A stretch of 64,000 nt of DNA from Acutalibacteraceae bacterium (GCA_045586265.1 JAZMZY010000091.1:5921-69920), one strand, 5' to 3'. Shown: positions 1 to 64,000, counted from the first letter of the stretch. The notes: generated by a model not told the origin, from the sequence alone. Numbers and translations are program-made.

Positions 1-983
1 TCAACGAATTTCTTGATGTGCGCTACATCATCAAGGTTACAGTTCTGAGGCATATACATGGGAGGATGTGCCCAGTACCAAGAGTCGTATGTACCGTTAT
101 CGGCATTAAGCATATCATAGCCTGCATCCTGAAGGTATTTAGCAGCCTTTTCGGACTCTTCCATATTACGACCAACTTCTGTATATTCTTCACCGGGCAT
201 TGCACCATAGCAGAAGTCTTTCATTTTTGATTCAACTGAATAACGGAGAGAAACAGGGAAATCTTCACCGCAAGCCTCTTTAATAGCCTTAACAACGTCA
301 ACTGCGAAGCGATATCTGTTTTCAAAGCTACCACCGTATTCGTCAGTTCTCTTATTGAAATATTCAATTGCAAACTGGTCAAGAAGATAACCCTCGTGAA
401 CAGCATGAACCTCAACACCATCAACACCTGCATCACGGCAAAGCTTTGCAGTTTTTGCGAATGCTTCAATAATTTCGTGAATCTGCTCAACTGTCATTTC
501 GGGGCATTCAATATCGTGAGCCCAACGTGATTTCTGAGGGCTGGGAGATGCCAACTCGTGAGATGTATCAATAACAGGCTTGATAAGTGCACGAGTGAAT
601 TTGTTTTTATGTAAGGGTGCAATAAGCTCTGTAATAGCCCAGGAACGACCCATACCTGCTGTAAGCTGAATAAATAATTTTGCGCCTGTTTTATGGATTT
701 CATCCATAAACTCTTTGAGCTCCTCGAACATCTTGGGGTTCTGCCAGAGCCATTTGCCCCAGAAGGTATCACGCAAGGGTGCAATACCGGGGATGATAAG
801 ACCAACATTGTTATTGGCTCTTTCTAAAAAGAGTTTTGCCGCTTCCTTGTCAAAATGGCAACCACCGAGCTCAAACCAACCGAAAAGAGATGTACCACCC
901 ATAGGGCACATAACAATACGGTTTTTGATTTCGACATCGCGAATTTTCCAAGGGGTAAACAATGCTTCGTACTGAGGATTCAT
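1..983 (-). CDS. NADH:flavin oxidoreductase, Old Yellow Enzyme family (3' end cut by window edge)
   Basis: Absent from the ORF track because it runs off the window. My minus-strand translation from ATG at 983 reads MNPQYEALFTPWKIRDVEIKNRIVMCPMGG...GVDGVEVHAVHEGYLLDQF...NRYRFAVDVVKAIKEACGEDFPVSLRYS... with no stops down to position 1. SD GAAGGAAG lies upstream. Confidence 0.8.
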   Translation of the reverse strand, partial: MNPQYEALFTPWKIRDVEIKNRIVMCPMGGTSLFGWFELGGCHFDKEAAKLFLERANNNVGLIIPGIAPLRDTFWGKWLWQNPKMFEELKEFMDEIHKTGAKLFIQLTAGMGRSWAITELIAPLHKNKFTRALIKPVIDTSHELASPSPQKSRWAHDIECPEMTVEQIHEIIEAFAKTAKLCRDAGVDGVEVHAVHEGYLLDQFAIEYFNKRTDEYGGSFENRYRFAVDVVKAIKEACGEDFPVSLRYSVESKMKDFCYGAMPGEEYTEVGRNMEESEKAAKYLQDAGYDMLNADNGTYDSWYWAHPPMYMPQNCNLDDVAHIKKFV

Positions 984-1029
984 TAAAACACTTCCTTCTC
1001 ATTTTTTCACATCATAAATGTTCCATATT

Positions 1030-1058
1030 ATAATAGTTTATTTAAGGCATTATGTCAA
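1030..1058 (-). promoter_or_regulatory. sigma-A-type promoter candidate for the OYE gene
   Basis: Minus strand reads TTGACA (1058-1053), a 17 nt spacer, then TATTAT (1035-1030), about 45 nt upstream of the ATG at 983. Confidence 0.45.
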
Positions 1059-1135
1059 GTTAAAGTTTTGACAAAGTAGCTATCAAAACGAAGTACTGAA
1101 ATGGTTACAATTTTATTACAAACGATAATTTTTTA

Positions 1136-1164
1136 TTGTTTTTCGATAAATTGTGTGATATATT
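1136..1164 (+). promoter_or_regulatory. sigma-A-type promoter candidate with extended -10 for the 1187-4227 operon
   Basis: TTGTTT (1136-1141), a 17 nt spacer ending in TGa, then TATATT (1159-1164). An AAGGAG SD and the TTG start at 1187 follow. Confidence 0.5.
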
Positions 1165-1186
1165 CGCCCCAAGGAGATGATTAAAC

Positions 1187-1633
1187 TTGAAACAATTTGA
1201 AAAATCCCTGAAGCTTACAAAAGCAATAGTAATAATTCTGGCTGGTTTTTTTGCCTTCTTTTTATTAACTGCTCCCATTATATTCAATTGGTACTGCGAG
1301 TTAACTGAAAACAGAGAAGGTGTTGCAAATGTTTTGACTGCTGTTTTCTATGCCTGTTCACCATCAGCAGCAGTCACTTTAGTTTATACATTCAAATTTC
1401 TCAAAAATCTTGAACGAGGCGAAATCTTCACCAAAAAAACTGTCAAATACCTGAAAATTCTTTCTTATGCCTGTCTTTCGGTTGTTCCTCTTTCAATACC
1501 TCTGTGCTTTTTCTTCCTCGCAGGGTTACCCATTCCTGCGGCGGCAGGCTTTATGTGGTTAATTCTCAGAATTATCAAAAGTGCATTTGAATACGGAACA
1601 CAAATTAAGAATGAAAATGATTTGACGGTGTAA
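1187..1633 (+). CDS. DUF2975-like small polytopic membrane protein
   Basis: 148 aa with about 4 hydrophobic helices. TTG start 7 nt after AAGGAG. It sits directly upstream of a YozG-type HTH gene, the usual DUF2975 arrangement as I recall it. Confidence 0.7.
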   Translation: MKQFEKSLKLTKAIVIILAGFFAFFLLTAPIIFNWYCELTENREGVANVLTAVFYACSPSAAVTLVYTFKFLKNLERGEIFTKKTVKYLKILSYACLSVVPLSIPLCFFFLAGLPIPAAAGFMWLILRIIKSAFEYGTQIKNENDLTV

Positions 1634-1635
1634 AT

Positions 1636-1854
1636 ATGGCAATAATTGTAAATTTAGATGTTATGCTTGCAAAAAGAAAAATGAGCTCGGGTGAGCTTGC
1701 AAGCAAAATCGGCTTGACCCAAGCCAACCTTTCAATATTAAAAACAGGCAAGGCAAAGGCAGTGCGCTTCTCTACCCTTTCAGCCATATGCCGTGAATTA
1801 GACTGTCAGCCGGGAGATATACTGGAATATATCGAAGGTGAACAGGAGGATTAA
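1636..1854 (+). CDS. XRE/Cro-type helix-turn-helix transcriptional regulator (YozG-like)
   Basis: 72 aa, MAIIVNLDVMLAKRKMSSGELASKIGLTQANLSILKTGKAKAVRFSTLSAICRELDCQPGDILEY. The start is 2 nt after the previous stop. Confidence 0.85.
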   Translation: MAIIVNLDVMLAKRKMSSGELASKIGLTQANLSILKTGKAKAVRFSTLSAICRELDCQPGDILEYIEGEQED

Positions 1855-1856
1855 TT

Positions 1857-3419
1857 ATGAATAAGAAAACTTATCCGATTCTTAAAAATGACTTTGTAGG
1901 TTTTATTTTTACTATAATTTCAACCTTTATAACCATAAGAATAGGCGCTCTGAATGGCTTTAATTTTGGTTTTACCATTAGTGGATTTGCACTTATTGCA
2001 ACAGGGCTTATTTACCTTTCTTCAAAGGAATGTAAAGATAAAGCTTTCTGCGCTTTTTTGACAATCGGTGCATTTGTGCTTTGTTGCAGTTATTCAATAA
2101 CAAACGACGGACTTAGTAAGTTTTTAACATTCCTTTATCTTATTTTTATTTGTGCAACTTTATTCATAACAATATCAGGTAACAACGATGCCGAAAGTGG
2201 TACATATAGCTATGTTTTAAACACAGTTCAAAAATCTGTTTACTCAGTTTTTGATAATTTTATGTTACCATTCAGAAGTCTTAAGGAATCTGCAAAACTT
2301 GAAAAATCTAAAAACTCTTTTCATCTTTTAATCGGACTTGGAATATCTATTCCTATTCTTTGTATTATTCTTCCCCTTCTCACAACATCTGATATTGCAT
2401 TCAGCACTTTAATTTCATCTTTATTTAAAAATACTTTCGTTTTAATTGGTTCAATATTTGCAACGATAGTTGTCACACCTGTTGTTTTTGCATTCTTATT
2501 CTCGATGAAGAAAAAGGATTTGACGGAAATTGTTGCTCCAACAATACCTGATAAGGTTTCAAAGGTTATTCTTAACACAATTTTAAGCGTAACTGCAGTT
2601 GTTTATTTAGCTTATCTTGTTTCTCAATTAGCTTACATTACAAAAGCTTTCGCTTTTCTTCTCCCCGATGATTACAGCGCAGCAGAATTTGCAAGAAGCG
2701 GATTTTTCCAGATGGGTGTTATTGCATTCATCAACTTCGTTATTCTTTTCTTATGCTCAACACTGGTTAAGAAAACTGAAAGCAAGAAAATCCCCGATTC
2801 AACAAAATCTCTTCTCATTTTCCTCTGCCTTTTCACAGTTTTTTATATTTCAACCGCATTTGTGAAAATGATGAAATATATCTCTCTTTATGGTCTTACA
2901 AGATTAAGAGTCCTCACAAGCGTTTTTATGCTTATGCTGGCGGTTATTTTCATGATAATTCTTTTAAGACTTATCTTCACAAGACTTAAATACATAAAAG
3001 CAATTATTCTCGTTTGCACAATTACAATGATTAGCGTTTCAGTAATTGACATAAACACAGTTATTGCAAACTATAACTATAATGCTTATAAACAAGGCAA
3101 AATTAATATTGACGTTGAGCAAATTGGTTCATTGGGCGCAAGTGGTCTCCCGGTTCTTGTTAAGCTTTCGGAAGAAAAACCTCTTGAAGAGAATTATGAT
3201 GTTATATGCGAAATTGAAAATAATTCTTATGAAATTTATAATAACGGCTTTTATTCTATTTACGATATAGAAGAAATTGATTTAAAACAAACAAATATCT
3301 TCCAGAAAAATTATGTTTTGAAACAAGGTAAAATTGCATTAAGCAAATTCGTTGAAAACAACCCTGACTTTGATTACAATAAATTTTATGAAGAATACGA
3401 AGAAGATGGTTGGTATTAA
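1857..3419 (+). CDS. Large polytopic membrane protein (DUF4153/DUF4173-like)
   Basis: 520 aa with more than 10 predicted TM helices. C-terminal segment NYNYNAYKQGKINIDVEQIGSLGASGLPVLVKL resembles that family. The start is 2 nt after the HTH stop. Confidence 0.7.
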   Translation: MNKKTYPILKNDFVGFIFTIISTFITIRIGALNGFNFGFTISGFALIATGLIYLSSKECKDKAFCAFLTIGAFVLCCSYSITNDGLSKFLTFLYLIFICATLFITISGNNDAESGTYSYVLNTVQKSVYSVFDNFMLPFRSLKESAKLEKSKNSFHLLIGLGISIPILCIILPLLTTSDIAFSTLISSLFKNTFVLIGSIFATIVVTPVVFAFLFSMKKKDLTEIVAPTIPDKVSKVILNTILSVTAVVYLAYLVSQLAYITKAFAFLLPDDYSAAEFARSGFFQMGVIAFINFVILFLCSTLVKKTESKKIPDSTKSLLIFLCLFTVFYISTAFVKMMKYISLYGLTRLRVLTSVFMLMLAVIFMIILLRLIFTRLKYIKAIILVCTITMISVSVIDINTVIANYNYNAYKQGKINIDVEQIGSLGASGLPVLVKLSEEKPLEENYDVICEIENNSYEIYNNGFYSIYDIEEIDLKQTNIFQKNYVLKQGKIALSKFVENNPDFDYNKFYEEYEEDGWY

Positions 3420-3432
3420 GTGAGGTACCGAA

Positions 3433-4227
3433 ATGGATTTTCATTTAAAAGGGATTGCAATTTGTATTGTGATTTTTATATTACAATTCATATTCTGTAA
3501 AAAAATAAAAAACAAGTTTATTCGATTGGTACCCTTGTTTATAGCCTTAATTTGCTTATTATTTTCTTTCTTGTTGTACCTTGGTTTTCCACCGATTGAA
3601 ACCACGCCTTTCAGCAGTAACGAATTCACAGGTGCACTTGCTATGGTATGGTGCGGATGTGGAATTTCAGGTGGGTTGTTGGGTATTTTCTTTGCAAACT
3701 CACGAAAAATATTAGCAAAATTAAAAATCAAACAAAAACTAAAAAATCTGAAAAATATAAGACCTATAAATAGAAAGTTAATTATAATTATAGTTATATT
3801 GATTTTTGTTGAAGCAACCGCATTCAGGTGTTATTTCGGTACTCTTAATCCATACATATCAGACCTGAATATTGTTTATACGCCAACTAAACCTGCTTTC
3901 AAATTTTATCGTTGGTATTGGATTGATATATATGACTATTCTGTATTCCGATTAAGTAACAAAGAGGAAAAAATCATCATTCAGGAAGCTGAAGACGGAA
4001 AATGGAGTGAGTTGACCCCATATCATATTAATAAACTTGATCATTATGATTATTGTGATGAGTTTTTAGATTATAGCTACAGATACCATAAATGCTACAT
4101 TTGTATATACGACGAACAGAACAATCAAATCGTCACAGATTCTGACAATGACATTCCTCCCAATAAGATTATATTTTTATATGATACGCAAACCAACAAA
4201 TATTATTGTGTGTTTCAAACAATGTAA
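3433..4227 (+). CDS. Hypothetical membrane protein (N-terminal TM helices plus a Tyr/Asp-rich C-terminal domain)
   Basis: 264 aa ORF that is last in the co-directional run and is followed by a terminator. I recognise no family. Confidence 0.6.
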   Translation: MDFHLKGIAICIVIFILQFIFCKKIKNKFIRLVPLFIALICLLFSFLLYLGFPPIETTPFSSNEFTGALAMVWCGCGISGGLLGIFFANSRKILAKLKIKQKLKNLKNIRPINRKLIIIIVILIFVEATAFRCYFGTLNPYISDLNIVYTPTKPAFKFYRWYWIDIYDYSVFRLSNKEEKIIIQEAEDGKWSELTPYHINKLDHYDYCDEFLDYSYRYHKCYICIYDEQNNQIVTDSDNDIPPNKIIFLYDTQTNKYYCVFQTM

Positions 4228-4240
4228 AACACTTGCCTTT

Positions 4241-4279
4241 TTACTGCTTTCATTGTATAGTGAAAGCAGTAAATTTTTT
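4241..4279 (+). terminator. Intrinsic terminator
   Basis: Stem TTACTGCTTTCA/TGAAAGCAGTAA, an 8 nt loop, then ATTTTTT. Confidence 0.7.
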
Positions 4280-4290
4280 ATGGTGATTTT

Positions 4291-5601
4291 ATGAAACCGA
4301 ATATTATATTTTATTTTTCTGACCAACAGCGTTGGGATACGCTTAATAGTGAAATAATGCCGAATGTTTGGGAATTAGGTGAAGAAGGAACTATCTTTGA
4401 AAATTCTTTCACCTGTCAGCCTGTTTGCGGACCTGCCCGTGCTTGCTTGCAAACCGGGCAATATGCAACGGAAAACGGTTGCTTCTGGAACGGTATTCCA
4501 CTGCCCGAAAACACAAAAACAATGGCAGATTATTTCAACGAAAACGGCTATGATACTGCTTATATCGGCAAATGGCATCTTGCCTCCGACAGAGCAAAGG
4601 GCTTTGGTTTTCATTGCGAAAAAACCGCCGTGCCAAAAGAAAAGCAAGGCGGTTATAAATATTGGAGAGCGGCAGATGTTCTTGAATTCACATCTCACGG
4701 CTATGATGGTTATGTATTTGATGAAGATGGTAACCAAATTGATTTTACAGGCTACAGAGCAGACTGCATAAATGATTTTGCGGTTGAATATGTTAATAAT
4801 CATAATAGCGAAAAGCCGTTTTTTATGTTCATTTCTCAGCTTGAACCCCATCATCAGAATGACAGAGGTCATTTTGAAGGTCCTGTTGAAGCAATTGAAA
4901 AATACAAGGATTACCCCATTCCCGAGGATTTAACATTCCTTAAGGGCGATTATAAAGATGAATACCCCGACTACATTGCCGCAATAAACCGACTTGATGA
5001 AAATGTTGGTAAATTGGTTGATGCGCTGAAAGAAAAGGGTATTTATGATAATACTGTTATTATTTACACAAGCGACCACGGTTGCCATTTCAAAACCCGA
5101 AACTTTGAATACAAACGTTCCTGCCACGAATCAAGCATTCATACTCCCCTTATTTTCGGCGGCGGAGCGATTAATAAAACAGATAGCAAAGATTGTTTAG
5201 TCAGCCTTATTGACTTACCGCCTACAATTTTAAGTCTTGCAGGAATTACTGTTCCCGATAGCTATTCCGGTAATGTTTTACCCATCAATGATATTGAAGC
5301 ACCTGAAAGAGATTGCGTTTTCGTGCAGATAAGTGAATCCCATATCGGCAGATGCGTCAGAACAAAGAATTGGAAATACTCTGCAAAGGCAATAGGCTCA
5401 GGTTGGCACAAATCAAAGGCTGTTCATTATTTTGATGATTTTCTTTATGATTTGAAAAACGACCCTTGCGAGAAAAACAACCTTGTTAATGACGAAAACT
5501 ATTCAAAGGTTTTGCAACAAATGAGAACTTTGCTTTCAAAAGAAATGGTAAATTCAGGTGAGAAAAAGCCGAGGTTTCATAAGGCTATAAAAATGAAATA
5601 A
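4291..5601 (+). CDS. Cys-type sulfatase (arylsulfatase family)
   Basis: 436 aa. N-terminal NIIFYFSDQQRWDT, formylglycine signature C-G-P-A-R in FTCQPVCGPARACLQTGQY, plus GKWHL and YTSDHG motifs. Confidence 0.9.
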   Translation: MKPNIIFYFSDQQRWDTLNSEIMPNVWELGEEGTIFENSFTCQPVCGPARACLQTGQYATENGCFWNGIPLPENTKTMADYFNENGYDTAYIGKWHLASDRAKGFGFHCEKTAVPKEKQGGYKYWRAADVLEFTSHGYDGYVFDEDGNQIDFTGYRADCINDFAVEYVNNHNSEKPFFMFISQLEPHHQNDRGHFEGPVEAIEKYKDYPIPEDLTFLKGDYKDEYPDYIAAINRLDENVGKLVDALKEKGIYDNTVIIYTSDHGCHFKTRNFEYKRSCHESSIHTPLIFGGGAINKTDSKDCLVSLIDLPPTILSLAGITVPDSYSGNVLPINDIEAPERDCVFVQISESHIGRCVRTKNWKYSAKAIGSGWHKSKAVHYFDDFLYDLKNDPCEKNNLVNDENYSKVLQQMRTLLSKEMVNSGEKKPRFHKAIKMK

Positions 5602-5762
5602 TCTTAATTCTTTGCGGTTTGATGCTCTCAGATAGTGCAATGCAGGGGCGGTTCTTGACCCGACCTAAAGGTTATTGATGAATTTGGCGGGACGGTCAAG
5701 ACCATCCCCTACATTATCAAATTGCTATTTGCTATTTTTTTAAACTTTTACTTGAAAACCCC

Positions 5763-5791
5763 TTGACAAAATGATGTTAATTTAATATAAT
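5763..5791 (+). promoter_or_regulatory. Consensus sigma-A promoter for the tRNA pair
   Basis: TTGACA (5763-5768), exactly 17 nt, TATAAT (5786-5791). The first tRNA starts 19 nt downstream. Confidence 0.7.
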
Positions 5792-5809
5792 TCTATCTGT
5801 TGCAAATAG

Positions 5810-5886
5810 GGACCAATAGCTCAGTTGGTTAGAGCAACCGGCTCATAACCGGTTGGTCCGGGGTTCGAGTCCCTGTTGGTCCACCA
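5810..5886 (+). tRNA. tRNA with CAU anticodon (elongator Met, or Ile2 if lysidine-modified)
   Basis: Acceptor stem GGACCAA/TTGGTCC, discriminator A, encoded CCA, D-arm AGCTCAGTTGGTTAGAGC, anticodon loop CTCATAA, T-loop GGTTCGAGTCC. Confidence 0.9.
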
Positions 5887-5904
5887 CCTTTTTCAAGTTA
5901 ATAT

Positions 5905-5978
5905 AGGGGCATAATGTAATGGTAACATTCCGGTCTCCAAAACCGTCCTTGAGGGTTCGAGTCCTTCTGCCCCTGCCA
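5905..5978 (+). tRNA. tRNA-Trp (CCA anticodon)
   Basis: Acceptor stem AGGGGCA/TGCCCCT, discriminator G, encoded CCA, anticodon loop CTCCAAA, T-loop GGTTCGAGTCC. Confidence 0.9.
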
Positions 5979-5983
5979 AAAAA

Positions 5984-6014
5984 ATTCCGTACACGTAAGT
6001 GTGCGGAATTTTTA
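5984..6014 (+). terminator. Intrinsic terminator after the tRNA pair
   Basis: Stem ATTCCGTACAC/GTGTGCGGAAT with one G-U pair, loop GTAA, then TTTT. Confidence 0.75.
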
Positions 6015-6133
6015 CTTGTTCACTATTAACTATTCACTCTTCACTAAAATAAAATGCGTGTACGGAATTTCAGTTAAGATGTAAGAGTGAATAGTGAAGC
6101 TGTTTCACAACACAAACATACATCAAGCATTTT

Positions 6134-6547
6134 TTATTCTCCACAAGAAGCATAGCATCTTGCAAGGCAGATAACGGAAGTAATCAACAAAACAAAGAAG
6201 AAAAAGAAAGCGCCATAAAGAATGGCACCGATTATACTAATACCCCCAAAATCAACAGCAAGAAGAACTAAAGCACTTAAAATTGCGCCCAATGCACCAA
6301 ACTGCAAGGATGACAAAGCTCGGCAAATGCACCCTCTTTCTTTTCTATCCTCATCTGTGAAAGCCGCAACCCCGAAAGTTATAATCAGAAGACCAACGGC
6401 AATTCCGAAGCCAATCCATAAAAAAAGGGGTAAAACAGTAATTGTGCCTGTAATGTTGAGAACAAGCGTAACAATACCTGAAACAAGACTTACTATAAGT
6501 CCTAAGGCAGTGCAACCCGTTTTGCAGTTGCAATTGAAAAAACCCAT
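6134..6547 (-). CDS. Hypothetical 4-TM membrane protein with terminal cysteine clusters
   Basis: Start moved to MGFFNCNCKTGC (ATG at 6547), which is preceded by GGAGGTG at 7 nt. Cysteine clusters CNCKTGC (N-terminus), CIC (loop) and CLARCYASC (C-terminus). Confidence 0.6.
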   Translation of the reverse strand: MGFFNCNCKTGCTALGLIVSLVSGIVTLVLNITGTITVLPLFLWIGFGIAVGLLIITFGVAAFTDEDRKERGCICRALSSLQFGALGAILSALVLLAVDFGGISIIGAILYGAFFFFFVLLITSVICLARCYASCGE

Positions 6548-6724
6548 AATATCACCTCCGATAGCATTATATGCCAAGCAGTTAATTATGTTATTGCAGA
6601 TAATATCGGGTTATGATAAAATGAAATCAAGGGAATTTCCACGAATAGTAGATATATTCTACGGTTTGTGAGTTTAAATTTTTCTCTATTTATAGCAGAA
6701 TGGAAGCATAAAGGAGGTTATATT

Positions 6725-8068
6725 ATGGAGAAAAAAACAATAGGCAGTTTTCTTGCTGCCTTAAGAAAAGCAAACGGAATGACCCAACAAGAAGTTGCCG
6801 ACAGGCTTAATGTCTCCAACAAAACGGTAAGTAAATGGGAACGTGATGAGGGTTGCCCCGAAATTATGATGCTCCCCCTTATTGCTGAATTATATTCGGT
6901 TACTGTTGATGAAATTCTGCGTGGTGAAAGAATCACAAAAGAAGAAAATATCGAATCCAAAGAAAATAAAAGCGAAAAACATATAAAATACTTAATTGAC
7001 AGAGCCACAACAAAATTCAAAAACCTTGCAATTATTTCCATAGTTTTAGGTGTTGCTTCGGTGTTATTGGCATATACGCTGGGTGATATAATAAACTATG
7101 ACTTTTTGTGGGTTGGTCTTTTAATCACTCTGCTTTTAGCTTCTGCTTCGGTTATTGTTATTGCAATTGCAGTAAATAATTTGCTTTCAGGTTTTAATGA
7201 TGAAGAAATTATAGATAATGATGATATACAATCAACCAAGAAGACATGTATAAAATATATTTCAACAATAACATTTCTTACTATTTTAGTGTTATGTGGC
7301 ATAATTTTAAATATCATATTTTCAGGTGTTTCATTTGCCTTTGTTAGTCTTCCTGCATTTTTAGTTGTTGCAGGTATTCCCACATATTTCATCCGCTCTA
7401 AGTTAAATAAAAAATGGAATATTGAAGAAGCCGAATTTTCACCTGAGTTAAAGAAATACAGAAAAAAGCACATAAAAATCACCTCAATAATTATAGCAGT
7501 TTCTGTTATTCTTTCATTCCTTTTACCGTTTGTTTCAGCTACTATTGAACAGCTTGTACCAAACAGAGAATCCTATTGCTTTCTTAACGGTGTTTATGAA
7601 GACTATGAAAATATTGAAGAAGCACAAAATGAATATAACAGATTAAAAGCTTTTGTGGCAGATGATAAAAAGCTTTTTGATGTAATCAGCAACGATTATG
7701 AAAACCATATTCTTGTTGTATCAGAAATGAAAGTGGACTTTGTAAAAACGAAGGACGGATATCAAGCTATTCAAGCTACTGATACAACTGAATACGAAAC
7801 GATGTATTTTGACTCCTTGAAAGAAATGGAAAAATTTGAAAAAGAAAATTGCTGGTATAACAACGTTATAATTCTTCCGCGATTACTACAGAAAAATATA
7901 ACATTCGATGATAATACTTACACAGTCGAATATTCATATAAACGTCCGTTTGATTTATCACTCGGTTTTGATATTCTCCCTGTATTTTTAATTGGCGGTT
8001 CTTGTGTTTGTATTACTGTATTTTGGATTTCAGTAGGAATTTATATAAAAAAGAAAAAGACGATATAA
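6725..8068 (+). CDS. Membrane-tethered XRE-family HTH regulator with a C-terminal soluble domain
   Basis: Start at MEKKTIGSFLAALRKANGMTQQEVADRLNVSNKTVSKWERDEGCP, preceded by AAGGAGG. Several TM helices follow, then about 170 aa of soluble sequence and a terminal TM helix. Confidence 0.8.
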   Translation: MEKKTIGSFLAALRKANGMTQQEVADRLNVSNKTVSKWERDEGCPEIMMLPLIAELYSVTVDEILRGERITKEENIESKENKSEKHIKYLIDRATTKFKNLAIISIVLGVASVLLAYTLGDIINYDFLWVGLLITLLLASASVIVIAIAVNNLLSGFNDEEIIDNDDIQSTKKTCIKYISTITFLTILVLCGIILNIIFSGVSFAFVSLPAFLVVAGIPTYFIRSKLNKKWNIEEAEFSPELKKYRKKHIKITSIIIAVSVILSFLLPFVSATIEQLVPNRESYCFLNGVYEDYENIEEAQNEYNRLKAFVADDKKLFDVISNDYENHILVVSEMKVDFVKTKDGYQAIQATDTTEYETMYFDSLKEMEKFEKENCWYNNVIILPRLLQKNITFDDNTYTVEYSYKRPFDLSLGFDILPVFLIGGSCVCITVFWISVGIYIKKKKTI

Positions 8069-8073
8069 GAGAA

Positions 8074-8113
8074 AAGGCTTGTAAGTATGAATTAAAACTT
8101 ACAAGCCTTTCCT
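8074..8113. terminator. Bidirectional intrinsic terminator between convergent genes
   Basis: 13 bp stem AAGGCTTGTAAGT/ACTTACAAGCCTT with a 10 nt loop, A-rich on one flank and T-rich on the other. Confidence 0.7.
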
Positions 8114-8115
8114 TA

Positions 8116-10491
8116 TTAAACTAATTTCATAAACATATCAAGTATTCTCTTAGCGCAAAGCTCAAGGTCTGCTCTTGTTAAATCGCCCTTATCGAATGCA
8201 ACCTTAAGGTCTTCGGGGTAACCGCAGTGCATTTTCATATCGTTACCTGCCTTAACCTCTTTAACGGGGTCATTTTTTACGCCCCAGTCAGTAACTACCA
8301 TACCCTTGAAGCCCCATTCATCACGAAGAATGCCTGTGAGAAGCTCATAGCTTTCAGAGGTATGCTGACCGTTAATAAGGTTATATGAGCTCATAATTGT
8401 CCATGGGTCGCCCTCTTTAACGGCAATTTCAAAGCCTTTAAGGTAGATTTCACGAAGAGCTCTTTCAGAAAGTCTTGAATCACTTGCAAAACGGTTTGCT
8501 TCCTTATTGTTGCAAGCAAAATGCTTGATTGAAACTGCAACCTTCTGGGACTGAACCCCTCTTGTTACAGCACTTGCAAACTTACCTGCAATTAACGGGT
8601 CTTCTGAATAATATTCAAAGTTTCTTCCGCACATTGGGTCGCGGTGAATGTTAAGAGCAGGAGAAAGCCAAACACCAAGGTTATTTTCGCGGATTTCAGC
8701 ACCACCGCCAACGCCAACTTCAAATGCTAATTCGGGATTCCAGCTACAAGCAAGAAGAGTTGCACAGGGCCAGGCAGTTGTGGGAATACCTGTTTCTGTA
8801 TTAAGTCTTAAGCCTGCAGGACCGTCTGCAGTAGGTACTGCAGGAACAGAAAGCCTTTCAACACCACCGAAGCAACCTGTGTTACAAACACCTGTTGGGC
8901 CGTGACCACCTACAAAGTCCATAAGCTCTCCATCAGTAAATTGCTTAACAAATTCATCAAGGGTAATCTCTTCCCCTACTTTATCAAAGGGAACTACTGC
9001 TTCGGGAGCTTTTGCATCTGTTGGCTCATTGATGCCGTAAAGATAAGTTTCTTCACCCCGGGGAAGCTCTTCATAAGTTCCGTCTGCTAACATTCTTTTT
9101 GCCAGCTTAAAGGGCTTGCACCAATCGGAAAGCTGTTCTACAACAGTATTTTCTTCGACTATGTATTCATAAGCAAGCTTCTCTGCATCTCTTACAGATG
9201 TGCCAAGGTAGAAATTATATATACCCTCTTCAAGCACGTATGCGGATTTCTGCACCTTGCCCAAATCATCAAAGCTTGCCATATCGTTGATATTAAAGCT
9301 CATAACAAGAGTTTCTGCTTCGTTGGGAGCAAGAAGCTTTGTTTTCTTGAAAGCACAAAGCTCTCTTGAGGGTTTACCTAAAAGACCCTGAGGTGCACTG
9401 TAATAAAGCTGAACAACCTCTTTACCTGTCACATCGCCGATGTTCTTAACATTAACAATTGCAACAATATTGCCGTCGCTTTCGCAACAAACCTTACTGC
9501 TCAAATCAAATTTTGTATAGGAAAGACCGAAACCGAAGGGATAACGGACATTTTCTTTTGCACCGGGAATTGTTTCAAAATATCTGTAACCCACATAAAT
9601 ATCATCGGAATAATCAACATGGTCGAAGCATTCCCAGAAATCCTCTTTACAAGGGTAGCAATCGTAGGATTTGGCAATAGTATCAACCATTTTACCTGAG
9701 GGGTTCACATCACCGCAAAGAAGGTCTGCAATAGCTAAACCACCTTCCATACCACCTTGCCAACCAAAGAGAATGCCCTGAACCTTTTCATTTTCTGCAA
9801 AGTATTCGCAGTCAATTGTTGCACCTGAGTTGATTATAACAACAACCTTTTTGAAAAGCTTTACTAATTTATCAAGAAGGTCTTTTTCCAAATCTGAAAG
9901 GTAATAGTCATTACCCTGAGGACGTCTGTCAACACCCTCTGCAGAGAAACGGCTTATTGTAAAAATTGCAGTATCTGCCCATTCTGCAGAAGCTTCAATA
10001 AGAGAATCAGGAACCTCTGCCTCAACCACATGCATAGCTGCAAAGGTATCGTAGGTCATATCGTCACGCTCTGTGCAGAATTCCATATTATTAACAATAT
10101 CCCAACGAGCATTAATCTGCTCTTCTGTGAGAACATTAACGCTTTCTTTTTTTACATATTCCTTATAGAAATCAACAAGGGGCATATAAACAGATACTTT
10201 ATTTTCACTTTCTTTCTGTTCAAATCCTTCAAAAATGTTGCGGATATATGGGCAGTTAACATCACCGCTACCGCCACCGCCTTTGATATATTCAATTGTT
10301 GCTTTGCCGAAAAGGGCGATTTTCTCGCCTTTTTTAAGGGGCAAGGCATTATTTTCATTTTTAAGAAGAACCATACCCTCTGTTGCAGCCTTGCGAGAGA
10401 GGTCAATGTGCTTTTTAGAAGCAGTAACACATCTGCCATCCTCACCTAAAGGTAAACAGGGTTGGTATCTGAATCGAGCATATTTGTCCAT
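8116..10491 (-). CDS. Glycoside hydrolase family 3 beta-glucosidase with permuted domain order
   Basis: The nucleophile-type motif GFKGMVVTDWG is about 55 aa from the C-terminus. The N-terminus (EGMVLLKNENNALPLKKGEKIALFG) looks like the GH3 alpha/beta sandwich, with an Fn3-like segment (VVQLYYSAPQG) in the middle. ATG at 10491 is preferred; an in-frame TTG lies at 10506. Confidence 0.9.
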   Translation of the reverse strand: MDKYARFRYQPCLPLGEDGRCVTASKKHIDLSRKAATEGMVLLKNENNALPLKKGEKIALFGKATIEYIKGGGGSGDVNCPYIRNIFEGFEQKESENKVSVYMPLVDFYKEYVKKESVNVLTEEQINARWDIVNNMEFCTERDDMTYDTFAAMHVVEAEVPDSLIEASAEWADTAIFTISRFSAEGVDRRPQGNDYYLSDLEKDLLDKLVKLFKKVVVIINSGATIDCEYFAENEKVQGILFGWQGGMEGGLAIADLLCGDVNPSGKMVDTIAKSYDCYPCKEDFWECFDHVDYSDDIYVGYRYFETIPGAKENVRYPFGFGLSYTKFDLSSKVCCESDGNIVAIVNVKNIGDVTGKEVVQLYYSAPQGLLGKPSRELCAFKKTKLLAPNEAETLVMSFNINDMASFDDLGKVQKSAYVLEEGIYNFYLGTSVRDAEKLAYEYIVEENTVVEQLSDWCKPFKLAKRMLADGTYEELPRGEETYLYGINEPTDAKAPEAVVPFDKVGEEITLDEFVKQFTDGELMDFVGGHGPTGVCNTGCFGGVERLSVPAVPTADGPAGLRLNTETGIPTTAWPCATLLACSWNPELAFEVGVGGGAEIRENNLGVWLSPALNIHRDPMCGRNFEYYSEDPLIAGKFASAVTRGVQSQKVAVSIKHFACNNKEANRFASDSRLSERALREIYLKGFEIAVKEGDPWTIMSSYNLINGQHTSESYELLTGILRDEWGFKGMVVTDWGVKNDPVKEVKAGNDMKMHCGYPEDLKVAFDKGDLTRADLELCAKRILDMFMKLV

Positions 10492-10646
10492 AATTTTCCC
10501 GTCCAATCTTGTGATAGTTTTAATTAGTTTAATTATATTACATTTAGAAAAACAGTCAAGGTTATTTTATCTAAAACAAGAAAATCCCCGACAGAACAAA
10601 ACGAACTGTCGAGAAAGTTTTTTAAATAAAATCGATTGTATCACTA

Positions 10647-11684
10647 TTAAAACAAATCTAAAAATTTGAATAACAAGGAAAAAATCCAAATCATAACACA
10701 GGAAACTACAATAACGCTAACGAATGCAAGTATCTTTGCGAATTTATTATCTTTATCATCGTTATCTTTAGTTTTAATTTGCTTTGTTCTTACAATATCT
10801 GATAAATTAAGAAACTCAATATTTATGTGACCATATATACCCATTGATATAATGTTAAGATACAATACAAAATATCCAACAAACACGTCATATATTTTGT
10901 TATTATCAAACTTTTCGTTAAGTAACATTAAATTTTCAATATAGTTATACATACTACTTGTGCCATTTGCCACCCACATACCCAAAAACAGAAGTGGCAA
11001 ACCGATCCCCAATATACCAACCAATTGTAACAAGTACTCAGAACAATCTTTTTTTTGAATTATATAAAACAATAAGGCAAAGGCAAGAGAAATTATATGT
11101 AATCCTATGGTATTGTTATTGTTGAAGTCGTATTTATAAAAAACAATGCTATCAAGAACTGCGCACAAAATAAATACTGTCCAATAATAAAAATGATAAC
11201 TTAAATCCTTACTGTTTACCGTTTTAATATTTTTAATTAATCCTGTAAAAAACTTATGATAAAACACACCTAAAAAAATCAGTAAAGCTATTAAAAAAAC
11301 TGAATACAAAGTATTTACTTTTATAAACACTATATTAAATAAACACAGCAAAGTTTTCACAATGGCAAAGAAAGCAAAAAACATAGGCATAAATTTAGCT
11401 TCATTAACAAACTTATCCTCTTTTGCTTCAATTTTGTTTCTGTAATAAACCTCATACGGTGGGAGCTTTTCTTCATTGGGAGCCTCTGAAAGTAAATCTG
11501 AATAGGTTATACCAAAGCATTGAGCTATCGCCTGAAGAGTTTTTACTCTCGGCATAGCCTCCCCTGTTTCCCATTTAGATACTGCTTTATTGGAAACCCC
11601 AAGATACATAGCCAATTGTTTTTGCGTAAGGTTATTTTGAGATCTCAAATCATATAACCTGTTGCCAAAAGTAAATTTATCCAC
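10647..11684 (-). CDS. Membrane-tethered XRE-family HTH regulator (polytopic)
   Basis: GTG start at 11684, 8 nt after AAAGGAG, giving VDKFTFGNRLYDLRSQNNLTQKQLAMYLGVSNKAVSKWETGEAMP. About 7 TM helices follow. Confidence 0.75.
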   Translation of the reverse strand: MDKFTFGNRLYDLRSQNNLTQKQLAMYLGVSNKAVSKWETGEAMPRVKTLQAIAQCFGITYSDLLSEAPNEEKLPPYEVYYRNKIEAKEDKFVNEAKFMPMFFAFFAIVKTLLCLFNIVFIKVNTLYSVFLIALLIFLGVFYHKFFTGLIKNIKTVNSKDLSYHFYYWTVFILCAVLDSIVFYKYDFNNNNTIGLHIISLAFALLFYIIQKKDCSEYLLQLVGILGIGLPLLFLGMWVANGTSSMYNYIENLMLLNEKFDNNKIYDVFVGYFVLYLNIISMGIYGHINIEFLNLSDIVRTKQIKTKDNDDKDNKFAKILAFVSVIVVSCVMIWIFSLLFKFLDLF

Positions 11685-11822
11685 AAAATCACTCCTTTCA
11701 ACCAAATTATAAGATTTTAATAGTCTATTTTCAATTCCATCAGACAAATTAACAGTCGAAATAAAGTAGAACTTTTTTAAAGATAAAAAATTATTGACAG
11801 AAATATTGTTATATGCTATTTT

Positions 11823-11858
11823 ATACATAGAAACTCTATGTATCGTAATTCTATGTAT
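11823..11858 (+). promoter_or_regulatory. Candidate PadR operator: a palindrome plus an extra direct half-site
   Basis: ATACATAG-AAACT-CTATGTAT is a perfect 8/8 inverted repeat at 11823-11843. A third CTATGTAT copy lies at 11851-11858, directly upstream of the padR SD GGAGGAG. Confidence 0.4.
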
Positions 11859-11871
11859 CGGAGGAGTTATT

Positions 11872-12219
11872 ATGAATATAAAAAAAGAACTTACAAAAGG
11901 CAGCAGTGCGTTACTTGTTTTATCAGTTTTAGAAAACGAAGAAATGTACGGCTATCAGATTATCAAAGAAATCGAAAAAAGAAGCGAGGATGTTTTTTCT
12001 TTCAAAGAGGGCACCCTCTACCCTATTCTACACGCTTTTGAAAAGGATAACTATGTTGAATCCTATTGGCAAGAAAGCAATCAAGGAAGAAAGAGAAAAT
12101 ATTACAGAATTACCGACAAAGGCAGAAAGCTTCTTGTTAAATCGAAGGAAGAATGGGATGCTTATTCAACCGCTGTAAAGAAGGTTATAAAACCACAGAC
12201 TTCCCCTGTTACTACTTGA
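11872..12219 (+). CDS. PadR-family transcriptional regulator
   Basis: 115 aa from MNIKKELTKGSSALLVLSVLENEEMYGYQIIKEIEKRSEDVFSFKEGTLYPILHAFEKDNYVESYW...RKYYRITDKGRKLL. Confidence 0.9.
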   Translation: MNIKKELTKGSSALLVLSVLENEEMYGYQIIKEIEKRSEDVFSFKEGTLYPILHAFEKDNYVESYWQESNQGRKRKYYRITDKGRKLLVKSKEEWDAYSTAVKKVIKPQTSPVTT

Positions 12220-12233
12220 TTTGAGGTGGTTTT

Positions 12234-13274
12234 ATGGAAAAACGAATTCAAGAATTTATTGCGGATTACATACCCAAACGCATAACAAAAGAAACAAGGT
12301 ACAAGCTCCAATATGAGCTTGAAAGCCATATATACGACAGATTAGATTATTACAAGGAAATCGGTTATTCAGAAGAAGAGAGTCTTGAAAAAGCATTAAA
12401 GGATTTTGGTGATGATAAGGAAACTAAGGAACAGATAAAAAAGGAATTGGGTGAAATTCACAAACCCGATACATTGGCAGACTTATTTACGTTTGGAATC
12501 CCTTTTGTTGTTATTTTAACGTTATCTTTCTATATTTTTTCCCCTGCGCTATACAGAACACATGAGGTTAAATACCTTGCTATAGTACCAATGCTTATGT
12601 GGGTTGTTATGCTTTTTTTTAAACACTCAAAAAAAGTACACCATATTTTAAAAAACATTATTGCATTTATTTTGGTCGTGCCATACATTACAGTTGTATT
12701 TCCTGCATTTTATATTTGTCAAACCACCTTACATACAACGTTTGAAAAAAATCATAGCATAAAAAGTTATCTCAACTTTATGATTGATGAAGAAACGAAG
12801 GAAAGTTACAATTACTTGTTACCACATCCTGACGATATTGGAAAACCTATTGATGCAAATTGTTTTGTAGTTAACTTATACGCATCTATGAGCGACCCAA
12901 TTTATTATACCTGGATTTTTAGATACACACCCGAAGAATATATAGAGTTAAAAGAGAAATTCAACAAAGACTTCGAGTATATGAAAACTTATTCAGACTA
13001 TGATTGGGAAAAAGATATTAATATAACACGACAATGCAGTTTTACTGTATATGACTTCCATTTTAAAACAATTAAGGTTCCTGAATACGAATTCGGTAAT
13101 GAAACTACTGATAATTTTGATTACTGGGCATTAATCGGTACAAATGACGAAACTTGTGAAATCGCTTTTATATATCTTACTCCCGAACGATATTCGCCAA
13201 CTTTTGATGAAGCCTTCATAAAAGAAGATTGCTGTTGGAAATATTTTTACTATAAGCATTTAATCTATAATTGA
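12234..13274 (+). CDS. PadR-associated membrane protein, paralog 1 (N-terminal helical DUF1700/HAAS-like domain, TM segments, uncharacterised C-terminal domain)
   Basis: 346 aa starting MEKRIQEFIADYIPKRITKETRYKLQYELESHIYDRLDYYKEIGYSEEESLEKALKDFG. SD GAGGTGG. It is paralogous to the next gene. Confidence 0.75.
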   Translation: MEKRIQEFIADYIPKRITKETRYKLQYELESHIYDRLDYYKEIGYSEEESLEKALKDFGDDKETKEQIKKELGEIHKPDTLADLFTFGIPFVVILTLSFYIFSPALYRTHEVKYLAIVPMLMWVVMLFFKHSKKVHHILKNIIAFILVVPYITVVFPAFYICQTTLHTTFEKNHSIKSYLNFMIDEETKESYNYLLPHPDDIGKPIDANCFVVNLYASMSDPIYYTWIFRYTPEEYIELKEKFNKDFEYMKTYSDYDWEKDINITRQCSFTVYDFHFKTIKVPEYEFGNETTDNFDYWALIGTNDETCEIAFIYLTPERYSPTFDEAFIKEDCCWKYFYYKHLIYN

Positions 13275-13283
13275 GGAATATTT

Positions 13284-14303
13284 ATGGAAGAAAGAATTTC
13301 GGAATTTATTGCGGATTACCTACCCAAACGTATTACAAAGGAAACAAGATATAAGCTCCAATATGAACTTGAAAACCATATTTATGACAGAATTGATTAT
13401 TACAGAGAAATTGGTTACACCGAAGAAGAAAGCCTTGAAAAAGCACTAAAGGATTTTGGGAATGATGAGGAAACTAAGGAACAGATAAAAAAGGAATTAG
13501 AAAACATACATATCCCCTGGTCTTTGGCTAATTTTTTCGCTAAATCTATTCCGATAACTGTTGCAATAATTCTTATTGGCGGAACATTATTACATATTTT
13601 CTTATTTCAATTTGCCAACATAAGAAATATTGTAATAATACCATTTATTATGTGGTTAATAATAATCGCACTAAAAAGGTCTATAAAAATACATCACATA
13701 ATTAAATCTATCATTGCTGTTATTCTGGTTGTTCCACATTTTATATTTTCTCTGATTGGGAATTTTTTATGGCTCCCTACTTACCAATTAAAACCATTTA
13801 AAGAAAACGTTATCACATTTTATAGCGAATGTTGTGAAATTGATGAGTTAAGTAATTATTTACCGTCACCAAGCGAAATTGGCGAACCAATTGATGCAAA
13901 TTTTTTCTCAATAGGTGAAGATACAATTTTCGGTAATGACCAACGTTCAACCTGGGTTTTTAAATATTCACCATCAGAATATAAAGAACTAAAAAACAAG
14001 TTTAATAAAGACATAGAATATATGAAAACATATTCAGAACACGGTTATTTTATAGATGATGAATACCAAGATGAAGATATAACATATAAATGCGACTTTT
14101 CTTTATATAAATTTAATTTCAGAACCATAGAAAAAGTTTATGATGCTGATGAATTTTACGACAGTTGGTATTTAATCGGTACTAACGATGAGACACATGA
14201 GATTGCCTTTATTGTGTCAATGGACAGTTCCCCAACCTTTGATGATTATTTTATAAAAGAATCTTGTGGTTGGCGGTATTTCTACTTTTTAACAAAGCTC
14301 TGA
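13284..14303 (+). CDS. PadR-associated membrane protein, paralog 2
   Basis: 339 aa starting MEERISEFIADYLPKRITKETRYKLQYELENHIYDRIDYYREIGYTEEESLEKALKDFG. Same architecture as 12234-13274. Confidence 0.75.
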   Translation: MEERISEFIADYLPKRITKETRYKLQYELENHIYDRIDYYREIGYTEEESLEKALKDFGNDEETKEQIKKELENIHIPWSLANFFAKSIPITVAIILIGGTLLHIFLFQFANIRNIVIIPFIMWLIIIALKRSIKIHHIIKSIIAVILVVPHFIFSLIGNFLWLPTYQLKPFKENVITFYSECCEIDELSNYLPSPSEIGEPIDANFFSIGEDTIFGNDQRSTWVFKYSPSEYKELKNKFNKDIEYMKTYSEHGYFIDDEYQDEDITYKCDFSLYKFNFRTIEKVYDADEFYDSWYLIGTNDETHEIAFIVSMDSSPTFDDYFIKESCGWRYFYFLTKL

Positions 14304-14309
14304 TACAAC

Positions 14310-14349
14310 AAAACAACTGACTGTATTTTCGTACAGTCAGTTGTTTTTT
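14310..14349. terminator. Bidirectional intrinsic terminator
   Basis: Stem AACAACTGACTGTA/TACAGTCAGTTGTT with a 6 nt loop, an A-run upstream and a T-run downstream. It lies between convergent genes. Confidence 0.75.
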
Positions 14350-14764
14350 ACATTTCTTTCCTCATCCAAGCATGAGGCTTATTTTGCTCGTAATCTATTT
14401 CACCTTGTTGGGTGAAGCCACATTTTTCATAAAAAGGCTTTGCGTGGTATTGGGAATGAAGAATTATTGCTTTTCCGTTCTTTTCTTTAACAATTTCCTC
14501 TACCCTTTTAAGCATTTCTCTGCCAAGAGCTTTGCCTCTGTATTCCTTTAAAACACAAAGTCTGCCGAACATATAGGTTTCTTTGTCTTCTTTCAGATAA
14601 AACCTACAGGTTGCTATTGGCTTTTCATTTTCGTACATAACAAGGTGGGTTGCAACACTATCAAATTCGTCAACCTCATCAACAAAGCCCTGCTCATCAA
14701 CAAAAACAGTTATTCTCAAAGCCAAAGCATCTTTGGGAAGAGAATCAAAAGCTTTTATAATCAT
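14348..14764 (-). CDS. GNAT-family N-acetyltransferase
   Basis: 138 aa with CVLKEYRGKALGREMLKRVEE and HAKPFYEKCGF (acetyl-CoA binding motif region). Its ATG directly abuts the stop of the upstream gene (TAAATG). Confidence 0.85.
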   Translation of the reverse strand: MIIKAFDSLPKDALALRITVFVDEQGFVDEVDEFDSVATHLVMYENEKPIATCRFYLKEDKETYMFGRLCVLKEYRGKALGREMLKRVEEIVKEKNGKAIILHSQYHAKPFYEKCGFTQQGEIDYEQNKPHAWMRKEM

Positions 14765-17356
14765 TTAATCACCTTTTCCTAAAAGCAAATCAACAAGCTC
14801 CCCAACCTTTTGGGGTCTTGGTTTATTTATTTTGAAAAGCAAATCATCAATATTCTTTTCAACTGCATCAATTTCTCGTTTAAAATCCTGAGCAGATACA
14901 CGAAGAACACCAAAACGAACCGCAGAAAGCTGAATAAGATTATCTGATGTTACAACGCGCACATTCTCGTTTTTACCAATATCGCTTATAAGCTTCTCAA
15001 TATAGTTATCGCCAAGCTCTCTTTCTTTGGTATAAACTACATGAATATTGTTATAATTAAACCTTTGCCCATTGTTACCCGATACCTTATAGGCATCAAA
15101 AACAACAATTGTTTCGCATTTTGTGAAAGCGGAATAATTGCAAAGAATATCTAAAAGCTTATCACGGGCAAAACCTAAATTATCGTTTGCAATTTCCTTC
15201 AGCTCGTCCCAAGCAAAGATTACATTATAACCGTCAACAATAACATATTTCTTGCGGATTTCCGTATTATATTCCGTACTAACGGGCTTTGAAGGTGTTT
15301 TATTATGGCTATATCTGTAAAAGGGGTGCTTGTCCTCCCCGAATTCACGGGTCATTATAGCTTCAAGCTCTTTATCGTCTATATGGAAATTACGCTTATT
15401 GAGATTGACCTCGTAAGGTGTTTTTTCTTGCTCCAAACAAGAGTCAATGTGCATATATTCAAAAACCTTGTCCCATTTCACATTAAAGCCTGCACCGTGA
15501 GCGCAGAAAACTGAATCGGGAGTATTCTCCAAATCACTTTCGGGAGAATAATTTGAATTTTCAATTATTTCATCTGCATTATGACAAACATCATAACCGC
15601 ACACCTCAAGGAACAAACGACCTTTACCGCTTGTATAGGCTGCAACCTCGGAAGCATAGCCATTCAGAGTTGTAACAGGTGCTTTACCCGTTAAAATACT
15701 TATTCCGTTCATATCCTCGGGAGAATCAATTGTACCGTTTTTCATTCTTATATCATTGATGGCTCTACCAATTTGCTCCGTTGGAACTTCAAGGCGGAAG
15801 CTATAATAAGGCTCTAAGAGAACGGATTCAGCCTGCATAAGACCTTGTCTCACGGCTCTGTATGTAGATTGCCTGAAATCGCCACCCTCGGTATGCTTCA
15901 AATGGGCTCTGCCTGCGGCAAGAGTGATTTTAATGTCTGTTATCGGTGAACCTGTAAGGACGCCCAGATGCTCTTTCTCGCTTAAATGCCCCATAATCAA
16001 ATTCTGCCAATTGCGGCTTAATGAATCCTCGCTACACTTTGAGGATAACTGAATTCCGCTCCCTCTAGGCAATGGTTCAATTATTAAATGCACCTCTGCA
16101 TAGTGCCTTAAGGGTTCATAATGACCTACGCCCTCAACCTTGTTTTCAATTGTTTCCTTATAAAGCACCTTACCGCTGTCAATTTCAACATTAACATTAA
16201 ATCGTGTTAAAATAATACTTTTGAGAATTTCTGTTTGCACATCGCCCATTAAGGAAACATAAATTTCCTGCAAATATGTGTTCCAGGTAATATGCAACTG
16301 TGGGTCTTCAGCTTCAAGCTCTTTTAATTTCGGGAAAATGGTTTTCGGGTCGCAGTCCTTGGGAAGAACAATCCTATAATTCATAACAGGTTCTAAAAAC
16401 GCTTTTCCAAAGGATTTTTCGAAACCTAAGCCATCACCTGTATTAACTGAATTGAGTCCTGTAAGAGCGTATATACCGCCACTCCGGGCTTCTTCTACTG
16501 TTGTGAATTTTTCACCCGAATAAACTCTTATATTATTTACTTTTTCATTTTTATCATTTATAGCTACTGTATCTTTAACCTTTAAAGAACCACCGGTTAC
16601 TTTTATATGGGTGATTCTTTCACCCTTGGAATCGTGGGTTATTTTATAAACCTTTGCGCCAAATTCTACAGGAAAATTATTAACAGAAATATATTTTTCA
16701 AGACCACAAACAAACTCGTCAACTCCATCCCCTTTTAAGCCTGAGCCGAAATAACAAGGGGTGCATTTTCGGGCTTTAATAAGCTCTCTTATTTTCTCTT
16801 TTTCAATTAATCCACTTTCTAAATATGTTTCTAAAGCTTGTTCATCGCACATTGAAACATTTTCAAAGAAACAATCAGATTTGTCATTTGAAAAATCAAT
16901 GCAATTATCGGAACAAAGCTCTTTCAAATCTGCAATTAGCGCTTCCTTTGAAAGCCTTGCATAATCCATTTTTGTAACAAAAATAAAAGTTGGTATGTTA
17001 TATGCGCAAAGAAGCTTCCACAATGTTCTTGTGTGAGCCTGAACACCATCAGTACCACTTATAACAAGGATTGCATAGTCAAGGATTTTAAGGCTTCTTT
17101 CCGTTTCTGCAGAAAAGTCAACATGACCCGGTGTATCAAGAAGGTTAATCTCTAATTCCCCGATATTGAAAACCGACTGACCTGCAAAAATTGTAATGCC
17201 TCTTTCACGCTCAAGGGTATGGGTATCTAAAGCCGTGTCACCATTGTCAACACGACCTAATTTTCTTATTTTGCCCGATTTATAAAGGAGCGTTTCCGCA
17301 AGAGTTGTTTTACCTGCATCAACATGGGCAATGATACCAACTACAACCTTCTTCAT
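14765..17356 (-). CDS. Translational GTPase (TetM/EF-G-like) fused to a C-terminal Rae1/YacP-type NYN ribonuclease domain
   Basis: From MKKVVVGIIAHVDAGKTTLAETLLY the ORF carries DTPGH and TKMD and has EF-G-like length and colinearity. C-terminal KYVIVDGYNVIFAWDELK...VVFDAYKV...VVYTKERELGDNYIEKL...VRVVTSDNLIQ matches my recollection of B. subtilis YacP. The ORF-track start at 17392 lies inside the clpE terminator stem, so 17356 is preferred. Confidence 0.85.
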   Translation of the reverse strand: MKKVVVGIIAHVDAGKTTLAETLLYKSGKIRKLGRVDNGDTALDTHTLERERGITIFAGQSVFNIGELEINLLDTPGHVDFSAETERSLKILDYAILVISGTDGVQAHTRTLWKLLCAYNIPTFIFVTKMDYARLSKEALIADLKELCSDNCIDFSNDKSDCFFENVSMCDEQALETYLESGLIEKEKIRELIKARKCTPCYFGSGLKGDGVDEFVCGLEKYISVNNFPVEFGAKVYKITHDSKGERITHIKVTGGSLKVKDTVAINDKNEKVNNIRVYSGEKFTTVEEARSGGIYALTGLNSVNTGDGLGFEKSFGKAFLEPVMNYRIVLPKDCDPKTIFPKLKELEAEDPQLHITWNTYLQEIYVSLMGDVQTEILKSIILTRFNVNVEIDSGKVLYKETIENKVEGVGHYEPLRHYAEVHLIIEPLPRGSGIQLSSKCSEDSLSRNWQNLIMGHLSEKEHLGVLTGSPITDIKITLAAGRAHLKHTEGGDFRQSTYRAVRQGLMQAESVLLEPYYSFRLEVPTEQIGRAINDIRMKNGTIDSPEDMNGISILTGKAPVTTLNGYASEVAAYTSGKGRLFLEVCGYDVCHNADEIIENSNYSPESDLENTPDSVFCAHGAGFNVKWDKVFEYMHIDSCLEQEKTPYEVNLNKRNFHIDDKELEAIMTREFGEDKHPFYRYSHNKTPSKPVSTEYNTEIRKKYVIVDGYNVIFAWDELKEIANDNLGFARDKLLDILCNYSAFTKCETIVVFDAYKVSGNNGQRFNYNNIHVVYTKERELGDNYIEKLISDIGKNENVRVVTSDNLIQLSAVRFGVLRVSAQDFKREIDAVEKNIDDLLFKINKPRPQKVGELVDLLLGKGD

Positions 17357-17370
17357 ACAATACCCATTAA

Positions 17371-17408
17371 TTTTAAAACACCGACAGAACATCGACTGCT
17401 CTGTCGGT
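17371..17408 (-). terminator. Intrinsic terminator after clpE
   Basis: Minus strand stem ACCGACAGA/TCTGTCGGT with an 11 nt loop, then GTTTT. It begins 15 nt after the clpE stop and ends about 15 nt before the next start codon. Confidence 0.7.
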
Positions 17409-17422
17409 ATTTAATTTATTAT

Positions 17423-19732
17423 TTATGATTTAAAATCAACTGAAATTTTGCCGTCAACGGCAGTAACTGTGATTTCATTTACAAGTGCGCCTGCATTATC
17501 AATAAGAATATTAGCGATTTTATCTTCAACTTCTTTTCTTATTGTTCTTCTGATATCACGAGCACCTCTGCCTCCGTCCTCGGACAAATCAGCGATAATT
17601 TCATACACACCATCACCGACAACAAGGTCAATGCCCTTATCTTTTAGTGGTGATTTAAGCTCGCCTAAAAGAACCTCTGCAATCTTAACAAGCTCTTCCT
17701 TTCCGAGAGTGTTGAAGGTAACAATTTCATCAACTCTGCCTAAGAACTCGGGTCTTAAGAACTCCTTGAGAGCCTTCATTGTTTTATCCTTAGATGCCTG
17801 ATTCTTATCACGATTGAAGCCGAGAGCATTTTCAGAAATATGGCTACCCGCATTAGAGGTCATAATAATAACAGTATTTTCAAAGCTTACTGTTCTGCCC
17901 TGAGCATCGTTGGTTTTGCCTTCATCAAGAATCTGAAGAAGGATATTAAGAACATCAGGATGAGCCTTCTCAATTTCGTCAAAAAGAACAACTGAATAAG
18001 GCTTTCTTCTTACCTTTTCTGTAAGCTGACCTGCTTCATCATAGCCAACATAACCGGGAGGTGAGCCAATAAGACGGGAAACACTGTGCTTCTCCATAAA
18101 CTCGCTCATATCAAGGCGAATGAGAGTTTCGGGTGTTTCAAAAAGCTCATTAGCAAGCTGCTTTACAAGCTCAGTTTTACCAACGCCTGTGGGACCAACA
18201 AAGATAAAGGACGCAGGCTTTCTTACTGCGGAAATCTGCACTCTGCTTCGTCTGATAGCGGCGGCAAGGACCTCAATAGCTTCATCCTGACCGATAATTC
18301 TCTGTTTAAGCTTACTTTCAAGATTTGAAAGCTTTCTCATATCGTTTTCAATGATTTTTGATGTTGGAATACCTGTCCAGAGATTAATAACTCTTGCGAT
18401 ATCTTCTTCAGTAACATCGTTATCATCGGCTTTGATTTTAACCTGAGCAGCTTCCTTTTCGATAGCAATTTTTTCTGCCTTAAGATTTGAAATTGCTTCA
18501 TAATCAGGACCTTCCTCTGCAGTTGTATCAAGAAGCTCTTCCTCTCGCTCATTCAAATCCTCAAGCTTAGTCATAAGCTTCTGATAGTCGCTTATAGCTA
18601 CATTACGGAGATTCGCGCAAGTACAAGCTTCATCAAGAAGGTCAATTGCTTTATCAGGTAAAAATCTGTCATTAATATATCTTTCTGAAAGGTGCACTGC
18701 TCTGTAAACAAGTGCATCAGAAATTTTTACCTTATGGAAATCCTCATAGTATTCTTTGATACCAACAAGCATTTTAAAGCATTCTTCAACTGATGGCTCT
18801 TCAACCTTGACGGGCTGAAAACGTCTTTCAAGAGCGGCATCCTTTTCAATATGCTTTCTGTATTCATTAAAGGTTGTGGCACCGATAACCTGAATCTGAC
18901 CTCTTGAAAGAGCGGGTTTCAGGATGTTTGCGGCATTCATAGAGCCTTCCGCATCACCTGTGCCCACAAGGTTATGAACCTCGTCAATAAAGAGGATTAT
19001 ATTCCCCTCTTCCTTAACCTCATCAACAAGACCCTTGATTCTGCTTTCAAACTGACCTCGGAACTGAGTACCTGCAACAAGTGAGGTTAAATCAAGAAGA
19101 TGAATTTCCTTATCTGCAATTCTTGCAGGAACATCCCCTGCTGCAATTTTAAGAGCAAGCCCCTCTGCAATTGCGGTTTTACCTACACCGGGTTCACCTA
19201 TAAGGCAAGGGTTGTTTTTGGTTCTTCTGCAAAGAATCTGTGTTACTCTGTAAATCTCGGTTTCTCTGCCGATAATTCTGTCAATTTTACCGTCTCTTGC
19301 TCTTGCGGTAAGGTCGGTACAATAAGAATTCAGGAATTTTCTTTTTGTTTTATGTTTTTTCTTTTTCTTCTTAGCCTTATTATCTTCTTTTTCATTCTCA
19401 TCTTCATCTTCTGTAACTTCATTTTCAGCAGATGAATTATTACCCATCGGGTTATTATTGAGGAAATTCTGCATAAAAGGCATTGTTCCTGCGCCACCAA
19501 GCTGAAAATCATCAAGATTTTCCATCATATCACCGAACTGCTCGCTTACAGCATCGATATCGTCCTCAGTAATGCCCATACTCTGCATCATCTGTTTGAT
19601 GGGACCGATATTAAGCTCGGAAGCACATTTTATACAATAACCCTCCTGAGTGGTTTTATCACCATCAACGCGTGAAACGAAAATCACTGCAGGACGTTTT
19701 TTGCATTTACTGCATATCATTTTATTATTCAT
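17423..19732 (-). CDS. clpE: AAA+ Clp ATPase with an N-terminal zinc ribbon (ClpE-type)
   Basis: 769 aa. N-terminal CSKCKKRP...CIKC, two Walker A motifs ([16 protein letters not shown]), no Clp-N repeat, and an acidic/basic low-complexity linker. Confidence 0.85.
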
Positions 19733-19766
19733 TTATTTCTCCCGGGAAAAGTATAATTCGTTTTAT

Positions 19767-20378
19767 TTATTTTTTGGCGAAACGTTCCTTAAACTGACGG
19801 AATGTTCCGGGAATATAGCTTGCAAAGGCTACAAGAGTTAGTATTGCCGAAATAATAACAAGTATCATCATTATAGCATTGGGAAGAGTAAACACTGTTC
19901 TGAAAACACCAACCTCAGGACCGAATGCAATAACTAAAATCATAATTGCATAGAAAGCAAAGGTTGCTACCTTGCCGTAGATTTCTGCTGCGCCGGGACG
20001 AATACCGCAAGCGAGCATAACCGCACCGCCTAAAACCATAACAATTTCTTTAACGATGAAAACAAGGAAAACCCAACTGAATGCTTTTAAGGTAGCATCC
20101 TGAGCCTTGTTAAATAACACAAACAAAAGCACAGCAAGCGTAACCTGAGTCAATTTATCTGCAACAGGGTCAAGCATTTTACCCAATGCACTGATTTGAT
20201 TGAATTTTCGAGCAATTTTACCATCAAAGAAGTCAGAAAGACCTGAAAGAACAAGTGTTAAAATAGCCCAACCATATTCCTGCCTGTAAAACAAAACTGC
20301 AAAAACAGGAATAAGAAGAATTCTTATAACACTGAGTAAATTCGGAATTGTCCAACAGCCTTTAAATAAATCTTTCAT
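19767..20378 (-). CDS. pgsA: CDP-diacylglycerol--glycerol-3-phosphate 3-phosphatidyltransferase
   Basis: CDP-alcohol phosphatidyltransferase motif SDFFDGKIARKFNQISALGKMLDPVADKL in a polytopic protein. Confidence 0.85.
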   Translation of the reverse strand: MKDLFKGCWTIPNLLSVIRILLIPVFAVLFYRQEYGWAILTLVLSGLSDFFDGKIARKFNQISALGKMLDPVADKLTQVTLAVLLFVLFNKAQDATLKAFSWVFLVFIVKEIVMVLGGAVMLACGIRPGAAEIYGKVATFAFYAIMILVIAFGPEVGVFRTVFTLPNAIMMILVIISAILTLVAFASYIPGTFRQFKERFAKK

Positions 20379-20389
20379 TTTCCTTCTCC

Positions 20390-21097
20390 TTAACCAATAA
20401 GACTAATAATGGGATTGTTTTCAACAATAAATTTATAGATAAATGAATTGTTAACTGCCTCAATTACAGGTGCGGCACCTGATATACCTGCAATAAAATA
20501 GAAGGCTGTGCAACCTATGTAAACAATAGCAAGTGCCTTAACAACACCAACAACACCGCCAAGTAAAGCATTGAATTTTCCTAAAAGAGGAATATCGTTT
20601 GCTTTTTTGAAAATACCGGCAACAAATTTTAAAGCGAGGGTAATCACAATAAACAAAGCAATAAATGTAACAACCTCGGTTACATTAATCATTATTGTGT
20701 GGCCAATTTTATCAACCGCAAGCTTTATAAGCTCATCATCAGAAAGACTACCTGCTGTGTTCATAGAACTGCTTAATGAGGTCATATCAACGCCCATAAT
20801 CTGTGCAAGCTTAACTGCACCCTGTGGAAGACCATCAATCATAGCATTGATTTTTTCAGTAACACTCAAGGTTGATGAAATATCATCAAGCACTCTTGTA
20901 AATCGGGTTTCAACAAGGTCACGAACCAAGAGATTATACGCACTTTCTGCAACGCCCTCAAAAATCTTATGAGAAACTATTGCGGAAATCACAACTGCAA
21001 AGGTATCAATAATTGTTGAAAGGAAGCCTTTTTTATAAGCAAGGCTCACCAGAAACACAAACAATACTACAATTAAAATATCAATAATATACGCCAT
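20390..21097 (-). CDS. cvpA: CvpA-family membrane protein
   Basis: 235 aa, N-terminal MAYIIDILIVVLFVFLVSLAYKKGFLSTIID with 4-5 TM helices. Assigned by family recollection. Confidence 0.6.
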   Translation of the reverse strand: MAYIIDILIVVLFVFLVSLAYKKGFLSTIIDTFAVVISAIVSHKIFEGVAESAYNLLVRDLVETRFTRVLDDISSTLSVTEKINAMIDGLPQGAVKLAQIMGVDMTSLSSSMNTAGSLSDDELIKLAVDKIGHTIMINVTEVVTFIALFIVITLALKFVAGIFKKANDIPLLGKFNALLGGVVGVVKALAIVYIGCTAFYFIAGISGAAPVIEAVNNSFIYKFIVENNPIISLIG

Positions 21098-21116
21098 AAA
21101 AACAACTCCTTTAAGA

Positions 21117-22328
21117 TTAATTACTCAATTCAACTGTGGCGTTACCGTATGAAAAGCAACGGCTTATTTTATCTAAAGAAACGATATAGATATATTTATC
21201 GGTTGCCATAATGCTTTTAGCTTCACCCTTTATATCTATTCTGCTTATTTCTCTTCCACTCAAATTATATACTAATATATAATTTTCGGCAAGAGCAAAA
21301 ATATATTTATCACTCATTATAACATCTTTTACAGGGCAGGAAACAGAAATCTGTGACTTTTCCTTACCCTTGGGTGAATAAATTGAAATTACGAAATTGT
21401 TTGCACTGCCGTATTTTGCTAAAGAAACAATATATTTACCATTAACTGAGCTATCATAAGAATTAAATTCCGATGAATAATATTGGGTTGCGGTTTCGAA
21501 TTTTCCACCTTTTTTAGTTATCATATAAACACCTGTATCAGAATACAGAGTTAATGTGTTTGTGGCAGTAAATTCCAAATCAAAGGCTGCGGCACCTGAA
21601 ATTTTCTGACTGTTTAAAGCCTCCTGATAATCGAACCCGAAATACTCAACATTAGTGAATATTTCGCCGTTTTCTGTGCCAAGAGCCGCAACGCCTGCAA
21701 ATTTGCCGTTAGGCGCCAATGCTATTGAAGCTATATGCTCATAAGCACAATTCCACTGAAAAATAATCTTGTTGGTTGCGGAATAAACAGTCAATTTGCT
21801 TGTTGACTCTTCACCCCTGGTGCCGATTGCATAATTCCCGCCTTCACCGTATTCGGCACATATTATAGCGTTGGGGGCTTCACCTGAATAAACCACCTTT
21901 TTCTCATTAATTAGAGAATATGATTTATAGCCTCTGTCAAACACAACGGCTTTATCGCCATTAACTGATACCGCCGGTGAAGCATAGCTATGAGGCTGAG
22001 AGTATGTAAGCTTACCGCCTTTTGAATAAACGGAGAAATTTTCCGTTGTAAGAATAAGAATACTATCACCTAATATGACAGTATTAATAGTTGAATCAGT
22101 GTTAATTGATATCGGCAAATTACTGCCGTCCTGCCGTATAAATGATGAAGCACGGGCAGTAATTGCATCGAATGGCACAATTCCCACAGAGGAAAGTATA
22201 AAAACGAAAAAGAAAACAGCAACAAGGACTGCGGCAATAATCATTTTGCTTTTTGTTTTCTGAGAAAATCGTGAAACTCGCCCGTAGCCTGTAAATCCAC
22301 TGTTCAATTCTGTTAATTTAACCTTCAA
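21117..22328 (-). CDS. Membrane-anchored hypothetical protein with a repetitive beta-rich domain (DUF5711-like)
   Basis: One N-terminal TM helix, then repeated Y/S/G-rich beta-strand-like units. I prefer the TTG start at 22328 (8 nt after GGAGG) over the GTG at 22337, which has no spacer. Confidence 0.6.
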   Translation of the reverse strand: MKVKLTELNSGFTGYGRVSRFSQKTKSKMIIAAVLVAVFFFVFILSSVGIVPFDAITARASSFIRQDGSNLPISINTDSTINTVILGDSILILTTENFSVYSKGGKLTYSQPHSYASPAVSVNGDKAVVFDRGYKSYSLINEKKVVYSGEAPNAIICAEYGEGGNYAIGTRGEESTSKLTVYSATNKIIFQWNCAYEHIASIALAPNGKFAGVAALGTENGEIFTNVEYFGFDYQEALNSQKISGAAAFDLEFTATNTLTLYSDTGVYMITKKGGKFETATQYYSSEFNSYDSSVNGKYIVSLAKYGSANNFVISIYSPKGKEKSQISVSCPVKDVIMSDKYIFALAENYILVYNLSGREISRIDIKGEAKSIMATDKYIYIVSLDKISRCFSYGNATVELSN

Positions 22329-23076
22329 GTGCTTCACCTCCGTAATAAACCTTGTTTAAATATAGTCCGTCAGGAATTGCGGTAATTCCTGCTTTAGTGC
22401 GATCACCACTTTCAATTATTGCGGGAATATCCTCTGCATTTATTTTACCGTTAGCAACATATAAAAGAGTACCCGCCATTATACGCACCATATTATAAAG
22501 AAAACCGTTACCGCAAACTCTGAACTTAATAAAATCGCCTTCACGAACAACACTTGCGCTATATATTGTTCTTACCTTTGAATTAACCTGAGCATCTGCA
22601 GCACAAAATGCGGAAAAATCATAAGTTCCCACAAAACTCTGAGCCGCTTTATTGAGCAATTCAACATCTGCATTATATTTATAATGCATCGCCCTTTTAT
22701 ACATAAACGGCGAGGGCACTTCAGTATTTTCGATTATGTATTCATACTCCTTCTTTTCGCAATCAAAACGGGCATTGAATTCATAATCAACCTCTTTGCA
22801 GGAATACACCGAAATTTCTTTCGGTAGCTTTGCAGAAGAGAGGGCAACGGGAAAGCTTTGTGCAGGAATGGTTGAAGCAGTTCGCACATTAAAATAATAT
22901 TCATTGGCGTGAACACCTGCATCGGTACGACTGCAACCGATTATATTGGGTACTTCACCCGTAAGGCTTTCCCAAGCCTTTTTCAACTCACCCTGAACAG
23001 TAGCTGCATTATCCTGCTGTTGCCAACCGTGAAAAGCAGAACCGTCAAAGGCGATTTTAAACAGTAAATTTCTCAT
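22318..23076 (-). CDS. truA: tRNA pseudouridine(38-40) synthase
   Basis: MRNLLFKIAFDGSAFHGWQQQ...GCSRTDAGVHAN. Confidence 0.92.
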   Translation of the reverse strand: MRNLLFKIAFDGSAFHGWQQQDNAATVQGELKKAWESLTGEVPNIIGCSRTDAGVHANEYYFNVRTASTIPAQSFPVALSSAKLPKEISVYSCKEVDYEFNARFDCEKKEYEYIIENTEVPSPFMYKRAMHYKYNADVELLNKAAQSFVGTYDFSAFCAADAQVNSKVRTIYSASVVREGDFIKFRVCGNGFLYNMVRIMAGTLLYVANGKINAEDIPAIIESGDRTKAGITAIPDGLYLNKVYYGGEALEG

Positions 23077-23079
23077 AAA

Positions 23080-23895
23080 TCAAATCACATTTTTAAAATA
23101 TATATTCAAGAAAATTATTGCTGAGCAAACAACAGCCATAATAACAAAAGCAACAACATCGCCATGTGTCATTTTCATTTGTCTTAACCTTGTTCTGCCC
23201 TCGCCACCTGTGTAGCAACGGCAGGACATAGCATCAGTAAGCTCAATTGCCCTTTTGAACGCAGAAATGAAAAGCGGAATAAAAATCGGGAACAAAGCCT
23301 TTATTCTGGCTATTAAATTACCGCTTTCAAAATCTGCACCTCTCGCCTTCTGGGCAGACATAATTCTGTCAATTTCATCAATAAGAGTGGGAATAAACCT
23401 CAAGGCAATCGTCATCATCATTGCAAATGTGTGAACATCAACCTTAAGCGCTTTTAAAGGTGATAAAAGCTTTTCGATTGCATCTGTTAAATCCGTTGGT
23501 GAGGTTGTGTAGGTTAAAAGAGAGCTCATTAAAAGCAATGCGAAAATTCTTACAACAATAAAAATTGCCATAAAAATGCCACCATCGGTTATGGTGATAA
23601 ATTTCCATTCCAAAAGAACATTACCCTCTTTAACATAGTAAATCTGCAAAGCAGTTGTAAGCAGAACAATCGGCAAAAGAGGCTTGAAGCTTTTTAAAAC
23701 AAGCTTTGGTGAAAGCCTTGTCATAAAAAATACAATAACCGAAAATGCACCTAAAAGTCCTAAAGACCAGAAATTCTGACAAACAAAAATAAAAATAATA
23801 AATATAAATGTCAGAATAATCTTTGTTCGTGCATCTAATCTATGAATTGGTGAGCTACCGGGGAAAAACTGACCTATTGTAATATCCTTAATCAT
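23080..23895 (-). CDS. ecfT: ECF transporter transmembrane component
   Basis: 271 aa polytopic protein with ARGA in SAQKARGADFES. It overlaps ecfA2 by 4 nt. Confidence 0.9.
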   Translation of the reverse strand: MIKDITIGQFFPGSSPIHRLDARTKIILTFIFIIFIFVCQNFWSLGLLGAFSVIVFFMTRLSPKLVLKSFKPLLPIVLLTTALQIYYVKEGNVLLEWKFITITDGGIFMAIFIVVRIFALLLMSSLLTYTTSPTDLTDAIEKLLSPLKALKVDVHTFAMMMTIALRFIPTLIDEIDRIMSAQKARGADFESGNLIARIKALFPIFIPLFISAFKRAIELTDAMSCRCYTGGEGRTRLRQMKMTHGDVVAFVIMAVVCSAIIFLNIYFKNVI

Positions 23896-24755
23896 ATTTC
23901 TTCCCCCTTACCTAAAAATTTTAAAATAGCATTCTTAGCATTTTCAACTGTATAAGCAGTTGCACCCAAATCGAAGCCATTTTTCTTAAGCTCAAGGAAG
24001 ATATTTGTAATTTCAGGCACATCAAGACCTAATCCGGCAAGCAATTCACCTTCAGAATAAACCTGTTCAACTGTTCCTGAAACCGCAACCTGCCCCTTAT
24101 TCATAACTATAACTCTGTCCGCAACGCAAGCAACATCATCCATATTATGAGAAACAAAGATAACTGTATTACCTGTTGAATGGTTATAATCCTTTATAAG
24201 CTTCAAAAGTGCATTTTTACCCATAGGGTCAAGTCCTGCAGTAGGCTCATCAAGAATAAGAACCTTGGGCTCCATAGCAATTACGCCTGCAATTGCAACC
24301 CTTCTTTTTTCACCACCTGAAAGGTCAAATGGTGATTTCTGAAGATAATCCTCGGAAAGACCGACATACGAAATTGCTGAATAAACCCTGCTTTTGATTT
24401 CATCCTCTGAAAGCCCCATATTTTTAGGTCCGAAGGCAATATCCTTATAAACAGTTGATTCAAAAAGCTGTTGCTCGGGATATTGGAAGCAAAGCCCCAC
24501 ATTAAAGCGACATTTGCGAAGCGCTTCTTTTGAAGAATGAATATCAACACCTTCAAAGAGCACCTTACCCGAATCCGCTTTTAAAAGACCGTTCAGGTGT
24601 TGTAAAAGTGTGCTTTTACCTGAGCCGGTATGACCGATAAGAGCAACAATTTCACCTTGCTCAAAGTCAATGGTAACACCCCTTAAAGCACCCGTTTCAA
24701 AAGGGGTACCCTTGGAATAGCCATATATTAAATTGTCCACTGAAAGAACGGACAT
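23892..24755 (-). CDS. ecfA2: ECF transporter ATPase A2
   Basis: Walker A GHTGSGKST, signature LSGGEKRR, Walker B ILDEPT. Confidence 0.9.
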   Translation of the reverse strand: MSVLSVDNLIYGYSKGTPFETGALRGVTIDFEQGEIVALIGHTGSGKSTLLQHLNGLLKADSGKVLFEGVDIHSSKEALRKCRFNVGLCFQYPEQQLFESTVYKDIAFGPKNMGLSEDEIKSRVYSAISYVGLSEDYLQKSPFDLSGGEKRRVAIAGVIAMEPKVLILDEPTAGLDPMGKNALLKLIKDYNHSTGNTVIFVSHNMDDVACVADRVIVMNKGQVAVSGTVEQVYSEGELLAGLGLDVPEITNIFLELKKNGFDLGATAYTVENAKNAILKFLGKGEEI

Positions 24756-24758
24756 AAT

Positions 24759-25607
24759 TTAACCTCTGTTATCAATATAATTTTTAAATAATTCTATAAA
24801 TTCTTCTGCAGTAAGAGGTGTTTCCTTTAAATCAACACCACTCTCTTTTAAGGAAGCTGCAAGCTCCATTGGTTTAGGAACAGCAAGTCCGATTTTTTTC
24901 AAAAGCTCTGAATGAGCGAAAACCTCCTCAGGTGTACCATCAAGGCAAGCCTTACCGTCATTCATTACCACTACCCTGTCAGCCTTAACCGCTTCATCCA
25001 TAAAGTGAGTAACAAGAATAACAGAAATACCTAAATCGTTTTTCAATTTTAAAAGAGCATTCATTACCTCTTGCCTGCCCTTAGGGTCAAGCATAGCGGT
25101 AGGCTCATCAAGAACAATGCAATTTGTTTGCATTGCGATAACACCTGCAATTGCTACTCTTTGCTTCTGACCGCCTGAAAGACGGTGAGGCTCGTGCTTT
25201 CTGTAATCATACATATCAACAAGCTTCAACGCTTCATCAACACGCCTTCTGATTTCGTCACGAGGCACACCTAAATTCTCGGGACCAAAGGCAACATCAT
25301 CCTCGACAATGGTTGCAACAATCTGATTATCGGGATTCTGAAAAACCATTCCGACTTTTCGTCTTATGGGTATTTCATTTTTTTCATCAGAAGTATTATA
25401 ACCATAGGTTGTAACACTTCCGCTTGTGGGATATTCCAAAGCATTTATAAGCTTTGCCATTGTTGATTTACCCGAGCCGTTATGACCGAGCACGCAAGTG
25501 AACTGACCCTCATAAAAATCAAGAGTCAAGCCGTTTAAAGCATCACTTTCTTCATCGGCATAACGAAAACCAACATTTTTGAATTCAATAATTTTATTCA
25601 TACTCAT
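24759..25607 (-). CDS. ecfA1: ECF transporter ATPase A1
   Basis: Walker A GHNGSGKST, signature LSGGQKQR, Walker B VLDEPT. The start MSMNK at 25607 forms an ATGA overlap with the upstream stop. Confidence 0.9.
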   Translation of the reverse strand: MSMNKIIEFKNVGFRYADEESDALNGLTLDFYEGQFTCVLGHNGSGKSTMAKLINALEYPTSGSVTTYGYNTSDEKNEIPIRRKVGMVFQNPDNQIVATIVEDDVAFGPENLGVPRDEIRRRVDEALKLVDMYDYRKHEPHRLSGGQKQRVAIAGVIAMQTNCIVLDEPTAMLDPKGRQEVMNALLKLKNDLGISVILVTHFMDEAVKADRVVVMNDGKACLDGTPEEVFAHSELLKKIGLAVPKPMELAASLKESGVDLKETPLTAEEFIELFKNYIDNRG

Positions 25608-26470
25608 TTTGTCCACACTGCAGTAGAGCCACAAGGAAGAACAAGACCACTATCGGTTACCTTGAGACCGATTTCATCTGCGGTGGCAAATCCTCCGAAT
25701 CGCTTAGCTACTGTTGAATTTAATATGTAACTCATAACTGCGGGAGAAACACCTGCAGTATAGGAATTAATAAGCACTGCCAGGGAATTATCAGTCAACA
25801 ACTCGCAACACTGATTAACAAAGCCATAAATTTCATTTTCAAGCTTCCAGACCTCGCCACCGGGACCTCTGCCATAGGATGGCGGATCCATAATTATTAT
25901 GTCATATTTATTGCCTCTTCTGATTTCACGGGCAACAAACTTCATACAATCATCAACAATCCAACGGACGCTTCTGTCTGCAACCCCTGATGAAGAGGCA
26001 TTTTCCTTTGCCCACTGAACCATACCCTTTGAAGCATCAACATGAACAACAGATGCGCCCTTTAAAAGAGCGGAAACTGTTGCAGCACCTGTGTATGCAA
26101 AAAGGTTAAGAACCTTAACATCCGTTCTTCCGCTTTTTTCAATAATATCTGCAACCAAATCCCAGTTACAAGCCTGCTCGGGAAAAACACCGGTATGCTT
26201 GAAGCCCATTGGCTTAAGATTGAATTTTAAATCTCTGTAACCAATCTGCCACACCTCAGGAATTTGTCTGTAAAACTCCCAGGAGCCACCACCCTGATTT
26301 GAGCGGTGATACCTTGCATGAGCTTTTTTCCACATTGGATTTGTTCTGTTAGTGTTCCAAAGTGCCTGAGGGTCGGGTCTTATAAGAAAAATATCTCCCC
26401 AACGTTCAAGGCGTTCACCATCGGAACAATCTATAAGCTCGTAATCCTTCCAAAAGTCAGAAACCCGCAT
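25604..26470 (-). CDS. Class I SAM-dependent methyltransferase (RlmI/RlmK-like)
   Basis: LNLFAYTGAATVSALLKGASVVHVDASKGMVQWAKENA and IIMDPPSYGRG motifs. Confidence 0.8.
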   Translation of the reverse strand: MRVSDFWKDYELIDCSDGERLERWGDIFLIRPDPQALWNTNRTNPMWKKAHARYHRSNQGGGSWEFYRQIPEVWQIGYRDLKFNLKPMGFKHTGVFPEQACNWDLVADIIEKSGRTDVKVLNLFAYTGAATVSALLKGASVVHVDASKGMVQWAKENASSSGVADRSVRWIVDDCMKFVAREIRRGNKYDIIIMDPPSYGRGPGGEVWKLENEIYGFVNQCCELLTDNSLAVLINSYTAGVSPAVMSYILNSTVAKRFGGFATADEIGLKVTDSGLVLPCGSTAVWTK

Positions 26471-27843
26471 TAAAGTAATCTCTCCTTAACAACCTGTGCA
26501 ATTTCCTGTGCAAGAGTGTTTATCTTTTCTTCATCCTTGCCCTCAAGCATAACACGAACAAGAGGCTCTGTGCCCGATACACGAACAAGAACTCTGCCTT
26601 CGTTGCCAAGCTCTTTTTCTGCAGCTGAAATAGCCTTTTTAATTTCTTCATCTCTTGGGAATCTTGCTTTACCGAAATCGGAAACACGAACGTTAACAAG
26701 AATCTGTGGGAATACCTGCATAACATCTGCCAATTCAGAAAGCTTTTTACCCGTTGCCTTCATAATGCAAAGAAGCTTCAATGCCGAAAGCTGACCATCA
26801 CCTGTCGTTGCAAAATCCTTGAAGATAATATGGCCCGATTGTTCACCACCGATTATATAATCATTCTCAAGCATATTTTCAAGAACATATCTGTCGCCAA
26901 CCTTGGTTTTTTCACAATTAATGCCATTATCCTCACAGAACTTGAAAAAGCCCATATTACTCATAACAGTAACAACTGCAGTATTATTCTTCAAGGTACC
27001 CTTATCTTTCATATACTTTGCGAAAATTGCAATTAATTTATCACCATCAACAACATTGCCGTTTTCATCAACTGCTAGGAATCTGTCAGCATCGCCATCA
27101 AACGCAAGACCAACATCACATTTGTTTCTCACAACAAAATCCTGAAGAATTTCAAGATGGGTTGAACCGCATTTTTCGTTGATGTTAGTGCCGTTCGGAT
27201 GAGAGGCTATAAAGAAGCAATCGTCACAAAGATTCATAAAAATCTGAGGTGCGGTAACAGAGGAAGAACCATTAGAACAATCCACTGCAATTCTCAATCC
27301 TTCAAAATTCTTATAATTGTTAGATTCCAAATCAGTTTCCGCAACATCAATAAGGTAGTTAATATAATCAGTGCGAGCTGTTTTTGATCGGGTTATTCTA
27401 CCAACCTCACCACCAACCTTAACAGGTGGCACCTGAGCTTTATCGAGAATTATGCTCTCAATTTCCTCCTCAAGCGCATCAGGAAGCTTAAAGCCTGAAC
27501 CCTGAAAGATTTTGATGCCGTTATATTCACAGGGGTTATGAGATGCAGAAATCATTACTGCAGCATCATATTCATATTTTCTTACAAGATATGCAACTGC
27601 AGGTGTCGGGATTTCACCTAAAAGCATTACATCTGCGCCAACAGAGCAAAGACCTGCAGAAATTGCAGATTCAAGCATCTGTGAAGATGCTCTTGTATCC
27701 ATACCGATAAGCACTTTATTCTTCTTATGTGAATGTTTTGTGAGCACCATAGCGGCAGCTCTGCCGATTTCCATTGCAAGCTCACAGGTTAATTCTGTGT
27801 TAGCAATTCCTCGTGCACCATCTGTACCAAAAAGTCTACCCAT
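26470..27843 (-). CDS. glmM: Phosphoglucosamine mutase
   Basis: MGRLFGTDGARGIAN, phosphoserine loop SASHNP, GEQSGH. Confidence 0.93.
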   Translation of the reverse strand: MGRLFGTDGARGIANTELTCELAMEIGRAAAMVLTKHSHKKNKVLIGMDTRASSQMLESAISAGLCSVGADVMLLGEIPTPAVAYLVRKYEYDAAVMISASHNPCEYNGIKIFQGSGFKLPDALEEEIESIILDKAQVPPVKVGGEVGRITRSKTARTDYINYLIDVAETDLESNNYKNFEGLRIAVDCSNGSSSVTAPQIFMNLCDDCFFIASHPNGTNINEKCGSTHLEILQDFVVRNKCDVGLAFDGDADRFLAVDENGNVVDGDKLIAIFAKYMKDKGTLKNNTAVVTVMSNMGFFKFCEDNGINCEKTKVGDRYVLENMLENDYIIGGEQSGHIIFKDFATTGDGQLSALKLLCIMKATGKKLSELADVMQVFPQILVNVRVSDFGKARFPRDEEIKKAISAAEKELGNEGRVLVRVSGTEPLVRVMLEGKDEEKINTLAQEIAQVVKERLL

Positions 27844-27873
27844 AAAAAATCACTCCTGAGTTAAATAAGATAA

Positions 27874-28923
27874 TTAAAATGAATCGAATGTACCTTGTGT
27901 ATCGTCAGTTATAGGGCTTACCCCTAAATGCCTGTAGCCTAAAGCAGTTACCTTTCTGCCTCTTGGTGTTCTTGTTAAAAAGCCTAACTGCATAAGATAG
28001 GGCTCATAAACATCCTCAATTGTTACTGCTTCTTCGCCAATCATAGCAGCAATTGTATCAAGACCAACAGGACCACCGTTATAATTTTCAATCATTGCTC
28101 TTAAAAGGTTTCTGTCAACAAGGTCAAGACCTAATTCGTCAATTTCCATTCTTTCAAGTGCATTTTGTGCAGATTCCACCGTAATTATACCATTACCCAT
28201 AACCTGAGCATAATCTCTTGCACGCTTTAAAAGTCTGTTGGCAATACGTGGCGTTCCTCGGGAGCGGGAAGCAATTTCCAAAGCACCGTCCTGCTCTGCT
28301 TCAATATTCAGAATACCTGCACTACGCTTAACAATTTCAGCAAGCTCCTCGGGAGAATAAAGCTCAAGCCTTAAAATAACACCGAAACGGTCTCTTAGTG
28401 GTGCGGAAAGCTGACCTGCACGGGTAGTTGCGCCAATAAGCGTGAATTTCTTAAGATCAAGCCTTATGGAACGAGCCGAAGGCCCTTTACCGATAATGAT
28501 ATCAAGAGCAAAATCCTCCATAGCGGGATACAGAACTTCTTCAATGCTTCTTGAAAGGCGATGAATTTCATCAATAAAAAGAATATCGCCATCGTTAAGG
28601 CTTGTAAGAAGTGCTGCAAGGTCGCCGGGCTTTTCAATAGCAGGACCTGATGTAACTCTTATCTGCACGCCCATTTCATTAGCAACAATTCCTGCAAGTG
28701 TGGTTTTACCTAATCCGGGAGGCCCGTAAAGTAAAACGTGGTCTAAGGACTCGTGCCTGTTTTTTGCAGCCTCAATATATATTTTTAAGTTTTCCTTTGC
28801 TTTTTCCTGCCCTATATACTCTTCAAGAGCACGGGGACGAAGGGAGGTTTCAATTTCATTATCGTCAGAAATATATTCGGGAGCGATAACCCTTTCTTCG
28901 TCAGCAATAAAAAAATCGTTCAT
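27874..28923 (-). CDS. ruvB: Holliday junction branch migration helicase RuvB
   Basis: [38 protein letters not shown]. Confidence 0.95.
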
Positions 28924-28947
28924 TTTTTTCTCCTGTTTTTATCTCAA

Positions 28948-29559
28948 TTAAAATCTTAAGGTCATATTTTTCAAAGCACCTTTAATAAGCTCCTCAACGG
29001 TAAGGCTTGGTGAAAGCTTACTGACCGCAACAGAAGCCTCTGTCTGAGAATAACCTAAAGCGGTAAGTGCTGCAATTGCTTCAGAGGTGTTGCTCATTGA
29101 GTTAGCAGTATTGACTGCACTTGAAACAGAGCTGCTTTCCTCTGAAATAAAGCCCACATTCGCAATTTTATCCTTAAGCTCCATTATTACCCTTTGTGCA
29201 AGCTTGGGGCCAACACCATTGGCGGCAGTAATTGCCTTTGCATCCCCTGAAGCCACAGCAACTGCAAAGGCATCGGGAGTAAGCTCAGAAAGAATTGCCA
29301 GAGCGGCTTTAGGCCCAACGCCCGAAACACTTATTAAAAGCTTGAAAGCATCAAGCTCATCATTTGTTGCAAAGCCGAATAAATCAAGGGCATCCTCACG
29401 GACATTGAGATGAGTAAAAACAGTTACCTCGCTACTCTGCAAGGAAAGCTTCGCAAGAGAATTTCGTGTTGTGAAGCATTTGAAGCCAACACCACCGCAA
29501 GAAATTGCAACTGTTTGCTCATCCTTATATATTATTTTTCCCGTTAAACTATAGAACAT
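28948..29559 (-). CDS. ruvA: Holliday junction DNA-binding protein RuvA
   Basis: MFYSLTGKI...GVGFKCF...VSGVGPKAALAILS...NGVGPKLAQRV. Confidence 0.92.
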   Translation of the reverse strand: MFYSLTGKIIYKDEQTVAISCGGVGFKCFTTRNSLAKLSLQSSEVTVFTHLNVREDALDLFGFATNDELDAFKLLISVSGVGPKAALAILSELTPDAFAVAVASGDAKAITAANGVGPKLAQRVIMELKDKIANVGFISEESSSVSSAVNTANSMSNTSEAIAALTALGYSQTEASVAVSKLSPSLTVEELIKGALKNMTLRF

Positions 29560-29568
29560 AAAGTCACC

Positions 29569-30063
29569 TTATATTTTATTTTTTATCATCAGAGAATCAC
29601 TTGCGTGACCGTGACAGATTGCAAGTGCAAGGGCATCGGCAGCATCATCAGGCTTTGGAATTTTATCAAGGTGAAGAAACATCCTTGTCATTTCCTGAAC
29701 CTGTTGCTTTTCCGCTCTGCCGTAGCCTACAATACTTTGCTTAACCTGTAAGGGTGTGTATTCAAAAATCGGTATACCTGCTTTTTCAACCGCCAAAATT
29801 ATAACGCCACGCGACTGCGCAACATCAATAGCGGTTTTCTGGTTAGTGTTGAAATACAGTCTTTCAATACTGACCGCATCAGGCTTGAATTTTTCCAAAA
29901 GCTCGGTTATATCGTCATAAATTTTAGTAAGACGCTCATTAAAGGGCATATCCTTGTCGGTTGTAACAGCTCCGTAGCCCATAAGAGAAAAGTTGTTTCT
30001 TTCATATCTTACAACACCGCAACCAACAATTGCATAGCCCGGGTCTATACCGAAAATGACCAT
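29569..30063 (-). CDS. ruvC: Crossover junction endodeoxyribonuclease RuvC
   Basis: MVIFGIDPGYAIVGCGVV...DAADALALAICH. Confidence 0.92.
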   Translation of the reverse strand: MVIFGIDPGYAIVGCGVVRYERNNFSLMGYGAVTTDKDMPFNERLTKIYDDITELLEKFKPDAVSIERLYFNTNQKTAIDVAQSRGVIILAVEKAGIPIFEYTPLQVKQSIVGYGRAEKQQVQEMTRMFLHLDKIPKPDDAADALALAICHGHASDSLMIKNKI

Positions 30064-30189
30064 ATTTTCACCGCCTTACACAGAGCACACTACCGCATAT
30101 TACAATTCGAATAATTATACCATAATAACAAGGAAAATATCAATATATTTATATTATTTTTTAACACAATTAACAATTTTTTTACACTA

Positions 30190-30218
30190 TTGATTTTCCC
30201 GATAAAAAATGATATAAT
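30190..30218 (+). promoter_or_regulatory. sigma-A-type promoter candidate with extended -10
   Basis: TTGATT (30190-30195), a 17 nt spacer ending in TGa, then TATAAT (30213-30218). Confidence 0.5.
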
Positions 30219-30264
30219 GAATTGAATTAAAATGTTTATTAACAATGTTTCCGGGAGAATTTTT

Positions 30265-30729
30265 ATGGATAAATTAAAGAACAAAAACACTATTGTTTTG
30301 ATAATCTCTGCAGTGCTTATTTTAATTGCTATTATTGTTGCAGTTGTTGCTACTACTTCATCAAATAAAAATGACAAGAAAGAAACCGCAAAACATACCG
30401 TTTCCGAACAGGTTTCACTCGACCTTGCTTCTATTGCTGATATGAACAATAATTCCTCAACGAAGAAATCCCAGCAACAGACATCCTATTCTTATAAAAC
30501 CGGTAAATATAAGGTTGCTACCAAGGATGACCCTCTCGGTCTTCGTCTTGAGCCCAACACCACCTCCGACAGACTTATTTATGTTCCCAAGGATTACGAG
30601 GTTGAGGTTCTTGCAGTATGGGAGGACTGGGGCTATGTTGTTTACGAGCAAACAGGCGGATGGCTCTCAATGAACTATCTTGAGCTTGTTTCATCAAGCA
30701 AAAAAACTACTTCAGATGCGGAGCAATAA
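30265..30729 (+). CDS. Membrane-anchored bacterial SH3 domain protein
   Basis: Start at MDKLKNKN after GGGAGA. One TM helix, then C-terminal YKVATKDDPLGLRLEPNTTSDRLIYVPKDYEVEVLAVWEDWGYVVYEQTGGWLSMNYL (SH3b-like). Confidence 0.7.
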   Translation: MDKLKNKNTIVLIISAVLILIAIIVAVVATTSSNKNDKKETAKHTVSEQVSLDLASIADMNNNSSTKKSQQQTSYSYKTGKYKVATKDDPLGLRLEPNTTSDRLIYVPKDYEVEVLAVWEDWGYVVYEQTGGWLSMNYLELVSSSKKTTSDAEQ

Positions 30730-30730
30730 G

Positions 30731-31615
30731 ATGTTTACTTGTAATCTTTGCCCGAGAAAATGCAATATTCAAAGAAAAGCTCTTACCGATGCCGGTAAGG
30801 GCTTTTGCAATATGGGTGAAAATCCCGTAATAGCTCGAGCTGCCCTGCATTTCTGGGAAGAGCCCCCCATAAGCGGTACAAGAGGCAGCGGAACAATTTT
30901 CTTTTCAGGATGCAATCTGAAGTGTGCATACTGCCAGAACGAAGAAATAAGCAAGGGTTGCTTCGGTAAGGAAATAACTGTTGAGCGATTAAAAGAAATT
31001 TACTTTGAATTAATTGAGCAAGGCGCCCACAATATCAACCTTGTTACAGGCACTCACTTCATTAAATCAATTGCAGAATCTCTTAAAGAACCACTCCCCG
31101 TTCCCGTTGTATATAATTGTGGTGGCTATGAAACCACAAGCTCGTTAAAGCTATTAGAAAACAAAGTTCAGATATATCTACCTGATTTAAAATATAGTGA
31201 TGATGAATTAGCTTTAAAATATTCTGAAGCACCTGATTATTTTGAAATTGCAACTAATGCCATTAAGGAAATGTATCGTCAGGTTGGTAAATGCGAGTTT
31301 GATGATAACGGGATTATGACTAAAGGCGTTATAATCCGCCATTTAATTTTACCTAACCACCTTGAAAACACCAAAAAGGTTATTGATTGGGTTAAGGAGA
31401 ATTTCAAGGATAGTGAAGTACTTTTCAGTCTGATGAGCCAATTTACACCTAATAAAACCTGCAATATTCCTGAATTATCAAGAAGACTCACCCAAGAGGA
31501 ATATAATGAAATTGAGGAATATCTTTTCAATTCAGGCATTGAAGACGGTTTTATGCAGGAATTATCTTCGGCAAAGGAAGAATATATTCCGCCTTTTAAT
31601 TTAGAGGGTGTATAA
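30731..31615 (+). CDS. Radical SAM protein (PflX / pyruvate formate-lyase activase-like, COG1313 type)
   Basis: CX3CX2C in GCNLKCAYCQN, an extra N-terminal cluster CNLCPRKC, and no SPASM-type C-terminal cysteines. The start is 1 nt after the previous stop. Confidence 0.85.
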   Translation: MFTCNLCPRKCNIQRKALTDAGKGFCNMGENPVIARAALHFWEEPPISGTRGSGTIFFSGCNLKCAYCQNEEISKGCFGKEITVERLKEIYFELIEQGAHNINLVTGTHFIKSIAESLKEPLPVPVVYNCGGYETTSSLKLLENKVQIYLPDLKYSDDELALKYSEAPDYFEIATNAIKEMYRQVGKCEFDDNGIMTKGVIIRHLILPNHLENTKKVIDWVKENFKDSEVLFSLMSQFTPNKTCNIPELSRRLTQEEYNEIEEYLFNSGIEDGFMQELSSAKEEYIPPFNLEGV

Positions 31616-31618
31616 TTT

Positions 31619-31651
31619 TGTAACATAAACCGGTTATCCTCATATTATGTA
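31619..31651 (+). promoter_or_regulatory. Mother-cell sigma (sigma-K/sigma-E-like) promoter candidate
   Basis: TGTAACA, 15 nt, CATATTATGTA, which fits AC-N16-CATAnnnT. Identical boxes with identical spacing occur upstream of spoVM (49741-49709, minus strand). Confidence 0.45.
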
Positions 31652-31698
31652 GTGAAGTTAAAGTTATGGCTTCAATACTTATATTAGGAGGAAACGAT

Positions 31699-32529
31699 AT
31701 GGCTGATAACAAAAATTTCACAGATCTTCACCATATCAAAGAAGCGATTTGCATTGATACCAACAGAGTTTATGACTCCTGTGCCGATAAGGACTGCCTT
31801 ACGGACTTAAGGGTTTATTTAACTGACAGAGGTCAATGCATTCTTGAAAATGCTTCATCAGTTCGCCCGAGAGCCGCTGAAATACTTAACTGCCTTGTTG
31901 AAGTTGAAAAGGTACCCTTCAACAAGGGCTGCTATTCTGTTGACCTTACATTCTTCGTTAAGGTCTGCCTTGATGCCTACACCTGCCCTACTGCTTCACC
32001 CACCATTCTTGAAGGACTTGTAACCTTTAACAAAAAGTGTATTCTTTACGGTAGCGAGGGCAATGTAAAAATCTTCTCATCAAGCTTTGTTTGTGATGGC
32101 TTTGATGACCAGAATCCTATCGGTAATACCAATCCGAGAGCAAAGGTACAGGTTGTTGACCCCATTATTCTTGATGCCAATATCTGCAGAATCTGTGATT
32201 GCTGTAACACAATGGGCAACTGCTGTGATTCTGTTCCCAATCATATCTGCCGTTGCTTTGAGGGTAATTTTGGTTGCTGTGAGGGTGAAAAAGCAGTTAA
32301 GGTTACCTTGGGCATTTTCACAATCGTTCAGCTTGAAAGAGATGTGCAGATGCTTATTCCTGCTTATGATTTCTGCGTACCCACAAAGGAATGCTGTTGT
32401 GATACGGAAGACCCATGTGATACCTTCAGAAAAATCAGCTTCCCCATTGACGAATTTTTCCCGCCAAGTGCAAATGATTGCTCTTACGAAATGAATTTCA
32501 ATCCCAAAAGCAACTGCGGATGCAAATAA
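31699..32529 (+). CDS. Cysteine-rich protein (candidate spore coat/exosporium component)
   Basis: Start at MADNKNF after AGGAGG. I count 28 Cys in 276 aa, including CRICDCCNTMGNCC, CRCFEGNFGCC and KECCCDTEDPC clusters. No signal peptide or TM helix. Confidence 0.7.
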   Translation: MADNKNFTDLHHIKEAICIDTNRVYDSCADKDCLTDLRVYLTDRGQCILENASSVRPRAAEILNCLVEVEKVPFNKGCYSVDLTFFVKVCLDAYTCPTASPTILEGLVTFNKKCILYGSEGNVKIFSSSFVCDGFDDQNPIGNTNPRAKVQVVDPIILDANICRICDCCNTMGNCCDSVPNHICRCFEGNFGCCEGEKAVKVTLGIFTIVQLERDVQMLIPAYDFCVPTKECCCDTEDPCDTFRKISFPIDEFFPPSANDCSYEMNFNPKSNCGCK

Positions 32530-32532
32530 CAA

Positions 32533-32568
32533 AGAGTGTATTCAATCATTTACGATTGAATACACTCT
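32533..32568. terminator. Bidirectional intrinsic terminator
   Basis: 15 bp stem AGAGTGTATTCAATC/GATTGAATACACTCT with a 6 nt loop, between convergent genes. Confidence 0.75.
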
Positions 32569-32574
32569 CTCAAT

Positions 32575-33636
32575 TCATTTCTCAAAAATCAAATTATCCT
32601 GCTTCATTTTATCAAGATTTGCTTTATCATACCACTTGGCTTCAATAGTAATTTCGCTCTTGACTTCTTTTCCCTGTATTGAAAAAATGCACTGTTCAAC
32701 CGCATTATAGCCTAAATTATAGGCATCCTGAGCCACGCCGCCAATGAATTTTGCGGTGTTTTCACTTTCGAGCCATTTTAACTGCTTTGCACCTGAATCG
32801 AAACCGCAAAAAACAATATTCTTATACTTTTCTGCATCTGCAGAAACTAAATCGCTAATTTTATCGGCAATATCGGGATGGGTAATAAAAACCGCTTTTA
32901 TCTTATCTTCTTCAAGCTCTGATAAAGAATTTTCTACTGCGCTTTCAGACTCTGTTTCAATTTTATATTTATCTTTTATTTCAGAATCCGCATCTGCCAA
33001 TTCACTGAATTTTTCAACAAAGCCCGTTGCTTTTTCTTCATCGGAAGCGCTATCATCCCTTTCAATTACACCAATAACGAAAGTACCTTCTGAATTTTTA
33101 ATATTTTCTTTAACTCCTTCAAAAAGCTTTTCTGCACAGAGAGCGCCTGCCTCTTTATATTCGGTTGAGACCATTGAAACAACGGGATTTTTCTTGTTAC
33201 CTTCAATTTTTTCAAAGTCATCCTCTGTTAAAGCATCAATCTGAACAACAGGGATTTTTTCATCATATAATTTACCGAAAATTTCACTGTAGCCCTCGCC
33301 CTTGGGTACAATTACAACACCTGAAGCATCACTGCTTACAGCCTTTTCCATACTTGAAATATGGTCACTGACAATATTTTCTGCATTCTCATCAGTCCCC
33401 ATATATTCAAGAGTAAAGCCATATTTTTTAGCCGCATCCTCTGCCCCTTTTTTCAGATTCTGATAAAAGCCTGAATCTTCATTTTCACCTACCAGAGCAA
33501 TTGTTTTACCTGTACTCTGACCCGTAATTTCGGTTGTTGTTGAGGGAGTATTTTGCTTATTTTCACCGCAACCGCTGAAAACTGAAAGACACAAAACCAC
33601 AACTAAAACAAAAGACAACATTTTTTTGAAATTCAT
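32575..33636 (-). CDS. Lipoprotein, sugar-type periplasmic binding protein fold (PBP1/LacI-like substrate-binding protein)
   Basis: Lipobox LSVFSGC after a hydrophobic signal, then a Thr-rich linker. The body resembles ribose/galactose-type binding proteins (TIALVGENEDSGFYQNLKKGAEDAAKKYG). Confidence 0.8.
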   Translation of the reverse strand: MNFKKMLSFVLVVVLCLSVFSGCGENKQNTPSTTTEITGQSTGKTIALVGENEDSGFYQNLKKGAEDAAKKYGFTLEYMGTDENAENIVSDHISSMEKAVSSDASGVVIVPKGEGYSEIFGKLYDEKIPVVQIDALTEDDFEKIEGNKKNPVVSMVSTEYKEAGALCAEKLFEGVKENIKNSEGTFVIGVIERDDSASDEEKATGFVEKFSELADADSEIKDKYKIETESESAVENSLSELEEDKIKAVFITHPDIADKISDLVSADAEKYKNIVFCGFDSGAKQLKWLESENTAKFIGGVAQDAYNLGYNAVEQCIFSIQGKEVKSEITIEAKWYDKANLDKMKQDNLIFEK

Positions 33637-33697
33637 ATATATACCTCCGTAAATACTATTTCAAAAAGATTATTGCCTATTTTTTACATTTAATACA

Positions 33698-33740
33698 AAA
33701 GGTGCTGTAAAAAAACTCGTCGTTTTTTTACAGCACCTTT
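33698..33740 (-). terminator. Intrinsic terminator
   Basis: Long stem AAAGGTGCTGTAAAAAA/TTTTTTACAGCACCTTT located just after the stop of the 33747-34304 gene. Confidence 0.75.
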
Positions 33741-33746
33741 AAAGAT

Positions 33747-34304
33747 TTATTCACCTATAAGTCTGTTTATAATATCGGAATAAAGTGCACCCGGGTCATT
33801 AAGGAAGCCATCCTTCAACTGCTCTGCCTGCCATTCATCCGCCACATTAAGAGTTAATGAAAGGAGCTTATCACCATTGCTTTCAATAACGAAGGTAATA
33901 TCGTAGCCATTTTCAACCTTTTTGATATCAACCTTATTTTCTCTTTCGGAACGGGCTCTTGCAATAGTGTTAAGAGCAACCTTAACCGCCTTATCACGAA
34001 CACCCGGAAGGAGCTGATTTTCAAGCTCTCTTGCACTGTTACCACCCTTTGCGGTAATAATTATATGAGGCTCACCAACATAATCCTCTTCTTTGATAGC
34101 CTTGCTTTCAAGAAGCTCATCAAGAGCAGAATTTGCATCAAAAAAATTGACAAGACCTGTTTTCTGAAGAACATCACAAATCTGATTTCTTGTCATTGGT
34201 GTTTTTACACTATCAAGTATATAACAAATAAGAATTTTTATTTCAAGCATACTACGAAGACCGCCGATTTCAATTCCACCGGCGAAAGCATCAAACTTAA
34301 CCAT
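33747..34304 (-). CDS. Hypothetical protein (DUF4364-like)
   Basis: 185 aa, LEIKILICYILDSVKTPMTRNQICDVLQKTGLVNFFDANSALDELLESKAI (winged-helix-like N-terminus). Family recalled, not verified. Confidence 0.6.
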   Translation of the reverse strand: MVKFDAFAGGIEIGGLRSMLEIKILICYILDSVKTPMTRNQICDVLQKTGLVNFFDANSALDELLESKAIKEEDYVGEPHIIITAKGGNSARELENQLLPGVRDKAVKVALNTIARARSERENKVDIKKVENGYDITFVIESNGDKLLSLTLNVADEWQAEQLKDGFLNDPGALYSDIINRLIGE

Positions 34305-34390
34305 AAAAACATCTCCTTTCGTATTGCTTATTTCTATATTAATATTTTATCATTTTCAAACTGATAAATCAATAAATGTTCTGTGAATTT

Positions 34391-35671
34391 TCAAAAGATT
34401 TCTAATAGCGCTTCCCTTACCTCGCCTGCAAGATACAAGGACCCTACCACACACAAAACATCTTTGTTATTTATTAATTTCTCTGCAAATTTTACTGCTC
34501 TTTCAGGTGACTCAACAACAATAACATTTTTACAATATTTTTTACCGATTATTGCCAAATCCTCACCTGCCATAGCACGAGGATTATTGGGGGTTACACA
34601 GATAAAACAATCACACTTTTTTATAAGTGGCTTTAAGGACTCTTCAACGGCTTTATCAGCCATCATACCGGCTATTACAACTACCTTATCCTTAGAATCC
34701 AAGGTGGTTGAAACTGCCTTATAAAATGCCCTTGCCCCATCCTCATTATGACCGCCATCAAGAATTACAAGGGGCTTTTCTGAAATTATTTCAACCCTTG
34801 CAGGAAGACTTGTTTTAGATATTCCGTTTTTGATATTCTCATCAGTAAGATTAAAATAATTCTTTAAAACATTACATGCTTCAATAACACAGGTCATATT
34901 TTTAACCTGATGCTCCCCTGCCATTTTAACTGAATATTCTTGATTTTTGTATATGAAATCTGTTCCCAAAACATCACTTTTAAGAACTTTAATATCACTT
35001 TCACAAGGAATTGTGAGAGTGTTATTTTTTTCTTTAACAGTTTTTTCAATAACCTTTATAGCACCTCGGGGTTGACCGAAAGAACAAATTACATTTCCGT
35101 TTTCTTTTATTGTTCCGCATTTTTCAAAGGCAATTTCTTCAATGGTATCACCTAAAATTGCAGAATGGTCAACAGAAAGGGAGGTAACAACATTTACCAA
35201 AGGTGTGTCAATTATGTTTGTAGCATCAAGTCTGCCACCAAGCCCCACTTCAAGAACAACAATGTCACATTGAAGTTCTTTATAACACAAAAATGCAGAA
35301 GCAGTTAATGCTTCAAACTCTGTTATTGTAACGCCATCTTTTTCAAGAGCTTCAACAGCAATTTTAACCTTTTCTACATTTTCTGCAAAAAGTCCTTTAT
35401 CAATGGGCTTGTTCTGAAACTGCACTCTTTCAAGAAAATCTGTTACATAAGGCGAGGTATAAAGACCCACCTTATACCCTGCATCTGTTAAAGCATTTGA
35501 AATTGCAGTAGAGGTTGAGCCTTTGCCGTTTGTTCCTGCTACGTGAACATACTTTAAAGTATTCTGAGGATTACCAAGAAAACGCAATAAGGCATCCATC
35601 CCGTTAAGACCGGGACGGATACCGAATTTTAATAATGAATGTATATATTTTACTGCTTCAATATAATTCAT
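34391..35671 (-). CDS. folC: Bifunctional folylpolyglutamate synthase/dihydrofolate synthase
   Basis: HVAGTNGKGST P-loop and Mur ligase-like layout. It overlaps the valS stop by 4 nt. Confidence 0.9.
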   Translation of the reverse strand: MNYIEAVKYIHSLLKFGIRPGLNGMDALLRFLGNPQNTLKYVHVAGTNGKGSTSTAISNALTDAGYKVGLYTSPYVTDFLERVQFQNKPIDKGLFAENVEKVKIAVEALEKDGVTITEFEALTASAFLCYKELQCDIVVLEVGLGGRLDATNIIDTPLVNVVTSLSVDHSAILGDTIEEIAFEKCGTIKENGNVICSFGQPRGAIKVIEKTVKEKNNTLTIPCESDIKVLKSDVLGTDFIYKNQEYSVKMAGEHQVKNMTCVIEACNVLKNYFNLTDENIKNGISKTSLPARVEIISEKPLVILDGGHNEDGARAFYKAVSTTLDSKDKVVVIAGMMADKAVEESLKPLIKKCDCFICVTPNNPRAMAGEDLAIIGKKYCKNVIVVESPERAVKFAEKLINNKDVLCVVGSLYLAGEVREALLEIF

Positions 35672-44895: not shown

Positions 44896-44924
44896 TTGCC
44901 TTGATATATTATCATAAGGGAGTT
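44896..44924 (-). promoter_or_regulatory. sigma-A-type promoter candidate for rplM-rpsI
   Basis: Minus strand reads TTGACT (44924-44919), 17 nt, TAATAT (44901-44896). Confidence 0.55.
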
Positions 44925-45039
44925 TCAAAGTCAACAGTTTTTTTAGCGAATTTTAAAATAATTCTTACTATCTCTCGTTTTCTTCGTTTTTCTCTTGTTT
45001 TCATACATTTTTCTCTTGTGGCAAATTACACTTTTTACA

Positions 45040-45084
45040 TAAAAACAATGTGGAAATTGCAACAAAACACAAAATCCACATTGT
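45040..45084 (-). terminator. Intrinsic terminator after the carboxypeptidase gene
   Basis: Stem ACAATGTGGA/TCCACATTGT with a 20 nt loop, then TTTTT on the minus strand. Confidence 0.7.
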
Positions 45085-45097
45085 ATAGTTTGTATAT

Positions 45098-46513
45098 TTA
45101 CTTTGCTAATCTGCTATAATCCTTAACAATTTCAACTCTTTGCTTCCTGCGTTTTTTACGCTTGCGCTGATTTTTAGTTCCGAACCAAAGAACAATCAGA
45201 ACAACCACAACAACAATAAGCACCACAAGGAAAGCCTTTGAGGTTGCAATGCCCTCAATCCAGTTGAACATTGCCCAGAGATAATTTTTCTTGACCGTCT
45301 GAAAAGCAACAAGCTCAACCTCGGCAACAGCAACATCCTTATACATAAGCTGTGCCTTGCCAACTGTTGCGCCCTTTTCAATGGGAGAATCAACTGTTTC
45401 AGGGAAGTTATCGGGAAGCTTAAGGGTTAAATCGTCAATGGTCAAATCCTCGTGAATAACGCTTGCTACCGAAGCCTTGGGCACAAGGCCTACATAGTCT
45501 GCACCCCTTCCGAATTCAACGCCGACCTCACTCATAACATAGGTATCATCAGCAAGGACCTTCATTTTAATATTATCAAAAGCCCACTTGAGCATATAAC
45601 GGCACATAAGAAAAGCAGTGTTATAATATTTGCCGTCAACTATTCCCTCGGTCTCTCCCTTCATTGCGATGGATATATATGTATAACCATCCTTTGTTGC
45701 GCTTGAAATAAGGCAGGCCCCCGCTTTATCGGTTGTGCCTGTTTTAAGACCGATTGCCTCTTCATAATAATATTCTGAATAGCTGTTCAGAAGAGGATTT
45801 GTGTTATAAAGATAGCGAACATCACTCTTGTTTGTCTTCGGCATTGTTTTGCCGTATTTTGAGGATATTTTTACAATGAGCTCGTTACTCAAAGCTTTTT
45901 TTGCAATTAAATACATATCGCTTGCGGTAGTTCTGTTCTGAGTAGCACTGTCAAAGCCCTTAACAGATTCATCGTCAAGTCCATGCGGATTTGCAAAATG
46001 TGTATTTTTGCAGCCTAATTCCTGAACATAGGCATTCATTTTTGCAACAAAGTTCTCGGTCTCGCCATCACCGAATTCCTCTGCCAAAACTGCAGCGGCA
46101 TCATTGGCACTTGGCAAAAACAAGCAATATAAAAGCATTTCCAGAGTTGTTTTTTCACCATCAACAAGACCTGCAACAGAGCTACCCGTACCGTCAAGGC
46201 TATGAATTGCATCATAGGAGCAGGTAATTTTCTTCTGCAAATCGTTACATTCATTAAGTACCACAAGGGCGGTAACAATTTTAGTAAGAGATGCAGGTGC
46301 AGTTATTTTATCGGCATTTTTGCTGTAAATAACTGTATCTGTATCTGCATTAACAAGAAGGGCTATGCCTGTTTCATATTCGGGGGCATCAATATCATAA
46401 TATGCTCCCTTGGTTTTTACCTTATCTTCCCCCTCTGCTGCAAAAGCAGGAGTGCAAAATGAAAAGAGCAAAACTAAAGAATTTATTAAAATCAGTAATT
46501 TTTTCATAGACAA
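45098..46513 (-). CDS. Serine-type D-alanyl-D-alanine carboxypeptidase (peptidase S11, PBP5-like) with a C-terminal TM anchor
   Basis: Signal peptide, SxxK motif in PASLTKIVTAL, KTG in GLKTGTT, PBP5 C-terminal domain, then the hydrophobic stretch FLVVLIVVVVVLIVLWF and a basic tail. Confidence 0.88.
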   Translation of the reverse strand: MSMKKLLILINSLVLLFSFCTPAFAAEGEDKVKTKGAYYDIDAPEYETGIALLVNADTDTVIYSKNADKITAPASLTKIVTALVVLNECNDLQKKITCSYDAIHSLDGTGSSVAGLVDGEKTTLEMLLYCLFLPSANDAAAVLAEEFGDGETENFVAKMNAYVQELGCKNTHFANPHGLDDESVKGFDSATQNRTTASDMYLIAKKALSNELIVKISSKYGKTMPKTNKSDVRYLYNTNPLLNSYSEYYYEEAIGLKTGTTDKAGACLISSATKDGYTYISIAMKGETEGIVDGKYYNTAFLMCRYMLKWAFDNIKMKVLADDTYVMSEVGVEFGRGADYVGLVPKASVASVIHEDLTIDDLTLKLPDNFPETVDSPIEKGATVGKAQLMYKDVAVAEVELVAFQTVKKNYLWAMFNWIEGIATSKAFLVVLIVVVVVLIVLWFGTKNQRKRKKRRKQRVEIVKDYSRLAK

Positions 46514-46667
46514 TCACCGTGAAATGTTATATTATAGGTTTGTGCATTCGGCACTATACAGTTTATTCTCCGGTACAGGCAAGCCTGTACCTTACGGTTA
46601 ACAAATGTATTATAACATCTAAACAGAAGAATTGAAATACTATTTTATAAAAAAGGAGAACAAAATT

Positions 46668-47363
46668 ATGGTATTCATTACCGGAGATACTCACGGCGAC
46701 CCTGAGAGACTTTCAAAATCCGCTCTGAAGGATTTAAACGAGGGCGACACCTTAATTGTTTGCGGTGATTTTGGCTTTATATGGGACCAATCAAAAGCCG
46801 AGCAGAAAATTCTCAAGGCATTTTCTAAAAGAAAATACAATATATGCTTTATTGACGGCACTCACGAAAATTTTGACCTTCTTAACGGCTACCCTCTCAC
46901 CACCTGGAACGGTGGCAAGGTTCATCAGATTTCCGATAACATTTTCCACCTGATGCGCGGTCAGGTTTTTACAATTGACGGTCTCAAAATATTCACAATG
47001 GGCGGTGGTGAAAGCCCTGACCTTGATTCAAGGCTTGAGGACAACCCCTGGCTCAAATATGAAATACCCTCAAAGGAGGAGCTTCTTGAGGGTGCGGAAA
47101 ACCTTGAAAGAAACGGTTGCAAAATTGATGTTATTCTCACCCACGAGCCATCCTCAACCATCAAGGGCTTTTTAAAGCTTGGCGAAAGCGAGGCAGTAAG
47201 GGTTACAACTCTTAATGCTTATTTTGACGAGCTTTCAAAATGCAGTGAATTCCAACGTTGGTTCTTTGGTAGCCTGCACCTTGATAAGTACATTTCAAAC
47301 ACCTATATAGGTGTTCACAAAGCAATTGTTAACGCCCACACGGGAGAAAGAGTTAAGTTTTAA
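46668..47363 (+). CDS. Metallophosphoesterase
   Basis: Start at MVFITGDTHGD after AAGGAG. Motifs GDTHGD, CGDFGF and DGTHENF. Confidence 0.8.
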   Translation: MVFITGDTHGDPERLSKSALKDLNEGDTLIVCGDFGFIWDQSKAEQKILKAFSKRKYNICFIDGTHENFDLLNGYPLTTWNGGKVHQISDNIFHLMRGQVFTIDGLKIFTMGGGESPDLDSRLEDNPWLKYEIPSKEELLEGAENLERNGCKIDVILTHEPSSTIKGFLKLGESEAVRVTTLNAYFDELSKCSEFQRWFFGSLHLDKYISNTYIGVHKAIVNAHTGERVKF

Positions 47364-47372
47364 GGTGACGTT

Positions 47373-49571
47373 ATGAAACACATTAATAAAAAGAAAGCAA
47401 AGAAAATTGTTTTAATTGTAATTTCAATTATTCTTGCATTAGCAATAATAGCTGGTACAGTTGCGTTTATTGCAAACTACCCCGACAAAAGAGAAGCTGT
47501 TTTTAATGACAGCGATAAAAAGCCCACAAAACAAGCTTTTGATGAGGGTGAATTTAAAATGGGTGAATATGATTTAATAGTTTCAGTTAATGGTGATGAT
47601 AATGCTGACGGAACACTCGAAGCACCTTTAAAAACCTTAAGTGGAGCAAAAGATAAATTAAAAGCTTTAAACATTCCAAAAGATAAAAAAGTCACTGTAT
47701 GGTTCAGAGAAGGTACATACACATTTTTTGATACTGTTGCCTTTGATGAGACTGACAAGTGCAATGTTCTTTATCGCTCATACCCCAATGAAGAGGTTGT
47801 TTTCACAGGGTCAAAGGAAATTACGGGTAATTGGGAAAAAACCGAAATCAACGGCGTTGATGCCCTTGTAACAGATATGCCTGTTGAAAGTGATGAGGAT
47901 TATTTCCGTTCACTTTTCAAAGACGGTAAAAGGCTTAATCGTTCAAGCTACCCCAAGCAAGAGCAAATGAAGGTCAAAGACCCAAAGCCTGATGAAGCAA
48001 TTGCACCTGAGGTTGACCCTGATTTCTTCACTCATTCGGCAGTTTTCTATGCAGATACCAAGGATATTCTTGATTTCAGCAACCCTGAGGACATTGATAT
48101 AAGGCTTATGCATTTCTGGTGCGATGAGCTTATGCCTGTTAACTCAATTGACAAAGGAACCGGCAGAATTGAAACAAGAAAGCCCTCTTCAATGACAATC
48201 AGAGTTGAGGATAATTTCATTTTTGAAAATGTTAAAGAGGCTCTTTCATTGCCCGGCGAATGGTATCTCGACAGAGCAGAAGAAAAGCTTTACTACATAC
48301 CCGAGGAAAATGACACGGTTAAAAGCACTGTTCTTTATGCAGGTGTAACCGAACAGCTTATAACAATCAATAATGCCGAGGGTATTTCATTCCAGGGCAT
48401 TAACTTTAAGAAGACCGACTGGGACCACACAGGCAAGGATTACGGCTTTTACGGCAAGGCATTCCCTGAAGACCATCCGTTATATAAAAATATAGAATAC
48501 AACGGTGTTCATCCTCAGGCGGCATTTGAGGTGCCTGCATCGGTTTATATAACTGAATCAACAGAAATCAATTTTACGGACTGCAACTTTGAAAATATTT
48601 CATATACTGCGGTTAAGTTTGACAAGGCATCAAAGGACTGCAATATAACAAGCTGTTTATTCAATGAAATCGGTGGTAATGCAATATTTATCAATGGTGA
48701 TTTTGTTGTTCCCGCAACAACTGAAAACATCAATGTTACTGATACTCATATAAGTAATTACGGCAGAATTTTCAATAATGCTATAGGTATTCTTCTTACC
48801 CATGCTATTGACTGCGACCTTACCCACAACGAAATCCACGATGGTTGGTACACGGGCATTTCGGTTGGATGGAACTGGGGCTACACCGATAACCCCACAA
48901 ACGATATAAACATAAGCAACAACCTTATTTACAATATAGGAAACGGTTGGCTTTCAGATATGGGCGGTATTTATACCCTTGGTATTCAACCTGACACAGT
49001 TATTTCCGAAAACATTATTTATAATGTTGGTTGCGATGAAGGTCAATACGGCTATGGCGGTTGGGGTATTTACCTTGACGAAGGCTCATCGGAAATCCTC
49101 GTTGAAAAGAACCTTGTTTATGACTGCTCATCACAGACCTTCCACCAGCACTACGGCAAGGATAATATGATAAGAAACAATATATTTGCTTTCGGTGGTG
49201 AGGGTCAGTTCAGAATAACAAGGCACGAAGAGCACAACTCCTTATTCCTTTATAACAACATTCTTGTCGGCGATGGTTCTCCAATGTATTGGAACACCAT
49301 AAGCATGAATTGGTTTAAGGATGATAACAACTTATATTGGGATTACAACACATTCGGCAAAACGGTTTTCTCAGGCAACTCAGCAAGCATTTTTGACAGC
49401 GAAAACATTTTAGGTATGTATGGCAGAGGCTATTATAACAATGCTATTCTTGCAGACCCGCTTTTTAAGGATGCCCAAAACAGAGATTTTACCCTTGCAG
49501 AAAACTCCCCTGCCCTTGACGGTGGCTTTGAGCCTTGGGAATACACCGCAGGAACAATAACTGAAAGATAA
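47373..49571 (+). CDS. Membrane-anchored right-handed parallel beta-helix protein (pectate-lyase fold)
   Basis: N-terminal TM helix (IVLIVISIILALAIIAGTVAFI), then YDLIVSVNGDDNADGTLEAPLKTLSGA, typical of beta-helix family N-termini. Repeated N/G/I-rich coils such as NNLIYNIGNGWLSDMGGIY. Confidence 0.75.
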   Translation: MKHINKKKAKKIVLIVISIILALAIIAGTVAFIANYPDKREAVFNDSDKKPTKQAFDEGEFKMGEYDLIVSVNGDDNADGTLEAPLKTLSGAKDKLKALNIPKDKKVTVWFREGTYTFFDTVAFDETDKCNVLYRSYPNEEVVFTGSKEITGNWEKTEINGVDALVTDMPVESDEDYFRSLFKDGKRLNRSSYPKQEQMKVKDPKPDEAIAPEVDPDFFTHSAVFYADTKDILDFSNPEDIDIRLMHFWCDELMPVNSIDKGTGRIETRKPSSMTIRVEDNFIFENVKEALSLPGEWYLDRAEEKLYYIPEENDTVKSTVLYAGVTEQLITINNAEGISFQGINFKKTDWDHTGKDYGFYGKAFPEDHPLYKNIEYNGVHPQAAFEVPASVYITESTEINFTDCNFENISYTAVKFDKASKDCNITSCLFNEIGGNAIFINGDFVVPATTENINVTDTHISNYGRIFNNAIGILLTHAIDCDLTHNEIHDGWYTGISVGWNWGYTDNPTNDINISNNLIYNIGNGWLSDMGGIYTLGIQPDTVISENIIYNVGCDEGQYGYGGWGIYLDEGSSEILVEKNLVYDCSSQTFHQHYGKDNMIRNNIFAFGGEGQFRITRHEEHNSLFLYNNILVGDGSPMYWNTISMNWFKDDNNLYWDYNTFGKTVFSGNSASIFDSENILGMYGRGYYNNAILADPLFKDAQNRDFTLAENSPALDGGFEPWEYTAGTITER

Positions 49572-49574
49572 ACG

Positions 49575-49604
49575 AAAAACTCGGTCAAACGACCGAGTTT
49601 TTTA
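49575..49604. terminator. Bidirectional intrinsic terminator
   Basis: Stem AAAAACTCGGTC/GACCGAGTTTTT with loop AAAC. It serves the plus-strand beta-helix gene and the minus-strand spoVM gene. Confidence 0.8.
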
Positions 49605-49606
49605 CA

Positions 49607-49684
49607 TTATTCATCTTTAATTCCAAACATCAATTTAAGGAAACCTCTTAAAAACTTTGGACTGCGACATACAACAACTTTCAC
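49607..49684 (-). CDS. spoVM: Stage V sporulation protein M (25-aa amphipathic peptide), absent from the ORF track
   Basis: My translation is GTG-AAA... = MKVVVCRSPKFLRGFLKLMFGIKDE followed by TAA. AAGGAG lies 8 nt upstream. It resembles B. subtilis SpoVM (MKFYTIKLPKFLGGIVRAMLGSFRKD) and shows similar synteny (near rsgA). Confidence 0.7.
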   Translation of the reverse strand: MKVVVCRSPKFLRGFLKLMFGIKDE

Positions 49685-49708
49685 ACTCACCACTCCTTAT
49701 GTATTTGT

Positions 49709-49741
49709 TACATAATATGAGTAAGCTTCAAAAGTGTTACA
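49709..49741 (-). promoter_or_regulatory. Mother-cell sigma (sigma-K/sigma-E-like) promoter candidate for spoVM
   Basis: Minus strand reads TGTAACA (49741-49735), 15 nt, CATATTATGTA (49719-49709). It overlaps the rsgA stop codon. The same motif occurs at 31619-31651. Confidence 0.4.
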
Positions 49742-50624
49742 GCTGCCAATCCTTAAGGTCTTTAACCTCGTTATACATAGCAATATAATTATTATGTCTG
49801 CTCGGGTGAATTATACCTTCCTTCAGAGCATCAAGTATGCAACAGCCCTTTTCAACTGTATGAGAACAGCTTGTGAATTTGCATTTACCGAGATACTCGC
49901 TGAATTCAGGAAAGCAGAATGGCAGATTCTCTTTAACGATAATATCACTGCTTTGCTCAATATCAAGAGAAGAAAAGCCGGGTGTATCCGCCACAAGACC
50001 TTTTCCGATATGATAAAGAGTAACCTCTCTTGTGGTATGGCGACCGCGACCCAATTTATCACTTACCTCGCCTGTTGCAAGAGAAAATCGTTCATCAATG
50101 CAATTGAGAAGAGAGGATTTGCCAACACCTGTGTTACCTGTGAACACAGTTATACCCTCGCCTATCATTGCTTTGACCACTTCAACGCCCTCGCCGGTTT
50201 TACAGCAAACGCAAGCAACCTCAATACCTGCTTTTTTATAAACTGCTTCAAGCTCACTTGTGTCTCCCAAATCACTTTTTGAAAAAACAACGCAGGGCTT
50301 TATACCCTTGTCAACTGCAATTGCGGTCATTTTATCAATAACCAAAAGGCTTGGAACAGGCTCTTTAACTGAGGAAACGATTATGAGTGTATCAATATTT
50401 GCCACAGGTGGTCTTAAAAGGAAATTCTTTCTTTCCTTGATTTCATCAATGGTGTTTTCTCTGTCCTGACGGACTGTGATAGTTACATTATCACCTGCAA
50501 GAGGAGTGATTTTTTTCTTTCTGAAAGCACCTCTTGCTTTGCATTCATAAATCTCTCCAGCGGCTTCTACATAATAGAAACCGCCGATACCTTTTATTAT
50601 TATGCCTTCTAAAACTTTTTCCAT
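49737..50624 (-). CDS. rsgA: Ribosome small subunit-dependent GTPase A
   Basis: Circularly permuted GTPase with VFSKSD, GNTGVGKSSLLN, and a C-terminal zinc knuckle CKFTSCSHTVEKGC. Confidence 0.93.
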   Translation of the reverse strand: MEKVLEGIIIKGIGGFYYVEAAGEIYECKARGAFRKKKITPLAGDNVTITVRQDRENTIDEIKERKNFLLRPPVANIDTLIIVSSVKEPVPSLLVIDKMTAIAVDKGIKPCVVFSKSDLGDTSELEAVYKKAGIEVACVCCKTGEGVEVVKAMIGEGITVFTGNTGVGKSSLLNCIDERFSLATGEVSDKLGRGRHTTREVTLYHIGKGLVADTPGFSSLDIEQSSDIIVKENLPFCFPEFSEYLGKCKFTSCSHTVEKGCCILDALKEGIIHPSRHNNYIAMYNEVKDLKDWQL

Positions 50625-50631
50625 AAATTAC

Positions 50632-52959
50632 TTATTCCTGCACTTGAGGTTGGTCCTGAGCTTGATCCTGTAATTGATTTTGTGCATTGGGATCCTGAGC
50701 CTGTGCTTCTGTACTGCTTTCCTGAGGGATGGTGGCATCAGTTGATTCAGGCACTACGTTTTTCACAACTGTCAAAACAATAGGTGTTGCTTTATCAAGG
50801 TTAGGTGCACTTGCATAATCAGGAGATTGATTAATAACTGTACCTTCTGCTTCAAGACTCTGTTCATATTTAACAGTAACATTCTTATAGCCTAAGCCAC
50901 TGAGAGTGCTGATGGCTTCTGCTTCGGTAAGACCTGTAACATCAGCATAAAATGCCACATCGTAGGTTTTCTCTTTTGTGAATTTAGCGGGCTCTCTTGT
51001 GAAATTTACGGTTGCTTCATAATAAAGAGCATCATTAAGATAAACAACCAATTCAGAATCCTCCTCGCTACCGCTTGCAGTTACAAGGTAGTTTGAATTC
51101 AAGGAAGAATTAACTGTTTCGGTTTTTATTAACTCTTCATCAAGATAAACCTTAACATTAAGGCTATCCGCCTTGGGAAGATTAAGTGTTTTTTCTGCAG
51201 TTACACAGCCTGAGCTTACAGTCAGAACAACTGTGTCACCCTCTCTTACAGGTGAGCCGTTTGCAGGTGACTGACTGAGAACATAGTCCTTTTCAACTGT
51301 ACTGTCGGCACTTTCTACCTTATAAAGCACCAAGCCCTTTTCCTCAAGAAGCTTTTTTGCATCCTCAAGGGATTTGCCCTCTAATTTGGGCATTTTGAAA
51401 AGCTTACCCGAATCCGCATCCGCCGCATAATAAACAGTAACGGTTGTTCCGAAAGCAACAGTAGTATTAGCAGCAGGGTCTGTTCTTACCACCTGACCCA
51501 CTGTAACAGTGCTATCCTCTGTGGGTACAATTGCAACCTTAAAGCCCATTGTTTCAAGGGTGTTGCTTGCTTCACGGAAATTTTTGCCAGTGAAATCAGG
51601 AATAACCTGACCCTCACCCGCTTTGGCTACATAAAGAATAATCGTTGAGCCCTCGGGAACCTCTGTGCCTGCTTTGGGGTCCTGGTCATAAACGCTACCC
51701 TCCTGAGCATCAGAGAATGAAGCATAGTAAACCTCAAAATTATACTTATCTTTATATTCAGCATTTTCTTTAATCTGAAGCTCATAGTTCATACCAACAA
51801 AGCTATCAACCTCAATATCCTTATTACCGAACAGCTTTGTGCCAAGAAGAATGAGAGCAAATAAAACAAGTGCAACAATAACACCTGCAATTACAGGCTT
51901 TTTATTGGATGCTTTCTTCTGAACATCCTGAACAGGACTTTCATCAACATCTGATAAGGTGCTTACCTTTTTCTTAACCTCAGTTGAGGGCGGAACCATA
52001 ACAGGCTTTTCCTTGATTTCGGCAGTTGCGGTTTTAACAGCGGGAATTGCCCTTGTTTTTTCCTGAATTTTACCAATAGGACGAGTTGCACCCAAATCCT
52101 CATAATATGTCTGATAATCAAATTTAATATTAGGATTTCTCTTTAATTCCTCTAAATCCATAAGCATTTCTGCGGCACTCTGATAACGCTCACGAGTGCT
52201 TTTCTGCATTGCTTTCATTGTAATCTGCTCAAATCCAACAGGTATACGGGAATTAATTGTTCTGGGAAGAGCCGCCTCGTTATTAACCTGCATAAGAGCA
52301 ACGCTTACTGCATTATCGGCATCAAAGGGCAATTTACCTGTAAGCATTTCATAAAGCATAATTCCTGCAGAATATAAATCCGCCTTTTCATCTGTTAGCT
52401 CACCCTTTGCCTGCTCAGGGCTTATGTAGTGAACGGAGCCGATTGCCTTTTCGGTAACGGTACGGCTTTCACTATGGCTGAACCTTGCAATACCAAAATC
52501 TGCAACCTTGATTGTGCCGTTTTCAAGAAGCATAATATTCTGAGGCTTGACATCTCTGTGAACAACGCCCTTATCGTGAGCGTGCTGAAGGGCGCGAAGT
52601 ATCTGTATTATAAAGAACAACGCCTCGTTCCAATCAATAACACCGCGCTTTTCTATATATTCCTTAAGGGTGATGCCCTCAATATATTCCATAACAATAT
52701 ACTGCAATCTGTCACCAAAGCTGACATCATAAACCTTTACAATGTTATTATGGGACAAAACTGCAATTGCCTTTGACTCGTTTTTGAATCTTCTGCGAAA
52801 TTCCTCGTTTGCTAAATATTCTTCCTTAAGAACCTTAACAGCAACGATTCTGTCATCAATATTGTCGTATGCCTTGTAAACAACTGCCATACCGCCAACA
52901 CCGATAACATCCTGAATTTCATATCTCCCGTCAAGTCTTTTTCCTACATAATTTTCCAT
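50632..52959 (-). CDS. prkC: Ser/Thr protein kinase with PASTA repeats
   Basis: Hanks kinase motifs (GVGGMAVVYKA, HRDVKPQN, DFGIA), one TM helix, PASTA-like repeats, and a Q/D/A-rich C-terminal tail. Confidence 0.92.
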   Translation of the reverse strand: MENYVGKRLDGRYEIQDVIGVGGMAVVYKAYDNIDDRIVAVKVLKEEYLANEEFRRRFKNESKAIAVLSHNNIVKVYDVSFGDRLQYIVMEYIEGITLKEYIEKRGVIDWNEALFFIIQILRALQHAHDKGVVHRDVKPQNIMLLENGTIKVADFGIARFSHSESRTVTEKAIGSVHYISPEQAKGELTDEKADLYSAGIMLYEMLTGKLPFDADNAVSVALMQVNNEAALPRTINSRIPVGFEQITMKAMQKSTRERYQSAAEMLMDLEELKRNPNIKFDYQTYYEDLGATRPIGKIQEKTRAIPAVKTATAEIKEKPVMVPPSTEVKKKVSTLSDVDESPVQDVQKKASNKKPVIAGVIVALVLFALILLGTKLFGNKDIEVDSFVGMNYELQIKENAEYKDKYNFEVYYASFSDAQEGSVYDQDPKAGTEVPEGSTIILYVAKAGEGQVIPDFTGKNFREASNTLETMGFKVAIVPTEDSTVTVGQVVRTDPAANTTVAFGTTVTVYYAADADSGKLFKMPKLEGKSLEDAKKLLEEKGLVLYKVESADSTVEKDYVLSQSPANGSPVREGDTVVLTVSSGCVTAEKTLNLPKADSLNVKVYLDEELIKTETVNSSLNSNYLVTASGSEEDSELVVYLNDALYYEATVNFTREPAKFTKEKTYDVAFYADVTGLTEAEAISTLSGLGYKNVTVKYEQSLEAEGTVINQSPDYASAPNLDKATPIVLTVVKNVVPESTDATIPQESSTEAQAQDPNAQNQLQDQAQDQPQVQE

Positions 52960-52961
52960 AC

Positions 52962-53699
52962 TTACTCTCCTTGAATTTCTGCAGTCATAATAACAACAGT
53001 AACATTGTCACGACCGCCGGCATTATTTGCCGTTTCCACAAGTTTTTCGGTTGAAGAATCACCGTATTCATTAATTATTTTAAGTATTTCATCGTCCTCA
53101 ACGTAACCATTGAGTCCGTCTGTGCACAAAAGAAGTGCGTCACCACTGTTAACATCAACAATATCAAATTCAACATCAACTACATGCTCAATGCCGACTG
53201 CTCTTGTTATAACATTTCTGTCGGGATGCACCAACGCTTCATCCACAGTGATTTTGCCTGTATCAACAAGCAACTGAACAAAGGAATGGTCCTTGGTAAC
53301 AGCCCTGATAGTGTCATTAATAATATATGCTCTGCTATCACCAACATGGGCTATAACTGCAATTGAGCCTAAAACGAGGACTGCAACAACAGTTGTTCCC
53401 ATACCCTTAAGCTCATAGCTTTCCTGAGATTCTTTAAATACGGCAGAATTAGCGGTATTTATTGCAGAATTCAATAGGTTTTTTGCACTGTTAACAGACA
53501 TTTTATCACGGAAGCCCCGTTTGATAGCTTCTGAAATTTTTTCAACACAGATACCGCTTGCTACCTGACCGCCTGAAACACCGCCCATACCATCGCAAAC
53601 CACTGCCCAACAATCGCCATTTTCAAAATAGCCGAATTCATAGGCATCCTGATTGGTTTCACGAACAAGACCTATATCTGTTTTTCCTTGTATTTTCAC
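52962..53699 (-). CDS. stp: PP2C-family Ser/Thr phosphatase
   Basis: TDIGLVRETNQDA, VCDGMGG, GDSRAY, LLCTDGL, DNVTVV. Confidence 0.9.
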   Translation of the reverse strand: MKIQGKTDIGLVRETNQDAYEFGYFENGDCWAVVCDGMGGVSGGQVASGICVEKISEAIKRGFRDKMSVNSAKNLLNSAINTANSAVFKESQESYELKGMGTTVVAVLVLGSIAVIAHVGDSRAYIINDTIRAVTKDHSFVQLLVDTGKITVDEALVHPDRNVITRAVGIEHVVDVEFDIVDVNSGDALLLCTDGLNGYVEDDEILKIINEYGDSSTEKLVETANNAGGRDNVTVVIMTAEIQGE

Positions 53700-53714
53700 G
53701 GTGTTTCACTCCTT

Positions 53715-54755
53715 TCAAGCATTATCTTCTTTAATTTTTTCTCTGCGAAGCTGACCGCAGGAAGCATTTATATCTGAGCCGAGAGTACGGCGAATGGTCA
53801 CCGTATGGCCTGATTTTTCAAGTATTTCTTTAAATTTGACTATATCGTTATCACTGCTTCTTTCGTGACCCTTTTCGGGAACTTCATTGGCAGGAATAAG
53901 ATTAATATGACACAAAATTCCTTTTAGCTTTCGACCTAATTCGCGGGCACACTCAGGGGTATCGTTAACGCCCTTCATCATAGCATACTCAAACGAGATA
54001 CGCCTTGAAGTTTTATTGCCGTAAATTCTGCAAGCTTCAAGAAGCTTATCAACATTCCAGGATTTATTAACAGGCATTATTTTTGAACGGATTTCGTCAT
54101 TTGGTGCGTGAAGAGAAACCGACAGGGTAAGCTGTAAATTTCTTTCAAGTAAATCGTAAATTCTCGGCACGATTCCGCTTGTGGAAAGGGAAATATGCCT
54201 CATACCGATGTTAAGCCCCTTTTCATCGCTTACAAGCTCTAAAAAGCGCATTACATTATCGAAGTTATCAAGCGGCTCGCCCATTCCCATTAAAACAATA
54301 CGGGAAATTCTCAAGCCTAAATCCCTTTGTGCAGTATAAATCTGACTAAGGATTTCCGATGGCGCCAACTGACGCTTGAAGCCACCGATACCCGATGCAC
54401 AAAACGCACAGCCCATTTTGCACCCGACCTGAGTAGAAACACATATTGTGTGGCCATATTTATAATCCATAACCACACATTCGAGGTATTCTCCATCAGG
54501 CAAAGAATACAGGTATTTTACCGTATTATCATACCTCGAAACAAGCTTTTTTTCAATAGTACAAGAAAATATGACAAAATTGTCATTTAATTTTGCAATT
54601 AAATCCTTTGAAATATTGGTCATTTCCTCAAAGGAAGCAACACATTTTTTATGTAACCAATCATAAACCTGTGTTGCTCTGAATTTAGGAAGCCCCATTT
54701 CCTTGAATTCTGCAGAAAGCTCTTCAAAGCTCATTGAAGCAATATCTTTTTTCAC
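53715..54755 (-). CDS. rlmN: 23S rRNA/tRNA (adenine-C2)-methyltransferase, radical SAM
   Basis: FRATQVYDWLH, CX3CX2C in GCKMGCAFCASG, GMGEPLDN, and CGQL near the C-terminus. Confidence 0.93.
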   Translation of the reverse strand: MKKDIASMSFEELSAEFKEMGLPKFRATQVYDWLHKKCVASFEEMTNISKDLIAKLNDNFVIFSCTIEKKLVSRYDNTVKYLYSLPDGEYLECVVMDYKYGHTICVSTQVGCKMGCAFCASGIGGFKRQLAPSEILSQIYTAQRDLGLRISRIVLMGMGEPLDNFDNVMRFLELVSDEKGLNIGMRHISLSTSGIVPRIYDLLERNLQLTLSVSLHAPNDEIRSKIMPVNKSWNVDKLLEACRIYGNKTSRRISFEYAMMKGVNDTPECARELGRKLKGILCHINLIPANEVPEKGHERSSDNDIVKFKEILEKSGHTVTIRRTLGSDINASCGQLRREKIKEDNA

Positions 54756-54764
54756 TATATCTTC

Positions 54765-56081
54765 TTACCTTCTTTGGAAAACGGCTACAAAAAAGCCGTC
54801 ACAATTATTTTTATGCGGGAAGAGGGTCAAATAGTCGCCCTCATCAACTGACCTTTCAATATGGGGCAAAGTCTTAACAGAATAAAAATCGGGATTTTCT
54901 TTTAAAAATGCATCACAGATTTTTCTGTTTTCACTAGGATTGACGGAACAGGTTGAATAAACAAGCCTGCCACCGCTTTTAACATATTGTGATGATGTCT
55001 GAAGAATTTTTTTCTGAATCGGTAGCAAGGGCTTGGTATCATCAAGCTTTTTATACTTGATTTCAGGCTTTTTGCCGATTATACCAAGTCCTGAGCAAGG
55101 CACATCGCAAAGAACTCTGTCCATCTTGGGTAATTCTTCATTAAAAACAGTTGCATCGTTTACAAAGGGCTTAACACAGCTCAGACCCAAGCGCTCTGCA
55201 CCCTCTTTAATTAAATCTGTTCTTTGGGGATAAATATCACAAGAATAAAGAACACCTTTATTCTCCATACACTCTGCGGCGGTAAAGGTTTTTCCGCCCG
55301 GTGCGGCGCAAGCATCAATAGCGGTTGCTTCAGGAAAAAGCTCAAGTGCTTCAACACAAAGCTGAGAAGAGATATCCTCAACGTGAAAAAGACCAGCCTT
55401 AAAAGCATTTAATTCATAAACCGCGCCACTTAATTCTATCTTCAAGGCATTCTTTAAATATGTATCGAACACCCTGACATTCTCTTCAACTAATAATTTT
55501 TTGAGTTTTTCGGTTGTGGTTTTTACTGTGTTTACTCTTATAAACATCTCTTTAGGCTCAAGACTTGCTTTTAAAAACGCTTCTGTATTCTCTCTACCAT
55601 AATGGTATATAAGAAATTTAACAGTATCCTCAGGCATTGAATAACTGACAGAAAGCTTCTCTGTTTCCGATAAATCATCATTTAATACAAGTCCGTTTTT
55701 ACTGATTTTTCTTAAAACTGCATTTACAAGCCCTGATGCATAATCACATTTGTTTGCTTTAGCAAGCTTAACGCTTTCGTTTACTGCGGCACTTTCGGGA
55801 ATTTTATCCATAAAAAGAAGCTGATATGCCCCCAGCCTTAATATAGTTAAAACCTCAGGCTTGGTTTTATTAATGGGTTTAGAAAGATGTTGAGAAATAA
55901 CATAATCAAGAGTTATTTTTCTTTCTGTTACACCATAAACAAGGCGGGAGATAAAAGCACAATCAGTGCTGTCGGGATTATACATCTTAACAGCACTGTC
56001 TATTGCAAGGTTGGAATACGCTTCACTGACCTCAATTTTTAAAAGTATTTCGCAGGCAATCTGCCTTGCCGATTTACTCAT
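54765..56081 (-). CDS. rsmB: 16S rRNA (cytosine967-C5)-methyltransferase
   Basis: N-terminal NusB-like domain, DACAAPGGKT, DVPCSGLG, YSTCS. Confidence 0.9.
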   Translation of the reverse strand: MSKSARQIACEILLKIEVSEAYSNLAIDSAVKMYNPDSTDCAFISRLVYGVTERKITLDYVISQHLSKPINKTKPEVLTILRLGAYQLLFMDKIPESAAVNESVKLAKANKCDYASGLVNAVLRKISKNGLVLNDDLSETEKLSVSYSMPEDTVKFLIYHYGRENTEAFLKASLEPKEMFIRVNTVKTTTEKLKKLLVEENVRVFDTYLKNALKIELSGAVYELNAFKAGLFHVEDISSQLCVEALELFPEATAIDACAAPGGKTFTAAECMENKGVLYSCDIYPQRTDLIKEGAERLGLSCVKPFVNDATVFNEELPKMDRVLCDVPCSGLGIIGKKPEIKYKKLDDTKPLLPIQKKILQTSSQYVKSGGRLVYSTCSVNPSENRKICDAFLKENPDFYSVKTLPHIERSVDEGDYLTLFPHKNNCDGFFVAVFQRR

Positions 56082-56779
56082 TATCTTCTTCTCCTGCCTC
56101 CGCCAAATACGAGGATTAATCTTAACAACTGAGCAACACTTGTTGCTAAAGCGGCAACATAGGTCATAGCTGCCATTTTCAAAACCTTTGCGGCACCATT
56201 TTTCTCTTCAAAGGATAGAAGTCCGTTAGACTCAATAACATTGAGAGCTCTTCTGCTTGCGTTAAATTCAACAGGTAAAGTTATTAACTGAAAAACTGCA
56301 ACAAAGGAGAAAAAGCCTATGCCAATCCAAACTAAAGGCTCATAGCTGAAAATCACACCTGCAAGAAGCAAGGGCATTGAAAGAGTTGAACCTATATTGC
56401 AAACGGGTAGAATAAGATTTCTCACCTTAATTGGTGCATAAGCCTCTGCGTGCTGAGCAGCATGGCCCGCCTCGTGACAAGCAACGCCTACTGCAGCAAT
56501 TGATGAGCCATTGAAAACACCATCGGAAAGGCGGATAACCTTGGCTTTTGGGTCATAATGGTCGGAAAGCTTACCGCTTACGTGCTCAATTGCTACATCG
56601 CGGATGCCATAGTAACCAAGCACCAGCTGAGCCGCCTGAGCACCTGTTATATTACGGGCATTGCCGATTTTTGAATATTTTGAATAAGTTGATTTTAATT
56701 TAGCCTGAATAATAAGCGAAGCAATAATTACAGGCAAAACGAGAATAATATAATAATAATCAAAATAAAAATACGGCAT
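56081..56779 (-). CDS. Membrane zinc metallopeptidase (Zn_peptidase_2 type)
   Basis: Start at MPYFYFDYYY after GGAGG. HEAGHAAQH motif and C-terminal TM helices. Confidence 0.85.
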   Translation of the reverse strand: MPYFYFDYYYIILVLPVIIASLIIQAKLKSTYSKYSKIGNARNITGAQAAQLVLGYYGIRDVAIEHVSGKLSDHYDPKAKVIRLSDGVFNGSSIAAVGVACHEAGHAAQHAEAYAPIKVRNLILPVCNIGSTLSMPLLLAGVIFSYEPLVWIGIGFFSFVAVFQLITLPVEFNASRRALNVIESNGLLSFEEKNGAAKVLKMAAMTYVAALATSVAQLLRLILVFGGGRRRR

Positions 56780-56870
56780 TATCTCAACCTCCAATTGTAA
56801 AAATTTCTTCACTGTAATTTTAAAATAACATTTTAAATCCGTTATTTAAAATTATTGAATAAAATGTTAA

Positions 56871-57800
56871 TTATTGTAAAATTGTGCCATCGGGAATGGG
56901 ATGACCTCTTAAAAAGTCTGCAGCATTCATTCGCTTTTTGCCCTCAAACTGCACCTGAGAAATAACAACCGCCTTTCCGTCACCACAGAAAACGGCAAGT
57001 CCGTTTTTAAGAGCTTTGGTTTCCCCTGCCTTACCGCCGCTTAATTCCTTTGAAACTGAAGAGCCGAAAAGCTTTAAGGTTTTTCCTTCAAGACAGGTCA
57101 ATGCAACAGGCCAGGGGTCAAGACCTCGGATATGGTTATGAACCTGCTGTGCAGATTTTGTGAAATCAACGGGTGACATTGTTTTATCAAGCATTGAAGC
57201 ATAGGTGCTTTCTGCATCATTCTGCTTTTCAGGCTTCAGCTCACCCTTTTCAAGAGCAACAAGAGTTTTAATAAGAAGCTCTGCGCCCATAGGTGCAAGT
57301 CTGTCAAAAAGCTCACCTGCGGTTTCATTCTCACCTATTTTTGTTTTTTCAACAAGGAGCATATCCCCTGTATCAAGCCCAACATCCATTTGCATTGAGG
57401 TTACACCTGCATACTCCTCGCCATCAAGAACACAGCGTTGAATTGGTGCGGCACCTCTGTATTTAGGAAGAATTGAGCCGTGAATATTTATGCAACCGTA
57501 TTTTGTGTATTCGAGAAAATCCTTTGGTAAAATTTTGCCGTAAGCAACAACAATAACAACATCGGGATTAAGCTCACGAAGAATTTCCATACCCTCTCCG
57601 TTTTTTAGTGTTTGCGGTTGATAGACTTTTATACCAAGCTCCTGAGCCTGAGCCTTTACGGGAGGTGGTGTCAGAATCGCTTTTCTTCCAACGGGTTTAT
57701 CGGGTTGGGTAACCACACCGCAAACATCATAGCCATTATTTACAAGGGCTTTCAAGGGTTCAACTGCAAAATCAGGTGTACCCATATAAAGAACCTTCAT
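56871..57800 (-). CDS. fmt: Methionyl-tRNA formyltransferase
   Basis: Start at MKVLYMGTPDFAV, 1 nt after the def stop. Motifs HGSILPKYRGAAPIQ. Confidence 0.93.
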   Translation of the reverse strand: MKVLYMGTPDFAVEPLKALVNNGYDVCGVVTQPDKPVGRKAILTPPPVKAQAQELGIKVYQPQTLKNGEGMEILRELNPDVVIVVAYGKILPKDFLEYTKYGCINIHGSILPKYRGAAPIQRCVLDGEEYAGVTSMQMDVGLDTGDMLLVEKTKIGENETAGELFDRLAPMGAELLIKTLVALEKGELKPEKQNDAESTYASMLDKTMSPVDFTKSAQQVHNHIRGLDPWPVALTCLEGKTLKLFGSSVSKELSGGKAGETKALKNGLAVFCGDGKAVVISQVQFEGKKRMNAADFLRGHPIPDGTILQ

Positions 57801-57801
57801 A

Positions 57802-58281
57802 TTATTCACCATCGTTTCTCTGAAGAAATTCGCCTTCATCAAGCTTATCTTTATAAAGAACACCGTCAAGGTGGTCAATTTCGTGGCAGAAGCATCTTGC
57901 TTTAAGAGCTTCGCCTTTATATAAGCACCATTTACCATCTCGATTCTGCGCTTTCACCTTAACAACATTAGGTCTTGTAACAACGCCATAAAGCCCGGGA
58001 AGAGAAAGGCAACCCTCGTTACCTGTCTGAGAACCATCCTCAAAGGTAATTACAGGGTTAATAAGCTCAATAAACTCATTTCTGTCCTCGCTGACATCCA
58101 TAACAACAACTCTTTTAAGTACGCCAACCTGAGGCCCTGCAAGACCTACGCCACCTGAGTGGTACATTGTTTCCTTCATATCATCAAGGAGCTCGAAAAG
58201 TCTGTCATTAAATTCTGTTACTTCTCTTGATTTTTTTCTTAAAATCGGGTCATCATCAACCCTGATATTTCTTATAGCCAT
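57802..58281 (-). CDS. def: Peptide deformylase
   Basis: GVGLAGPQVG, EGCLS, HEIDHLDG. Confidence 0.93.
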   Translation of the reverse strand: MAIRNIRVDDDPILRKKSREVTEFNDRLFELLDDMKETMYHSGGVGLAGPQVGVLKRVVVMDVSEDRNEFIELINPVITFEDGSQTGNEGCLSLPGLYGVVTRPNVVKVKAQNRDGKWCLYKGEALKARCFCHEIDHLDGVLYKDKLDEGEFLQRNDGE

Positions 58282-58304
58282 TTTTTCTTTCCTTCTGTGT
58301 ATGC

Positions 58305-60758
58305 TTATGATAACGGGTTTATATCTATTGTAACATTTGCCGTGGAAAGCTTTGCATTTTTCATATACTCTTTTAAGAGCTTTGCCATCATTTCACGGAA
58401 ACGTTTATTATTTTTACATTTTATTGTTATTACATTTCTGTATTTATTATTAATTTTTGATACCCTCGGTTGTATTGGTCCGAGAATGTTGATTCTTACA
58501 TCACTATATTCTGTTGTTACCGCTTCCTTGACCATTTCAAAAAACTTTTTAGCGCCCGCAACAGATTGATTAAACTGAGTGCTTGTAAAGGTAAGTGAAC
58601 AGATATCACAAAACGGCGGATAAACCATACTTCTTCTTATGATTTCCTCTGTTTTATAAAATGATTCATAGTCCTGTTCAGCAGAAAGCTCGATAATGTC
58701 ATTTTCAGGAAGAACAGTCTGAATAAATGCTCGTCCTTTAAAATCACCTCTGCCCGACCTGCCCACAACCTGAGTAAGCAAATCAAAGGCTTTTTCACTG
58801 CTTCTGAAATCATCGTTATATAGCTGATGGTCAATGGAAATTACTCCAACAAGAGTAACCATCGGGAAATCAAGCCCCTTTGCAACCATCTGAGTGCCTA
58901 AAAGAATATCATATTCGCCCTTTGCAAAGGCGGTCAGCTTGTCCTGATAGGAGTACCTTGCCATTGTAGTATCTGCATCCATACGAAGAATTTTAGCACT
59001 CGGAAAAACATTCTGTAATTCTTCCTCAATTCTTTGGGTGCCAAAGCCTGCATACCTGACGGCTTTTTCGTTACATTCAGGGCAAGTGTCCGTAAAAATC
59101 TCTGAATGACCGCAATAATGGCACATAAGGCGATTATTGGCGTTGTGATAAGTAAGAGATATACTGCAATTAGGACAGGTTAAAACAGTCTTACACGCGC
59201 CACAGGAAGCAAAGGTATTAAATCCTCTTCTGTTCATAAGAAGAATTGCCTGTTTATTATCTTCAAGGCATTCTTCAAGAGCGGTATAAAGCTCGTTGCT
59301 TATAGGTCCTTTGGTGTCGCTGATATCAACAGTTACAACATCGGGCAAAACTGCTTTGCCATATCTTTCAGTTAACTTTATGAAGGTATATTTACCATCA
59401 ACTGCATTTTTATAAGACTCAATTGAAGGAGTTGCAGAGGATAAAAGCAAAAGTGCATTATTATATGCACACCTGAAACGAGCCACATCACGAGCGTGAT
59501 ACCTGGGATTCATTTCAGATTTATATGTATGCTCCTGCTCCTCATCAATTACAATTAACCCCAGATTGCTGAATGGGGCAAAAACTGCTGAACGTGTACC
59601 AATTGCTATTTTAGCTTCGCCATTTTTTACTCTTTTCCACTCGTCAATTCTTTCACCTGCGGAAAGAGCGCTATGAAACACAGCAACCTTATCGCCAAAA
59701 TGAGAATAGAAAATGCTCAGAGTCTGAGGTGTAAGAGCAATTTCAGGAACCATAACAATTACATCCTTGCCGTCGTTAACAACCTCTTCAATCAACTTAA
59801 GAAAAACCTGAGTTTTTCCTGAGCCTGTTACACCAAAAAGCAACGAAGCCGAGCCTTTACCGCTTTTATACTGACTTAAAAGCTCATTAAAAGCTTTATT
59901 CTGAGAACCGGTTAATTCAGGTGATTTTGCTTTTTGTTGTGATTTTTCATATTTAGGCTTGCGATAAATTTCACTGTCATAAAGCTCTGCATAGCCCTTT
60001 TTAACAATCGCGTTAACAACTGCGGAAGTTACACCGGTAAAGTAGCAGACCTCTTTAACGGATGCACCGCCAATATCTATAAGAAGACGAAAAACACTTT
60101 TTTGCTTTGCGGTAAGCTTGGGCAAAAGCTCTTCTGCTTCAGACTCGCTTACTGCAAGGCGGACATTTTTAACAGTTAAGTCCCCTGTTTTTCGTTTCGC
60201 ATCAACATTTGTAATCAGAACACCTTTTTTTACAAGGTTTTCGAGAATTTTGCTATCCGAATCCAATCCTAAATCTGCAAGAATTTTCTCTTTTTTTACA
60301 TATTTACAATTATCCTTAAGGTAATTGTAAACTGAAGCCTCATCCTCTTTTAATTTACCGACAGAGGCTTCGTCAATATTGTTTGCCATAAAAGACACAA
60401 CGTAATTAAGACCTATACCTGCCGGAAGCATTGATTTTGCAGCCTCAAAAAGAGTGCAAAAGGTTGTTTCTTTAAGCCAGAACACCAAGGAAAGCATTTC
60501 AGCATCAAAAAGAGGCTTATTATCAAGCACACCTGTTATTGATTTGAGTTTCCCCTGATTTTCTGCTTCAGAAAACGACTCCACGGACAGTATAAGCCCT
60601 TGTTTTTTTCGGTTACTATTGCCAAAGGGCACCATAACTCTGCAACCTGCTGACGCCTTGCCCTCTAATTCAGCGGGAATTTTATAAGAATAAGGCGCAT
60701 CAAAATGATACACAAGTCCTTCAACGGCTACCTTGGCTACAAGTGTACCGATACCCAT
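58305..60758 (-). CDS. priA: Primosomal protein N' (replication restart helicase)
   Basis: 817 aa with GVTGSGKT, DEEQE, and Cys-rich zinc-binding region CGACKTVLTCPNCSISLTYH...CHYCG. Confidence 0.93.
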   Translation of the reverse strand: MGIGTLVAKVAVEGLVYHFDAPYSYKIPAELEGKASAGCRVMVPFGNSNRKKQGLILSVESFSEAENQGKLKSITGVLDNKPLFDAEMLSLVFWLKETTFCTLFEAAKSMLPAGIGLNYVVSFMANNIDEASVGKLKEDEASVYNYLKDNCKYVKKEKILADLGLDSDSKILENLVKKGVLITNVDAKRKTGDLTVKNVRLAVSESEAEELLPKLTAKQKSVFRLLIDIGGASVKEVCYFTGVTSAVVNAIVKKGYAELYDSEIYRKPKYEKSQQKAKSPELTGSQNKAFNELLSQYKSGKGSASLLFGVTGSGKTQVFLKLIEEVVNDGKDVIVMVPEIALTPQTLSIFYSHFGDKVAVFHSALSAGERIDEWKRVKNGEAKIAIGTRSAVFAPFSNLGLIVIDEEQEHTYKSEMNPRYHARDVARFRCAYNNALLLLSSATPSIESYKNAVDGKYTFIKLTERYGKAVLPDVVTVDISDTKGPISNELYTALEECLEDNKQAILLMNRRGFNTFASCGACKTVLTCPNCSISLTYHNANNRLMCHYCGHSEIFTDTCPECNEKAVRYAGFGTQRIEEELQNVFPSAKILRMDADTTMARYSYQDKLTAFAKGEYDILLGTQMVAKGLDFPMVTLVGVISIDHQLYNDDFRSSEKAFDLLTQVVGRSGRGDFKGRAFIQTVLPENDIIELSAEQDYESFYKTEEIIRRSMVYPPFCDICSLTFTSTQFNQSVAGAKKFFEMVKEAVTTEYSDVRINILGPIQPRVSKINNKYRNVITIKCKNNKRFREMMAKLLKEYMKNAKLSTANVTIDINPLS

Positions 60759-60760
60759 TG

Positions 60761-60970
60761 TTAAATATGAGCAATTTCATCAGGCTCAATAATTTTATAT
60801 GAGCCATCAAGAAGTTTATCAAGAGCATCACTAACGGGCTTTTCGGTAGTGATAACCTTGTCTTCAAGGTTTTTGTCGGAAATCTCACGGGCAAGCTTTG
60901 CAGTTGCAGTTACGAGAGAATAACGGCTGATGTGTCCTGTGAGTACTTTACTAAGGTCTTGATTAAGCAT
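60761..60970 (-). CDS. rpoZ: DNA-directed RNA polymerase subunit omega
   Basis: 69 aa with SRYSLVTATAKLAREI, in the conserved gmk-rpoZ position. Confidence 0.85.
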   Translation of the reverse strand: MLNQDLSKVLTGHISRYSLVTATAKLAREISDKNLEDKVITTEKPVSDALDKLLDGSYKIIEPDEIAHI

Positions 60971-60992
60971 AATTTATTTTCCTTTCGGTTTA

Positions 60993-61607
60993 TTAGTTTT
61001 TTAACATATCTTCAACAATATTACCCACTCTGCAATAGCGTAATTGCTCAGATTCAAGTATCTTAACAATTTGCTCTGCACAAAGGTTAATATCATCATT
61101 AATAACTATGTAATCGTATTCATTTGCTCTTGAAAGCTCGTCTTTGGCAGTTTTAAAGCGTTTTTGGAAGCTTTCCTCTGTTTCTGTGCCTCTGCCTCTC
61201 AGACGCCTTTCAAGCTCTTCCATTGATGGCGGAATGATAAATATAGAAAGTGCTTCAGGCATTGCTTTTCTAACATTACCTGCACCCTCAACCTCTATCT
61301 TTAAAAGGATGCAGCCACCTTTATCAATGTGCCTTTCAACTTCGGATTTTGGTGTTCCGTAGTAATTGTCATTATAAACTGTATATTCAAGGAATTCCTG
61401 ATTATTTATTCTTTCCTCAAAGGTATTTTTATCAATAAAGTAGTAATCTACTCCATCTTTTTCTCCGTCACGCATATCTCTTGTCGTAGCAGAGATTGTT
61501 TTATCAAATGAAAAATCAGTTTCCTTTAATTTTTCTAAAACTGTGTCCTTACCAGAGCCTGAAGGTCCCGAAAGAACAACAAGCATACCTTTACCCTTCA
61601 AAGCCAA
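60993..61607 (-). CDS. gmk: Guanylate kinase
   Basis: LVVLSGPSGSGKDT. I prefer the TTG start at 61607 (7 nt after AGGGAGG), which gives a typical length of about 204 aa. In-frame alternatives are ATG at 61631 and ATG at 61586. Confidence 0.85.
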   Translation of the reverse strand: MALKGKGMLVVLSGPSGSGKDTVLEKLKETDFSFDKTISATTRDMRDGEKDGVDYYFIDKNTFEERINNQEFLEYTVYNDNYYGTPKSEVERHIDKGGCILLKIEVEGAGNVRKAMPEALSIFIIPPSMEELERRLRGRGTETEESFQKRFKTAKDELSRANEYDYIVINDDINLCAEQIVKILESEQLRYCRVGNIVEDMLKN

Positions 61608-61857
61608 ATTCTCGTCCTCCCTTTTGGTCATTGAATCTTGTAAGTAATTGCTCCGCAGACAAAAATGATAACACAACATTGTCACTGTCTGTAATAATTA
61701 CGCCCTTGGTTTTTCTGCCGTGAGTGGCATCAATAAGCTGAGCTCTTTCCTTACATTCCTGAATCATACGCTTTGCAGGAGCTGAATCAGGACTTATTAC
61801 TGCAATTACTCTATCTGCATTTATAAGGTTTCCAAAACCTATATTAACAAGCTTCAT
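61591..61857 (-). CDS. remA: RemA/DUF370-family regulator
   Basis: MKLVNIGFGNLINADRVIAVISPDSAPAKRMIQECKERAQLIDATHGRKTKGVIITDSDNVVLS closely resembles B. subtilis RemA. Confidence 0.85.
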   Translation of the reverse strand: MKLVNIGFGNLINADRVIAVISPDSAPAKRMIQECKERAQLIDATHGRKTKGVIITDSDNVVLSFLSAEQLLTRFNDQKGGREFGFEG

Positions 61858-61866
61858 AACAACCTC

Positions 61867-62745
61867 TTATTCAATATTTTGAATCTGTTCTCTAATTTTT
61901 TCAACTTCCGCTTTAATATCAATAACTCTGCGGGCAATATCAACATCCTGGGCTTTAGAGCCGATTGTATTTGCTTCGCGGTTAATTTCCTGAACAAGAA
62001 AATCAAGCTTTCTGCCCACTGCTTCATTTGAATCAAGCATTGAATGGAGCTGGTCGATATGGCTTCTGAGTCTTACTGTTTCTTCTGCAACGGCAACCTT
62101 GTCCGCATAAATCGCTGCTTCAGTTAAAATTCTTGCTTCATCAACCTGAGTATCGCCTAAAACAGTTTTCATTCTTTCAAGAAGCTTTTCCGAATATGCT
62201 TTAACTGTTTCAGGTGAGCGTTCCTCTATGTAAGAAACATTATTGATTATTAAATCTGCTCTTGAAAGCACGTCCGCTTTAAGCTTTTCGCCCTCAATTT
62301 CTCTCATTTTAATAAATTCTGCAAGTGCTTCCTTAACCGCACCCTGAACCTTATTCCACAAATCCTCTTCATCAACGGGGGCTTTTGTTATGGAAAGAAT
62401 GTCGGAAAAACGAGCAAGAGAAAGTGCAGTTAAATCATTCTTAACCTGGAATTTCTCTGCTAACTCTTCAATTGCTTTAACATAACCTACTGCTAAAGGC
62501 TCATTAACACTGACAATAACGCTTTCGTCAGCAGTTGTTTCAATCTGTAATGAACACTCTACCTTACCGCGAGAAATCTCAGTTGAAAGCAAGGATTTCA
62601 CCTTTTCTTCAAGGAAAGAGAATGTACGGGGCATTTTCGCATAGAAATCAAAATATCTGTTATTAACACTTCTGATTTCAACTGTAATATTATAGCCCTC
62701 AACAGAAACCTGTGCTCTGCCGAAGCCTGTCATACTTCTAATCAT
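61867..62745 (-). CDS. yicC: YicC/YloC-family protein
   Basis: MIRSMTGFGRA... with C-terminal EINREANTIGSKA and EVEKIREQIQNIE. Confidence 0.88.
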   Translation of the reverse strand: MIRSMTGFGRAQVSVEGYNITVEIRSVNNRYFDFYAKMPRTFSFLEEKVKSLLSTEISRGKVECSLQIETTADESVIVSVNEPLAVGYVKAIEELAEKFQVKNDLTALSLARFSDILSITKAPVDEEDLWNKVQGAVKEALAEFIKMREIEGEKLKADVLSRADLIINNVSYIEERSPETVKAYSEKLLERMKTVLGDTQVDEARILTEAAIYADKVAVAEETVRLRSHIDQLHSMLDSNEAVGRKLDFLVQEINREANTIGSKAQDVDIARRVIDIKAEVEKIREQIQNIE

Positions 62746-62758
62746 ATAAATCTCCTAA

Positions 62759-63478
62759 TCACTGACTTTGTAAGCGATGAACCTCATCCTCTGTAAGCTC
62801 ACGCCATTTACCGACCTTAAGCATACCCAGCTTCACTGAACCGATAGCATTTCTTTTAAGGCGGATAACATCGAGACTTACAGCCTCGCACATTTTACGA
62901 ATCTGCCTGTTTCTGCCCTCATAAATGGTGATTTCAAAAACACTTCTTGCGGCAGATTTTTCGATAATTCTTACCTGCGCGGGTAAGGTATCTCTACCGT
63001 TATCATCAATATCAATACCATTTTCAAGCTTTTCAACCTGAGCATCGTTGATATTTGAGCGAACGGTTACTCTGTATGTTTTAGGAACGTGCTTTCTCGG
63101 GTGCATAACCGCATTTGCAAATTCACCATCATTTGTGAGAAGCAAAAGACCTTCGGAATCCCTGTCGAGTCTTCCAACGGGATAAACTGTTGCGCCAACA
63201 TCCTCAACAAGCTCTGCAACACATTTTCTGCCAAGCTCATCACTCATAGTCGTAACATAGCCTCTGGGCTTATTTAACATAATGTAATACTTCTGCTTAA
63301 CGGCAACAACCTTTTTACCGCTGACAGTAACAGTATCTTTTTTGGGATCGATTTTATCGCCCACAACGGCAATTTTGCCGTTCACCTTAACCTTACCGGC
63401 ATTTATTAGCTCCTCTGACTTTCTTCTTGAAGCCACAGAGCATTCCGATAAATATTTCTGTAATCTAACAAGAGCCAT
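62759..63478 (-). CDS. rluB: Pseudouridine synthase, RsuA/RluB family (S4 domain)
   Basis: RLQKYLSECSVASRRKSEELINAGKVKVNG, GRLDRDSEGLLLLTNDG, NRQIRKM. Confidence 0.88.
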   Translation of the reverse strand: MALVRLQKYLSECSVASRRKSEELINAGKVKVNGKIAVVGDKIDPKKDTVTVSGKKVVAVKQKYYIMLNKPRGYVTTMSDELGRKCVAELVEDVGATVYPVGRLDRDSEGLLLLTNDGEFANAVMHPRKHVPKTYRVTVRSNINDAQVEKLENGIDIDDNGRDTLPAQVRIIEKSAARSVFEITIYEGRNRQIRKMCEAVSLDVIRLKRNAIGSVKLGMLKVGKWRELTEDEVHRLQSQ

Positions 63479-63494
63479 AATTATTCCTATCTGT

Positions 63495-64000
63495 TTAGTT
63501 AAAAAAAAGTTCTTTTATTTTATCGAACAATGATTTTTCTTTTTCTCTTTCCGTGAAATTCATTGGTGCATTTTCAGTTGAAAGCAAATAACTTTCACAA
63601 AGGAATTTTCCATCATCTGAAAACACCTTGACACAACCTACCTTATCACCTTTTTTAACTCCCGAATAAAGAAATTTATCACACAGAACAATTGCTTCTG
63701 CGTTTATTTCTTCATTAAGGGCGGTATAGGTAAGCCGATTTTCCAATTTAACACCTAATTTTTTATTATCAGACCCGACAACATTTAGTTTTATTGCATC
63801 TGTATTGAATTCTATTTCGTAGCTTTTCACCCTTTCAAAGCCATACTCAAACAGCTTCTTGTGGTCGTTCCAATCATCAGGCGCAGATAGGGTTACTGCA
63901 ACAAGCGTTACGCCGTTTCTTTCACAAGCACTGACAAGGCAACGCCCCGAGGCTTTTGTAAAGCCTGTTTTGATGCCGAATGCACCCTCAACAGAATTCA
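63495..64000 (-). CDS. Serine-type D-alanyl-D-alanine carboxypeptidase, C-terminal part (5' end beyond the window)
   Basis: The ORF-track piece 63495-63830 continues in frame upstream. My translation is ...NSVEGAFGIKTGFTKASGRCLVSACERNGVTLVAVTLSAPDDWNDHKKLFEYGFERVKSYEIEF, which contains the KTG motif and a PBP5 C-terminal domain. Confidence 0.85.
   Translation of the reverse strand, partial: NSVEGAFGIKTGFTKASGRCLVSACERNGVTLVAVTLSAPDDWNDHKKLFEYGFERVKSYEIEFNTDAIKLNVVGSDNKKLGVKLENRLTYTALNEEINAEAIVLCDKFLYSGVKKGDKVGCVKVFSDDGKFLCESYLLSTENAPMNFTEREKEKSLFDKIKELFFN

Follow-up and report, generated by a model that had tools for sequence, protein, structure and literature searches.

The gene at 14765..17356 on the minus strand of the window, by which we mean the whole 64-kb stretch of DNA that was analysed, is a real and intact fusion of a translational GTPase with a Rae1-type nuclease, a complete CDS coding for 863 aa. 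Both the covalent fusion and the two domain assignments had been proposed in the initial annotation, and Pfam, the alignment with Rae1 and residue conservation show them to be right. The novelty implied there does not hold, as the architecture itself is no discovery: Tet proteins with a YacP-like NYN domain were found in ten Clostridiales species by Atkinson 2015 (BMC Genomics, PMC4342817), and Matelska et al. 2017 (NAR, PMC5499597) named "TetM-NYN_YacP fusion proteins." The present gene is a member of these clostridial fusions, with the same domain architecture and taxon. Both papers catalogued the Tet-NYN_YacP architecture only, and discussed tetracycline resistance or rRNA cleavage; new here are the breadth of the family, a nuclease-less sister form, alleles that differ only in the tail, the anatomy of the tether and a linkage to ylmH. 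The reading that we consider best, to which we give about an even chance of being correct, is that the product would be a GTP-gated stalled-ribosome factor delivering a tethered mRNA endonuclease.

The longest minus-strand frame in the ORF listing, 14765..17392, would give 875 aa counted from its first ATG, which lies (at 17392) inside the loop of a hairpin that resembles an intrinsic terminator and follows the upstream Clp ATPase gene (17376..17412, minus strand; RNA fold dG -24.1 kcal/mol, z -5.66). As the homologues open with MKK, we take the ATG at 17356 to be the real start, and from there the frame runs uninterrupted to the TAA at 14765-14767, as first described. The hairpin is followed by UGUUUU and ends 19 nt before this ATG, so the start does lie close behind a terminator; the 66-nt gap upstream of the gene has no promoter-like match on the minus strand, and only GGG stands at the SD position, in agreement with the earlier proposal of a weak SD and no own promoter. 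Candidate internal promoters before the NYN-coding part (hexamers 15381-15354 and 15293-15266) were dropped because the number of matches was no higher than in shuffled sequence (17 versus 18.9). The same architecture was found in 120/120 of the closest database clusters (65-93% identity, 848-883 aa), and an exact-sequence look-up found no identical protein on record for the window protein.

By motifs, domain order and fold, the gene product is an EF-G/EF2-family translational GTPase. The G domain with its G' insertion (aa 4-223, 16688..17347, on the minus strand like all parts of the protein) matches Pfam GTP_EFTU at E 6e-48, and is followed in EF-G order by domain II (aa 233-310, 16427..16660; EF-G_D2, AF2 pLDDT >90), domain III (aa 322-392, 16181..16393; EFG_III), domain IV (aa 395-509, 15830..16174; EFG_IV) and domain V (aa 512-593, 15578..15823; EFG_C), with every Pfam score above its gathering cutoff. 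The GTPase motifs are G1 AHVDAGKTT, G2 RGITI, G3 DTPGH, G4 TKMD and G5 GSGLK; G1, G3 and G4 had already been noted as intact, and the alignment of 75 family members adds that K16, T55, D74, the catalytic H78, K129 and D131 are invariant (75/75), while G4 position 128 is N in 65 members, T in 5 and S in 5. The tip of domain IV carries the family-specific loops VEGVGHYEPLRHYAEVHL and GRAHLKHTEGGDFRQ, which are 70-100% conserved family-wide and unlike TetM at the aligned positions. Among characterised proteins, TetM and TetO (3J9Y, 4V6V) are closest to the GTPase part and have the same five domains including G', to which the fusion adds an extra module, the tether and the nuclease. EF-G has the five-domain fold and the G motifs in common with the fusion, but the structural identity is ~23-26%, the domain-IV loops differ and the NCBIfam EF-G scores are far under their cutoffs.

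Residues 594-643 (15428..15577, minus strand) make up a conserved C-terminal module consisting of a helix, a beta-hairpin (DSVFCAHGAGFNVKW) and a second helix, modelled with AF2 pLDDT 93-95. This module is also found in the nuclease-less relatives, whose ends fall just past it. In the module and at its edge, C591, C618, H620 and H636 are largely conserved; a candidate zinc site made up of C591/H592/C618/H620/H636/C640 was rejected, as only these four residues are broadly kept and C640 is not. The tether that follows (aa 644-702, 15251..15427, minus strand) is composed of a disordered part, a conserved helix at 661-672 (DDKELEAIMTREFG) and a second, basic disordered part (27% K+R; median net charge +5 in the family), with AF2 pLDDT <50 at aa 644-660 and 676-698, and ranges in length from 59 to 191 aa across the family. 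The "~90-aa linker" of the initial annotation stands for the two disordered stretches, but not for the folded module or the conserved helix.

The YacP/Rae1-type NYN nuclease domain occupies aa 703-845 (14822..15250, minus strand; Pfam PF05991 and alignment with 5MQ8). The profile search assigns the C-terminal part to NYN_YacP (aa 705-845, E 8e-45) far above the gathering cutoff (153.2 versus 24.6 bits), and the tail matches the crystal sequence of B. subtilis YacP/Rae1 (5MQ8/5MQ9) at E 4e-23, with ~38% identity over ~120-145 aa. The acidic active-site positions are kept, as had been claimed: D708, D754, D783 and D805 align with Rae1 D7, D53, D81 and D104 (numbering counted from the alignment), and these four Asp and N711 of D708-GYN are invariant in 75/75 members. 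YacP-type NYN domains are recognised by a GYN after the first Asp, four or more conserved Asp and a pair of helices at the C-terminus (PMC5499597), and in the AF2 model C-terminal helices are located at aa 822-844 and 851-858, so the tail resembles Rae1 in the NYN_YacP fold, D-GYN, the four Asp and the helices. The last residues (aa 846-863, 14768..14821, minus strand) form a poorly conserved C-terminal tail with a short helix, according to the alignment and AF2. We can thus predict from these residues that the NYN domain is catalytically intact, and both enzyme activities appear to be under selection, as the motif residues are invariant among 75 members at 38-51% identity. Unlike the fusion, in which NYN is the C-terminus of an 863-aa GTPase with no such operon in the window, Rae1 is a standalone protein of ~170-180 aa, coded in a cysS-mrnC-rlmB-yacP operon, that finds stalled ribosomes unaided.

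The AF2 model, built on a diverse alignment of 75 sequences, has pLDDT 91 and pTM 0.74 and contains the five EF-G domains, the module, the disordered tether and NYN; no defined docking of NYN on the GTPase body is seen in it. Foldseek matched EF-G, EF-G2, aEF2 and TetM (E ~1e-53), and for EF-G structures the TM score reached 0.68. An earlier AF2 run on a shallow alignment (26 close homologues) gave pLDDT 68.7 and was uninformative at aa 601-701.

Gut Clostridia commonly have this architecture. The domain-IV motifs of the family occur in at least 598 species genomes, and the fusion is present in all 80 that were inspected (80/80), which are the best 80 of these. The inspected loci span Oscillospiraceae, Lachnospiraceae, Acutalibacteraceae and Monoglobus, with assignments to Agathobacter, Blautia, Dorea and Faecalibacterium-labelled MAGs, Intestinimonas and Monoglobus, and the closest belongs to an Acutalibacteraceae MAG (96% amino-acid identity). 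At the 50% identity level, 367 clusters match the tail at E <1e-30. Matches in plasmid and phage databases included no genuine plasmid or phage carriage of the fusion, the apparent "plasmid" matches being chromosome pieces with secA, nusG and rpoB and others unannotated contigs; the family appears to be chromosomal and vertically spread over hundreds of species, and it is present in Clostridia abundant in the human and animal gut.

The same GTPase subfamily is abundant without the nuclease, as in Ligilactobacillus salivarius pMP118 (LSL_RS10690, 644 aa), a 658-aa protein of Subdoligranulum variabile, and further members in Caproiciproducens, Massiliimalia and Maliibacterium. These relatives are 50% identical to the fusion over aa 1-636 and have the same domain-IV motifs and C-terminal module (GYxPCHN...DSVFCxHGAG...MH), but they end a few residues past the module, without tether and without NYN. 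Near-identical alleles also exist that have the tail (P0291) or lack it (P0287), together with a mosaic allele (P0289). Given these alleles and the abundance of nuclease-less forms, the nuclease must be dispensable for whatever the GTPase does, and the GTPase itself is more than a carrier.

As for standalone nucleases, the 64-kb window contains no second NYN and no homologues of CysS, MrnC, RlmB or SigH. The canonical cysS-mrnC-rlmB-yacP cluster is present in C. difficile, while in isolate records of Agathobacter, Monoglobus, Subdoligranulum and Pusillibacter the cysS-mrnC-rlmB-yacP-sigH-nusG cluster is not assembled as in C. difficile. The fusion is the sole NYN match in the Monoglobus PLSDB pieces, and Subdoligranulum variabile TSDC17.2-1.1 has 6/6 core markers and no NYN match, both being possibly incomplete assemblies. 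Short "standalone" NYN matches are probably fragments, since the contigs that carry them are no longer than about 1 kb (737-1214 bp).

In 16 of the best 80 fusion loci the next gene downstream, on the same strand, is ylmH-like (YlmH_RBD and S4), and in one of them (L016) it overlaps the fusion by 14 nt. The outer flanks of the ylmH-linked loci differ and their fusions are only 48-80% identical to one another, and most of the linked loci, which make up 20% of those examined, belong to a single sequence cluster. In B. subtilis, YlmH acts in RQC (PMC11317155), so this neighbor points to rescue of stalled translation and not to maturation.

Rae1 cuts mRNA endonucleolytically in a way that depends on translation, acting on stalled or collided ribosomes and feeding tmRNA (PMC12407103, PMC13622287), and a 2026 preprint ties it to collided ribosomes and tmRNA (PMC13622287). 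Its cut is now reported to lie 12 nt upstream of the A-site codon, where the tail of the stalled or collided ribosome is, so the initial description of Rae1 as acting in the A site is outdated, and the argument that both partners dock at the A site is no longer valid. "GTP-gated delivery of a nuclease to the ribosome," as first proposed, is nevertheless the most economical reading. The GTP form of the GTPase body would dock at the factor-binding site of a ribosome that is stalled, with an empty A site, or collided, and the tip of domain IV would sense the state of the decoding center. Docking would keep the tethered nuclease at high local concentration, so that mRNA on or beside that ribosome may be cut, by analogy with Rae1 at the ribosome edge or between ribosomes and not inside the A site; the factor would be let go on GTP hydrolysis, and the truncated mRNA would enter tmRNA or RQC rescue. 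Since the Rae1 cut at the trailing edge is far from the factor site, this geometry would need the tether or a neighboring collided ribosome. We infer that the factor binds ribosomes, that its substrate is mRNA, that it is specific for stalled ribosomes and that it is linked to rescue pathways. The proposed logic is like that of E. coli SmrB and yeast Cue2, cited in the Rae1 papers, nucleases that cut mRNA at stalled or collided ribosomes for rescue; these have an SMR fold instead of NYN and are not known to be fused to a translational GTPase, so the likeness is a functional analogy only. Counting against the reading as a tethered endonuclease are the abundant nuclease-less GTPases, the limited share of loci with ylmH, the undefined docking of NYN in the model, and the fact that B. 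subtilis Rae1 functions without a fused GTPase.

More tentatively, and with the balance clearly against it, the fusion may be a "Rosetta stone," in which the Tet-like GTPase subfamily would sense stalled or collided ribosomes and Rae1-type nucleases would be the effector, in cis in many Clostridia, and in trans or missing where the GTPase is nuclease-less (some Clostridia and lactobacilli). If this were true, bacterial ribosome rescue would have a branch of GTPase-gated mRNA cleavage that works with YlmH/RQC and tmRNA, and the position of Rae1 on the ribosome could be predicted. How Rae1 finds stalled or collided ribosomes is under revision (2025-2026 papers), and its fusion to a factor with a predictable ribosomal docking site is a direct handle on Rae1 targeting.

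An unlikely alternative to delivery of an mRNA endonuclease is a factor for rRNA or tRNA processing or for ribosome turnover, in which the GTPase would dock on the ribosome or a subunit and NYN would cut rRNA, at sites such as the vicinity of the decoding center, the 16S 3' end or the sarcin-ricin loop, for maturation, inactivation or degradation. YacP-type NYN domains were first predicted to act in rRNA/tRNA maturation, from the cysS-mrnC-rlmB-yacP operon (PMC5499597), and domain IV in the decoding center would hold the tail near rRNA. However, no rRNA-processing operon surrounds the fusion here or in the best 80 loci, and the neighbor kept in one clade is ylmH, a rescue gene.

Quite improbable is a toxin-like or defense effector that would cut ribosome-bound RNA in a GTP-gated manner and so halt translation during phage attack or stress. 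The initial annotation had raised "translation shutdown," defense systems commonly fuse nucleases to sensor NTPases, and the gene of Agathobacter rectalis adjoins a BrnT/CopG toxin-antitoxin pair. On the other hand, PADLOC gave no match to a defense-system family, no partner or immunity gene is conserved, and the neighborhoods are variable and mostly housekeeping. In the window, the neighbors (ruvCAB, glmM, an ECF transporter, truA and the Clp ATPase) and the native GC content confirm the housekeeping, non-island setting originally described, and native composition, broad conservation and strong purifying selection all argue against an effector of this kind, as do the weak SD and the terminator-proximal start, which suit low constitutive expression and not an inducible island.

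A role in tetracycline ribosomal protection, in which the nuclease would assist resistance as the 2015 survey suggested, we consider highly improbable. In NCBIfam and among PDB sequences the protein matches Tet proteins best (tet_protect, 447 bits; TetM 3J9Y, E 5e-83), some database records call it a TetM/TetW/TetO/TetS-family protein, and Atkinson 2015 places the family in the Tet subfamily (PMC4342817). Yet the NF012153 tet_protect score of 446.7 bits falls far short of the 775 cutoff, every allele-specific Tet model is likewise far under its own, the TetM alignment stops at aa 591 and the structural identity to TetM is only 29%. In the account of TetM/TetO structures in PMC4342817, loop III of domain IV (TetM ...YYSPVS...) dislodges the drug; in the fusion, the TetM loop-III positions (...GLYYSPVSTPADFR) are replaced by the family-conserved motif GRAHLKHTEGGDFR. 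The gene is chromosomal, off mobile elements, with native GC, housekeeping neighbors and apparent vertical spread across hundreds of species, and the patchy spread on mobile elements that would go with resistance is not what we found, the "plasmid" matches being pieces of chromosome. By score, loop III and mobile carriage, the fusion falls outside the true tetracycline-protection proteins. RefSeq names for the family are generic or mislabel it as a tetracycline-resistance protein, and since many records call it a TetM-family resistance protein, although it falls outside that family, it can inflate resistome counts.

A sequencing or assembly error merging two neighboring genes has a practically negligible chance, as the continuous architecture recurs in at least 75 diverged full-length clusters and in the 120 closest ones, at 80 independent genome loci, and in the isolate genomes of Monoglobus pectinilyticus and Agathobacter rectalis.

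The immediate gene neighborhood is a local matter. Collinearity with the closest genome (L001) ends at window position 14774, the 3' end of the fusion gene. The upstream gene is a Clp/Hsp100 AAA+ ATPase (17423..19732, minus strand) with an N-terminal zinc-ribbon-like CxxC...CxxC and NCBIfam ClpB/ClpA-type matches; its initial name clpE holds insofar as it is a ClpE-like Clp ATPase, but every NCBIfam equivalog score is below cutoff. Only two of the best 80 loci (L001 and L002) have a Clp gene upstream of the fusion. Downstream, a GNAT acetyltransferase of 138 aa (14348..14764, minus strand) begins with its own ATG directly against the fusion stop TAA, just as initially read, and its SD (AAGGTGA) lies within the last codons of the fusion gene. 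None of the best 80 loci has a GNAT homologue downstream of the fusion, so the translational coupling and the read-through from clpE, once thought meaningful, are local accidents of unconserved linkage. A single weak GNAT match among these 80 loci lies upstream of the fusion (L003). In the terminator scan, a 17-bp hairpin (14310..14347, unstranded) separates the GNAT gene from a convergent plus-strand gene ending at 14303, and is likely a bidirectional end of the transcription unit.

The fusion is encoded by a single uninterrupted minus-strand ORF (14765..17392 in the ORF listing of the window), whose first ATG, at 17392, falls inside the loop of the upstream gene's terminator hairpin. Because the N-termini of close homologues all begin with MKK/MDK... 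in the alignment, the real start is best placed at the ATG at 17356, giving a product of 863 aa. Pfam profiles assigned GTP_EFTU (aa 4-223, E 6e-48), EF-G_D2 (aa 233-310), EFG_III (aa 322-392), EFG_IV (aa 395-509), EFG_C (aa 512-593), and NYN_YacP (aa 705-845, E 8e-45), the EF-G-type and nuclease parts that had been claimed from reading the sequence. A frameshift or an assembly artefact can be ruled out, as all 120 nearest protein clusters (65-93% identity, 848-883 aa) share this architecture. ORF listing, profiles, and clusters together confirm the GTPase-NYN fusion in one ORF, so the initial annotation was right as an observation and sound as a lead. The tail aligned with the crystallised Bacillus subtilis YacP/Rae1 (5MQ8/5MQ9) at E 4e-23, with D708/D754/D783/D805 falling onto Rae1 D7/D53/D81/D104, and it shows the features by which the YacP family has been defined in print (an Asp followed by GYN, four or more Asp, and a pair of C-terminal helices [PMC5499597]). 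Across 75 diverged family members (38-51% identity to the query), the nuclease residues D708, N711, D754, D783, and D805 are invariant, including the acidic positions expected to be kept, and so are the GTPase residues K16, T55, D74, H78, K129, and D131. Judged from the sequences, both the GTPase and the nuclease are under selection. The G4 motif TKMD is present as described, but it is a minority form in the family, with position 128 being N in 65 members, T in 5, and S in 5. In the same alignment, two motifs at the domain-IV tip, VEGVGH[FY]EPLRHYAEVHL and GRAHLKHTEGGDFRQATYRAVRQG, are strongly conserved and specific to the family.

AlphaFold2 gave an uninformative model with a shallow alignment (pLDDT 68.7), while the 75 diverged members raised pLDDT to 91.1 (pTM 0.74). 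The latter model contains five EF-G domains followed by a module, a tether, the NYN domain (703-845), and a short tail, and Foldseek matched its body to EF-G, EF-G2, archaeal EF2, and TetM (E about 1e-53, TM up to 0.68). The well-ordered module (aa 594-643) is formed by a helix, a beta-hairpin (DSVFCAHGAGFNVKW), and a second helix. The tether is disordered at 644-660, forms a conserved helix at 661-672 (DDKELEAIMTREFG), and is again disordered at 676-698. Within the 75 members, the region from the module to the NYN domain is 59-191 aa long, and in the second disordered part Lys+Arg make up 27% and the median net charge is +5. Given this model and the variation in length and charge, the linker of about 90 aa proposed earlier is indeed in part a flexible basic tether, but its first part is a conserved folded module. 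The module keeps conserved Cys/His residues (C591, C618, H620, and H636). From sequence, a metal or zinc link of the GTPase module is possible.

Proteins of this kind have been reported before. Atkinson 2015 found that Tet proteins of ten Clostridiales species had gained a YacP-like NYN RNase domain (PMC4342817), and Matelska et al. 2017 described 'TetM-NYN_YacP fusion proteins' in some Clostridia, leaving their role undecided (PMC5499597). A full-text literature search found neither an experimental study of the fusion nor a paper tying Rae1 to it. The protein is thus a member of a published, widespread, uncharacterised family, and its architecture will not surprise specialists aware of the 2015 and 2017 surveys; the fusion is timely as a structural way into the question of how Rae1 engages ribosomes. 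RefSeq holds an isolate example in Monoglobus pectinilyticus (WP_320690501.1, named 'translation factor GTPase family protein'). When the last 270 aa were searched against 1.84 billion representative proteins, they matched 367 clusters (50% identity level) at E below 1e-30; among the best 150 matches, about half were full-length (820-1156 aa) and most others look like fragments. At least 598 loci with the family domain-IV motifs were present in 185,579 species genomes, and all of the best 80 are fused. These 80 come from Acutalibacteraceae, Oscillospiraceae, Ruminococcaceae, and Lachnospiraceae (Blautia, Dorea, Anaerobutyricum, and Marvinbryantia), and also include Intestinimonas, Flavonifractor, Dysosmobacter, Anaerotruncus, and Faecalibacterium-labelled MAGs. 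The closest (L001) is an Acutalibacteraceae MAG with 96% amino-acid and 83.7% nucleotide identity.

The fusion family is large and chromosomal. Records matched in the plasmid collection also contain secA, nusG, rpoB/C, and ribosomal proteins and are therefore pieces of chromosome. Core genes (secA, nusG, rpoB/C, valS, cysS, and tuf) were seen on the PLSDB records NZ_OY725736.1, NZ_OY725740.1, OY7258xx, NZ_CP143948.1, and NZ_CP1496xx-CP1497xx, and many PLSDB 'plasmids' from Monoglobus, Subdoligranulum, Agathobacter, and C. difficile look like fragments of the chromosome. Two unannotated human-faecal contigs labelled 'Bacteriophage sp.' (MT835514.1:17010-17810 and MT835563.1:7203-7964) also encode the module, tether, and NYN tail, at about 43% identity and 86-94% coverage; both are probably bacterial sequence that was mis-binned as phage.

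The GTPase also occurs without the nuclease. A 644-aa protein found by tblastn on Ligilactobacillus salivarius megaplasmids (LSL_RS10690 of pMP118, plasmid record L089:3246-5180) shows 50% identity to aa 1-636 of the window protein, has the domain-IV motifs and the C-terminal module, and ends 9 residues past the matching part. The Subdoligranulum variabile version (L090:3192-5168) has 658 aa and the C-terminus ...DSVFCSHGAGYPVKWNEAPAQMHIQLK*. A search with the latter recovered more than 100 clusters of 636-690 aa lacking PF05991 (P0287-P0406), from Caproiciproducens, Massiliimalia, Maliibacterium, Provencibacterium, and many Oscillospiraceae MAGs. These relatives make up a large sister group and retain the module, which is thus part of the GTPase; on this comparison, the GTPase must have a function of its own. 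Near-identical alleles differ in the NYN tail, which P0291 has and P0287 lacks. Up to ...DSVFCSHGAGY, P0291 matches the nuclease-less S. variabile protein at about 98% identity, and it then continues into tether and NYN. In the mosaic P0289 (896 aa), near-identity extends to about aa 515, and a different NYN-bearing C-terminal half follows. These alleles indicate that the tail has been gained, lost, or swapped by recombination, and its modular presence or absence is a new, testable observation. On pMP118, the nuclease-less gene divergently adjoins a second rpsN (S14) and a 'putative metal homeostasis protein' (L089:2662-3058 and 3246-5180).

Clustering of neighbours across all 80 best loci revealed only one gene at a fixed position, a ylmH-like gene on the same strand directly downstream of the fusion in 16 of them (L007, L008, L011, L013, L014, L016, L019, L020, L021, L023, L024, L026, L027, L031, L051, and L074), usually 0-150 nt after the stop by tblastn. 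In L016, the fusion and ylmH-like ORFs share 14 nt. The encoded protein (248 aa, YlmH_RBD and S4 domains) has the Sll1252/YlmH family as its best NCBIfam match; in B. subtilis, YlmH acts in ribosome quality control as an RqcP-like factor (PMC11317155). The outer neighbours of the pair vary, being a two-component system and an M20 peptidase in L016 and GNAT, an LPG-synthase-C protein, and SpoVAD in L021, and the 16 linked fusions share 48-80% identity. The linkage, in a fifth of the loci and one clade, is a new, testable observation and, as guilt by association for ribosome quality control, suggestive, not decisive.

The argument that Rae1 and EF-G/TetM both act at the A site does not hold given current Rae1 literature; a 2026 preprint describes Rae1-dependent tmRNA tagging on collided ribosomes (PMC13622287), and the Rae1 cut site is distant from a factor docked on the stalled ribosome's own A-site side. 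The most likely function, which we put forward with about even confidence, is that the GTPase would carry a tethered Rae1-type endonuclease, in a GTP-gated manner, to stalled or collided ribosomes, where cleavage of the mRNA and then rescue would follow. In one possible geometry, the tether of 60-190 aa would let the NYN domain reach the mRNA channel openings. In another, the GTPase would bind the trailing, collided ribosome, which would be a natural EF-G-type substrate and whose mRNA entry would face the tail of the stalled one. Cleavage of rRNA by the fusion is less likely than mRNA cleavage at such ribosomes, and we consider it doubtful; a stress or defence shutdown is likewise less likely than mRNA cleavage there and seems quite improbable, and PADLOC gave no match for the fusion.

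Tetracycline protection is the least probable role and can hardly be expected of this protein: the top NCBIfam model, tet_protect, reaches 446.7 bits, with its cutoff at 775, and the protein scores far under the cutoffs of every Tet allele and EF-G model in NCBIfam. Among solved structures, TetM and TetO are the closest relatives (E about 1e-83). The alignment with TetM ends at aa 591, and identity to TetM in a structural alignment is 29%. Tet domain-IV loops contact and dislodge the drug (PMC4342817), and where TetM reads ...GLYYSPVSTPADFR, the fusion family has GRAHLKHTEGGDFR. By sequence, we would call the fusion Tet-like, not a tetracycline-protection protein. The Agathobacter rectalis member (WP_306784676.1, 933 aa, L082:5120-7921) is nevertheless named as a TetM/TetW/TetO/TetS resistance protein in RefSeq. 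Family members so labelled score well short of the curated cutoff for the family, have no Tet-type loop in domain IV, and are likely false positives in resistome surveys. Proteins P0023 and P0102 likewise bear the label TetM/TetW/TetO/TetS family tetracycline resistance ribosomal protection protein.

Concerning canonical Rae1, the 64-kb window contains no second NYN domain and no cysS-mrnC-rlmB-sigH cluster. The canonical yacP cluster is intact in C. difficile; it was not found beside nusG or cysS in the possibly partial assemblies of Agathobacter, Monoglobus, and Subdoligranulum. The fusion is the sole NYN match among plasmid-labelled pieces of the possibly partial Monoglobus assembly, and no NYN domain was found in the possibly partial S. 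variabile assembly, though 6/6 tested core genes were present. In Pusillibacter faecalis pMM59_01 (L087:5965-8114), mrnC abuts an NFACT/RqcH-type gene with one base shared, whereas rlmB-yacP follows mrnC in C. difficile and Bacilli. pMM59_01 is a 504-kb 'plasmid' with valS and other core genes that behaves like a chromid.

In the window, the fusion is the second-last gene of a long co-directional housekeeping run, as first described: ruvC, ruvA, ruvB, glmM, a methyltransferase, two ECF ATPases, ECF-T, truA, an unknown gene, a CvpA-like gene, a PgsA-like gene, a Clp ATPase, the fusion, and GNAT. Its GC content (0.36-0.40) is like that of its run neighbours, with lower values (0.29-0.33) beyond GNAT. 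The description of the Clp-fusion junction was accurate. At the end of the Clp gene, a strong terminator-like hairpin (17376-17412, dG -24 kcal/mol, z -5.7) is followed by UGUUUU 19 nt before the ATG, no minus-strand promoter-like site was found in the gap, and only GGG stands at the SD position. The Clp/Hsp100 ATPase (17423-19732, minus strand) combines CxxC...CxxC at its N-terminus with a long insert rich in acidic residues and lysine, and it scores under every NCBIfam equivalog cutoff; 'clpE' seems a reasonable label. Its second AAA+ domain matches the PADLOC models PDC-M37B and DolB, most likely through generic AAA+ similarity. The suggested read-through from clpE and translational coupling to GNAT do not extend beyond this genome and are not family traits, because the linkages are not conserved: among the 80 best loci, only L001 and L002 have the Clp gene upstream, and no GNAT homologue lies downstream (the single weak match, in L003, is upstream). 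At the nucleotide level, the window is collinear with L001 between 23999 and 14774, and the match stops at the 3' end of the fusion gene. The whole block from GNAT onward lies outside the match, including 11794-14303, which is probably a variable accessory segment. On the plus strand, this stretch (GC 0.29-0.33) encodes a PadR-family regulator and, after it, a tandem pair of paralogous membrane proteins (about 340 aa), both carrying a 'permease prefix domain 1'. The convergent GNAT gene is separated from the gene ending at 14303 by what looks like a bidirectional terminator (14310-14347), a perfect hairpin of 17 bp with A- and T-runs on its flanks.
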